A stretch of DNA of 62,890 nucleotides, counting the filler, from Reclinomonas americana ATCC 50394 (Eukaryota), in assembly GCA_048213135.1 (NCBI GenBank). It is 7 parts of 4 records of this genome, joined end to end, with 100 filler letters (N's around TTAATTAATTAA, not from the genome) between each part and the next. Parts side by side here need not be neighbours in the genome. Positions count along the whole stretch, not along the records: positions 1 to 20,490 come from PS015508.1; 6 more parts are not named here. One strand, given 5' to 3'. The position numbers were made by a program, and so were the translations under genes. Shown here one piece after another: positions 1 to 62,890 of this stretch. A model generated the notes under the pieces. It saw only the letters and a program-made list of their open reading frames with translations. It had not been told where the DNA came from and searched no databases. Every line of letters begins with the position of its first letter. Within the stretch, counting starts at the first letter, position 1.

Positions 1-999
1 CGTGGTCGCATGGCGGCCGAACTGAAGGCGCCATCTGCAGCAGCGGCCGTGGCACGAGAGCCCGAAACAATGGCCGAGAAAGCACCGCCAGTACCAATGG
101 CAGGGCCACTCGACACTTGCTGCTTGCTCGAGTGCAGCTGTGCATACGACGACGACGACGACGATGATGTGCCTGTCCGTGTGGGGGCGGCGGTTGCACC
201 CACCACCGAGGTAGTCGACTGCTGCCGACCGGCACTCGGTAGCGGTACAGGACTGATGCCGGTCACCGAGGCCGCCGTCGCCGCAGCAGCATAGCCGGCG
301 GCCGAGGCGGGTGGTGGCTGGGGACGCTGCTGCACGGCAGCATTCAAGGTGCGCAACTGGCCCAGCACATCGGAACGACCCATGGCCTGTCCGACAGCAG
401 AGGAGCTGGCGGTGGGGGACNNNNNNNNNNNNNNNNNNNNNNNNNNNNNNNNNNNNNNNNNNNNNNNNNNNNNNNNNNNNNNNNNNNNNNNNNNNNNNNN
501 NNNNNNNNNNNNNNNNNNNNNNNNNNNNNNNNNNNNNNNNNNNNNNNNNNNNNNNNNNNNNNNNNNNNNNNNNNNNNNNNNNNNNNNNNNNNNNNNNNNN
601 NNNNNNNNNNNNNNNNNNNNNNNNNNNNNNNNNNNNNNNNNNNNNNNNNNNNNNNNNNNNNNNNNNNNNNNNNNNNNNNNNNNNNNNNNNNNNNNNNNNN
701 NNNNNNNNNNNNNNNNNNNNNNNNNNNNNNNNNNNNNNNNNNNNNNNNNNNNNNNNNNNNNNNNNNNNNNNNNNNNNNNNNNNNNNNNNNNNNNNNNNNN
801 NNNNNNNNNNNNNNNNNNNNNNNNNNNNNNNNNNNNNNNNNNNNNNNNNNNNNNNNNNNNNNNNNNNNNNNNNNNNNNNNNNNNNNNNNNNNNNNNNTGA
901 CTCGGTGAGCATCGGTTCGTCGGTGGCCGCCGCCGGTCTCTCTCTCATGCAGGAGGCGTCGTCGCGATCTGCCGGACTGTCTTGGCGATGAGCGTCCAT
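1..999 (-). CDS. Hypothetical Ser/Ala/Gln-rich protein, partial (runs off the left edge, interrupted by a gap)
   Basis: The minus frame is open over 420-1 (SPTASSSAVGQAMGRSDVLGQLRTLNAAVQQRPQPPPASAAG...) with GC-rich coding-like composition. A possible start exon lies at about 999-898 (MDAHRQDSPADRDD...). No recognisable domain. Confidence 0.35.
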   Translation of the reverse strand, partial: MDAHRQDSPADRDDASCMRERPAAATDEPMLTESXXXXXXXXXXXXXXXXXXXXXXXXXXXXXXXXXXXXXXXXXXXXXXXXXXXXXXXXXXXXXXXXXXXXXXXXXXXXXXXXXXXXXXXXXXXXXXXXXXXXXXXXXXXXXXXXXXXXXXXXXXXXXXXXXXXXXXXXXXXXXXXXXXXXXXXXXXXXXXXVPHRQLLCCRTGHGSFRCAGPVAHLECCRAAASPATTRLGRRLCCCGDGGLGDRHQSCTATECRSAAVDYLGGGCNRRPHTDRHIIVVVVVVCTAALEQAASVEWPCHWYWRCFLGHCFGLSCHGRCCRWRLQFGRHATT

Positions 1000-1189
1000 C
1001 TCTCTCCCTCACTCTCTTTTCTCCACCTCTTTTTGTAGTTGCTTGTTAAGTTTGAAACACACTCTCACTTGTTTTGCGTCTCCTTACTTGTTGTATCAAC
1101 GCGACAAAAAAATGCACATTGGATTTCTGTTTGCGTAGATGCGGAAAAGGGGACGGGCGAATGGGGAGGAGGAGGGGGGAAGGTGCACG

Positions 1190-1660
1190 CACTTCATTCA
1201 CCAACAAACAAGCAGCAGCTGTCTTCCATGACAAAGTCCGAACAGGGCGTCGACAACTCATCAATGCGCTGGGACCAATACAACAACATGCAACACCAAC
1301 ACCAGCAGCTTCCCCGCCACGACAACAATTCATTCACCAACAAACAAGCAACAGCTGTCTTGATGTGACCAAATCCAACCCTACCCAAAACATCAACAAA
1401 ACACCAGTGTTGAAGGAAGCATCAGGCTTCTTTAGCGTGTTCGCTCTCGGAGTCCTCAACCAAGAACAATTCATTATTCACCAACAAACAAGCAACAGCT
1501 GTCTTGATGTGGCCAAATCCAACCCTATCCAAAACATCAACAAAACGCCAGTGTTGAAGGAAGCAGCAGGCTTCTTTAGTGTGTTCGCTCTCGCAGTCCT
1601 CGACCAAGAACAATTCATTCACCAACAAGCATACAACAGCTGTCCAGATGACCATGTCCA
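1190..1660. repeat. Degenerate tandem repeat, about 140-bp unit, four copies of the core
   Basis: The core TTCATTCACCAACAA(AC)AAGCA..AGCTGTC recurs at about 1193, 1329, 1473 and 1613. The two middle units are nearly identical over their full length. Confidence 0.85.
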
Positions 1661-1782
1661 ACCATATCCACATCAACACAAGCGAGGGCAGCAGCAGGGA
1701 GCTTCGAACAAGTCGAGAACTGACCGCATTGGCGTGGTTGAACAGTGGATTAGAAGCTGCATACAATGACACATTAACGCTT

Positions 1783-2264
1783 TCACTGAGAGGCTTTACG
1801 CGCGGTCGCCTGCTGCTGCTGCTGATGGAGGCGATCCACGTCCACGTCGATATCCTGCACGAACAAGTCAGGAGACTACATAGGTGGGGAAACAACAACT
1901 CAACAGCACGCACATCCACATTCCACTCGTCGCCATCGGCCAGCATGACGCGCACGTCGTGGCGCAGAATAATGTCACGCATTTCGCGGTCCTGACGACG
2001 GCGGAGAATGCGTCGCCCCACGGCGATTTCATGCAGGTGATCGATGCGGTCGTGTGCGTCCGACACGAGGTCCGAGCATGATTCGAGGGTTTCCTGGGAG
2101 ATGGGGGAGAGGGAAGGGAAGGATGGGGAGGATAGGCACAGAAATGAGCAAATGGAGAAGGAGGCAAAGGCAGGCAAGAGCGCGGGAGAGGGACAGGGAG
2201 GATAGGGGAGAGAAAGAGAGAGGGAGAGGGAGAGGGAGAAAGAGAGAGAGAGAGAGAGAGAGAC

Positions 2265-2301
<37 letters not shown>

Positions 2302-2697
2302 GTACGACGAACGAANNNNNNNNNNNNNNNNNNNNNNNNNNNNNNNNNNNNNNNNNNNNNNNNNNNNNNNNNNNNNNNNNNNNNNNNNNNNNNNNNNNNN
2401 NNNNNNNNNNNNNNNNNNNNNNNNNNNNNNNNNNNNNNNNNNNNNNNNNNNNNNNNNNNNNNNNNNNNNNNNNNNNNNNNNNNNNNNNNNNNNNNNNNNN
2501 NNNNNNNNNNNNNNNNNNNNNNNNNNNNAATGCGTTTTCCCTCCTTCTCTCTTGCTACCGCTTTTCCTCTTGTTTTCATGCACTTCTGCTGCGTTTTCAT
2601 CATCATCATCATCATCTTCTTCTTCTTCTTCTTCATGCTGTTCCTCTTGATCTTCCTCGGCCGTGGAAGCCGTGCGGCGACGAGGTGGGCGGCCCAT
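1783..2697 (-). CDS. Small hypothetical protein with acidic N-terminal tract (multi-exon, gap inside)
   Basis: ATG at 2697 (MGRPPRRRTASTAEEDQEEQHEEEEEEDDDD...). Exon ETLESCSDLVSDAHDRIDHLHEIAVGRR...DEWNVD follows a CT-rich intron. Last exon DIDVDVDRLHQQQQATARKASQ* ends at 1783. Confidence 0.45.
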
Positions 2698-2975
2698 TAA
2701 GTTGCCCGTTTTTTTCGCGCCCTTATGCCTCTTGCGTATGCGTGTGTGTGTGTCTGCGCGTGTCAAGGGATGCCCTACACTGCGCTGACAAACTTGCGTG
2801 TGTTTTACAAAAGCACAAGTTTTGCGCGCCTTTTGTAAATCGACAATGTGCGCGCGTTTGTGATGCGTTTTCGTCCTTCTCTCTCTTTTCTGCTACTGCT
2901 CATTATCGTCATCATCATCTCCTTGATCTTCTTCTTCGTGTTGTTCTTTCATTCTAATTGTGCGCAACAAGCCTG

Positions 2976-4233
2976 TCAAGACATTGTGCGAGCCTGATCG
3001 ACAACCACGTCAAGATCAAGCGGAAGAACGACTCCGCTTCGTTCATCGACAGCCGCCTCCGAATGCGCAAGCTGGGACTCTGGGCTGCCAGTGGCGCTGG
3101 AGTGCGTTGAGCTGGATCCCGAAGCCACAGAGCCATCGTGATCCTCCTCCACAAGCGCTGCTTCCGAGGCCGCTGAGAGCGGTGGTGGTGGTGGTGGCGG
3201 CTCTGCCGACACAACTGCTCGCTCCGCATCCGGTGTCGTGCACGTGCTCACATGCACACGCTGTGGGGCCTGTCAACTCACACGATGTACACACACAATT
3301 GTATATACCACTCGCACATACCTCCACTATCATTGGTGCTGTCGGCTGCACCATGAACGCGTGCATCAGAGCGTCGCCGGCCAGCAGACGCTCCTCGGGC
3401 TCCATCACCGTCAGCCTCTTGAACAACTTGGCTGCCTGCTGCACGTACTTGGGGCACATCTCCTGCCCAGAGTGGCAGCGGTGCATCGCAGGCACCTCGT
3501 CCAGCATCACTTCTCGCGCCACATCGAGAACCTCACTCGGCTCGAACGCCACGAACCCGTCGCTATCGCCATGCAGCAAGCAGCCCGACATTACCTCCAC
3601 CAGCAGCAGTCCGAGGCACCACGAGTCGGCGGCCGTCGAGTACTGCGGGAGTTCGTCCATGTCGCAGTCCGACACAAAGATCTCAGGCGGCTGCTCACGT
3701 GCACAGGTCATTCTCTCCTTCGAATTCTGCAACAAGAAAAAAACACATCGCAGACATAGATACCTGGTATCCGTACGTCCCAGCACCTCCCGACACCAGA
3801 CCGTCTCTGTTCAGCTTGCGCGCGTGGCCAAAGTCGCCAAGTACGGCTCGTCGGTGCTCACGGCTGTAGAAGACGTTGCCGAGACGAACATCGCCATGCA
3901 CAACACCGCAGCGGTGAGCGTACGCCAGCGCACGCGTCACGTCCGTCATGTACTGCCGCACTTCACTCTCGTCGAATGGATCCGGCACGTCGTTGCCGTA
4001 AAACGGCATGCTGAATCCGAACCAGTCTCGCTTCTGGCGATGCCAGCCGTGCGCGATGACCGACGGCAAGAACGTGACGTCGTCGCTCCCCAACACCCGC
4101 CGCAGCACCACGGCTTCAGCTCGTACGCTGTTCGCCTCGCGTTTCTCCCGACTCCTTCCCCACTTGGTCACAATGCGTCGCTCTGCGACACGCCAACATC
4201 GCTTGCATAAGTCACAAGAAAAATACACACGCG

Positions 4234-4295
<62 letters not shown>

Positions 4296-5344
4296 TACAT
4301 ACATACACATACATACACACATACATACACACACAGCAGTGCACACACAAATGAACGAACCCTTGTCGACCACCACCACAACGTGTGCCTCAGAGCGGAG
4401 GACGTCGACAGTGTCAACACCGGGTCCAGGCAACGGCAACAGTGCATCCTCGTTGAGATTGTCACTCGCCGCCACCTCCTTGTCACTCTTCTTGCCGTCA
4501 TCGAGACAACCAAAGAAGCTTGTCGATGAGATTTCCGCGGGCATCAACGACACCATTTCAACACGAGGAATGTCAACAACAAGTCCTGTGCGGGCCCTCG
4601 CCCCACTCTGGCAGTCGCGAACCAAGTGCGCAGTGTGGCGAACAGCGCGAAATACGCGCAATTGAGCTTGCAGCAGCGACGCCACAGATCCGACTCCTGC
4701 GATAAGCCACACATAAAGTGATCAGCAAGACCAAGTGCGTCACAGTACACACAAATCGAATTTGCACAAAAAAATACGAAACGAAAGCCAGCGACGCCAC
4801 CCTCTTCAAAGTCCCAGGTACCAATCACCGTGACGCGAACGCCAGAGACACGAACATCACCGGACGCCCCGTTGACATTGAAATATGGAGCGAACTGCCA
4901 CAGCGACAGGCCAAGAGGCGCCAACAGCCAGCTGAAGAACACGGCGTCCTGTGCCGTGGAGTTGCCAATCGCAATCAGCAGCGTCTTCAAGCACGCGCAT
5001 CCGTTGACAACGGTCTTCACAAAGTCAGCGTGGAACGCGGTGGTGCTGAACAGGCGCTGAAAGGCGGTGAACGAATACCTGTGCAGACGAGGATAAGGAC
5101 GCATCTTGCAAATAAAAGTGGACTGTGTGAAAAGATGACGCGCACCAAGAATCAACTGCAAGCGCTCCGTACTCCATCTGCATCTCGGCGTCGGCGGTCA
5201 CATAGTTGATGCCAAGCCTGTCGCGGTCGTGGACAAGCAAGTCCGCACGTTTCGCCTTCTTCCCTTCTTGCACTGCGTAGACAAGTATCAGTCTTAGACG
5301 ATCGCAAAGATTCAAACTATGGTATACACACACTCACACACACA

Positions 5345-5376
<32 letters not shown>

Positions 5377-7843
5377 GCAAATCACACACGTACATGCACA
5401 GTCCTGTTGCGCCTGAAACAACTTGGGAAGGGAGCTGGCATATGGCTGCGTCAACATCTCGCCCATCATGTTGATCATGGTGGTTCCACACACGTACTTG
5501 CGTGCTGTCGGGCACACAAGTAAGACGCAGTGCAGCCCCGTGAATTTCCCTTGAGCCAACACACCGTTGTATGCGACTTGCGTCATTGCATACCCGCGAA
5601 ACGTCCACAGCATGCGACTCAAACCAAGAGTCGCGTGCTGCAAAAATGCACTCTCCTCCGGTGCGAGGAGACCGGGAGGAAGGGCGCTCATCACATCTTG
5701 TGTCACAGTGAAACTGCGTAACACGATGACGTCTCAGATCAGCACCCTTGTTGCACAAGTCGACGGTGCATGTGTAACTGCGAGGCGTCGCGTTGATGCT
5801 CATCGACCACAGCAACGAGTCGACTCACCAGCTCGATCTCCTCATCAGTGAGCAACGGTGCCCATGATCCATTGTGTGGCACGGCGTGAATATGAGCACG
5901 CGGCGTGCACTCGCGGAGACGACGAATGGCGTCGAAATTCGGCGCTCCAAACACGTCTGTGTGCCGCCACAACAGCGCTTGTGGGTGCGCGGTCGACAGA
6001 GAGAGGGAAGCAGACAAGAGAGATGCAGAGGCAAAAGGGAGGCAGGCTTCAGACAGAGGAGAAGAGAAAGAAAGAGACAGAGAGAGAAGAATTCGATTGA
6101 AAACAGAGAGAGAGAGAGAAGGGATACAGACATGAAGAGAGAGAGGCAGAGGCACAAGGGAGGCAGGCTTGTACAGGAGAAGAGAAAGAAAGCGACAGCG
6201 AGAGAAGAATTTGATCGAAAGGCACGCAAAGAGAGAGAGAGGGGGGAGAGAGAGAGAGAGAGGATACAGACATGCAGAGAGAGGGAGGCAGAAAAGAGAG
6301 ACGCAGATGCAAAAGCGAGGCGGGCTTCANNNNNNNNNNNNNNNNNNNNCTCGCTTCTCTTTCTTTCTGTTTCCTGTACTCATTGCTCTTCCTCAAGCCT
6401 GCCTCTTTTTTGCCTCTGCCTCCCTCTCTCTGCATGTCTGTATCGCCTCTCTCTCTCTCTCTCAGTCTCTGTGCCTTTCGATCGAATTCTTCTCGCTGTC
6501 TCTTTGTTTCTGTTCTCCTGTACTCATTGCTCTGTCTGAAGCCTGCCTCCCTTGTGCCTCTGCCTCCCTCTCTCTGCATGTCTGTATCCCTTCTCTCTCT
6601 CTCTGTGCTTTCGATCGAATTCTTCTCTCGCTGTCTCTTCTCCTGTACTCATTGCTCTGTCNNNNNNNNNNNNNNNNNNNNAACTTGCACGAGGTGCTGC
6701 CGGAAGAGAGGGATGAAGTAGCAGCGGAAACGCTGTTCCGTCAACACCTCCAGTGGTACCAGCTAGTTGGTGCCGACGGAGATCCGACTGCGGCGGCGTT
6801 CAGTCAACAGCTGCAAACGGGTGCGCAGCGATTGCTTGTCTCTCTCTCTCTCTCGCTCTCTCTCTCTCTCTCAGTCGCTCTCTCTCTCTCTGTGTATGTG
6901 TGTGTGCTTTCGATCGAGTCCTCCCTCTCTCTGCATGTCTGTATCCCTTCTCTCTCTGTGTATGTGTGCCTTTCGATCGAATTCTTCTNNNNNNNNNNNN
7001 NNNNNNNNNNNNNNNNNNNNNNNNNNNNNNNNNNNNNNNNNNNNNNNNNNNNNNNNNNNNNNNNNNNNNNNNNNNNNNNNNNNNNNNNNNNNNNNNNNNN
7101 NNNNNNNNNNNNNNNNNNNNNNNNNNNNNNNNNNNNNNNNNNNNNNNNNNNNNNNNNNNNNNNNNGCCGCGAATGGACAGACCTGCCGCTACCGCGGCGT
7201 CGGTGAGCAGCTTCGCAGCCACATCCTTCGCGATGCCAAGAGCGCTCCGGGTGACCACGTGGACGCAAATACGAAAATCTAGACCTACGCAAGCGAGTGG
7301 GTCAGCCTGCGCGCGCGCGAAGCAGAGTGTCCGTACGCACACAAACCATGGTAGCTGAAGTGCAAAGGCTTCCCAGCACGCAGGAGCTCACACAGGGAGG
7401 AGTCCACCACTGCGCGGACGAGAGAAGTCACTGAAGGCAGCTGGTCAGTGAGCGACAGCACGTCGTCGTTGTGTAAAGGCGTGCCCAACCTTGATCGATT
7501 TCGGCAATGTTTGTGTAAGCGGCGTTGATGAGCTGACCGCGAAGAGCCTCGGAAAGAGCTTGCGCTGCACACGATGCTGTCCTTGTGAGCGCACACGAGA
7601 GCAGCAACATGTTGCAGATTGAATGCAACACCTTTGTTCGTCGCCTCATCACGGATGATCAGTGGCACTGCGGTCGGAGGCTGCTGCTGTGTGGGCACAG
7701 CCGAGGACGAGTCTGTGTGTGGGGGAAGTGATGGGTGACAGAGGAGGGAGAGGGGGAGGGGGGTGGAGAGAGGGAGAGAGGAGGCTGAGAGAGATTGTCT
7801 TACCTGCAGAAGAAGCGCACTCCTCTGCACGCTGTTGTGACAT
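2976..7843 (-). CDS. Large multi-exon protein: unknown N-terminal region, putative PD-(D/E)xK nuclease-like domain, C-terminal non-RD Ser/Thr kinase (Crinkler-like architecture)
   Basis: Kinase motifs: IVTK (VAIK equivalent), alphaC Glu in RAEAVVL, HGDVRLGN (3898-3875), DFG (about 3830), spliced GTYGYQ|PPE, DSWCLG, PEERL. Upstream exons chain via GT-AG introns, including KRADLLV...DAEMQ (about 5252-5177). Putative start MSQQRAEEC at 7843. The kinase call is secure; the single-gene model and nuclease call are less so. Confidence 0.65.
5995..6988. repeat. Intronic GA/CT-rich degenerate tandem repeat (about 120-bp unit)
   Basis: The unit containing GAGAAGAATTCGATCGAAAGGCAC...GGATACAGACATGCAGAGAG...AGGCAGGCTT repeats at 6000-6330 and appears reverse-complemented at 6350-6661 and 6900-6988. 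Confidence 0.8.
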
Positions 7844-8145
7844 GGTTGGCTCACAAGGAGTGTGATCAAAGTGTGGGATTTGCTGTAGATCGTCATGAAA
7901 GTGCCACAAGGTAAAGTGAGAGCAGCACGCACAGCAGGACGCGTTTGACGTTGCGGTCTTCGCTGTTGCAGACTTCCGAGGCACCAGTGAACTGCAACGA
8001 GTCAACAAGACAGTTGTTGTTTCTGGTGGCGATGTCGCTTCCGACGCGTCGACGACACACACAGCAAGCCACTCCGGATCCAACCTCCAAGAGAAACTTC
8101 AAGCACACTCGCGTACACAGGAGCCACCAGAATTCATGATCGTGC

Positions 8146-11100
8146 TCAATGATTTCTTCGACCAACCATGTTTCGCAGGTGCCTCTGCAGGTCTTCAAAC
8201 CAGAAACCACGGCACGTCTCCATCACGGCACGGATAATCTGCATCTTTTCTTCGTCGATGCCCAGCAGCTTGTTATCATTGAGGATGGCCACCCGACAGT
8301 CGGCCTCTGTCAGTAGTGATTTACCGGACGGCAAAAGAACGGCATTGATTTTTTGGACCTACAACAAGTCGTCAACAGAAATGGCACCACAATTAACTCT
8401 GCATGTGACGCACCTGGAGAGCCCACGTCTCGCGCACCTTGCGAGCTACCTTGGTCACCAGTGCTGCACCCTCGAGTCCGTCGTCCATCTGCGAGTCTAT
8501 TACGTCGAGGATGACTTCATCAGCCTTGTTCAACCTGCGACGATATACAATAGACAGGTCAAACAATGCGGAGCCATCACTGCTTCCTCCCTCGCAGTTC
8601 ACTCACAATACGAAGCGATTGTCGAACGATGGCGTCTTGCTCAGCTGCGCAAAGGAGAACAGGCAAAGTGAATTTTAACTAAAACTCGTTTGCACACATG
8701 GAGCAGCGTCTTCTCACTGTTTGAACGACTGTGGCCTCATCCATGTTGATGTCCATGAGACTGAATATGACGTACGTGAAAGAAGACAGCTGCATCCGAC
8801 TTTAGTATCGAGATTGCAAAAAGTGAAAGAAACATGGCAATCGTACCTGAGACATGTCGCGGAATGCCTTTCGAACGCTCTCACTCACATCATTGCCACC
8901 CGGCACGTCCACGACTCGAATGCGCCTATCGATCTCAGGAATGTCGACAAGATGAACGGATGGCTGCAAGAATAGTATGTCATTCAGCAGTGTCATTTTG
9001 CACGTCGACAGAAATGACATCACCTGCTGCGTGCGCTGATACTGAAGAGCGCCGTGTACCAAGTTAAGGGTCGGGAACAGCTTGTTAAGCGTGAACGACT
9101 TGCCCGTCTGTGCGGACCGACAAACACGATCATCAACTATTGTGGCAGTTATCTTACTCCCTGCGGAACAACAACGCAACATTCGACGTGCCACAAAAGG
9201 CAATCGCCTCAAAGCAAATCAATGCTTCGCGCAAGTCGGCCACTGGCGCTACTGTCAGCAGCTGGTGCAGTATCATGGCTCGCTGCGGGGGAGCGATCCG
9301 ACGCAGACGCGATCCTGTACCAAAAGAAATATGGTCATCAGAAGCAAGTGCCTGACGCCAGCAGCACAAGCGAGTGACGACTGCAAACCTGGCTTTGTCA
9401 ACGCCTTCCAAGTTTCGTCGTCGTCATCCACCGCCCTCTGCAACCAATCTCGCAATTCATCTCGTGGAGCCGTCGCGCTGGGACGCCCTGGAACGATTCG
9501 ATCCAGAAGCTCCACCAGAGCTCGTTCAGCACGCAGGGTGCTTCCACCTACATTGTCTCGCAAGTCCGTTCTGATGTGCTCGTCTACGTTCAAGTCGTTG
9601 CATAGCAACAACATTCGCGACTGATGCCCGTATGTCCACGCATACTCACGATAATGGACGTCATTATGCACAGCGACAGGAAGCCGCCACACTCGGCGAA
9701 CCGCACTGATGAAGGCACTTGGCTTAAACACCAAGGGGACTGCGCGCAATCAAAAATTAGGTGCGCGAGTGAATGCACACTCGAGCTCCTTTTAAAAACT
9801 GTGATCACCTACACCGAGAACTCCAAACACCGCCTGCCCCAGAGTGTCAGCACCTTAATCATCGATGCAGGAGAACCGAATCATCGACTTACCCCCGAAG
9901 CAAACAACCCATATGGGACGAACTTGGCGGCAATATGTCCCACTTTCTGCCAGCTTGTGTTCTCGATGCACAATGGCTGAAGCAGTATCCAGAATGAGCA
10001 CAGTTGATATCGCTTGGAAACGGCAGCCATCTTCACTGAGACGCAACGACAAAGATTGAAAAGTAGCGCTCCATCGCGATAAACCAGGAGCTGAACCTGT
10101 TGGTCGCATGAGATGCAAACCAACAACAGCAGCGAAGATGTAATCCGACGTTACCGCAGTGGAACACAGTCTTGTTGGAGCACTGGCCGATTGGAGCGCC
10201 AGATGTTGGACCACGGCGGAGCATCTTCATCTTTTGTGGTACACTGCAACTCAGTAAGAAAATTTTGCGTTAAAAGGAAGCATACGTGCGCAACGGTCTG
10301 CAGCAGCCACATCGTCCGGATCTCCGCTAGCTACACCAGCGGCGTCGGCATGTAAATGCGTCTCAGCACCGTGGCGAATGTGAAAGTCAATGTCGGCCAA
10401 GCGAAGTTCGCTTTGCGGACACAGCTGATACATGGTCTCCTGGTGAAACCCAGACAGTGCAGCAAAGTTCGTGTCCACAGAGGCTAGGCGCTCCTCAATA
10501 TCTTCCTTGAACGCAATCGGCAATGTTGATTTGGAATTCCTGTCCTTTTTTGTTTTGAGCAGTCGAAGCACCGTGGTAAGTGTGCCACAAACGTGCTGCA
10601 TAAAAACGAAGTGAACAGAAGCAGCCAATACGCGAACTTTGAGTGGCACGAACTCACCGATGGAATCTCCTCAGATGCTGTCCACTGACGATTCCATGCA
10701 TTCATCATTCCAGTTACGTGTTCCTCAACGAACCGTAAATGCCGTTGTGCTGGCACAGGATCCTCAAGTCGCGGATTGCTGTCGATTGCACGTCGCTCCT
10801 CGCCGACTGCATCGCCAAGATGCTGCAAGTAGCAGCCAGCAGCCAGCAAGTAGTCGATCGGAATTAAGGCCACCATATCGCGGATGGCAGACAGCAAATC
10901 CTGCATGCAACAGCACACAATTAGTATCAACATGTTTTTCTGTCCTGCGTGTCACTGACCATACACGTGGAGTCCTGTTGGTGCCCTTGAATGCCTTGGA
11001 GCGGTCGGCGGGGCTGATCTTGGCGCACGAGCTCGACAATTCGAATCGCCCGAATAGTCCGGAGAGCAAGAAGCACAAGCTCGACTGGATCAAGTTTTGA

Positions 11101-13778
11101 GAAGGCTGCTTCGCGCTCGGCAGTACGCTGCTCTCGAATCTGATCACGCGAGACACAAATATATCGGAAAGTCAACAATCAGGAGCCTTCTCTAGACGAA
11201 TGGACGTACCTCGAGGAGCACTTCGTCGCGCGCATAGGCCTCATTAGAAAACACGGTGAACACTGAAGCGTACATCGGGAGCTGCAACGGCTGATCGGGA
11301 TTGGCATTGGAGGGCAACAAATCACTCGCTTCAGCTCTGAATGCAGCGAATCTGTGCGTTTGCTTGTCGCCCGCTGGCACCAGGAAGTGGCGAATGGGAT
11401 CGCCTGCCTCCGATTCGGCCAGCAGAGCAATCTGCGTCGGCAGCACTAGTAATTAGGACGAAGAAACAAGATATCACGCCACAAGAATGGACTCAACTCC
11501 GGACACAAATCCAATGTTTTCTCCGTCGACCGTGGCACGAAGTTCGCGAGTGTCTTGTTGGTAAAACACACGCAGCCGCTCGACCTTAACAAGAGGCTCA
11601 GTGATTCGACGTGGACGTGAACCGACAAGACGCTCCCACCCTGGAGTGGACCGCGTCGATTCCGCACGTGCTCGAGTAACGAGTGTCTCGCAATAGATGG
11701 TAGGAACGTGCTACATGTGGCGACTAAGCAAGCGGTACTCTCATTAGACACGCGTCTTCCTCGTCACAAAAGTACCTGAGATAGAATGAGCTGCAAGTGC
11801 TGCTCGTGAGCGGGTTCGAATGGAGCATCGCGCCGAGCACGAGCTCCGAGTGCTGCACGCGACCGAACGGCAGAACGTGCCCAAAGCTCGAATATGGCGA
11901 CACTGTTTACCGCCGAAATGGCGTCCAGTGGTGATTCGGAATCAATGACAGCCCCGAGACCAAGGCATCGCACGGGTATTGCACTGCTGGTAGGGAAGCC
12001 AGCAAGCTTGGCAATCACATGGTTGAAGTCAGCAGGGCAAGTGGCGGCAAAGCAATCAAGCAATGCACTGAAAGGAACGCGATTAGTAGAAAGACGATAA
12101 GATGCTTCGTGCACCTCTTAGGCGACTACTCACGGATCGACGTCGTCGTTAGAAGCGATAACTTGATTGTACAATACCATTTGTTGCAAGCGCTCGGCTG
12201 CGGATGTCTGCATGCACAGTACGTAAGCGAGAAGGAAAGCAAATATCAACATGAATGTCTGCAAGCTCACCAACGAACTCGTCGAGGCGACCAGCGGCGC
12301 TTGCAAGCTCACCTGTTTGTTTGCTCGAACACACAACGGTATAAGCGTGGTGATACGAGGCATAGCGTCTTGCTGCAGTGAAACGTGCAGCGAAAGGGAC
12401 TGCAGTGCATCCGGAAGCGTTTGTCGCTCAGAGAAGAACAGAGGTGCGCCGAAACTGACACATCGAAGCCGCCTCTCCTCCAGCAGCGGGGGCTCAACAA
12501 GCTGCGCGTGGTGTCAATATCACAGAATGCTTTGCCACGAGACGCTCCCAACGAACCACACCACAGGCTTCAAGGCAGCGGCACAGGACGACCTCCGCAA
12601 TACAGCCAGAAGTCGAAAACCCGGTCAGCACCATGCGCCGAGTACCCGCAACAGTTGGGTCCACGAGAAAGTTGATCAGAGTCTGAGTATCAAACGAGCG
12701 ACCAATGTCGTCCACCACTGCCATAGCAGATCGCATCATGAGCGTCGTCATTCGCACGACAGATGCAAGCAGTGTCTACTCCACCTGTGGAGCCGTCTTG
12801 ACGCCGCGAGAGAAGGGAGACGCAGGACGCTCGGCGAACTTCGTCATCGCTTGCTCCAAACGAGGCCGCATGGAAGTGGAAAGCCACCACGTAAATTACC
12901 TCTCGATTCAGAAGCTCGCATTCGCATAGCCACCACGTCAGTCGTTGCTGATCACGGTCCAGAGCCTCTGCTTGAGTGTCGGCACCATCCACGTCACCAA
13001 CCACTGACGGCTATGCGTGTTCGCGCGAAATCTCTGTTGAGAACACACAGGAGTACAAGCCCAACAGAAAATCCACACGCACCTCGCACTTGTAGACTGC
13101 ACGAATGCGACGGGCGAATGCGCCATACAAGTGGCCTGGAGAACACGCGGTGTCTAAATCGACCTGACCTGCCACCAGTGCACAGCACAGCGCACAGAAT
13201 GCCAGCTCTTCGTGGCCAAATGAGGAGTTTGCCTGTGCCACTGCAGATGCGGTGGCGACACCGGCAGCAACTCTGAGAGCAGCCGAACGAGCAGCAAGCA
13301 AGTTGGCACCCACTGCATCGCCGTGGTCGAAGAGTGGATTGCCAGAACGCCAGCACACTTCTGCAGATGTGAAACACACATCAGAGATCGCGACAGCCTG
13401 CTTCTCTCATCAACTCAAACCCAACCATCGTCAGTTGCAAACTCTGCATCGTCCCGACGAGCGGCCACAAAGCGGAACCGCGGGTTGTTGATGCAAAGAA
13501 ACTATTGTTCGCACAATGCAGCACATTGTGGGTTTAGCGAGAAAGAGAGAAAGAGAGAGAGAGATGAACGCACGTGCTGTTGCACATCCAAAGCGGGAAC
13601 CCATTGATGATCATTTGCGTCGCCGACTGCAGGGAATGCGACTTGCAGCTGAAGTGTGTGGACAGGGGGCGGAGCAGCAGATGCCGAAGCTGCGCAACAG
13701 GTAACGTGAGGCACACTCTCACTCACTCACTCTCCCCGTGCTCCTTTCTTCTTCTTCTTCTTCTTTCTTCGCTCCCTC

Positions 13779-13820
<42 letters not shown>

Positions 13821-13969
13821 CCGCTCTCTGCTGCAAGTTTCGAGTGCAAGTACTCGGCAAGAAGCGCCAGTGAATTTTCCGTTGTCACTTGCTGGACAGT
13901 GGCCGCGTCCACCGTCACAAGCTTCCGCGATTCACTTGCATTGTCAGTGACCAACAGCACGCGCTTCAT
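8146..13969 (-). CDS. Lipase-3-like (degenerate elbow) to TRAFAC GTPase fusion protein, paralog B
   Basis: Start MKRVLLVTDN at 13969. Lipase-fold motifs FGHEELAFCALCCALV, IYVVAFH, MVLTGFSTSGCIAEVVL (12622-12605), RCVSFGAPLF, QQDAMPRI. GTPase G1 AFCGTSN|TGKS (spliced, about 9194-9097), G2 QRTQQ, G3 DVPG (8909), G4 LNKAD (about 8530). Ends ...ADCRVAILNDNKL...RNH* at 8146. Many short GT-AG introns. Confidence 0.8.
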
Positions 13970-14263
13970 AGACGCACAAAGGTGTTCGCTCAGTAGAGTG
14001 CAGTCGACAAGTCGTCTTTGTCGAAAAACAAAGGAAATCTGACGACATAATCGTTTTGGTGCATGCTGTGTCGCGGTTTGTATTCTCGTGGCGGGATCAG
14101 CGTGATGGGCCATAGGTACTCGCTGGCCTCATGCGTACAACTTCACACACGCTTGTACAAGCACCAGTCGCGTTTGCCGCGTTCAGTTGCATGCGCAGCT
14201 AATTATAAACCTGTCATACACGACTCGTGATCACACACCTGCAGTTGTTCGTCGGCTGCGAGA
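13970..14263. promoter_or_regulatory. Putative bidirectional promoter between the two lipase-GTPase paralogs
   Basis: About 294 bp separate the divergent ATGs (13969 minus, 14264 plus). TATAAA at 14204-14209. Confidence 0.5.
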
Positions 14264-14558
14264 ATGCCACTTGCCAAGCGCTGTGTGGTGCAACTGGACG
14301 TTGGAGACGACTCAGAGCCGCAGAAATGGAAGTTGTCACTTGCATTGGAGTCCGCGGAAGCCATTTCGTTCACTCAGCTGACAGCACTTCTCATCGACGC
14401 GGTGCGGCAGCGTGCGCCAGACCTGGTGCCATCGCCAGATGTGTGTGTGGTCACCTTCTGGCTCGCTGACTTCGACGACTGGGTGAGCCTGGACGAGGAC
14501 TCGTGGCAGGATGTTGCGTGCGTTTTTGTCAGACGCATTTCTCTGCTTGTCTCTCTCT

Positions 14559-14622
<64 letters not shown>

Positions 14623-17600
14623 ACGCACAGGTGATTGCTTGTGAAGCACCCCGCTTTCGCGTTTCTCTCCGTCGTGTCTTGCCACTGGCTCCGCTGTCTG
14701 CCATCGCCGTTGCTGCCGATTCAAGGACAGATGCCACCCCGGCACTGCTGTCATTATCTTCATCATCGGCGTCCGCATCATCGGCCTCCGCTGCTGCCGG
14801 CATTGCGTACTCAAGAGCATTTGGAGCACAAGACGATGACGCTTCAGGAGACGAGCTGAATGTCCTCGCCTTGCGCCTGGAGTTCCCCGCCGACGAGGAT
14901 GATGACGATGTCGAGGGAGGCGCAGACGCGGGTTCTGATCGCGTGCCCCCTGCAGATGGTGCGCGCCTATTTCGTGACGCCAACGTGATGCTGCCTGCAC
15001 TCACTCCGGTGTCGTTGCAGAGGCTGATTATGAGCACATGCTGACTTTCACGGGGATGCGCTCGTCGGTGGTGATCACTGACGCATCGCAACCAACATTC
15101 ACCGGCTTGCTGGCACCTCCACTGCCAGGCACCGGTGCATCAGCGTCCGCAGATGTTGCTTGTTCATCGGCCGCAGCGGCAGCAGTCAATGTGTCTGGTT
15201 CATCAGGCGTGGTATCTGCGAGTGCTCGCGTGCGACCGGCTGAGCGTAATCACGAGTCTCAGGCCCACAGTCAATCCCGTCGACTGGTGTCCAACAGGCG
15301 TGATGCCGCTGGTGGTCGCCTGGCCTCAGGCGTCGGAGAAGGCCACATGTTTGCCGGCCACGAACTCCTCAACGCCGCGTTACTGTCGGAGCTCGTCTAC
15401 GTCGATGAACCGGATCTGACGTTGCTGCGGCAACGCTACCCCATCAACCACACCATTCTCAACATTCGACTCGGAGTAATGGTGTGTCAGGAGCGTCTGC
15501 ATGGTGTGCTGTGTCTCTATCCACCAGTGTCACGTGTCACTAACTGTGTAAACGTGTACGTGGCAGCGGTTGCAAGGGACGATCCGCTGGCTGATTGCTG
15601 AGTGTTTCGACCCGGCAGTTGCTGCCTCGTCTGACTTGGAGGCCAGCAAGTACATCATCATTGCCTTCCAGGGGACGGACGCAGCCGAGATTCAACACTG
15701 GCTGACCAACGTCAATGCCGCTCAGACTAGGGGGTACGACGGTGGCCTACATCGCGGTACGCAATCATAAGTTTTATTAGTGATTCTCGGTTTCCAGCTC
15801 AGCGCACTGAATGAGTGCCTCTATTGGCTCAGGCTTTTCCAATGCGTCTGCGGCATTTGACATGCAGATAATATCCGGCCTTGTGTGTGACACCAAGGTG
15901 CCGACGATCCTCACGGGTCACTCTCTCGGTGGCGGTATCGCGCAGGCACTTTACGTCCGCTCCGCGCGAGTGAGTATTTTGCCCCAGCATTGATGATGAC
16001 CGTCCGATCACTCACCTGCTGTGTTCGCAGGCAATGCCGGGCTCAGTGTTCGTCGATGGGCTGTTGCGCTGTTTGACATTTGGTGCTCCTCTTGTTGCCG
16101 GTTTGTACGTGCCTCGGTAGAGTGTTGGTGCATGGTTGTTTGTTTCACAACTCAGTTGCTCGTGTGGCAGACCCGCGACTGGCGGCCAATGTTGAAAACA
16201 TCGCGGGTGGTGCGGTGGAGGCTGGCATGTGCCATATGGTTGACGATAGTGACCTTGTGCCGCGGTTGCTTCTTCTGTGCGACGCTGTGCGCGCAGCCGT
16301 TCTCGCAAATTCCAACATTATTACCGATGGGCAGCTGGTATGATGGTTTCGCCAGAATTTGCTGCTCGCACTATCCCTTTGATTTACTTGGCATCTCTCC
16401 AGCAACGCGTGCTCGAATTCGTTGGTGAACTCATTTATCGTGGAACACTGGCTGTTGCGGTGAATAGTGCTCACTCTCAACGATGCATCAACATTGTTTT
16501 AATCATTTCTTGCTGAACGTGCTGCCATGTGTCGCAGGGGCACTTTGGAATTCCGCCTCAGATAGTGGATGCTGCATACAGTCTGCTATCCAGAATGGTG
16601 CAGTCGTTTGCACGGCAGTATGCTCCACCTTACGAGCTCATGGGGTCGTACATTTTCGTTGGCGACCTTGGTAGCGTGCCCGCTACTGTTGCCAAAGCGA
16701 CAGCGCGCGAGCGCCTGCGTCAAATCCAGTCAAACTTCGCCACGGTCATGGGTCTGGAATCGTCTGCAGCAGAGACAAAGATGGAAGCGGTGCAGATGAT
16801 GGTCGCAAAGGTGAGCAGATGATTGTGAAACGCTTGCTCTACGCTTTGCTCACTTCTCGGCTCGTTTTACAGCACCGCATGCCAAATTACGTGGACAAGG
16901 CGCGTCGTATTGTTGAGCTCGACAGTGAGCTCCGGCCTCATGCGTACCGACTCCCGGTTGAGCCCACGCAAATCATGCCTCGATTCAGCAAACTTCGGCT
17001 TGTTCTCCGCAACAGGATGTTGATGCTCACGATTCAGGGATTCAACTTGCTGATGGTGATGGAGGTGTGTCTATCGCATCGTTCGTGCGCAGAGTTGTTG
17101 CCTTCTCTCATTCATCAGTTGCCGTTGTCTTCGGCTGTGTGCAGGCTCACCTCTTCCAACATGCAGCACGGATGGCATTAACGCAACAGCGGTCAAGCAG
17201 TGAGGTCGTTCTCGCGGCGCACTGCAGTCATCCGTTCCGTGACGGCGACGTTGCTCCGGTGGAGATCATCTTGCATCACAGAAATCCGCGGTCAGAGGCT
17301 GCGACGGGGTTGACGTTTAATGTTCGCGTGGAGGTGAGCTGCTCCCAACTGTTGTGTTTGACTCACGGAGAGACGTACTCAATGTATCAATTTTTTGCAG
17401 GTCATTACCGACTCAAGAAAGAAGGAGCAGTCGATGAATATGACACCATCAGAATTGGTACAGCTTGCATTTGCCATCATGCGGTCTGCGGTTGTTGCCG
17501 ACGGTCGCAATGCCAGTGGAGATCGGGAGAATCCAGCAGCCCTGGTCGTCATTCGTGTGAGTGGTTCACGTTCTATCTCTCCTTGCATGCTGCCTACAGC

Positions 17601-20056
17601 AGCGCTGTTCCCGCGGCCTAGCCTCACGCTGTCCTTCGTCACCGACAGAGAATGATTGAGTTAGTCAACGATGTCATCAAGCATGTGCCAGTGGATTTTA
17701 TTCCACTCATGTTTGCCGCCATGCTTCAAGACGAGAGGTTGATGGCTACGCCTGCAGCAATGCGGCTGCTGCGCACGCTCATTTTCGACACCATGAATCG
17801 ATATCGGCAGGTGAGGAACTGTTCCAATTGAGAATTAGCCACTTAGTGATTCACATGCGTGCACCGCGGGCAGATGATCTTTGGCAATTCGACTCTTGTC
17901 CTCAAGATCGTGGCCACTGTCACAGACTCCTTTGATCAAAACGTCCGAGTGCTGTTCGAAAACGACCTGGAGAGCGCACTGACGGCCGCATACGTCTCAA
18001 AAGTGCCCTTCTTTAGCACGCACACCGTGTTCGAACTGGACGATTTCATTCCTCCCCTTACGGAGGAGATTGTGGTTGAATGGGCGAGGCGCCCCGGCAA
18101 TCCGCAAGCGGATCTTGGAATCCCACCGGAGTTTCGTCTTTGTTGACGATCTTATGATCACAGCTCACTTCTTTGCTGAGCATTCCACTTACACCCTCGA
18201 CGTTGTGCAGGAGTCTGATGCTGTTGGGTCTTGTGGAGGTGTTTGACAGTCTTGCGTTCATGCCTCGTCTTCGCCGAACTGTCTGTTACGTCGACTCTCG
18301 GAAGATGCGTCTGCTTCCACATTCACACAATGTTCACGAGAGCTGTCCCACAGGGAATGCGATTTGGACGTCGACATTGAAGTCGCCTCTGTATGCTCTC
18401 CTTGGAGCTCTGTCGATTCCGATGGTGGTGCTGGGCCCTCTTTCTGCCGGTATGCAGTCTTGGTGATCCGAATTCGTCAGGAGTATCTGACGTGAACTGG
18501 TGCTCAGGTTTGAAGTATCCCGTGGACAAGGCGGGAGCGAAGCGAATTCTCAGCGAGAGTGTTGCCGCCCCGCGGTTTATCGTGGAAGACATGTCAACGG
18601 TTGGCCTCGGACAAGCAGAGGTGAGCCGCGAACGACGCTTGCTTGCGTCAGCAGCGTGTAATGCTTCTCCTCAACCGCACTCTGCAGGGTCCAGGCAAAG
18701 GAGCGCACAACACGTATCAAGGTCGATTGTGGCTGTGTGCTGAGGGAGTTGTTGGCAAAGACGAACTGGACGATCTGAGAGGTCGGGGGGACGTGTGCGC
18801 GGCAGAGGCCGCTGTGGCTAACGCAGTCAACTCTCTGGAGCACCGTGGTCCCGATCGCGTCGACAATATTCATTCCGACGTAGAATGGAAGCAGTTCACC
18901 AAGGAATGTTTCGTACCAGAGCAATGCGATTCGCGACCACTGCTTCAGGAAACTAACACGCGCGCGCAGCGAGTACCCTGCGACGCCTCGTAACATGTCA
19001 GCGAAAGTCGTACCTGGCATACATGCGCTTCCAGCGCTCAGTTGGCGAGCTGCGACAAGAACTCATCAACTTCCAGGCAGCAGGCTTCTTTGGATCGTCT
19101 ACAGTTCCGTGGAGCATCTGCACTGTTTTCATCTGCGGAAATGCTCACGCAACTGTTGGCCAGGTTGGCAAGTCATACACCATGTGGCAATTGTACTCTG
19201 AACAGATTTCCCGCATCGGAGGCGGTGATGCGAGTGCTCGCACGCAGGAGGTTTGTTACCTGTCTTTCACGGTGCGCACGACTATTTTGTTCTCATATAG
19301 GTGTGCACAACAGCCAGCCATGTATGCAATCAACACCGCTGCGAATCACGTGATCCATCTCTTTGACCTCCCGGGATACAATGACATTACCGACGCGGTG
19401 CGTCAGAGCGTTCGCGCAATTACTCGGGTGCGTGAGGTCGATGTCTCTGCTTTTCATCATCAACGGCCCCGCACTGATGATTCTTTGCGGGCGATGACTG
19501 TGCGATGCAGGTCCTCTCACATGTTGTTGTCATGCTCCCGCTTGCCGATGTAGCTCTCGACGAGTTGAACATTGTTCGCTTCTTGTTTGGCGACCAAGTG
19601 CCAGACGGTCACCGCAAACTCGTCCTCTTTAATAAGGCCGACATCATCATTGAGTCCATCTTGGAAGAGAGACAGGCGATGATGCCTGGCAGCAACGTCA
19701 ATGCGCGCGAACTGGCCACCGAAGCCGTCGCCGCTCTTCGACGGCAACTCACTGCGCAAATCGGCCGGCTCAATCGTCACTGTGGCAGACCGGTGTGTAC
19801 ACGGAGAGTGCGTGGTGAATGCAATGTGCGCTGACATCGTCCGCGCTTCCTGTGTGCACAGCAAGCAATCGACGTTGCGAACTGTCGCATGTCGATTATG
19901 AACGACCGACGTGTGCAGGCCATTCCTCTCCTGCGTGAGGTCGTCGAGATGGTGCGCGAGAGCATTGAAATCTGGTCGCCGAATGATCTGCGCGTTTGGC
20001 TGGAGAGAGCCTTGGATCCTCACGCCCACTACGATGATGACGGAGGCGTGCTGTGA
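14264..20056 (+). CDS. Class-3 lipase (intact Ser-Asp-His triad) to TRAFAC GTPase fusion protein, paralog A
   Basis: Start MPLAKRCVVQL at 14264. Lipase motifs GHELLNAALLSELVY, YIIIAFQGT, GGLHRG, ILTGHSLGGGIA (15916-15930), RCLTFGAPLVAG, DSDLVPRL (16251), HRMPNY (16873). GTPase G1 GFFGSST|VGKS (intron 19104-19163), G2 ARTQE, G3 DLPG (19365), G4 FNKAD (19631). Ends ...ANCRMSIMNDRRV...GGVL* at 20056. Confidence 0.85.
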
Positions 20057-20304
20057 GATTGGCGAAGAGAAGAGAAATGAAAACGAGACTGCGACGATGT
20101 TGTTAGCATTCGTGCCCACGTACAAATACGAGACTGCTGACAACTGCATTGTTCATGCTACATACAAAACACACGGGCGAGTCATTCATTTTTCCTATTT
20201 TCTTGTAAACAACACCATTACACACTATCCTCCGTGGTCCTTTTTCTTCCTTTTCTCCCCATGCTCCATAATTACGCTCCTCTCTCTCTCTCCCACCTCC
20301 CACC

Positions 20305-22598
20305 TCACGCCTGGCTCGACGGCTTCGCGGACGGCGCCTGCTGCTGCGGATTCCGTGCGGCTGCAAATCGCGATCCACCACTCGTCCCCGGCGACCCAAT
20401 CCGCGGACTCATCATCATCGCCTTGATGGCGGCGTTGCAGAGTGCCACACGCGGAGTCTTGGGTGTCAGCGACGGCGATGGCGCGGTGTTNNNNNNNNNN
20501 NNNNNNNNNNNNNNNNNNNNNNNNNNNNNNNNNNTTAATTAATTAANNNNNNNNNNNNNNNNNNNNNNNNNNNNNNNNNNNNNNNNNNNNCCGAGGAGGA
20601 GTGGCGATTTCGATTCCCTCGGCCCTGCTCTTCTACGACCGTGCGCAGCGCCACGGCGATCCGCAGGCGGCCTACGCCTATGCTCGCCTCAAGAGCAATC
20701 CCAATCTGCAGCCGCCGCCTCCGCCGGCACGCAACACCAAGCCCAAGCCGGTGCTGCGGGTGCAGGTTCCGCCGACGTCGCCGGCGGCGCCTGTCGAACG
20801 CAAGGCGCACAGGGCGGAGCGCGATCCGCCACCACCGTTGGTCTCGTACCCGCTTGACGAGCGCGGCGACGACAAGGACGTGCAGCTGTTGAATGCGAGT
20901 GGTACCATGGTGTGCCGCGTTCGCGCTCCCCCACAACCGATTCTCCGACGCCACGAACGCCCCTCCACTGCTCGCGATGTGTCGCCCGGGCGCTCTTCTT
21001 CAGCCTCAACACGCAAGTCACTGTCGCCGCCCCGATCGCGTGCCCCACGCAGCGAGGAGCAGGAGGCGTCGGCGTCGCCGAAGCGCGAGATTGCCGTGGA
21101 TGTGTCGCTGATTGACTCGAGCACGCCGACTTCGACGACCNNNNNNNNNNNNNNNNNNNNNNNNNNNNNNNNNNNNNNNNNNNNNNNNNNNNNNNNNNNN
21201 NNNNNNNNNNNNNNNNNNNNNNNNNNNNNNNNNNNNNNNNNNNNNNNNNNNNNNNNNNNNNNNNNNNNNNNNNNNNNNNNNNNNNNNNNNNNNNNNNNNN
21301 NNNNNNNNNNNNNNNNNNNNNNNNNNNNNNNNNNNNNNNNNNNNNNNNNNNNNNNNNNNNNNNNNNNNNNNNNNNNNNNNNNNNNNNNNNNNNNNNNNNN
21401 NNNNNNNNNNNNNNNNNNNNNNNNNNNNNNNNNNNNNNNNNNNNNNNNNNNNNNNNNNNNNNNNNNNNNNNNNNNNNNNNNNNNNNNNNNNNNNNNNNNN
21501 NNNNNNNNNNNNNNNNNNNNNNNNNNNNNNNNNNNNNNNNNNNNNNNNNNNNNNNNNNNNNNNNNNNNNNNNNNNNNNNNNNNNNNNNNNNNNNNNNNNN
21601 NNNNNNNNNNNNNNNNNNNNNNNNNNNNNNNNNNNNNNNNNNNNNNNNNNNNNNNNNNNNNNNNNNNNNNNNNNNNNNNNNNNNNNNNNNNNNNNNNNNN
21701 NNNNNNNNNNNNNNNNNNNNNNNNNNNNNNNNNNNNNNNNNNNNNNNNNNNNNNNNNNNNNNNNNNNNNNNNNNNNNNNNNNNNNNNNNNNNNNNNNNNN
21801 NNNNNNCCACGCTCAAACACCTCGCCCAGAGTGCGCGTCGACAGCACATGCCCCATCTCCGAGGCCTCACGCAGCACCTGCACCGCACGCGAGGCATTCG
21901 CCGCCAGCACTCCCTCCGGCACGCCATCCAGCAGCAGCTCCGCCAGCGCGTGCATGGCATCGGGAATGCGCATCAGTGTCATGGCTTGCAGATATGCCAC
22001 ATGACCGTGCAAGTCGCCCGCCAACTGCCGCTCACGCGCCGCCTGCAACAGCAGCGGTGCCAGACCCGGCAACGACTCCACCGACTGCCGGTAGTGCTGA
22101 TAGCGTGTGAGGCGCTCCTTGATCTCGTCGAGCTCCGCCTGGTGCTTCTTGTCGGCCTTTTCGCGCTCACGTGCGGCCTGCTCCAGCACGGCGTCGCGGT
22201 ACGCGTCGCCCGCGCTCGAGTCGACCACCACAGTCACTGCAGAGGACGCGTTGCGTTGGTGGTGGCGACGTTGGCGGCGCTGTTGTGTGGCCAGGAAACG
22301 CTGCGGTTGCACGAGGTCGTCCTCGTCGGACAAGTCGTCTGTGCAACGAAAGAGATGCATGGGTGTCGGAAGAACACATGTGTGCAGAGTGTGAGAGAGT
22401 GCACGTACCAGCCACTGTGCTGCGCGACTGGTTGACCGAGGTGGAGAGCGACGAGGAGAGAGAGCCGATCACGGCCGACACAGAGGTGTTGTGCTGCTGC
22501 GGCTTTTGTTGTTGTTGTTGTTGTTGATGACGAAAGCGGTCGAGCTGGCGACGCAGGTCGAGAGCCGAGGGGGTCGGTGGTGAACGAGACTTGCCCAT
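20305..22598 (-). CDS. Sel1-like repeat protein; internal contig 20591-21140 is inverted in the assembly
   Basis: Start MGKSRSPP at 22598. Sel1-like units AMHALAELLLDGVPEGVLAANASRAVQVLREASEMGH and TLGEVFERG|RGGVAISIPSALLFYDRAQRHGDPQAAYAYARL. The second unit joins in frame only if 20591-21140 is flipped. The frame then continues PTSTT|NTAPSPSL...SQA* to 20305. Confidence 0.65.
20535..20546. other. Artificial six-frame-stop linker TTAATTAATTAA inside a 100-bp N gap (also at 40418, 45450, 51214, 54074 and 58613)
   Basis: The identical 12-mer is flanked by 44 N on each side at six places, which marks it as a pseudomolecule/scaffolding spacer. Confidence 0.97.
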
Positions 22599-22890
22599 GA
22601 TGGTTGATGATAGAAGGGTGTGTGTGCGCGCGCTCACAAGACAAGTGAGAAGAGAGTTGACCGGAATTGAGACACGACTCTCAGTTCAAATAGGCTTATT
22701 TTCTTTCAGACCGCGGCTCTCACACTGGCTCCTTCGCACAACAGCGGCTCTCGAGTGGCAGTTTGACAACTGCACTGCTCTCATTCGCCGTCGCACACGC
22801 TTGTTGTTGTGTGTGTGTGTGTGTCTCGCATTACCCTCTCTCCACACATGCCACAAAAAATGTAACGGTCATCGGAATTTCATGACAATT

Positions 22891-25879
22891 TCACATGTCG
22901 ACATTGGCGGTGGCTGAGTTGGCGGCAGCGGTGCGGCGGCGGCGGCGTTCCAGAGCCTGTCTGGCCAGCTTGCTCTTGGGCTTGATGGTCTCATTGGAGG
23001 CATCGCGCTTGACGCGCTTCTGCTTCGGCTGCTCGGCATCGCCGTCGGCGGCGGCGTCGCGCGGTCGCTTGCGGAAGGCCTTCATCTTGCGCGTGGCCAT
23101 CTTCATCATGTCCTGGCGCTGCATGTGCACGCGGCCCACTTGTTCGCCGAGTTCGTCGCGGGAGATGTTCTTGATCTGCAAAGAGGGGAAGGAGGGTGAG
23201 AAGGGGATGGAGGGGGAAGGGAGGAGAAGGGGAGGGGAGGAGAATCACAAGGCGTTCTACCTCAGCATGACGCAGCGAGACAAGCAAGATGAGGAAGCAA
23301 TTGAGTGAAAGAAAGAGAGAGAGAGAGAGGCAGAGGGTTACACACTGATGCAAATAAGCGAAGACAAGCAAGCGAAGAATGGTACATGGCCACAAACAAT
23401 CTTTGCGTGACGCAGCGACAAACAAGAGGAATGCAAGGAGAGAGAAAGCAGCAGTGCCGAGGTGGAACAATCGTGGTGACGCATCAAGACGAGCGAGACT
23501 ACGAAGCAAGCGAAAGGAATGCTTAACAATGATCAAATTGACAAACGGCAGGGAACAAAGACAAGCAAACACAAACAGAGTGAAGGGGGGAGAGAGATCG
23601 CAGAGCACCAACGACAATCCACGATTGTGGCATAGAAGAGAGAGAGAGACAGAGAGAGAGAAGAGAGAGGTGCACTATAATGCAGCGAAAAAGTAGCAAA
23701 ATACTGAGCAAGCGATAGAGAGGGGGAGAACACGACCTCGGCATGTCTCAATCGCGATGCGGTGAAAACAATAGGAAATCAAAGCACCAACAAAGCAGGG
23801 AGACGCAAGCACCATCGACCACGACAAAGTTATCGAAGACAAGAAAGATCAAAGCGAAGAGAGAGAACGAGAGGCTCAGATGCCATACCCTGCAACAAAA
23901 GTACGCAAGGCCCCAAGAGAGTAACGGAGGCTCAGGGAGCCAACGACAACACACAAACGGGCACAGCAATCGAATACAACACAGAGAACGGAAGAGCCAC
24001 AATTCAATACTTGTCCTCTCCAACTCTTCCATTTCTCTCACCCTTCCTCTCCTCCCTCTCCTCTCCTTCTCTCTCTCCTCAGTGTCGTCCACGCTTCATC
24101 TCCTCCTCCCTCCTCTTCTTTGTCTCCCTCTCCTTCTCCCTCTCCCCTCTCCTCCTCCCTCATCCCTCTCATCTCCATCTCCTCCACCATCTCCCTCCCC
24201 TTCTCCATCTCCCTCACCCTTCCCCTTTTCGTCCCTTATTCCTCTCACCTTCTTCGCCTTGAGCTCCTTGGGTCTCCTGTACGCGCGCTGCTCGAGATCG
24301 CCACCGGCAAAGTACGACCGGCGCAACTCAAAGTTGACTTGCGGTCCGAGCGGCAGCAACTGCACACGCGGCACACCGCCCGAGCCCTTGTGGTAATTGA
24401 CGGCGAAGTGGCGGAACATGAAGTGCGTGTCGTCGGTGGCGGCGCACACAATCACCCGGTCCAATCCAATCACATTCACGTGCGGCACGACCTCGCCGTG
24501 GAACAAGTCCACCAGCAGCGACTTGACCTTGACCATCTCAAACGTGTACTCGAACTCCGAGCCCAGGAACACAAAGCAAGGCTTTGATCCAGGCTGCACC
24601 AGCGCCAGCGCGTCATCCTCATCCTCATCCTCTCCATCCTCATCCTCCTCCACATCCTCCTCCTCGTCTTCCGCCTGCTCCTCCTTTGCATTCGCTCGCT
24701 TCTTCGCCTGCCGTTGGCCCGGATGGCGGCCGCCGTGCAGCGTGACCAGCTTGGACGCATCAATGCCCAACTCCACCATGTCGAGCACGTTGAAGTTGAA
24801 GCAGCGACCGAGCACCAGATTGTGCGGTCGCTTCTTGTTGTGCGTTGCCATCACAAACATGGAGCAGTCGTTCTTGCGTGCCAGCGCCTCCAGTGGTGCG
24901 CGGTCCTCAAACGGAAGAATCGGGTTGTTCTTGTGGAGGCGCACAACGTCGCCGCACTTGATTTGTGACTGCAGAAGAAAGGGGGGAAGGAGGGTGGGTG
25001 GGGGGATGTGGGGGTGAAGGGGGGAAAGGGGGATGTGGGGCGAAGGGGGGAAGGGGGCGAAGGGGAAAGAGGGGAGGGGGAAAGGGGGGAAGGGAGGAAG
25101 GGGGAAGAGAGTACAATTGTGCGAAAGTGCGAAAGTGTGCGGGAAGCGAGTTAAAGTGTGGAAGACAGTACATGGGTAAGTGTGGGGAGGAAACTGGGGA
25201 AGGGGAAAAGAGTGTGAAACCGAGCGAAAGTGTGAAAAGTGTGCGATAGTGTGTGCAACGAGAGTGAGATGTGTGGGAAGAGAGTGCAAACACGTGGAAC
25301 ACGTTAAGTGTGGGGAGGAAACTGGGGAAGGGGAAGGGGAGAAAGAGTGAAAGTGTGTGAAACCGTGCGACAGTGTGCGAAAGTGTGCGAAAGTGTGCGA
25401 AAGTGTGAGGGAAGAGAGTGAGAGTGTGTGGGTAGAGAGTGGGAAGAGAGGGAAAACGTGTATGGGCAAGTGTGAGGAGAACTGGGGAAGGGGAAGGGGG
25501 AAAGAGTGAAACCGTGCGATAGTGTGCGTAAAGTGTGCGAAAGTGTGCGAAAAGTGTGAGGGAAGAGAGTGAGAGTGTGTGGGAAGAGAGAATATGTGCA
25601 TATGAGAGCGTAAGAGAGAGAGGGACTGCCTCTCCAATGCGAAGTTTCTCATCACACGCTCTTTCACACACTTCGCAGTCTCACAAGGCACTCTCTCACA
25701 TGCTTTCCACACGCTCTCTCAGATAGTCTGCAGTGTTTGGGTGTGTGAGAGAGAGGACACAGAGAGAGAGAGGGGAGTGAACAGGAGAGAAGACTAGTGA
25801 GAATTAAGAAGCTTAATGTACAAGGGCGCCCTCCTCACGCTCTCTGCATGCCAGAGGGTGAATGTGCACGTGTGCGTTG

Positions 25880-25923
<44 letters not shown>

Positions 25924-26195
25924 TGTNNNNNNNNNNNNNNNNNNNNNNNNNNNNNNNNNNNNNNNNNNNNNNNNNNNNNNNNNNNNNNNNNNNNNNNNNN
26001 NNNNNNNNNNNNNNNNNNNNNNNNNNNNNNNNNNNNNNNNNNNNNNNNNNNNNNNNNNNNNNNNNNNNNNNNNNNNNNNNNNNNNNNNNNNNNNNNNNNN
26101 NNNNNNNNNNNNNNNNNNNNNNNNNNNNNNNNNNNNNNNNNNNNNNNNNNNNNNNNNNTGTGAGTGAACACGCTCTCAAGACGCACACACACACA

Positions 26196-26254
<59 letters not shown>

Positions 26255-26669
26255 ACGCACACCAACTTAGGCACAGTGAGAAGCAAAGCACAAGTCTCTC
26301 TCAAACGCACACTCAGACACTCTTTCACAAACACAGACCTACAGATAGCATGTGTGCATGAGTGAGGGAGAGAGCAAGACAGAGGCACAGGAGCAAGGAC
26401 AAGACGAGCGTGCAAGGACATGTGCACATTCACATCAACAACACACGCACACAAAATCTGACACACACTCTTCTCTCCTTCGCTCTCTGTCTCTCTCTCT
26501 CTCACGCACTCACCAAATCCCGCATCACAGTCTGCGCGACCTCGCTGGCACGGTGGCCGCGGAAGAACATGGTTTTCTTGGCATTCTCCACCAACTTGGG
26601 CTCGCGCGCAGTCAGCGCTCGTCGCCCTTTGTGCGTCTTGGCGTCGCGTTTTACACCTGTTGCGCTCAT
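22891..26669 (-). CDS. RPF2: Ribosome production factor 2 (Brix domain)
   Basis: Exons 26669-26514 (KTHKGRRALTAREPKLVENAKKTMFFRG), 24968-24249 (PFED, KNDCSMF, HNKKRPHNLVLGR, DMVELG, KPCFVFLG, KSLLVDLF, LGPQVNFELRR) and 23175-22891 (KNISRDELGEQVGRVHMQRQD). These are Rpf2 hallmark motifs. Confidence 0.95.
25105..25590. repeat. Intronic tandem repeats (AAAGTGTGCG 10-mer within larger degenerate units)
   Basis: GTGCGAAAGTGTGCGAAAGT and GTGTGGGGAGGAAACTGGGGAAGGGG blocks repeat within RPF2 intron 1. Confidence 0.8.
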
Positions 26670-26740
26670 GATCTCTGTCGCTGCGTAAGTGTGTGAAGAG
26701 AACAATTTCATCGTCCNNNNNNNNNNNNNNNNNNNNACTA

Positions 26741-26796
<56 letters not shown>

Positions 26797-27469
26797 TCTC
26801 TCTCTTCTCTCTTTCTCTCTTTTCTCTCTCTCTCTTCTCTCCCTTCTGTCTCACGCAATAACAACGCCACCGTCGATTTCAGCCGACCGCCGACCGACGG
26901 ACACTTTCGATTTTCGCAGTGTGCGTTTGGGTGCAGAGAGCGGCATTTCGGCAGCTCTCGCGTGACAGATTTTCTCCGGAGCACAGGAAGAACTCGTGTC
27001 GAAGCGCACGCACACACCTTTGCTGCTGCTGTTGCTGCTGCGCTCCTCCAGTGTGTGACTCGGGTGAGTCGCATGTGTGTGTATGAGAGAGAGTGATGAG
27101 TCACAGGGAGGCGTTGACGAGGAAAACTGCTCTGCAACTCGGTGCTCATGTCAATGTCCGACGCTCGTGCAGACAGACAGGCAGCGAGAGACAGACTGTG
27201 ATGTGTGCTCTTTCTCTGTGTGTCTGTCTGTCTGCCTGCGCGTTCGTGTGTGAGAAAGGGTGTTGCCATGGCTCCGATCGTCGTGCTCACTCTCTTCCTC
27301 TCTCTCTGTGTGTGTGTGTGCGCAGTCATTGCTCTCTGTGTGCGTGTAAAGTGTGCAACTCGGTGCAAGTATGGCTGGGCGTCGACGATCCTCGCGAGTT
27401 GCGTTATCTTCACAATTGTGTGGGAGAGAAGGAGGGAGGGAGAGTGGTCTGTCCACGCGCAGTGCGCTT

Positions 27470-28910
27470 GCTTGGTTCGTCTGTGTTCCGAGCGGGCGGC
27501 TTCAAGTGGGCTCACAGACGAGTGAGAGTGGGCGGAAAAGAGAGTGAGTGAAAGACAGTCATAGTCAGAGTGAGATACGGACACTGAGATTTCGAGAGCG
27601 CGGTGAGAGGCAGAGAAGGCAAGAGAAAGAGGCTCTTCTGTTGGTTCATCTGTGTTCCGAGAGGGCAGCTTCAACTGGGCTCACCGACGAGTAGAAGTGT
27701 GCGGAAAGGAGAGAAGGTGTGAGAAAGAGTGAGAAAAAGAGAGTGAGAAATGAGAGTGATACGGACACTGAGATTCTGAGANNNNNNNNNNNNNNNNNNN
27801 NNNNNNNNNNNNNNNNNNNNNNNNNNNNNNNNNNNNNNNNNNNNNNNNNNNNNNNNNNNNNNNNNNNNNNNNNNNNNNNNNNNNNNNNNNNNNNNNNNNN
27901 NNNNNNNNNNNNNNNNNNNNNNNNNNNNNNNNNNNNNNNNNNNNNNNNNNNNNNNNNNNNNNNNNNNNNNNNNNNNNNNNNNNNNNNNNNNNNNNNNNNN
28001 NNNNNNNNNNNNNNNNNNNNNNNNNNNNNNNNNNNNNNNNNNNNNNNNNNNNNNNNNNNNNNNNNNNNNNNNNNNNNNNNNNNNNNNNNNNNNNNNNNNN
28101 NNNNNNNNNNNNNNNNNNNNNNNNNNNNNNNNNNNNNNNNNNNNNNNNNNNNNNNNNNNNNNNNNNNNNNNNNNNNNNNNNNNNNNNNNNNNNNNNNNNN
28201 NNNNNNNNNNNNNNNNNNNNNNNNNNNNNNNNNNNNNNNNNNNNNNNNNNNNNNNNNNNNNNNNNNNNNNNNNNNNNNNNNNNNNNNNNNNNNNNNNNNN
28301 NNNNNNNNNNNNNNNNNNNNNNNNNNNNNNNNNNNNNNNNNNNNNNNNNNNNNNNNNNNNNNNNNNNNNNNNNNNNNNNNNNNNNNNNNNNNNNNNNNNN
28401 NNNNNNNNNNNNNNNNNNNNNNNNNNNNNNNNNNNNNNNNNNNNNNNNNNNNNNNNNNNNNNNNNNNNNNNNNNNNNNNNNNNNNNNNNNNNNNNNNNNN
28501 NNNNNNNNNNNNNNNNNNNNNNNNNNNNNNNNNNNNNNNNNNNNNNNNGCGCGTGAAAGGCAGAGTCGGCAAGAGAAAGAGGCTTCCTTGTTGGTTCAGC
28601 TGTGTTCCGAGAGGACAGCTTCAACTGGGTTCATCAATGTGAGAGTGAGTGAGAGAGTGATTGACGGAGAGTGATACTCTGAGAGTGAGTGCGAAAGACT
28701 GAGAGTCGTGAGAGGTTTCACTGGGTTCATCTGCGTTCCACAACGGCAGCTTCAACTGGGGTTATCAGTGAGAGAGTGTTTGATGGAGAGTGATTGACTT
28801 GGAGATTCTGAGATTGCGACTTTCAGAGAGTCGCGAGAGAGGAGACGTCATTGTTGGTTCGTCTGCATTCTAGATGCGCAACTTCAAGTGGGCTCATCGA
28901 CGAGTGGAAA
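27470..28910. repeat. Degenerate minisatellite (130-170 bp period, core about 45 bp)
   Basis: The core TTGGTTC(G/A)TCTGTGTTCCGAG..GGCAGCTTCAA(C/G)TGGGCTCA occurs at about 27472, 27641, 28591, 28721 and 28854. The intervening sequences are also mutually similar. Confidence 0.8.
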
Positions 28911-29058
28911 GCAGTGAGAGAGAGTGTGCCTGACGGAGAGCGGAACACAGATAAGAGTGATTAAGAAACGAGGTTTAACAGAGAAAAAGTCGTACTCTCT
29001 CTCTGTCAAATACAGGTGCCATGTTGCTCACTCTCTTTCCCTTTTCTCTATCCCTCAG

Positions 29059-32000
29059 GTGGATCTCGACTACAGTATGACGGACGACTCGGTGCCGGAT
29101 GAGAAGATGGAGGTGTTTTCCGATTACCGCCGCAGTCTGCCGGTCAATACGCGGGAACGCATTCGCGCGATTCGCGCGTGGGAGACTCCTTCGCATGGGA
29201 AACGACAGTTGGCGCCACCGGTGAGTGGGGAAAAGAGAGAGAGATAGGGAGATTGTGTGTGTGTGTGTGGAGAGATGTGCGATATCGCGAACTGGACATA
29301 TTGCTTGTGTTGCGCGAAGATCGAACTTCGTGAGTCGCTTCTCCCCTTCAGAAAAAGCGACAGGACTCTTCTCCCTTCACCACCCTCTCTTACTCCCTTC
29401 CTTCTTCTTCTCCTATCCATCCTTTTTGACCTTCATTCTCTGCTTGTCTTCCCTGGTTCACCCCCGATGTTACCTTTTTGATCTGTGTTCCACTTCCTCG
29501 TTTCCCGTCGCTCACCCCTCCTGCTTCCTTCGTTCCACTCCCTTCTCCACTCTCGCCTCTTCTTCCCTTGCCTCTTCCCCTTCCCCCTTCCACCCCTTCC
29601 CCCTTCCACCCCTTCCCCTTCCACTCACTTCCCCCTTACAGGAGAGGAGATCCCGCTCGCTCTCACCCGACAAGATGCGCGCCAAGCGCGCTGGTATGGG
29701 CGCACTACCACGCAACGGCCCGCTCGCCGAGGCACCAGGTCGTGCGGCGAGGAATCTGATGCACAATGGCGGTGGTGGCGGCGGCGGAGGCGGCGGCAGC
29801 AGGGCCAAGGCACCGTGGAACCCGCGCATTGTGGATACGCCATTGGCCAATCGACGAGCACGCACAGCGGCAATGCCGACTGCGGCGGCCTCGGTGTCGT
29901 TCCCGCAGGCAATGCCAGAGCCGGAATCCATCTCGGACTTGGAATCTCGCCTGTACCGCAAGCTGTACGGCGTACCACATCCCATGGAGGCCGCGCGGAG
30001 GGCCCGAGCATCGGCGCCCGCCAGCGACTCACCGACCAAGAGGTTTGTGGTGTTGAGAGAGTGTGGTGTATTATTTTCGGAGGAGAATGCTGACTGTCGT
30101 GATCAGAGCAAGCAGCCGCAGTCCCGACCGTGCGCCAAACCGGAGTCCATCACCCTCGCAGCGCTCGTCACCAAAGATGGTCGCCGCGCAGAGGAGAGGG
30201 TGAGTCGTGCTCTCCTTTCATTCCTTTCCTGCTTATTTTTGCTCATTGTTTTTGTTCGATTGTGCAGGAGCCTCCCGAACGGCGTGCGCCGCACCGCATC
30301 ACCAGTGGCGGCGAACTCGTTGACGCAGCTGAGCACTGACCGGCAACTCGAGTCCATGCGGAATCAGCTCAAGAAGCTCTCGAATGGTTCGTTTCTGTGA
30401 AGGGGAAGAAGTAGATGTGCTCTCGGCAGTGCCAAACCATCTTGATTGAGAGAACCTTCTCTCTATTTCCTCCTCCATGTTGAAGAGAAGCGTTCATATA
30501 TCTCTCTTTCTTCTGCATTGTTCCATTCTTTCTCTTTCTCACACTTCTCTCTCTCCTCCCTTTTCTCTCTCTGTTTCTTCTGTGCCTTGTGCAGCGTTGC
30601 GTGTGCTTTCTCTATCATCTCTCCCTCCCCTAGGCTCCACACTCAGTCCATTCTGTCCTTCCCTTGTGTGACATCTGCAGCACTTCGTGCGCTTTCTCTC
30701 GTCGCTTCTTCTCCCAAGTGGAAGAGAGGCTCAAAACTCAGTCCTTTTGTGTGCTCCCTGGATGGCCTTATGTTCTTTTCCTCTCATCTATTCCTCCCCA
30801 CTTTGAAGGTAAAAACTAAACTGAAATTCATATCTCTCCTTCTTCTATCCTTGTTTACTGGCATGTGTGCTGTTCAACGTCTTCTCTCTCCTTTCTCGTC
30901 TACATTGCATCCTTTTCCTCACTCTCCCTCACTCTGCCCCTTTTCTCTCTCCCTTTCTCCCTCCCTCCTTGCCCTTTGTAACCCTTCTCCCCCACAGGTG
31001 TCGAATCCGAGAAGCGACAGCTGTACAACCTGCGCACCCGCATTGCCGACTCACCACCTCGTCGGAGCATGTCGCCGCAGCGTGATGGCGCCGAACCAGC
31101 AGCCCCCGCCGATGGTTTGCACACAAGCCATTCACCCAAAATGCGAAAGAGATACTCATTGTCCTCCGCAGATGGTCTGGTGGAGCAACTGGTGGAAAAC
31201 ATGGGCAAGCGCACCGCCGCCAAGGAGCAAGAGATTGAGGTGCGGCTCGCTTTCCCTCCAATCTCTTTGCGCATGCCCCACTCACTTCCCTCCCTCTCTT
31301 CTCCTCCACAACAGGGCCTGAAGGAGCGTCTGGACCGCCTCGGCTCGGAGGTGTCGAAAAAGAAGGAGTTGGAGCATGCGATTGCGAAAAAGGACCACAC
31401 GCTCAAATCGTACCAGTATCAGTTGCACGAGCTCGAATCACAAAAGGACTCGCTGCAGTCGCAAGTGCGCAGTCTGCGCTCCGAACTCAAGGACTACTCG
31501 GTGGAGATCCCGTCCAACTACAAGCAGGAGCTGGCGCAACTTCAGCGGCAGGTGCTCGACTTGCAGCGACAGTTGGCGCAGACGCAGCAAAAGGTGGCCG
31601 AAGTGGAGACGCTGCGGCAGGCCAAGTCGGATGCAGATCGCCGGTTGCGCGAGTTGCGCATGGAGCTCGACCGAGCGCAAGCACAAAAGACCAAGACCAA
31701 CTCACAATTCGTTGCGTCGCACTTTGGAAGCGCATCACATGTGCGTGCGTGTGTGTGTGGATTACTGACTCTGGGTGAATCACAGCAACGAGACAAGAGC
31801 AAGCTCGAGGCGCAGCTGGCACGATCACAGGAGGAACTCGTCAGCAACGAGCAAAAGATGAAGATGTTGATGGACGAGCTGGCCAGAGTACGCGTCTCGT
31901 TGCGTACTCTCTCTTTGCGACTGCATGGTGGAAAATGTGCACTCACGCATTCGTCGCCGTCTGCAGAGCACAATCAGGCGCGTCGGGTGGCGAATCGAAT

Positions 32001-34697
32001 CTCGAGGCGGAGCGTGTCACCCAGCTGCTCGAGTCGTTTATGCGTGTGCGCAACCTGGCCATGTCGGTCACCAAATTCATGGAGACCGAGGCCAACTTTG
32101 GCCTGTCGGACGAGACGCTGGCCAAGCTCGACACGCACACCATCTCGCAGCTGGAGGAGTACGAGACCAAGATGTTCGACATGATCACCGAACTGGAGGG
32201 CGAGCTGTTGACGGTGACTGCCGAGGGCGAGGTGCTGAACCAGATGGTGCGCGAGCGACCAAAGCGGCCAACTCGCGACGGAGCGCGTGGGGTGCAGGCC
32301 GGAGTGGGTTCTGGAGGTGAGCGTGCGGGAAGGAAGGAGGAAGGGGAGGGATATAGAGGGAAGTGTGGAGGAGAAGGACAGGGAGGCAAGAGTGCAGAAC
32401 GGGCGCTTTCAATGTCAATTCTCCAATGTCTCTCTCTCTCTCTGCATCTCTGCTCTCGTGTAACTGTGGTCTTACTCGATGTGAATTCTGTGTGCTTAGT
32501 TCTGCTCGTACTGTCGTCTGCAAACTGCTATTCTTCCTCCACTGTGCATCTCTGTTCCGTCGTGCTGCGCTCGCGTGGTTGTCTCACTCGACGTGAAATC
32601 CCGTGAATTCACCTGATCTGTTCTGTCCTCACTCGTGAATTCACTTGCTGTGAATTCTGCCCTTTGTGCATGCATCCTTTGTTCCGTAACACTGTTCTCG
32701 TGTACTTTTGTCTCACGTTGGCGTTTGGTTTTCTGGTTTCAACCCTTCTTTACACTCGTTTCTATTCCCTTCCCCTTATGTCTCCCCTCCTTCCCCTTCC
32801 TCCCTTCTCCCTCCGCCCCCTTCCCCCCCGCTTCCCCTGTTCTCACCCCTTCCCCTCTTCTNNNNNNNNNNNNNNNNNNNNGTCGCACACACAAACCTCC
32901 TTGGCATTGACGTCGGAGAACTTTTGCTGCAGGATCTGGTACCCGCGCTGCAGCTCCTCCTGCGCCTGCGTGTCACGCTGCTGCTGCGACTCGAGCACGC
33001 CCAACAGGTGCTCCATCATGGCGGCATTGTCGCGCTCCTTGCGGTCGAGCTCCTCGAACTTGAGCATCACCTCGTGCTCGCGCATGGTGATCTCCTGCTC
33101 CTTGACCACCATGTTGCGCTGCTGCTCCATCAGCGTCGACACTTGCTCGTTGATCTGCGCCAGCTCCTTGCGCTTCTCCTCAAACTCGCGACGCTGCTCC
33201 TGCAGCGTGTTCTCAAACAGCTCGTCGCGCTCGTCCAGCTCGCGCTCCTTGTCGTCCAAACGCTCCTGCAGCTTGGCCAACAGCAGCTTCTGCGACTCGA
33301 TTTCCTTGATTTCGGCCATCTTCTCCTGCAGCTGCTCGTCGATCTTGGTGCTCTCGTCCTCGCGCTGCCGAATAAACTGCTCGCGGTTCTCCAGGTCGTC
33401 CATGGTGCGCTTGAGGTCGCGCTCCTTCTTCTCCAGGTTCATCTCGCGCTGCAAGAGCTCCTGTTCCTTTTCCACGGACATGGCGGCGGCTATGGGGNNN
33501 NNNNNNNNNNNNNNNNNNNNNNNNNNNNNNNNNNNNNNNNNNNNNNNNNNNNNNNNNNNNNNNNNNNNNNNNNNNNNNNNNNNNNNNNNNNNNNNNNNNN
33601 NNNNNNNNNNNNNNNNNNNNNNNNNNNNNNNNNNNNNNNNNNNNNNNNNNNNNNNNNNNNNNNNNNNNNNNNNNNNNNNNNNNNNNNNNNNNNNNNNNNN
33701 NNNNNNNNNNNNNNNNNNNNNNNNNNNNNNNNNNNNNNNNNNNNNNNNNNNNNNNNNNNNNNNNNNNNNNNNNNNNNNNNNNNNNNNNNNNNNNNNNNNN
33801 NNNNNNNNNNNNNNNNNNNNNNNNNNNNNNNNNGGAGAGAGGGAGAGTGTGTGTGTGTTTTTGATCTTGTGTCTGACCGTGTGACACGTGCAGGGTGCAC
33901 TGCTGGCGCGTGATGAGGAAATCAAAAAGTCGGAGGCCGCGCAAAAGGAGGCACTGACCGAGTTGGCACGCACGCGCGACGAGCTGATGAAGCAACGACA
34001 GCATCTCAACGAGGTGCAGCGGCAGACGGAGGAGATGTTCCAGCACAAGCGGCGCGAGATGTTCTCGATGGAGGAGATGACGAACCGCAAGAAGAAGGAG
34101 CTGCAGGCGCTGGTGATGCGCGAAAAGGGCATTCACGAAATGCTGCAAAAGCTCGATATGCGAGAAAAGGTTTGTCGTGCTAGTCACTCTTCTTGTCGAT
34201 CTCTCCCCTCTTGTCTCACCTGCCCTCCTTCCATTTTTCAGGAATTCGAGACCAAGGAGCGGCGCGTGACCGAGCTGCTGAATGCCAAGCGGCAGGAGGC
34301 TGAGCAACTGGAGGACGCCCTCAACATGAAGAAGCGCGAGCTGCATCGCTTGAATCAGATTATCGGCGAGCGCGCACGCGACAAGGAGGCCCTGGAGAAG
34401 GCCGAGATGAACTCGAAGATGCAGGAGTGGAAGATGGAGGAGCGACTGCAGAGGAAACGCAAGGAGCTGGAGGAGATTGAGGAGACGTTGCGGGAGCGGC
34501 GACGCGACGCCGAGGGCATGCACGGTGGCGGTATGATGTCGAGCATCCCCGGCTCGGCGCACCCCATGTTTGACGGCGCCTCGGCTCTCTTCCCGCCCAC
34601 CTCATCCATGGGCGGCCTGCCCAGCATTGTGGGTGGCGGCGGCGGTTCACCACTGACCGACTATGGTGGCATGGGCGGTGGTTACGGGCGGTACTAA
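29059..34697 (+). CDS. Long coiled-coil protein (multi-exon); contig 32882-33497 probably inverted
   Basis: Exons at about 29059-29220, 29642-30042, 30268-30387, 30998-31239, 31315-31710, 31786-31887, 31966-32316, 33893-34169 and 34222-34697. The later exons encode E/K/Q/R heptad-rich sequence and end GGGYGRY*. The minus-strand coiled-coil ORF at 32882-33497 lies between N gaps. Confidence 0.6.
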
Positions 34698-34870
34698 TAT
34701 ATTTTTGCGATGTGAGTGAGGAGGCGCGTGTAAAGTGCGTACCGCGTCCCCCTCCTCATGCCGTGTTCGGTGACTCGTCTGCTTGTGCGTATGTGTGTCT
34801 CTCTATCCTCTTGTGATTGCGTGGGTGGTGATAGGAAAAATGAACGGCAGTTTTGTTTGCACGCTTGTTT

Positions 34871-36728
34871 TCATGTCTTGTTGACGCGACGCGACACCAG
34901 GTCGCCAATGTGGGCGGCGAATGGGTGTGCGCAGGTAAAGGCCGGACTGATGGCGTTGAGAATGTGCAGACTGCCAGGGGGGAGGCATCGAGATTAGCGA
35001 GACAGGGAGAGGGAGAGGGGCAAGAAAGAAGGGGGAGGGAGAGAGGGAGAAGGGTGGGAAGAAAGAAGGGAGAAGGAAGAGAGAAGGAAGGGAGAAGGAA
35101 GGGAGAGAGAGAGAGTGAGTGAAGATGTCATCCAGTCACATACCTGCAATCATTCTCCTCGATGCAAAAATCGCGCACCAGATCGCGCTTCTCCACGTCG
35201 ACCAGCTGCGCGCGAATGCCGGCCACGGACCAGTGCCAGTTGCCGACGGATGTGTCGAGCTTGTCGTTCGTAAGCACCGCACCCTTCTTAATCAGAATGG
35301 AGCGCATGTAGAGCGGCAGCTGCTCCATGGCAATGCCGCGAAAGTCGAATGCCGAGCGCCACATGAGTTGCGCCTGGATGCGCAGGAGGTCGACGAGCTC
35401 ACCGGCCGAGAAGCGATTCACCCAGTCATATTGCTCTCGCCACTGCAGCCAAAACTCGGTGAGGGACAGCACAGGGGCAACGAGGGACAGGGAGAGGAAG
35501 GGAGGGAGCGGGAAGGGGAAGAGAGAGGGAGAGGGAAGGGGAAGGGGAAGGGGAGGGAGGGAGGGAAAGAATACAGAGAGAAAAGAACTATGAGCATCGG
35601 AAAGAAAGCACGAAAAGAAAAGAGCAAGGAGTTTAGGGCATGAAGGCAACAAAAAGACACTGAGCAGCAACGAGAGTAAGAAAGAGAGAGAACAGAGAAC
35701 AGAAGAATGAGGGAGCATCGTGCAGAGAGAATGAAAACACGACGAAGGAAAAACAAAAATGTTTTTCCTGTTCTCATTCTCTCTCCTTCTCTAGCTGCTC
35801 TCTCTCTGCCCCCCTATCCCTTTCCCCCTCTCCCGCCCACTCACAAAGCACGGCGTGGCGGTCGGACCAATCTTCATGGAGCCATCGACGAGCACCGTAA
35901 AGTGAATGCCGAGGACCGTGCGCGTCGGTTCCGGCACCGGGTACAAGTGCCGCCGCAACACCGGCCCCTCACCCTTGTACTTGACGTAGAGGCCCTTCAG
36001 CGGCACCATCACATACCGCAGACCGCAGTCATACGCGCGCGCCACTCTATCCGCCTGCAGCCCCGCACAGTTGACCACAAAGCCGGCCTCGATGACGCCG
36101 ACCTCGCCTCCACTCGCGTCTCGCACCTCCACACCTCGCGCACCCCGTCGCCCTCCAAACGCCGCATTCGTGCACACTGTCACGCCCTCCGCCGCCGCCA
36201 ACTCACTCACTCTCCGCATGCACAGTCGCGGATCCACAGACGACGTGCGCGGCGACCACAACGCCTTGTCACCAAACATGCGCACCATGGGCTCCAGCTC
36301 CTCTGCGCTTTTACGATCCACCAGCTCCACGTGTACTCCATTCTGCAGTCCGCGCTCATACAACGCCTGTAATCGCTCGACTTGCACCTCGTTTTGTGGC
36401 ACCACGAGCTTCCCGCACGAGTTGAGAGGCAGGCGATGTTCTGCGCAGAATTCGTGCCACCATTCGTTGCCGAGGCGACAGAAACGTGCGCGAAGGCTGT
36501 CGGAGGTGTAGTAAAAGCCGGCGTGGAGAACACCTGTGAGAAGGAAAAGGAAAGAGGGGTGAATGCAAGAGAAGGAATGAGGGTTGAATGCAAGAGAAGG
36601 AAAGAGGGTGAAGGCAAGAGAAGGAAAGAGTGGTGAATGCAAGAAAGGAAAGAGGGGTGAAGGCAGAAGGAAAGAGGGCGAAGGCAAGAGAAGGAAAGAG
36701 GGTGAAGGNNNNNNNNNNNNNNNNNNNN

Positions 36729-36822
<94 letters not shown>

Positions 36823-37115
36823 CCCCTCTCTCTCTATTTGCTGTACGCACCACTGTTGCGCCCTGACGAGTGCGAGCCCACCTGCTGCTCCTTCTCCAGC
36901 ACAGTCACCGAGCAGTCAGGGAAGCTGAGAGAAAGAGACAAGTAAGACACACTCTTTCTCTCCCTCTCTCTCTCTCTCACACACACACACCGATGCCTGA
37001 GCTCTCGCGCACAAGAGAGACCCACTATGCCTCCACCAACCACCAGAAAGTCAGTGGAACGCGGAAGACTCCTTGTGACAGAGGAGGAGGTGCTCAGTGA
37101 TCGCAGAAACAACAT
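34871..37115 (-). CDS. L2HGDH: L-2-hydroxyglutarate dehydrogenase/oxidase (DAO-family FAD oxidoreductase, LhgO-like)
   Basis: DFLVVGGGIVGLSCAREL, VLEKE, HSSGRNSG|VLHAGFYY, CGKLVV, NCAGLQADRVA, YPVP...LGIHFT, IGPTA, AGIRAQL, HILNAISPAFT. The S/R/T-rich N-terminus resembles a mitochondrial presequence. Five exons. Confidence 0.9.
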
Positions 37116-37177
37116 GCAAAATAAAATTTGTAATGTTCACTGTCCGTGTTTGTCTCTCAATCAATCGCGCCCACACT

Positions 37178-39964
<2,787 letters not shown>

Positions 39965-40224
39965 GACCGCGTGGGTGGAGGCGGCAAGAAGTGGGGCGGA
40001 GTCGACGCTGGGAAGGGGAGGGAGGGGGGGAAGGGGAGGGAGGGGGGGAAGGGGAGGGAGGGGGGAAGGGGAGGGAGGGAGGTGAGTGAAAGGGAGAGGG
40101 AGAGGGAGAGGGAGAGGGAGAGGGAGAGGGAGAGGGAGAGGGAGAGGGAGAGGAGGATAGCTGTCCTCTGATTCTCGAATTGTAGCGATTTTCAGGAGTC
40201 TCTCACAGGCAGCTAAGAGACAGA

Positions 40225-40373
<149 letters not shown>

Positions 40374-40878
40374 NNNNNNNNNNNNNNNNNNNNNNNNNNN
40401 NNNNNNNNNNNNNNNNNTTAATTAATTAANNNNNNNNNNNNNNNNNNNNNNNNNNNNNNNNNNNNNNNNNNNNAGAGATACTTTACGGCGCGCGCGGGCC
40501 CTTTTCTGGGCGTGCAGGAAGAAAATACGACGCATAGACTGTGTTATTTGTTTATGGCAGAAGCTTAGAAGTTGCTCGGCAAACGGGATGACACACACAA
40601 TTGTACACACACACACTCACACCAATGTAAAAGAATGATGACTAATCAGAAACGTCATGCAACGGTCACATGTGGCGGGAACGTGATATCTCATCTTGTC
40701 GCTCGCGATCATTGGCCGCGTTCACGCTCACGCACACATTGAAAGCTGCGCGCGCGCGCTCTTCGCCACCAACGGTACAGTGCGCGTGAGACAAGAAGAA
40801 TCGTGTGTGCGTGTGAAGAGAGAGCGCGTGTGTGTGTGAGAGGATCGCTCATTTTCTTTGTTGTTGATATTGACAGAC

Positions 40879-41455
40879 ATGAGGAGGAGAGCAGCTGTGA
40901 CAACAATCGCGCTCGTCTTGCTGTGTGTGCTCTGCGCTGCGACACTGGTGGAGCTCGTGGAATCGCGCTCCACTCGCGCCCACAAGTCACGCACGCGATC
41001 ACGGAGGAGAGCAGCAGCAGAGGAGGTGGAGGAGGTGGAGCAGTTTGTGACGACCGAGGGCACTCGTGAGTGGGCATGAAGTGTGTGTGTTTTCGCGCCC
41101 TCATGCTCATGCAGTGTGGTGCACAGAACGACCGCCTGTGCGACTGAGTGACTCACGTGCGCGATACGTGTTCCCACCGGTGCCGATGAACGAGCAGGGA
41201 GCGGGCGATGGCGAGAACACGTCATCGAGCGAGCCGCAGCCGCAAGTGGAGGACAACGAGGCCGCTCCTGTGCACTGCACGGCCGAGCAGCGTCGCATGT
41301 GTGTGAATCGGTTGCAGCGGCTGCAGTACTTCCGCAGCATGGCGCCTGTGGGACCCGAGTACAGGAAGAAGCTGCCGAGTGTGGAGGCCAAGTACAAGTG
41401 GTGCATTCAGACGTGTGGCTCGCCCGAGGCGGTGGCCGTGCAGGAGGGGGTGTGA
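40879..41455 (+). CDS. Small secreted protein with a C-terminal 4-Cys domain
   Basis: Signal peptide MRRRAAVTTIALVLLCVLCAATLVELVES. One intron (about 41066-41126). C-terminal HCTAEQRRMCVNRL...YKWCIQTCG. Confidence 0.6.
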
Positions 41456-41498
41456 GGCGTGGCGAGAGGAAGTGAAGAGTTTCACTCGCTTGCTTCTG

Positions 41499-44259
41499 TC
41501 ATCTCACTTCGGCGGGCGAGAACACGAGCTGCACGTGCAGTGGCAGTGGAGTGAGTGATGGGTGGCGATGGGTGGCGGTACAGTACACTTGCACGCACCT
41601 TCCACAGGTTGTCCAGGTCGCTGTCGCTCATGAACGATTTGCGCACCGGCGGCAACGGCAGCGGAGGTGGGTTGCGAGAGAACTGTGCGGAAAAGGCAGT
41701 GGTGAGTGTCTCCAGCGCGTCGTCTCGTTCCATGCAGCGTTCGCTTCTCACCGAGCGCAGCGAGATGACCTCCTGCCGATGGCGAAGGTACGCAGGCACT
41801 CGCGAAATAACGTCCTTTTTGTGTCGCATGTAGATGGCGTAGATGTAGGCCTCGGTGGCGTCGGTGTGTGGCTGCAGGTTGTCGAGAGCAACAATGATGT
41901 GGTCCACCACTGCCGCCTGCTCCACGAGTCGTGCGATCGTTGCCTCCTCATCCCCATCCTCGTCATCGACACCGTCGTCCAGGATCCGCGCTCGCTTGGC
42001 CCGATCTCCACCTTCGTCGTCGCCGCCGCTGCTGTCTCCTTGCACTCGCCTTCGCAGCTCCTGCAGACGACGACGACGAAAGTATCGCCCCCACTGGCGC
42101 CGCAGCAACTCGATGCGCGCGCGGCGACAGTTGAGCCAGCATGTGACAATGGACATGGTTTTGCGAACTATGCGCGGAGGGAGAACGAGGTGAGTTCTTC
42201 ATGCGTTTGTATGCAGGCATGGATGGAGACGCAACTTCGTCCAATGGTGTACTTGAGGCCCTCCATGATACGTCGCCGAGCCGTCTGAGCCTCAAAGGTC
42301 TCGCGCAAGGCGCGAACCGCCAGCCGCTTGCGTGCGATGCGAATGTTGATGCTGATGCGCAGGCTGCAGCGGTAGATCAAGATGGCCAGGCGCCGCTTGA
42401 ACCGCAGCACGCGAAGCTTGACCACGGGGTAGAAGCGCTTTTGTAGCACCCGTGCGGCACGATCGCGTCGCTTTCGTCGTGCGTTGGCCACTCGGAAGTA
42501 CTGCCGTGCAACAACGACAACAGTGAGGAAGCAGCAGGTGGGAGTTGGAGGAGGAGTGAAAGTGGGTCTGCACGCAACGCTGAGATAGTTCTTCCACTTT
42601 TCCACTCGCAACATGAATTGTATGAAGAACAACCTGACCGCGCGGGATGCATGTCAGACGCAGGCGCGCGGAGAAAGAGAAGGCCATAGACTGCACGTAA
42701 CCAATACTGCTGACAGCGTCGCACGCCAGGCAGCTCGCGTAGGATGTACTCTTTCTTTTGCACCGCCTGTGCACGCAAGCAAGGTGGACCGTGAGTCCCT
42801 CCGTTGCTTGGAACGCGACAACAGCGAGCAAAACTGACCTCCTCCTGTTTCTCCAACAGGTTGCACTCGCGTCGGCGCAGTTCCGCGTGCCGCTCTCCCA
42901 CGTGGTGATCGTGACGGTCAAGTGCTGCACGAATACGAGCCTCCTCATCCGTCCACTGTCGCAATGAAAGAAGAGAGCGTGAGAAGACACCGACAACTGT
43001 ATACGAAATCGATCCAGCAGTACCTGTTCCACGGCACGCTGAAACGAGTACGCTGATGCCGCGTCCTTGTTTGCCTTGATAATGTCGGCGTTGGCCACGC
43101 GAAACTCGCTAGCGCGCTGAGCCCTCTCGGCCAGGGTGCGATCTGCGTGCCCCTCGCGCCCGCGGTGAGTGGGTGGTGAAGACAAGAGTGCGAACGTGGA
43201 GAATGGTGACGAACCCACGGACACGTACAGGTCGTGTCGCTGTGAGGACGACTCGCGAACGGCTTCGAAGCGTGCCTCCAGCCGCTGCAGGGCAGTCATT
43301 TGCCGGCGGACGGGTGACTTGCGCGGTTGGCCACGACGAGGGTCGTGGTGACCTGCCGAGCGAGAAAGTGAGATCGAGAGAAGAATGAGTCGCCTGTGAT
43401 GCTTGTTTCAGTCACGCAACCCTTGTCTGTCGGTGAGTCGCTCTCGTGCGGTGACGAAGATGTGCCGCCGTGCATGGGCCGATCATGACCCGGGCCATCT
43501 GAGCACCAGCAAAAAACATGTTCAGTGCACCGCCGTGACCGCGCGCGACACACTTTGGCAACAAGGACAGACCTCGATGGTTAATGGCCGCGATCATGGT
43601 CTCCATCTCGCTGCGAAAGTGGGCCGACGACGGCGACTGTGCGGAGGCGTCGCCGGAGAACCGTGATCCCGATCGTGAGTGATGCGATGGTGGCCGGTGC
43701 TGCTGCGGCTGCTTCTGCTGTTGTTGGTGGTGGTGGTGATCACGATCACAGTGGATCTCGTCGAGTCCGACGAGGCCTCCCGATCCCGCGCCCACTGCGG
43801 TGGCCGGTCGGCGGAGAAACTCGAGCGACGAAATGACAGCGCGGTACTGGTGGTTGGCCTCGGCCAACACGGCGGCGCGCGCAGCAGGCGAGCCCGCCGA
43901 GTGCAGTGATTTTCGTCGCTCGTGAGCCGCCACGGCCGCATATGCGGGCGGCAGTTGTGACACATCTTTCGTTTGCAACGAGGCCAGGAAGCGCTCGACG
44001 TTGGGTAGTGAGGGGCGGCGCTGCAAATGAGACAGAGAGAGTATGAGGATGGCAGTTGATGAGAAAGAAACGCATGCGTTTCTCGCAATCACACCTCGCG
44101 ATCGACATTGATGGGCGGCGGTGGTGGTGGCCGGCCTGCCACTGGATCTGCGGTGGACACGCGTTGCTTGGAGGCGTGGCCGTTGGCAGTGGAAGTGCGT
44201 CGATGACGACGCAGGGGCGCGGAGTGTGACTGGCTGCGTGTTTTGGTCGTCGGCTCCAT
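41499..44259 (-). CDS. Hypothetical basic/coiled-coil protein with an IQ-like motif
   Basis: Start MEPTTKTRSQ (44259) splices in frame to RRPSLPNVERFL. Later exons include RDRAARVLQKRFYP (IQ-like) and RRARIELLRRQW. About eight GT-AG introns. Confidence 0.55.
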
Positions 44260-45149
44260 TTTTTCTTATCTCGCGCGATCCGGACAATTGGTTCGAGTGA
44301 ATGGATCTGGATTGATTGAGGGGGAAAGGAAGAGGGGGAAGGAGACGGAGAGGAGGAGAGAGAGGAGGGGGAGGAGGGGTGAGGCAGGAGAAAGCTTCGA
44401 TATCGATCGCTGCGCATGCATGCGATCGCACGCGATTCGCCACGTACGCGTGCACCGCAGCGACTGTGTTTGGCCATGGAGTGTTGATGCAGCTCGCACA
44501 TGAAAGCAACTTGGGGTTCGATGCGCAGGATCCTGCAGCGTTCCGGATCCACGAAGTCGAATTCGAATTCGAAATCCCGCAGCGATCGTGCATGATCATC
44601 TCGAGCTCGGGCAGTTGCATGGTCACCCTCCGTCGCTGCTGAAGGAGGTATACGGTTGGTGCGTACGCCATGCTTCCGGACGACCCGTCGGTCCAGTCGT
44701 CGAGCAAGCGCCGAGATCGAATTCAAAGTCGGCCACAATCTCGCTGCCCGGCTCTCTCGCCGACGCGATTGCAGGCGACCTCAGCACTTGCGGTAGTGCG
44801 CTGAAGCTTTTCTCTCCTTCCCCTCTCACCACTGCACGAGCCACCAGCGTACGGCCGCGCGTGGGGTTGCACGTCGAATTCGAACAGAGTTTTCTCTTCC
44901 AATACATGTACATTTCAAAGATGTTGGGAAACTCCCGTGCCAAATTCACGTGCGCAACCACCCATCCTCCACACGCCCTCCTCTCACATCTCTGCACTAC
45001 GTCGCCCTCAACCCATGCTGGTATTAAAATACAATGTTTTGCCGAAAGTGGCCAAACAAGAAAACTGTGTGCAATTGTTTTCACGATCACGTGAGTGTGT
45101 TCGCAAGCCACACGCACATTCACACACGCACACTCTCCTATCGCTCCAT

Positions 45150-45192
<43 letters not shown>

Positions 45193-45578
45193 GGCGCATC
45201 CAGGCTTGGTGCGTGTCCGCATCAAAGCACTGCGTGTCCTGTGCTGTTTCTTAAGACTCGCATTTCACCCACACTGAACGCGCAGACTCTCGCACTCTCA
45301 CACGCACACCGCACACGCACACACACACTCTCTCTTCATTGACTCGCGCGTGAGAGACACGAAAAAGAGACACACAAACGACACGAGCGCATCCAGGTGA
45401 GTGTGNNNNNNNNNNNNNNNNNNNNNNNNNNNNNNNNNNNNNNNNNNNNTTAATTAATTAANNNNNNNNNNNNNNNNNNNNNNNNNNNNNNNNNNNNNNN
45501 NNNNNCCACCAGCAGCTGCAGGGAGCACGGGTCATACAAACTGTGAGGGTGAAAGGAAGGCAAGGGTGAGGGACTAAC

Positions 45579-47503
45579 CTGCGCCGCAGCGGCCGCAATC
45601 ACTCGCTCCGGCAAACCACCGCCAGCGGCCTTGGCGACGGAATCCAACGTGCCCGCATCCATGTTCTCCAGCAGCAGGTGAATGGAGTTGCTGACGACAA
45701 AGAAGCCAAAGTACTTGACGACGTTGCGATGCGACACCGACATCAGCACATTCAGTTCCTTGTCCACAGCGTCGCCCTCGCCGTCGATCTTCACCTCCTG
45801 GGGTGGGGGTGGGATGGGGGAAGGATGAGGGAGGAGGGTTGAGGGAGAGGGAGAGAGAGAAGGAGAGGGAGAGGGAGAGAGAGAAGGAGAGGGAGAGAGA
45901 GAGAGAGAAAGAGTGGGAGAGGGAGGGGCTAAGGGGAAGGAGAGGGAAGAGGGAGGAGGGAAGAGAGAAAGAGGGAAGAGAAAGAGAAAGAGAAAGAGGG
46001 AGAGGGAGAAGGAGAGGGAAGGAGAAGAGCGACAGCATGAAGAGAGAGAGAGAGAGCGAGCGCGCGGGAGAGAGAGACGATCGTCATGAGGCCTCCAAGA
46101 AGGCTCTCAACCACGAAAACAGAAGTCTGTACCAGAAAGCCACACTCAGAGTAATCCCACAGCAAGAAACAACTTGATCACGAAAACAATCGTCTCTGCC
46201 TCTGCGCATCACATCCAGAAAGACGAGTCTGGTCGAACAATTTCTCCTCACGGCGCGACAGAGAGTCCCGGCGCATTCTCGCGACCACCAAAGCATTGGC
46301 ATCTGAGTACACAGTCACGTCGAAACACAATCTCTCATTTGACAACTCAACGCGCGACAGAGGGTCTCTGTGCGTCACAACCAGAAAGACGAGTCTGAAT
46401 CCCTACACATGACACTCAAACGTGGACAGAGAAAAGGCCAGCAAGCAATCACTCGATCACGAAAGAGGCGCATCGCCACAAGAACGACGTGTCTCGTCTC
46501 TCCGCAGAACAACTCAAAACGCACAAAGGAGATTCACAAAAGCACATCCTCACTGCCTCTGCGCATTGCCACAGGAAGACGTAAACATGCCAGCGCAATC
46601 ACTCCACGTTACATGGAAGCAATCCTCACTGCCACAAGAAAGACGCCCTTAAACACGCCAGCGCAATCAATCTACGTTACATCACGGAAGCAACAGTCTC
46701 CCTATCAAGAAACAAGTCCTCAGACACGCCAGCACAATCACTCCACGTTACATCATGGTCTCTACCACAAGAAACACGTCCTCAGACACGCCAGCCCAGC
46801 TGAGCACATGTGGCGGACATCCGACAAGCACCGCCAGGACAACAACAGAAATCGCACCTGCTTCTGCCCCCCTTAATCCCTCATCCTCTCCTCCTCTCCC
46901 CTCTGTATGCTCAACACCTCACCTTGACAGCATACAGCTCTCCAGTGGCCTTGTGCCGACACAGCGACACAGTGGAGAAATTTCCCTCGCCCAAATCCCT
47001 GATCTTTTCAAAGTCCTCCGCTTGGAACGTGTTTCCCATGCTCGGATCGCCCTGTTGTATCCACAAAGCACAAAAAGGCAAACAAATAAAACAATGAGGA
47101 AAAAGTGGAAAAAGAGTGATTTGAGCGACTGAATATCTCAACTCATCAAGTCTCTCCAAGTTTGTCTCTCTCTCGCTCTCCCTCTCTCTCTCTCTCTCTA
47201 TGTGAGGTGTGTGTGCGTTTGTGTGAGGAGTTGTGTGATTCATGATGTATATTTACCTTGTGTTCAATCGCTTGCTGGTGATCGAGCATGTCCAATGCAC
47301 CACTGAACCTGTGTGTGCATACACATACACACAAGAGAGAGAGAGAGTGAGTGAGCAAGAGTGTGTGTGAGCAGTGAGAGAGAAAAGAGCCATTTTGTGA
47401 CATGGCGCGACATCTCGCAAAACAACTGCGCGTGTGTTTGCAGTGTGCGCAACTTTTCCTCTTGCGAGGGAACGACAATGTTCAACGAGGAAGGAGCTGC
47501 CAT
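45579..47503 (-). CDS. MAP kinase kinase (STE7/MEK family), 3' part missing in the gap
   Basis: EDFEKIRDLGEGNFSTVSLCRHKATGELYAVK|EVKID...DKELNVLMSVSHRNVVKYFGFF...LLLENMDAGTLD...LPERVIA. The short N-terminus carries an LNIVVP docking-like motif. Confidence 0.85.
46130..46800. repeat. Intronic degenerate tandem repeats in the MAP2K intron
   Basis: GCCAGC(G/A)CAATCA(C)TC(C/T)ACGTTACAT occurs three times (about 46588, 46656, 46727). CCAGAAAGACGAGTCTG occurs at about 46215 and 46381. Confidence 0.7.
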
Positions 47504-47851
47504 CTTCCCTTGTCTTCGTCTTGCAACACAGAAACACGGCGTGTCCTGCGCGTCGTCCGCCGTGCGACGTTCGTCGTAGGAGCTTGTCTGTGCGCGTGTG
47601 AGCGCGTGTACTATATGAGAGGGTACATTGCGTTACAAGAGGCACATCGCGTTGTGGCATCATGACTGATGTGAACGTCGACGTCGCGGATATCGAACGA
47701 CCATCTCACTCGCGTCTCACACCGAGTCGATCGCACTCACCTCCACCACTCTCTGCGCACTCTCCTCCTCTCCCTTCATCTCCACGCCCACACGAGTTTG
47801 TCCGATTTCATGTCCTGATCTTTTTCTCACTCGCTCTCTCACTCACTCAAG

Positions 47852-49680
47852 ATGAGCGCAACACGTCGCGCCTTCCTCAAGTCACTCCATGAGGCAAGCA
47901 GCAGTCGAGCGACCATCGCTCAGCAACGCGCAGCGGAGAAAACGAACAAATCACCACTCGGAGCAAGTTGAGAACAATCGCTCACACTCTTCTCACACAC
48001 TCTCTCTCACTCGTTCTTTCTCTCTCTCATTCTCTCTCACTCACTCTCGTTCTCTCTGACACTCACACACTCACACACTCACACACTCTGCACCTACTTT
48101 TTCTCTCATCACTCACACTCTTCTCCCCCGTCTCTTCTCCCCCCCTCCCTCCCCTCACTCACCCTCCCACTCGCACTCAGGAAAAGGCCAGCAACTCGGC
48201 AGCAACTGTATCTTGCCCGACGATTTGCTGTGTTCGGTTTTGTCCTTTCTCTCCCTGCGCGACTTTGTGCGCCTGTGGCGGTGTGCTTCGCGCGATTTCT
48301 GTCGCTGTTTCGAGCAGGCAATGATGGCATTGCCGGGTGGTGGCGATGCAGCCTCGCTCATGTCATTTCGCGGCGATCGGTCGTTTGTAGTTGGCGCCAT
48401 TGTGTTTCCGTATTGTCGCAAGCTGCTGCTCGATGGTGAGCGAGGGAAAAGGAGAGAAGAGGCGCTGTCTCTTTGTATTCTGACTCCTTGTGCGCTTTGC
48501 AGGATCGTCAATGTTCTGGGGATCGGAGGAACTGGAGGCGTTGCAGCAATCGCTGGCCGATCCGTCATCGCGACTGCGACGCAAGCTCATGTCCATGTCG
48601 CGCACGCTGACGCCGGCCACTGCTGCGTTTGAGGTCCGCATGGTCGGCTCGGCGACGCTGGTGAGCACGGCATTTTCCACCCACTGCCCTCGTTCTCTTC
48701 ATTCTGCTCACTCGCCACGCTACAGTACGCCTCGCTGCCGCCGGAACTCGACACGCTGTCGCTGCAAGTGTGGTCACCGGCGTGCCCCATTCAGCCGCTG
48801 TTTGTGCCACCCATTCGCGGAGCACTGCCACCCGTAGTTGCTGTTGAGGCGGCGGCGGCGGCGGAGGAGGAAGAGGTGCCACGAATGTGCACGCCGCTGC
48901 GCGCTCTGTGTCCGCGGCTGCGTACGTTGGTGCTCAGCGACTGCGATTTGTCGACGTTTGATGTGGCCACGCTGCCAAACACACTGCGTGATCTGTCGTT
49001 CATTCGCTGCTCGCTGCGTTCGCTCGACCTGGCGCGTCTCCGTTTTGTGCACGAACTGGAGACGCTCGATGTGTCGCACAATGAGCTGACGGCGCTGGAG
49101 GCGTGCGACTTGCCGCACACGTTGACGTCGCTGATTGTCGATCACAATCGCCTCACGGCGGTCGATGTACCGGCGCTGCCGCGGTTCCTCGTCACGCTCT
49201 CGGCAGAGCACAATGCACTGGCCGAGTTTGATGCCACCGACGCACCGGCATCGCTCCGCACACTGCATGTGAGCCACAATCGGCTGGAGACGTTTGATGC
49301 GCGATCGGTGAGTCCCTTGCCTTCTTTCCTCCCCGCTCATCGCCTCACTCGGTTTATTTATTGTGCAGCTCCCCTCCACGGTGACGTCGCTGGACTTGTC
49401 GCACAACTCGCTGGTGCTCCTCGACTGCGCCGACTCGCTGCCGGAGGCGCTTGTCGAGTTGCGCCTGACCGGCAATCGCATGCAGTACTTTGACATGGAA
49501 TCGGTGGCCGACGCATGTCCGCAACTGGAACAGCTGTGGTTGGGCGAGAACCAGTTGGAGGAATTGGACTGGGATCACCTGCCGCCCAGTCTGTACACGC
49601 TGGAGATTCGTGGCAATCGCGCACTCACACAGGCCGTCGGGCGCTGGCACGTACAGCGGGTGCCCAACTTGCGCTACTGA
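47852..49680 (+). CDS. F-box plus leucine-rich-repeat protein
   Basis: F-box ILPDDLLCSVLSFLSLRDFVRLWRCASRDF (about 48210-48300). LRRs include LRTLVLSDCDL, LETLDVSHNEL, LTSLIVDHNRL, LRTLHVSHNRL, VTSLDLSHNSL, LVELRLTGNRM and LEQLWLGENQL. Stop at 49680. Confidence 0.8.
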
Positions 49681-50857
49681 GAGGAACGGAGCTTGGTACA
49701 GTTCAGCCACTCTTTCGAGGACAGATGGCTCGTCCATGCACATTCAGCAGGTGTGTGTTCTTGGTCATGGGCGGCGGATGATTTCCGCGTCTTTGCATTG
49801 ACACCATCGCACAGCGTGCGACTGGCCTGCTCTCACTGCCAGCGAGCTCTCGACCTCGCTTCCATGCCCCAGCAAGCCATGAACACAACTTGTGTTCAAT
49901 ACGGGTCTCAGTGAAATCGACCCGTCAAGTTGCCATTTCTTTGTTGTATGACCCACAGCCGATCCTTCCTCGTCGTCTGCATACACCTGCCGGNNNNNNN
50001 NNNNNNNNNNNNNNNNNNNNNNNNNNNNNNNNNNNNNNNNNNNNNNNNNNNNNNNNNNNNNNNNNNNNNNNNNNNNNNNNNNNNNNNNNNNNNNNNNNNN
50101 NNNNNNNNNNNNNNNNNNNNNNNNNNNNNNNNNNNNNNNNNNNNNNNNNNNNNNNNNNNNNNNNNNNNNNNNNNNNNNNNNNNNNNNNNNNNNNNNNNNN
50201 NNNNNNNNNNNNNNNNNNNNNNNNNNNNNNNNNNNNNNNNNNNNNNNNNNNNNNNNNNNNNNNNNNNNNNNNNNNNNNNNNNNNNNNNNNNNNNNNNNNN
50301 NNNNNNNNNNNNNNNNNNNNNNNNNNNNNNNNNNNNNNNNNNNNNNNNNNNNNNNNNNNNNNNNNNNNNNNNNNNNNNNNNNNNNNNNNNNNNNNNNNNN
50401 NNNNNNNNNNNNNNNNNNNNNNNNNNNNNNNNNNNNNNNNNNNNNNNNNNNNNNNNNNNNNNNNNNNNNNNNNNNNNNNNNNNNNNNNNNNNNNNNNNNN
50501 NNNNNNNNNNNNNNNNNNNNNNNNNNNNNNNNNNNNNNNNNNNNNNNNNNNNNNNNNNNNNNNNNNNNNNNNNNNNNNNNNNNNNNNNNNNNNNNNNNNN
50601 NNNNNNNNNNNNNNNNNNNNNNNNNNNNNNNNNNNNNNNNNNNNNNNNNNNNNNNNNNNNNNNNTCCACTCTCTGTGCCTTCTCATTCCCCCTCTGACAA
50701 AGTCAATCTTCGCCGAAAGGCGTCATCAAAGCGATGGGAAAAGGGTCGAGCTGCGAAGCTCCCCTCCCGCCCCCTCCAACTGGAAACGAGAAGACGAAGA
50801 AGAAACATTATCATGGTTGCACTACTATAGCTAGCGACATGACGATCAGATCTGGAT

Positions 50858-53800
50858 CTAGAAGCGCGGTCGGAACTCAATGTGCACGCCATACTCTGGA
50901 GTGTAGGTGAATCGCGGCACGGCCACCGGCTCCTGCACGCGTGTGCTTGAGACTGACGGGATTGAAGAAGAATCATGTGAGAAAAATCAGCGTTCACCTC
51001 TTTGTCGTGCGAGATGAGATCAAAGTTGTAGAGCAGGCGTGACAGCGTCAGTGCTTGCTCCGCCAGGCTAAAGTGCGTGCCGATGCAATGTCGCGGTCCT
51101 CTGCCACACAGCAAAAACTGTCGGCACCAACGAGCACATGGTGGTGAACTGGAGTGAGGTGAACGCAACNNNNNNNNNNNNNNNNNNNNNNNNNNNNNNN
51201 NNNNNNNNNNNNNTTAATTAATTAANNNNNNNNNNNNNNNNNNNNNNNNNNNNNNNNNNNNNNNNNNNNTTGGAGAATATGACGTTGGCTGCGGGCACAC
51301 GTGAGAGAGTGAGCGGCGTGCTGCAGGTGCAGAGACGAAGAAGGAGCGACTCACCAAACACTGGCAAGTTCTCCAGTTTGTGCTGATCCACCCAGCTGCA
51401 TCGTGAAGTGGTCAGCTTTCTGTGCACCTCAACATGCAATAGAAAAGAGGCGTACCGATCGGGAATGAACTGGTCAGCATCGTCGCCAAACACTGCGGGG
51501 TCAGTGGTGACGGCTGCGAGCGTAAGGAAGACGTTGCACTGCACGCAGAGACGAGCGTATGAGTATGACGATGGTGGTAGCAGACTGTGCTGGCAACAAA
51601 TGCACCCCGGCCGGGATCGTAACGCCATTGGAGAGTTTGAGCGGCGACACGGTGACACTGCAAGCAGCGCAGCGGTCAGTCTGTGCTCCTTCTAACATTA
51701 TTCACGCGATCACACATGCACAAACTCGCCGCGCCACTGCCATTGCCGGGTTGAAAAGGCGGAGACTGCGGCGGTGACGCGCGTGAGTTTTTGTGATCGA
51801 GACCCCCCTCGAGCGCTGCGGTGACGAGGCCGCAACTTTTCCCAGATGACCGACCACAGCAGGCGACACGACTTGAGCTCGTCATACGTCGGCGTGCTGT
51901 GCAGCGATTGCAGATGCCTGCCAAGATTCTCCTCCACCTCCGCCTGCAGGCGCGTCATCAGCTCCGGTCGTGACGCAATGTTCCAGCACGCCCACGAGAG
52001 TGCACTGTCAAACGGGAAATGTCAAGCGGCTGGCGAGGAGGGCGACACACGAGTATAGGGAAGGGAAAGAGTGCAAGGCGAGAGTGGCGACTATGGACAT
52101 CAGTCACGCATTCCGCTGCAATTGCAACGTACCGACTGGTGGTGTCTTGCCCAGCTGTTGCAACCATCAACAACAGTGAGGGGCATGGCGACAGAAGCAG
52201 ACAGAGTGCGACTCACCTACAATAAAGGTCGTGACTCTGCACGCGAAGAGTAGAGGGACCGTGAGCTCGAGCAGCAGGCACACGAGCTGGCGTGTTGTCT
52301 CAAGCACTGCACGCAACTGATCTCTCAGTTCCTCCATCGAGAACTCGTCACGCATATCCGCACACGCCTCCAACACTGCATCCAACAGATCGACACCGGT
52401 GCGCACACGGCGCTCCGCCAGCTCCGTCTGCGACTCGTCGAGACGAGCCTGAATCAGCTCCACAAAGTACTTGTGCACATACTCGATGTTCTTCTCGTAC
52501 GCGCGCTGACGCGCAGTGCGGAAGAGCTTGTGATACATTCCTTGAAACCGCGCGGCGCCCTCCACCAAGCTGCGCGAAGGAGCGGGAAATGGGACACAGA
52601 GAGAAAGAGAGTGGGCGTTGAAGGAGTAGCGCAACATTGCGTCAATGGCCCTCGAATACGGCGATCCTTCGGCAATGGCAGACGACTTGTGGCTGAACGT
52701 CGTTCGCATGATGACCTCGTAGGCCATGTTCTGCAGCAGCGGAAGCACATTGTGCTTGTGGTCGGCCGGTTGCGCGCGAATGGCCTCGATCAGCTCGTAG
52801 CACACTTGATCAACTACGGGCACAAGGGAGAGGTGAGGTAAAGGAGGCAAAAGGTGTCTGCTGTCGCTGATGGATCAATGTCATCGAGCGTGTGAACTGT
52901 GTGCAGATGATCACGTTGCAGGAAAGATGGAGTTGTCTTGACGAGCAGAGACACTGCAGCCTACTGTAGCACGGGAGAAAGAAATCTGAGGACACATACT
53001 ATGTTGTTGCCACCCTCGCTTGTGTTTTCTGTTGCTGCACGCAGTGCAGGAGTAACTCTTCGACATGACCTCGCTCACGCGCATGTCGCTGAAGCTGGGG
53101 TTGAGGAGCTTTCTGCGCGCACAGATGTCGCGCGTCAATCGTCTGCTCCTCCTCCGAGAGTCAGGCACTGTTGCTCACCGCATGCGCTGCCACGGGTGGT
53201 CCTCGAGAAAGAGAAGTCCCTGTCCGAACGCCGGATGTAGCCGATGCCAGCCCTCGCTCTTGTGCACCGCGTGGTACTGCAAGCAATGCACAGTGGTGAG
53301 CAGCAGAAGTCATTTCTGTTGTTCTCCGACACGGGGAAAGACCTGCTTCAAGAACTCGCCCGCCAGCTCGTGCGATCCAATGGAGATCAGCGGTTGGAGG
53401 AGTATGCGCATAGACACCAGTGGACCCAGTCGACGATGCTCACTCACGAGGACTGTACGCGCAGTATGAGCCACAAGTTTGCGACGACTTGTCAAATTTT
53501 CCGTTGACGCAACATTTGACCCAGTCGGAGGGCGGCGCTACGAGAAGGTGAGTTGACTCAGTGAAGAAAGAGAGAAAGAGCACATAGAACGTGTACGCAA
53601 CTCAGATCGCGCACGTTGCCGAGCAGAAGACTGCGAGTCTGTGCACAGACAAAGAATCCGAACAAATGCATGTACACGTGGATGTGAGAATGCAACTCTC
53701 TCTCTCCCTCTCTCCACTCACACTCTGCCTCTCTCTCCTCCCTCTTTTGCTCTCTCTCTCTCTCTCTCTCCCCGCACGCGCTCTCTCTCCTTGACTCGCG

Positions 53801-53933
53801 TTACCTTGACAAAGGGAATGCGCAGAATGTACTTGACGTAGGCCAGGCGCCACACGACTCGAGCAAGGCCAAAGGCCAACAGCGCAAGCAACGCGTAGAA
53901 CAGTAGCCACACAACCGAGCCAAGAACGCCCAT
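50858..53933 (-). CDS. Cytochrome P450 (membrane-anchored), spanning the linker gap at 51214
   Basis: N-terminal TM MGVLGSVVWLLFYALLALLAFG. WQRMR|RKLLNPSF, I-helix AGQDTTS, spliced ExxR (ENLR), DPAVFG...FIPDR, and heme loop FS(K)|GPRHCIG. Ends YGVHIEFRPRF* at 50858. Confidence 0.9.
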
Positions 53934-54129
53934 TGCTCTCCCTTGGACACACAAGAGGACACGGAAGGGATACTGGTGGGCGGACAGCGGGACATGCAAC
54001 TTCTTCTCTTGTCTGCATATACCTGTCGANNNNNNNNNNNNNNNNNNNNNNNNNNNNNNNNNNNNNNNNNNNNTTAATTAATTAANNNNNNNNNNNNNNN
54101 NNNNNNNNNNNNNNNNNNNNNNNNNNNNN

Positions 54130-57100
54130 GGGTCGACTCCGCGCCGCACACCAACGCGGACCTTTTCAGTCGCATCAATGCCAATGTCGTAGATGGTGCC
54201 GTACGCGACCACAGCATGATGGTACAATGCAAACGTTCCACCCGATGCCTGCAGCAGCACATGAGCCAGTTGATTCTCCTTTTGTGATGAAAGAGACGTG
54301 GTGACGCACTGGTTGCGAGGCGCGGAATATGATCGACTTGTCGGAGCTGCTGCTGATGAGCTTGGTGCCTTTGGCGGCGAACCTGGAGCGCAAGGCAACT
54401 GTGAGAGAGAAAACAGACACGATGCTTGTTGTCGCACGCAACATGATAGAGGTCACTGCGGCAGAGTGGTCGTCCAGAGTTTGCACTGGTCGCATGCCGT
54501 TCGACAGATCAAAGACGTGGATCAGCCTGTCGCGACTGGCCGTAGCGATCAGACTCGAATCAGTGCCTGCAATAGAGAGCACGCCGATGAGATCGTGATG
54601 CGCTTGACAGCAATCGATTTGGCGGCAACGAAAAAAAGCGGACCATTCGAGTACGCCACTGACAGCACCTCGGCGTCGTGCGCCGTCTGGTTGTACAGCT
54701 CGGAGTAGTCATTCGTATCAAACACGCTACACACACAGAGAGAGAGAGAGAGAAAGTGCGTTACAGGACTGCAAACGTGCATTCGTGGGGAGAGCACCAC
54801 ACTCACGAACCGCACAGCACCGACACGATCGCCCACTGTCACCGACGACCCATCTGGCGACAGAGCGACGCACCGCAGTCCGCCGTCCCCAATGCTCGGC
54901 ACATCCGAGCCGACGCCTGCAACAGACAACACACGCATGCTTATGATGTCAGCGCCTTCTGTATCATTATTTCACATCCCCCTGCTTCTACTCACGAGAG
55001 TCGAGTTCGGCTGCCCTCATGGTGGTGAAATCGTACGGTTTCATGTGCACCGCCCGAATCATCTCTCGACTGTGTGGACTCCGCGACTGCGTTCCGTGTG
55101 ACGCACCCCCAAGCTGACTTGCGTTCATAGTCGACATGCTCATGGAGCTCTGGTCGCCACTGAGATCCAAATTCCAGAAACGAATCGTGTTGTCAGCGGA
55201 ACATGTCACAAACGTGCCCGCCGGCAGTGTCGTCGTTCCATTCTCCACCCCTTCATCGGTCAAGACGTGCAGCGACCACAAAAACACACACACAGAGAGA
55301 GTCAAGGCCACCGCCAGCGAGGAATGAGAACGCAAATAATTGATCAAGCAGCATCAAAGGATATATCAATGTCCCAGATGCATGCACTGTGCGCCAGGAA
55401 GGACCGAACGCGACCGATTTTCTTGGGCGCACGCAGATCCCACACAATCATGCTGCGGTCGCTGTACACACACGTGAGACGAGTGGAGTCGCCGGAGAGT
55501 CTGCAGAGCTCATGAACGTGAGTGCGCAAGCGTCTTTCGATTGTCAGGAGGGCGTGGAGCATGCGCATTCGAACCGAGCCGCCACACAGTCGGGATACTC
55601 GTCGCTGGCCGTATCAACACCTCTGCAACACGAGGACGTGTGTCGGTGAAGAACAAAAAGAAAGAGAGGACCATTCGGCAGATTATGGTTCACGCAACTT
55701 GCCCGAATGCAAATGCGTCTTGCCGAGGGCGGCCGGTTTCGGGGCAGTGCCGACGTAGGAGAGCGTGCCAATCTGGAAGATGCGCACAAAGCCGTCGACG
55801 CAGCCGACAGAGATGTACTGATCGCTGACCGAGAGGGCGAAACACTTGGGCACTTTGAGATTGATGAACTTTTCGAGTGCCCTCGAGGGACCAAAACAGC
55901 ACAGGAGACCCGTGTTGGTCACCGCATACACCGACTCCCTGTGAAAGCTGGTCAGTTCCCACTGCTCGCCGCAGTGCGCGCTCGCTGCACGACAAACCTG
56001 GCGTCACCGACACCACACGCCACATCCATGAACACCGAGCTGGTCTCGGTCTCCAGCGAGGCAGCGCGACCCTCCAGTACCTGTTGTGTGGCCTATGTGT
56101 ACACACCCATCCACCGCAAATTCAAACACTTTGCAGGGGACGCCGGCCGGGAGTGCATGAATGTACCTTGCCTGCAGAAATGCCTTGTGAACGCTGCAAG
56201 GGATAGATGCCGTCGGCGCCAATCGTCCAGAACTTGACATGGCGCGGTCCACATGTCACAAAGTACGAGCCATCCTCCGCAAACGACACGCCATACACCG
56301 GAGTCTTCAGCTTGCAGGAGGCCACCACCGAAAAGTCTTCCCAGTCCCACAGATTCATCGTGCCGTCGTGCTGCAGCCCGACCGACACCAGATACCTGCA
56401 GCGGCGACACAGTCAGCTGAGCGTGGAGGGCAGGGCCAGACAGTAAGGGAAAACGCTACGCGACTTTTCGTTGGGCGAAAATCGAACACACGAGACGCCG
56501 TACTTGTGCTGCTTCAGCTCGGCGATGCTCTGTCCACTGCTAAAGTCCCAGATGATGACCGCCGGCTGTCGACCGCTCTCGCCCACGGCCAGGTAGCGAC
56601 CAGACGGTGAGAACGCCACACACGAGATGGGCTTGTGGTTCTTGGAGAGGAAGAAACGCGTCTGGCGGTTCTTGCGCGCACTGTAGACGACCACCACACA
56701 GCCAGCCGGGTACGCTACATCACCAGTGCGTGGATTGGTGGTCAGCTGCGCGTTGGATCGCACTGTGCACCCGATGGTCCGCTCAAGCATGATTCGCTGT
56801 GCTCACACACAGTCAGCAAACACAGCAACAGGAGCGGCGACAGTGCGTGTGTGCGTATGACAGTGACAGAGACAAGTGCTCATGGAGTGGGCGCAGAGGG
56901 GGGTTGCAAAAGCGATGGCGCGAAACGATCACACTCACACGCACGCTCTCTCTCCCTCTTCTTGTTCTCTCTCTCTCACACACACACACTCTTATACCCG
57001 TGGATGCACGCTTCACATGTCTCCCCTCTTCGCGACTGTGCAGGTGCATGTGTCTGTCTCGTCACATCCTCTTACTCAACAGCCTTTTTCCCGCCTCCAG

Positions 57101-57299
57101 TCGACGACGAGGCCGACGACGCAGCAGAGGATGGACGCGGCACGTCGCTGCTGCCTGCACCGGCTGCGCCACTGCCACTACTACCGCCGGCCGAGGCCGG
57201 TCGAGCAGCAGGCTGCTTGGAGGCAGCAGCAGATGGAGCAGGCGCAGCAGCTGGAGCACCGCCTCCGCTGCTGGGTGCTGCTGGAGTGGCACGACGCAT
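54130..57299 (-). CDS. MAPKBP1: WD40 protein, MAPKBP1/WDR62 family (3' end truncated by the gap)
   Basis: LERTIGCTV...GDVAYPAGCVVVVY...AFSPSGRYLAVGESGRQPAVIIWD...HKYGVSCVRFSP, VSVGLQHDG, RHVKFW, LTCVYSDRSMIVWD, FVTCSADNTIRFWNL, AHDAEVLSVAYS, ATASRDRLIHVFD, TLDDHSAAVT. These match the MAPKBP1/WDR62 propeller. Confidence 0.88.
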
Positions 57300-57410
57300 G
57301 AGACTCACAAGACGATCACAACACACCAGAAGGCGATGAGGACAAAGGCACCTTTATGAGGACGGAGCAAGAGAGGACGGGGACAAGTCGACAAGCTGGA
57401 TTCTTCATTC

Positions 57411-58568
57411 TCAAAAGAGGACGGGAAAGTGCGACGCCATGCTGACGATGTGGTCGGCGACCAGCGATGGGTCTTTGCCGTTCTCCAGCACCTCCTGTCG
57501 CGGATCGAGAGGTGAACAAGAGCACAAACTGCACGCATTCTTCTCACTTCTCCTCACCAAGACGGAGGACAGCATGGCGTCGCCCACTTGCTTGGCAAAG
57601 TCGGAGAGGAACGTGCCGCCGGTGATGAGCAGAGCCTGTGGTGCGACTGCCAATGTGCACACGGAGGAGAGAGAGAAGCTCTTTCTTTGTCACTGCGTAC
57701 CTTGAGTGTCACCACGCACTCCCGGTGAGCGTCGCGCGACGGGCTGTAGCAGATGCACGCCAGCAGCTGTGCGATGATGGAGGAGGGAGACGATGACAGC
57801 ATCTCCACGAAAAGGTGATTGGTGCGGTCGCCCAGGCCGAGCAGCTCGCGAATGAGTCGGGCTGCGCAGCCGGCGGCCGACAAGTACGGTCCGTCCTTGC
57901 CACTCTCGGAGCCGGCCACCGTCAGCATTTGCTCACGCAGCGTCTGGTGTCCTTGTTGTGGCGACGAAGAGGATGTTGCTCCGCTGCTCTCGCCGGGTGA
58001 ACCGCGGGCGTATGCTCGGCGGGCCAGCAGACCAACGCGCAGAGGAGGCGAGCCGGTGGATGGCGAGCGAGCGGCACCCGAGGGAGATCCCACGCGGGGC
58101 GTGGCTCCGTCGTCTTCGTCGTCGGACTCGCCGGCTTCGCGTACCTTTTGTGCGCGCTGTCGCGCAGCGTGCTGCTCGTTGATCTGCTCCCGCAGCTTCT
58201 TGCTCTCTGCGGGAATCGACAGCGAGGCACTGGCATGGCGGGCGAGGTGAGCGCGAGCTGGGAGAGAAGAGGCGCACGAGCACGCAACAGCTCTTGCCCG
58301 AGAGCCTCCTCGAGCGAGCGTGGCACGTCGCGGGAATCGATCGAGGTCTCGCCGTTGGGGCCGACAGTGAGGTCCACCTTGCGCAGCGCTCCACTGGCGC
58401 CCTTGACGGCGGCGTCGAGAATGCTTTGCAGTCGATGGAGCACCGGCACCACGCGCACGCCGTGCTTGTCGGTCCACAGTAGGTGCTTGAGGAATTCGAG
58501 CCCTGCACGAGTGCGCTTGCTGTGAGTACCACCCTGCATTCTCTCCATCGGTGCCGCCACTACAGATT
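57411..58568 (-). CDS. Hypothetical protein, 3' part; possibly a highly divergent kinesin motor fold
   Basis: Colinear kinesin-like remnants: QGGTHSKRT, VPRSLEEAL, MLTVAGSES (DLAGSE-like), PYLS...ARLIRELLG, ACICYSPS...ECVVTLK. The 5' part is lost in the gap. Confidence 0.5.
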
Positions 58569-58668
58569 NNNNNNNNNNNNNNNNNNNNNNNNNNNNNNNN
58601 NNNNNNNNNNNNTTAATTAATTAANNNNNNNNNNNNNNNNNNNNNNNNNNNNNNNNNNNNNNNNNNNN

Positions 58669-60363
58669 ATGGTCGCGACTGGTGTTCCTCGCCTCCTTTG
58701 CATACACTCTGCAAGCGGTGTTTGCTGTGTGGCGAGGCGCTGGAGGGTAATGAGCACCTCCTCTCTCATTTCTCACACAAGTCGCTGTATCTCTCACATG
58801 TGTCTGCGCAGGCAAAGTGGATGCGCGGAGGCTGGTGCGCTCGACCACTACTCGAGCTTGGCGGTCATCACGTGGCAGATTACGATGGTCATTGCGGTGT
58901 ACATGAATGTCATTCGACAGGTCCGCTATCACGACTCCTATGCTCGGATCTGTGCTCATTGCGCCTTTTGTGTGTGTGTGTGTTTATAGGATAAGCGCGT
59001 GTCGTCGTTCCGCTGGCACATGTACTTCACCGTGCTGTGCTATGGCCTCCCGCTGGTGGTTGTCGTGGTGCTGTACATTGTGCAGCGGACGACTGGAATC
59101 CTTGTGTATGGCTCGCCGGCCTCGGTCGATGACTGGTGCGTGTGCCATCTGTTGCTGATCATGCGTGTCTATGCGCTCTCTCACGTGTGACATGACGCAG
59201 GTGTTCCATTGGCAACGACAGCGCTGTGTTGCACATTTTCGGCGTGCTCATCTACACTGGTGTTGGCGAGGTCTTTGCGCATTCCTCCGCCATGCGTTTG
59301 TGGGCGCTTGTCTATCTCACGGTGCTGTCTTCTTTTCGCACGCAGGTTGTCTACGTTGTCGTGTGGATTGCTCTGGCTCGCTCAGCGTCACGCGCCAAGT
59401 CCATGATTATGAAGGTGAGTGTGTGAGAGAGAGAGAGAGAGTGTGTGTGCGTGTGCGTGAAGACATGCACGACAACCTTCTTCTCATCGCACCAACTCAC
59501 CCACGCTGACAACACGCAGTTTGTGGCCCGTAATCGCGAGTCCATGGACGCCATTGAAACGCGCAGCGATCTCGAAATGCTCCGAGTGCGTTACTCCTCC
59601 CTCTCTCTCTCTCTCTCCCCTTACCCTCATCATCCCCCTCCTCCGCAGAACGACGACACGGGAAGTCTCTTTAGCGGCGCGCAAGATGGCGACGAGGACG
59701 AGGAGGAGGGGGGCGGGGAGGAGGACGTGGGTGCAGGAAAAGGTGCACCGTCCGCTGCCGGCTACCTCGGGGCACCGCGCGGTGGCTCCATTGCGTCGGG
59801 TGCCTTGCCCATGACACCTGTGGCGGCGGGTTTCGGCTTGGCCACCTCCGACGTCCCTCGAGATTTCCTCACCGTGCCCGGCAATCGCCTGAGCTCGACA
59901 CCGATTGCCATCCCACAGACGGCGCCCGGTGGACGGGCCAATTCGTTCGATCACGCACTCGCTGCGGACTCTGCGTCGGTCAACAGCCACGCACTCCAGA
60001 TGCCGGCGGCTTCACTCCCGCACGACGCACCCGTGCGCCCCATGTCGACCCGCCGTATTCTACGATCGCCTGAGCAAATAATGCAAGAGAAACGCGCCTC
60101 GCATCGACGCAGCCGTGCCGTTCGCATCGACGAGCGGCGGATGACGTTGCGACAGGAGACAGTGGAGTTTCTGCGTGCCCTCCAGCCGCAAGATGACACC
60201 CTATTCGAGGACATGCTGTGGAGGCAGTTGCGATCGCTCGTGTTGAGGGATGCAGTGTGATCAGCCGCATTCGTCGCTCATACTCTTGGTTCACGCAGAT
60301 CTCGCTACTTTCGCCCTGCTGACACCATGCAAGCGCTCCTGGTTGCCGCACTGGAACCTGTCG
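58669..60363 (+). CDS. cAMP-receptor-like (CAR/GCR1/GPR157-type) GPCR, partial
   Basis: TM3-like SGCAEAGALDHYSSLAVITWQITMVIAVYMNVIRQ. TM4 YFTVLCYGLPLVVVVVLYIV. Spliced DW|CSI extracellular-loop motif, then TM5, then a long hydrophilic region. Both ends are in gaps. Confidence 0.6.
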
Positions 60364-60957
60364 GTGAGTTCATGTCTAATGTCCAATCCTGTCGATCATA
60401 CCCTCACGCCCCCCTGTCATATCGTTTCCCTCTCCTCCCCCTCTCTTCCTCCTTACCCTCTCGTTTCTCCTCTCCTCACCTCTCCTCTCCTCTCCTCTCC
60501 TCTCCTCCCCTCTCCCTCTCCCTCTCCCTCTCCNNNNNNNNNNNNNNNNNNNNNNNNNNNNNNNNNNNNNNNNNNNNNNNNNNNNNNNNNNNNNNNNNNN
60601 NNNNNNNNNNNNNNNNNNNNNNNNNNNNNNNNNNNNNNNNNNNNNNNNNNNNNNNNNNNNNNNNNNNNNNNNNNNNNNNNNNNNNNNNNNNNNNNNNNNN
60701 NNNNNNNNNNNNNNNNNNNNNNNNNNNNNNNNNNNNNNNNNNNNNNNNNNNNNNNNNNNNNNNNNNNNNNNNNNNNNNNNNNNNNNNNNNNNNNNNNNNN
60801 NNNNNNNNNNNNNNNNNNNNNNNNNNNNNNNNNNNNNNNNNNNNNNNNNNNNNNNNNNNNNNNNNNNNNNNNNNNNNNNNNNNNNNNNNNNNNNNNNNNN
60901 NNNNNNNNNNNNNNNNNNNNNNNNNNNNNNNNNNNNNNNNNNNNNNNNNNNNNNNNN

Positions 60958-61027
<70 letters not shown>

Positions 61028-61079
61028 CAAACAAACAAACACAAACAAAGGGGGCAGAGCAATGCACGCAACACTCGCG

Positions 61080-62809
61080 TCGGTTGCTTGTCAAAGTTGA
61101 ACGAGTACGACTTCCAGATACGAAGCATCCCGTAATATGACCACCACGTAGCGTGCCCGATGAACACATTCGAGTTGCCGGGCAGCAGCTGGGTGGATGC
61201 ACAAAAAAGTGAGCAAGGGCACAAGTACAATGATCGCCTGCTCTCCGCGTACCCGCACGAGGCCGGAGCAGTCTGTGAGGCGCAGGTTCTCGGGAACATT
61301 GGAGCGGAAGGGCGACCGCCGGCGACCAGCCGACTGCGGACCCAGGTAGCTGTCAATGTCCTCAATGTCGGATTGCGCCGAGAGAGCGTAGATCTCGGCC
61401 TCGGCCATTGCCTGCGAAGCCTCGTGTCAAACAGCAGAGATGATGACCTCACAATGCGTATTCATGCAGATGATACCTGTCCAGCGGCGTGATAGGCCGC
61501 GTAGCCCAGCGCCAGACCGTGGATCTGCGCGCGCACGACGCCAGCAGCCTTCCAGAACGCCGCCTCATCTGCAAAGAAATCATGAAAAAAGGGCAAGGAC
61601 GACGCCACTCGCTCTACAGCTGCTTGCTCACCGGCTTGTGAATGAGAGGCGGCGACCTGCGAGTCGTACCACGCCAGGTTCTTCTCCAGGAACTTGTGCA
61701 CGTAGTCGGGAATGCCCTTGGGGAAGGCACCGCGCATGTAGTTGCGGTGCATGAGGTACATGAGGTGCGACGTGAAGTACGACTCCAGGAAGCCGGCGCC
61801 CTCTGCTTGCTGCACGTTGCTGCAGCACGACGGAGAAGCAGTCGTCAGGCCAGAGGGCAAACACAGAGAGAAAGAGAGAGCCGAGAGTGTGCGCCGAGAC
61901 TCACGAAAAGTCCCCGTTGGTGCTGACACTCAGACGGCCCCATCCAGTGCTGTGGATCTCGTCGCGGAACGAGCCCCACGCCAGCGCGCTCTGATTTAGA
62001 CCCTCGCGGACGACAAAGCCGCGTCCATTGTCGCTCACGTACACACTGGCCTCGCGCACGTCAGCGCCCTCAGTGTGGTGGAGGTAGTGGTCGTCGAGGA
62101 ATGCTAAATGGGAAAGGGAAAGGGGAGAGAAAGGGAGAACGGGGAAGGGAGGTGAGGGGAGAAGCGATGGAGGGAGAGGGGAGAGAAAGAGACAAGGGAG
62201 AGGTGAAAAAGAGAGAGGAGGGAGAGCGAAGGGGAGGAAAAGGGTGAGAGTGTGAGGGGAAAGGGTGGAAGGAGGGAGCGGGGAGAAGGGAGAGGCATTG
62301 GGAGGGAGAGAAGCACGGAAGAGGTGAACGAGAGAGAGAAGGGAGAGCTAAGGGGAGAATGAGGGAGCGAGAGGCAAGGGAAAGCAAGAATGAGGAGAGA
62401 ATGATGTGCTGAACACGTCAAGATCTCTCTCTCTCTCTCTCTGTGCGTGCGTGTGTGCGTGTGTGTGTGTGGAGAGAGAGAGAAAGAGAGAGAGAGAAAG
62501 AGTCGCCTGCAAGTCGCTCCATTGTGAGTCTCTCCGCCCTACTCTCTCTCTCTCAATGCGTGTGTGCGTGCGTGCGTGCGTGTGTGTGTGTAAGGTTAAG
62601 TATCACCTATTTCTCCTGCGAGTCACTCTCTCTCTCTCTCTCTTCTCTCCCTCTCTCTCTCACCCTCTCTCACACATGCATGTTCGGACTTTCTCTCTCC
62701 TCCACTCACCCTCCTGCTCCTCCACACCACCGCGCAACAACGACCGCGCACACACACACTGCACAACCACAAGAAAGAGCAACACAACAACAAGTGCTCC
62801 TCTCTGCAT
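61080..62809 (-). CDS. Phospholipase B-like protein (Ntn hydrolase, PLBD family), 3' part in the gap
   Basis: Signal peptide MQRGALVVVLLFLVVVQCVCA (62809). TGWGRLSVST, QAEGAGFLESYFT, FWKAAGVVRAQIHGL, DIEDI, DCSGLVR|LLPGNSNVFIGHATWWSYYGMLRIWKSY (catalytic Cys of the CS motif). Confidence 0.9.
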
Positions 62810-62890
62810 TTGAAGACAGTGTGTGAGACTGACAAAAATTCACAAAGAGTGAGAGAGTGAGAGAGTGAGAGAGAAGTGCGTCTGTGTGCA

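Follow-up and report, generated by a model that had tools for sequence, protein, structure and literature searches.

The window is a stretch of 62,890 nucleotides, filler included, from Reclinomonas americana ATCC 50394 (GCA_048213135.1). Its first part (positions 1 to 20,490, from PS015508.1) contains two distant paralogs, genes A and B, which in models predicted from sequence stand head-to-head and are divergently transcribed. Both proteins begin with an N-terminal domain, followed by a class-3 lipase domain (lipase-like in B) and a long middle region, and end in a C-terminal P-loop GTPase.

8146..13969, minus strand: gene B, 24 exons and 23 introns, 1348 amino acids (predicted model)
13970..14263, no strand: divergent spacer of 294 bp between the start codons at 13969 (minus) and 14264 (plus), presumed to be the shared promoter region of A and B
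14264..20056, plus strand: gene A, 22 exons, 1412 amino acids (predicted model), with a canonical class-3 lipase domain

The exon models were curated by hand from sequence, using intron positions common to A and B. Models from automatic exon chaining were dropped, as they kept in-frame introns, used 45-nt introns and were wrong in several places. The curated model of B is least secure between the exons of the catalytic Asp and His (12312-12134). The product of A exon 1, at the N-terminus, was folded alone and gave a beta-beta-alpha-beta-beta model with a mean pLDDT of 67.8. By eye it appeared PB1-like, an impression unsupported by Foldseek, which returned no match in the PDB at E <= 0.001.

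The class-3 lipases (Pfam Lipase_3, PF01764) include the Rhizomucor/Thermomyces-type fungal enzymes and bacterial relatives. Our main profile was built from 63 distinct bacterial Lipase_3 proteins, to which each of two phylum samples contributed its 30 best-scoring loci, with a few others added; because this reference set is bacterial and was picked as best-scoring loci, the apparent invariance of its columns is inflated. No such reference proteins were found in E. coli K-12 and the control genomes. Gene A has all the hallmarks of the 63 members: the strand followed by (R/Q)G(T/S), HxGF, GHSLGG with its G-x-S-x-G elbow, FGxP, D-x-V-P and H-x4-Y, with the Asp and His of the triad confirmed by profile alignment and column counts.

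15651..15677, plus strand: YIIIAFQGT, the strand with the oxyanion Gly-Thr, aligned to the Lipase_3 profile
15750-15756 and 15833-15837, plus strand: HRG/F, the HxGF motif split by an intron (sequence reading)
15913..15933, plus strand: TGHSLGG elbow, Ser438 codon at 15922-15924
16079-16093, plus strand: FGAPL (sequence reading)
16248..16268, plus strand: SDLVPRL, Asp504 codon at 16251-16253
16873..16890, plus strand: HRMPNY, His643 and Tyr648, the codons that open exon 10

The two lipase domains differ sharply in how well they fit the family. With the 63-protein profile A scored 71.6 bits and B 6.7 bits, and the best of 400 shuffles reached 1.9; with a profile of 33 bacterial proteins the values were 59.1 and 3.8 bits, against shuffles of up to 3.5. 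A is thus a significant Lipase_3 match and B is not. When exons were scanned singly against Pfam, Lipase_3 was the best match of A exon 5 (E 0.0043, 17.4 bits, below the 22-bit cut-off). Nothing was found for the B exons at E <= 0.05, and the sole match at E 0.05-0.1 or better was Lipase_3 on exon 6, the QQDAMPR exon (profile positions 90-137, 13.6 bits, E 0.065, below the cut-off). The putative membership of B in Lipase_3 is drawn through A, to which B is homologous. Blastp of spliced A against spliced B gave 34/132 identical residues in the lipase core (E 2e-5, 36.6 bits) and 61/223 in the GTPase (E 6e-24, 97.1 bits), so that the GTPase is the better conserved of the two. Local alignment of the lipase segments scored 87, a value reached by none of 300 shuffles (mean 36, sd 5.3, maximum 56). 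Six introns are common to both genes by aligned column and phase, including those at HRG/F and just before the catalytic His.

The motif strings that the initial annotation had quoted are all present in the genes to which it assigned them. The lipase-like domain of B reads as follows.

11483..13230, minus strand: B lipase-like domain, from the end of exon 3 to exon 9
12870..12899, minus strand: VIYVVAFHFH, a strand for which family members have a terminal RG[TS], with HFH where A has QGT
12605..12628, minus strand: LTGFSTSG elbow, Ser303 codon at 12616-12614, with Phe for His at Nu-1 and Ser for Gly at Nu+2
12453-12439, minus strand: FGAPL (sequence reading)
12355..12375, minus strand: QQDAMPR, Asp367 codon at 12369-12367, aligned with the family Asp
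11794..11811, minus strand: AHEQHL, which aligns upstream of the A His, with TKMEAV of A
11693..11710, minus strand: HVPTIY, His508 and Tyr513, the counterpart of HRMPNY in A, opening exon 9

B has lost the supporting motifs of the family. The Gly and the Thr/Ser of RG[TS], each found in 63/63 references, are both replaced in HFH, which bears out the earlier reading that AFQGT has become AFHFH in B (12899-12870); the alignment of B exon 4 in this region is not significant alone (123/1000 shuffles reach its score). H-x-G-F (62/63, 63/63 and 62/63) differs at every position and is absent from both candidate splice models of B, in agreement with the view that no HRG motif is evident. The elbow is G-F-S-T-S, with the Ser kept and G-x-S-x-G broken as had been proposed: its His (62/63) is Phe, and its Nu+2 Gly (62/63, Ala in 1/63) is Ser, a small residue.

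The catalytic residues are all retained. Ser303 and Asp367 were placed by HMMER and blastp alignment, and the retention of Asp in QDAMPR had been read correctly. His was a different matter. The initial annotation considered it doubtful and pointed to AHEQHL, but its real counterpart is in HVPTIY at 11710-11693, just outside the range 11780..13230 that was covered. His508 was placed by a phase-0 intron (11775-11711) at the same position as the intron before HRMPNY in A, and by the H-x4-Y motif. Since His508 lies in this motif, as in A and in 41/42 aligned bacterial sequences, the Ser-Asp-His triad of B is complete at the aligned positions. Also kept are the elbow Gly and Ser (63/63 each), the FGxP Pro (61/63), the Asp (62/62), the His (43/43) and the Tyr at +5 (41/42). 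By hand count B retains 6/15 assessable near-invariant columns, all three triad residues among them, with a hypergeometric chance of approximately 0.04. In the strict sense a pseudoenzyme has lost a catalytic residue, and what B has lost is supporting motifs only. The proposed pairing of a pseudo-lipase domain with an intact GTPase holds in that the domain is far more degenerate than that of A and the GTPase motifs are kept, but not in its catalytic triad, which is complete.

Both genes, once spliced, carry the G1 (GxxxxGK[ST]), G3 (DxxG) and G4 (NKxD) motifs of TRAFAC GTPases.

8519..8909, minus strand: B G3 DVPG (8909-8898) and G4 NKAD (8530-8519), sequence reading in the curated model
9096..9192, minus strand: B P-loop GTSN/TGKS, split by a 73-nt phase-0 intron (9180-9108)
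19092..19175, plus strand: A P-loop GSST/VGKS, split by a 60-nt in-frame phase-0 intron (19104-19163)
19365..19642, plus strand: A G3 DLPG (19365-19376) and G4 NKAD (19631-19642), sequence reading in the curated model

The claim that G1-G4 are perfect in both genes applies to the spliced P-loops, GSSTVGKS in A and GTSNTGKS in B; unspliced, both are interrupted by a phase-0 intron and are non-canonical. A 13-nt frameshift suspected before the P-loop of B was ruled out by the 73-nt intron. In both GTPases the Thr of RTQ(E/Q)P is conserved as well. Together with GxxxxGKS, DxPG and NKAD, this resembles TRAFAC-class P-loop GTPases such as Dynamin_N, MMR_HSR1, AIG1 and septin-like proteins. Local bacterial Dynamin_N and MMR_HSR1 profiles scored weakly, yet above all 400 shuffles (4.6-12.9 bits; shuffles at most 4.9). 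The GTPase exons had no match in Pfam, exon by exon, or among PDB sequences, and these GTPases could be placed in no particular family. Atlas feature matches were all GTPase fragments with low scores (0.75-0.80).

Searches for relatives outside the locus gave little. A word-index homolog search with the ORFs and exons of A and B found none, which is weak evidence as two of the queries included intron-encoded residues. An HMMER search with the A/B GTPase alignment gave four matches, all spurious repeat proteins (PKD, Ig); two in-frame or retained introns had broken the P-loop of the query, so the lack of true matches carries little weight. In metagenomes, patterns taken partly from intron residues found nothing, and a clean G3 exon pair matched a single unrelated bacterial contig (L001). 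The single match in a viral scan lay in a coiled-coil ORF (L137) and was due to chance. A PDB sequence search with single exons returned nothing useful, and our literature searches turned up no account of a lipase fused to a GTPase.

Gene B is intact in the predicted model. The initial annotation had found the B exons it examined open, and this now extends to the whole gene, with 24 exons, 1348 codons free of internal stops and frameshifts, and 23/23 introns of the GT-AG type. With a codon table trained on A, the lipase exons of B score +0.18 bits/codon in frame, and -0.23 and -0.46 in the other two frames. The introns score below zero whatever the frame, and every region of B is coding-like. 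B is therefore not an old pseudogene, and the argument against a pseudogene made from its open exons is upheld by the intact ORF and the codon bias.

We consider it about evenly balanced (a probability of approximately 0.5) that B is a paralog of A which selection has kept intact and whose lipase domain has drifted, with a hydrolase pocket present and with the oxyanion hole and nucleophile elbow compromised or remodelled. The domain would have moved off the family consensus with Ser-Asp-His, the FGxP turn and H-x4-Y retained. The pocket may persist beside an altered oxyanion hole and elbow, and its lipase activity might consequently be weak or lost, or its substrate or ligand changed. The protein that bears this pocket retains every nucleotide-binding motif in its C-terminal GTPase. 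That B is catalytically impaired has, judging from these motifs, even odds, and the lost hallmarks suggest reduced catalysis. Because the triad and the reading frame are kept despite the lost hallmarks, B is a diverged enzyme, possibly a weakened one, and not a dead gene. The GTPase may gate or localise the lipase domain. A and B may act together; the divergent spacer and the architecture that they have in common are all that hints at this.

B may still be active, because its triad is complete, the Ser at Nu+2 is small and Ala occurs there naturally in 1/63 references. A fully active, neofunctionalised serine hydrolase with a variant G-x-S-x-S elbow, a different oxyanion hole and perhaps another substrate would be no pseudoenzyme. 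The retention of Ser303, Asp367 and His508 despite 26% identity to A is consistent with such an enzyme, as is that of H-x4-Y and FGAPL. B also has FGAS, 6 residues past AFHFH, and its Gly could serve as the oxyanion Gly if B has an insertion there. On the other hand, RG[TS] and HxGF, each present in 62-63 of the 63 references, are lost, and the profile score of B is near noise. We regard full activity as rather unlikely.

The plant immune regulators EDS1, PAD4 and SAG101 put the class-3 lipase fold to a use in which, at least in part, no lipase activity has been demonstrated, and their paralogs are unequal in the catalytic machinery retained. G-x-S-x-G is intact in EDS1 and PAD4, and SAG101 lacks the catalytic triad. 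By analogy, B might have no catalytic role and serve A as a regulator or decoy, pairing with it by way of the GTPase or N-terminal domains, as EDS1 does with PAD4 or SAG101. The initial annotation had proposed such a reading, with B as a sensor, decoy or regulator and A as the executor. The head-to-head arrangement across 294 bp, an architecture identical in kind and a GTPase conserved above the lipase (97.1 against 36.6 bits) fit this idea. However, none of 41 exon products of A and B matched an EP domain or any other relevant Pfam family at E up to 5, in an exon-wise scan of limited power, and Lipase_3 remained the one B match at the level given above. In A and B the lipase fold is joined to a GTPase instead. 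B has lost the G-x-S-x-G that EDS1 and PAD4 retain, and it alters the elbow and oxyanion motifs with the triad kept, unlike SAG101. This role is improbable, although one study of the EDS1 family indicates that residues of the triad can be important to signalling in members for which no lipase activity is known (10.1101/2021.12.15.472806).

A more speculative model, to which we give little credence, is that A and B are the two subunits of an undescribed eukaryotic GTP-gated lipase. The GTPases at their C-termini would come together on a target membrane, the catalytic lipase would be that of A, and the degenerate pocket of B would bind a lipid or small-molecule cue through Ser-Asp-His. Such a machine would be a counterpart of paired immune effectors, built from lipases and GTPases.

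The remaining alternative concerns one intron of B.

12208..12312, minus strand: B intron 6, 105 nt and in frame, holding the out-of-frame stretch 12281-12264

This stretch matches mini-exon 8 of A (16414-16431) at 16/18 bases (score 26, reached in 0/500 shuffles) and would fit a frameshifted former exon, but it is flanked by strong GTGAGC...CAG and GTGAGT...CAG sites in a complete, in-phase, stop-free model with coding-like codon bias throughout, so it is hardly credible that B is a duplicate that was inactivated recently or is not expressed, or that the model hides a break somewhere between the exon of the Asp and that of the His.

Our data thus point to a diverged and maintained class-3 lipase relative in B. 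Its homology with A extends across the core, and B shares the Ser, Asp, His, FGAP and H-x4-Y of Lipase_3, but it lacks RG[TS] and HxGF and has GFSTS instead of GHSLG. Both A and B differ from other Lipase_3 proteins in their Asp-to-His stretch of approximately 130-140 residues and in their fusion to a C-terminal GTPase. Two annotation traps altered the functional reading of this locus: the catalytic His of B is hidden in the next exon, and the P-loops are split by introns, one of which (in A) is in frame. If the pocket of B is non-catalytic yet conserved, it would represent a second, independent repurposing of the class-3 lipase fold beside the plant EDS1 family, here linked to a GTPase.

Gene A has the full class-3 lipase signature, and its divergent paralog B carries the catalytic triad in a degenerate setting; the set of GTPase motifs is complete in both. 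The exon models of these two lipase-GTPase genes are predictions, curated by hand from the sequence with the paralog as guide, in which all introns are GT-AG and no internal stops occur.

Gene A, ATG at 14264, stop ending at 20056, plus strand: 22 exons, 1412 aa (predicted model)
Gene B, ATG at 13969, stop ending at 8146, minus strand: 24 exons, 1348 aa (predicted model)

The genes lie head to head in eukaryotic DNA with short introns of the GT-AG type (58-118 nt in A, 51-176 nt in B), and the 294 bp between the start codons (13970-14263) suggest a shared bidirectional promoter. Six introns are common to A and B by aligned column and phase. Two lie at the HRG/F junction and directly before the catalytic His, one lies in the middle region, one splits the P-loop, and the other two follow RTQ(E/Q) and the G3 exon. 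Both first introns contain (GA)n and (CA)n microsatellites (~13700-13820 in B, ~14540-14630 in A). A tblastn search of the whole window with 22 pieces of A and B found no third copy. At ~3000-4500 (-), ORF pieces with protein-kinase-like motifs (…HRCGVVHGDVRLGNV…, …DFGHARKL…) look like an unrelated neighbour gene with (CA)n-rich introns.

In a per-exon scan, the best Pfam match was Lipase_3 for exon 5 of A (E 0.0043, 17.4 bits) and likewise for exon 6 of B (E 0.065, 13.6 bits), both under the cut-off of 22 bits. Because single exons are too short, local profiles were built from bacterial Lipase_3 genes. The 33-sequence profile gave 59.1 bits for A and 3.8 for B (maximum of 400 shuffles, 3.5), and a profile of 63 distinct references, all bacterial and drawn from two phylum samples, gave 71.6 and 6.7 (shuffle maximum, 1.9); B falls short of the profile threshold. 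HMMER aligned LTGFSTSG, FGAPL and QQDAMPR of B to the family elbow, FGxP and Asp. Compared directly, the lipase cores of A and B share 34/132 identities (E 2e-5), and the local score of the lipase segments, 87, was equalled in 0/300 shuffles. By this alignment and that of the motifs, the B domain is a true Lipase_3 member by descent, strongly diverged.

The motif strings quoted in the initial annotation were all located in the window, with coordinates, and its observation was largely right. Its doubt about the catalytic His of B, placed at AHEQHL (11811-11794, -), did not hold, since the triad is complete and HVPTIY of exon 9 occupies the column of the A His. B exon 8 ends in ...LQLILSQ, a 65-nt phase-0 intron follows, and exon 9 starts with HVPTIY (11710-11693, -); A exon 10 likewise starts with HRMPNY behind a phase-0 intron in the same aligned column. 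The reference His has Tyr at +5 in 41/42 aligned bacterial sequences. B therefore has His508 and retains Ser303 and Asp367 with it. Both lipase domains carry an insertion of ~130-140 residues between Asp and His (16338-16810, +; 12312-11776, -), which has no detectable family and may be a lid or regulatory subdomain.

Hallmark residues of the lipase domain in the bacterial references, A and B (Nu, nucleophile Ser)
Gly of RG[TS]: references 63/63; A, G; B, F (placed by the AF anchor)
Thr/Ser following that Gly: references 63/63; A, T; B, H
H-x-G-F: references 62, 63 and 62 of 63; A, HRGF; B, no counterpart under either splice alternative
Elbow Gly (Nu-2): references 63/63; A, G; B, G
Elbow His (Nu-1): references 62/63; A, H; B, F
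Nucleophile Ser: references 63/63; A, S; B, S
Gly at Nu+2: references 62/63, one Ala; A, G; B, S
Ala at Nu+4: references 61/63; A, G; B, C
Pro of FGxP: references 61/63; A, P; B, P
Asp: references 62/62; A, D; B, D
His: references 43/43; A, H; B, H
Tyr at +5: references 41/42; A, Y; B, Y

By our count, B keeps 6/15 near-invariant assessable columns and A 12/15, with conservation overstated by references that are bacterial and the best-scoring loci of each search. The triad makes up three of the six columns kept by B (hypergeometric chance ~0.04). The exon-4 alignment of A and B is non-significant alone (score equalled in 123/1000 shuffles), and it allows FGAS, six residues downstream of AFHFH, as an alternative source of the RG[TS] Gly in B.

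In alpha/beta hydrolases, the oxyanion hole and the elbow take their shape from the Gly that precedes the oxyanion residue and from the small residues on either side of the nucleophile. Since these are residues changed in B, the changes would plausibly weaken catalysis, and we favor, at a probability of roughly 0.5, a B lipase domain whose activity is weakened or lost with the pocket retained. The Ser at Nu+2 is still small, and B may still be an active, divergent hydrolase, a less likely alternative. The pseudo-lipase idea is plausible from these residues; the specific proposal that B is a regulator or decoy beside an executor A, as in the EDS1 family, is unlikely. Triad residues of EDS1 are reported to matter for immunity in Solanaceae, not Arabidopsis (10.1101/2021.12.15.472806).

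It is very improbable that B is a broken or unexpressed gene. As first described, its exons are open: the predicted model has 1348 stop-free codons and canonical splice sites throughout. With a codon table trained on A and applied to B, every part of B scored positive in frame and negative off frame (lipase exons, +0.18 vs -0.23 and -0.46), and introns were negative in all frames. Overall identity between A and B is only ~26-27%, so the reading frame of B has long stayed open. On the other side, intron 6 of B (105 nt, in frame) contains an out-of-frame stretch, 12264-12281 (-), that matches part of the 57-nt mini-exon 8 of A (16414-16431, +) at 16/18 bases, a score reached in 0/500 shuffles. 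Candidate explanations are a relic exon, an alternative exon, gene conversion and a frameshift concealed in B; the predicted B model is consistent and omits it via strong splice sites.

The GTPase motifs G1-G4 had been called perfect in both genes. G1, G3 and G4 are canonical after splicing, and the P-loop is non-canonical if left unspliced, being interrupted after its fourth residue by a phase-0 intron in both genes.

19104-19163, plus strand: P-loop intron of A, 60 nt, in frame
9180-9108, minus strand: P-loop intron of B, 73 nt
19251-19313, plus strand: stop-free intron, length a multiple of three
8964-9023, minus strand: the same type
12208-12312, minus strand: the same type
9584-9649, minus strand: possibly the same type

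Read unspliced, the ORF of A stays open with a false, non-canonical Walker A (...GNAHATVGQVGKS); an apparent 13-nt frameshift at the B P-loop is explained by the 73-nt intron. An automatic ORF-based reading would mis-call both GTPases. The spliced P-loops are GSSTVGKS (A) and GTSNTGKS (B), G3 is DLPG and DVPG, and G4 is NKAD in both. With the P-loop introns removed, the two GTPases align better, at 61/223 identities (E 6e-24), and A/B conservation is higher in the GTPase (97.1 bits) than in the lipase core (36.6 bits). The frame is continuous through the stop-free introns, and calling exons by open frame only adds 20-35 false residues. The GTPase is left without a family assignment. Per-exon PDB and Pfam searches with the GTPase exons gave no match; local Dynamin_N and MMR_HSR1 profiles gave 4.6-12.9 bits, and atlas feature matches were assorted GTPase fragments (scores <=0.80).

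Folded alone, exon 1 of A (14264-14512, +) was predicted as beta-beta-alpha-beta-beta followed by an acidic tail (…DFDDWVSLDEDSWQD); the confidence of this model is low, with a mean pLDDT of 67.8. By eye the model looks PB1-like or ubiquitin-like; Pfam gave no support and Foldseek no significant match for this fold.

Database searches for relatives of A and B were blank or spurious with single-exon queries, several of them holding intron-encoded residues, and we do not claim that the family is isolated. Literature searches turned up no paper that pairs a GTPase or dynamin domain with Lipase_3. From the architecture and gene arrangement, the GTPase may gate or place the lipase domain, and A and B may cooperate. 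A and B are a variant of a known theme within an undescribed lipase-GTPase architecture.
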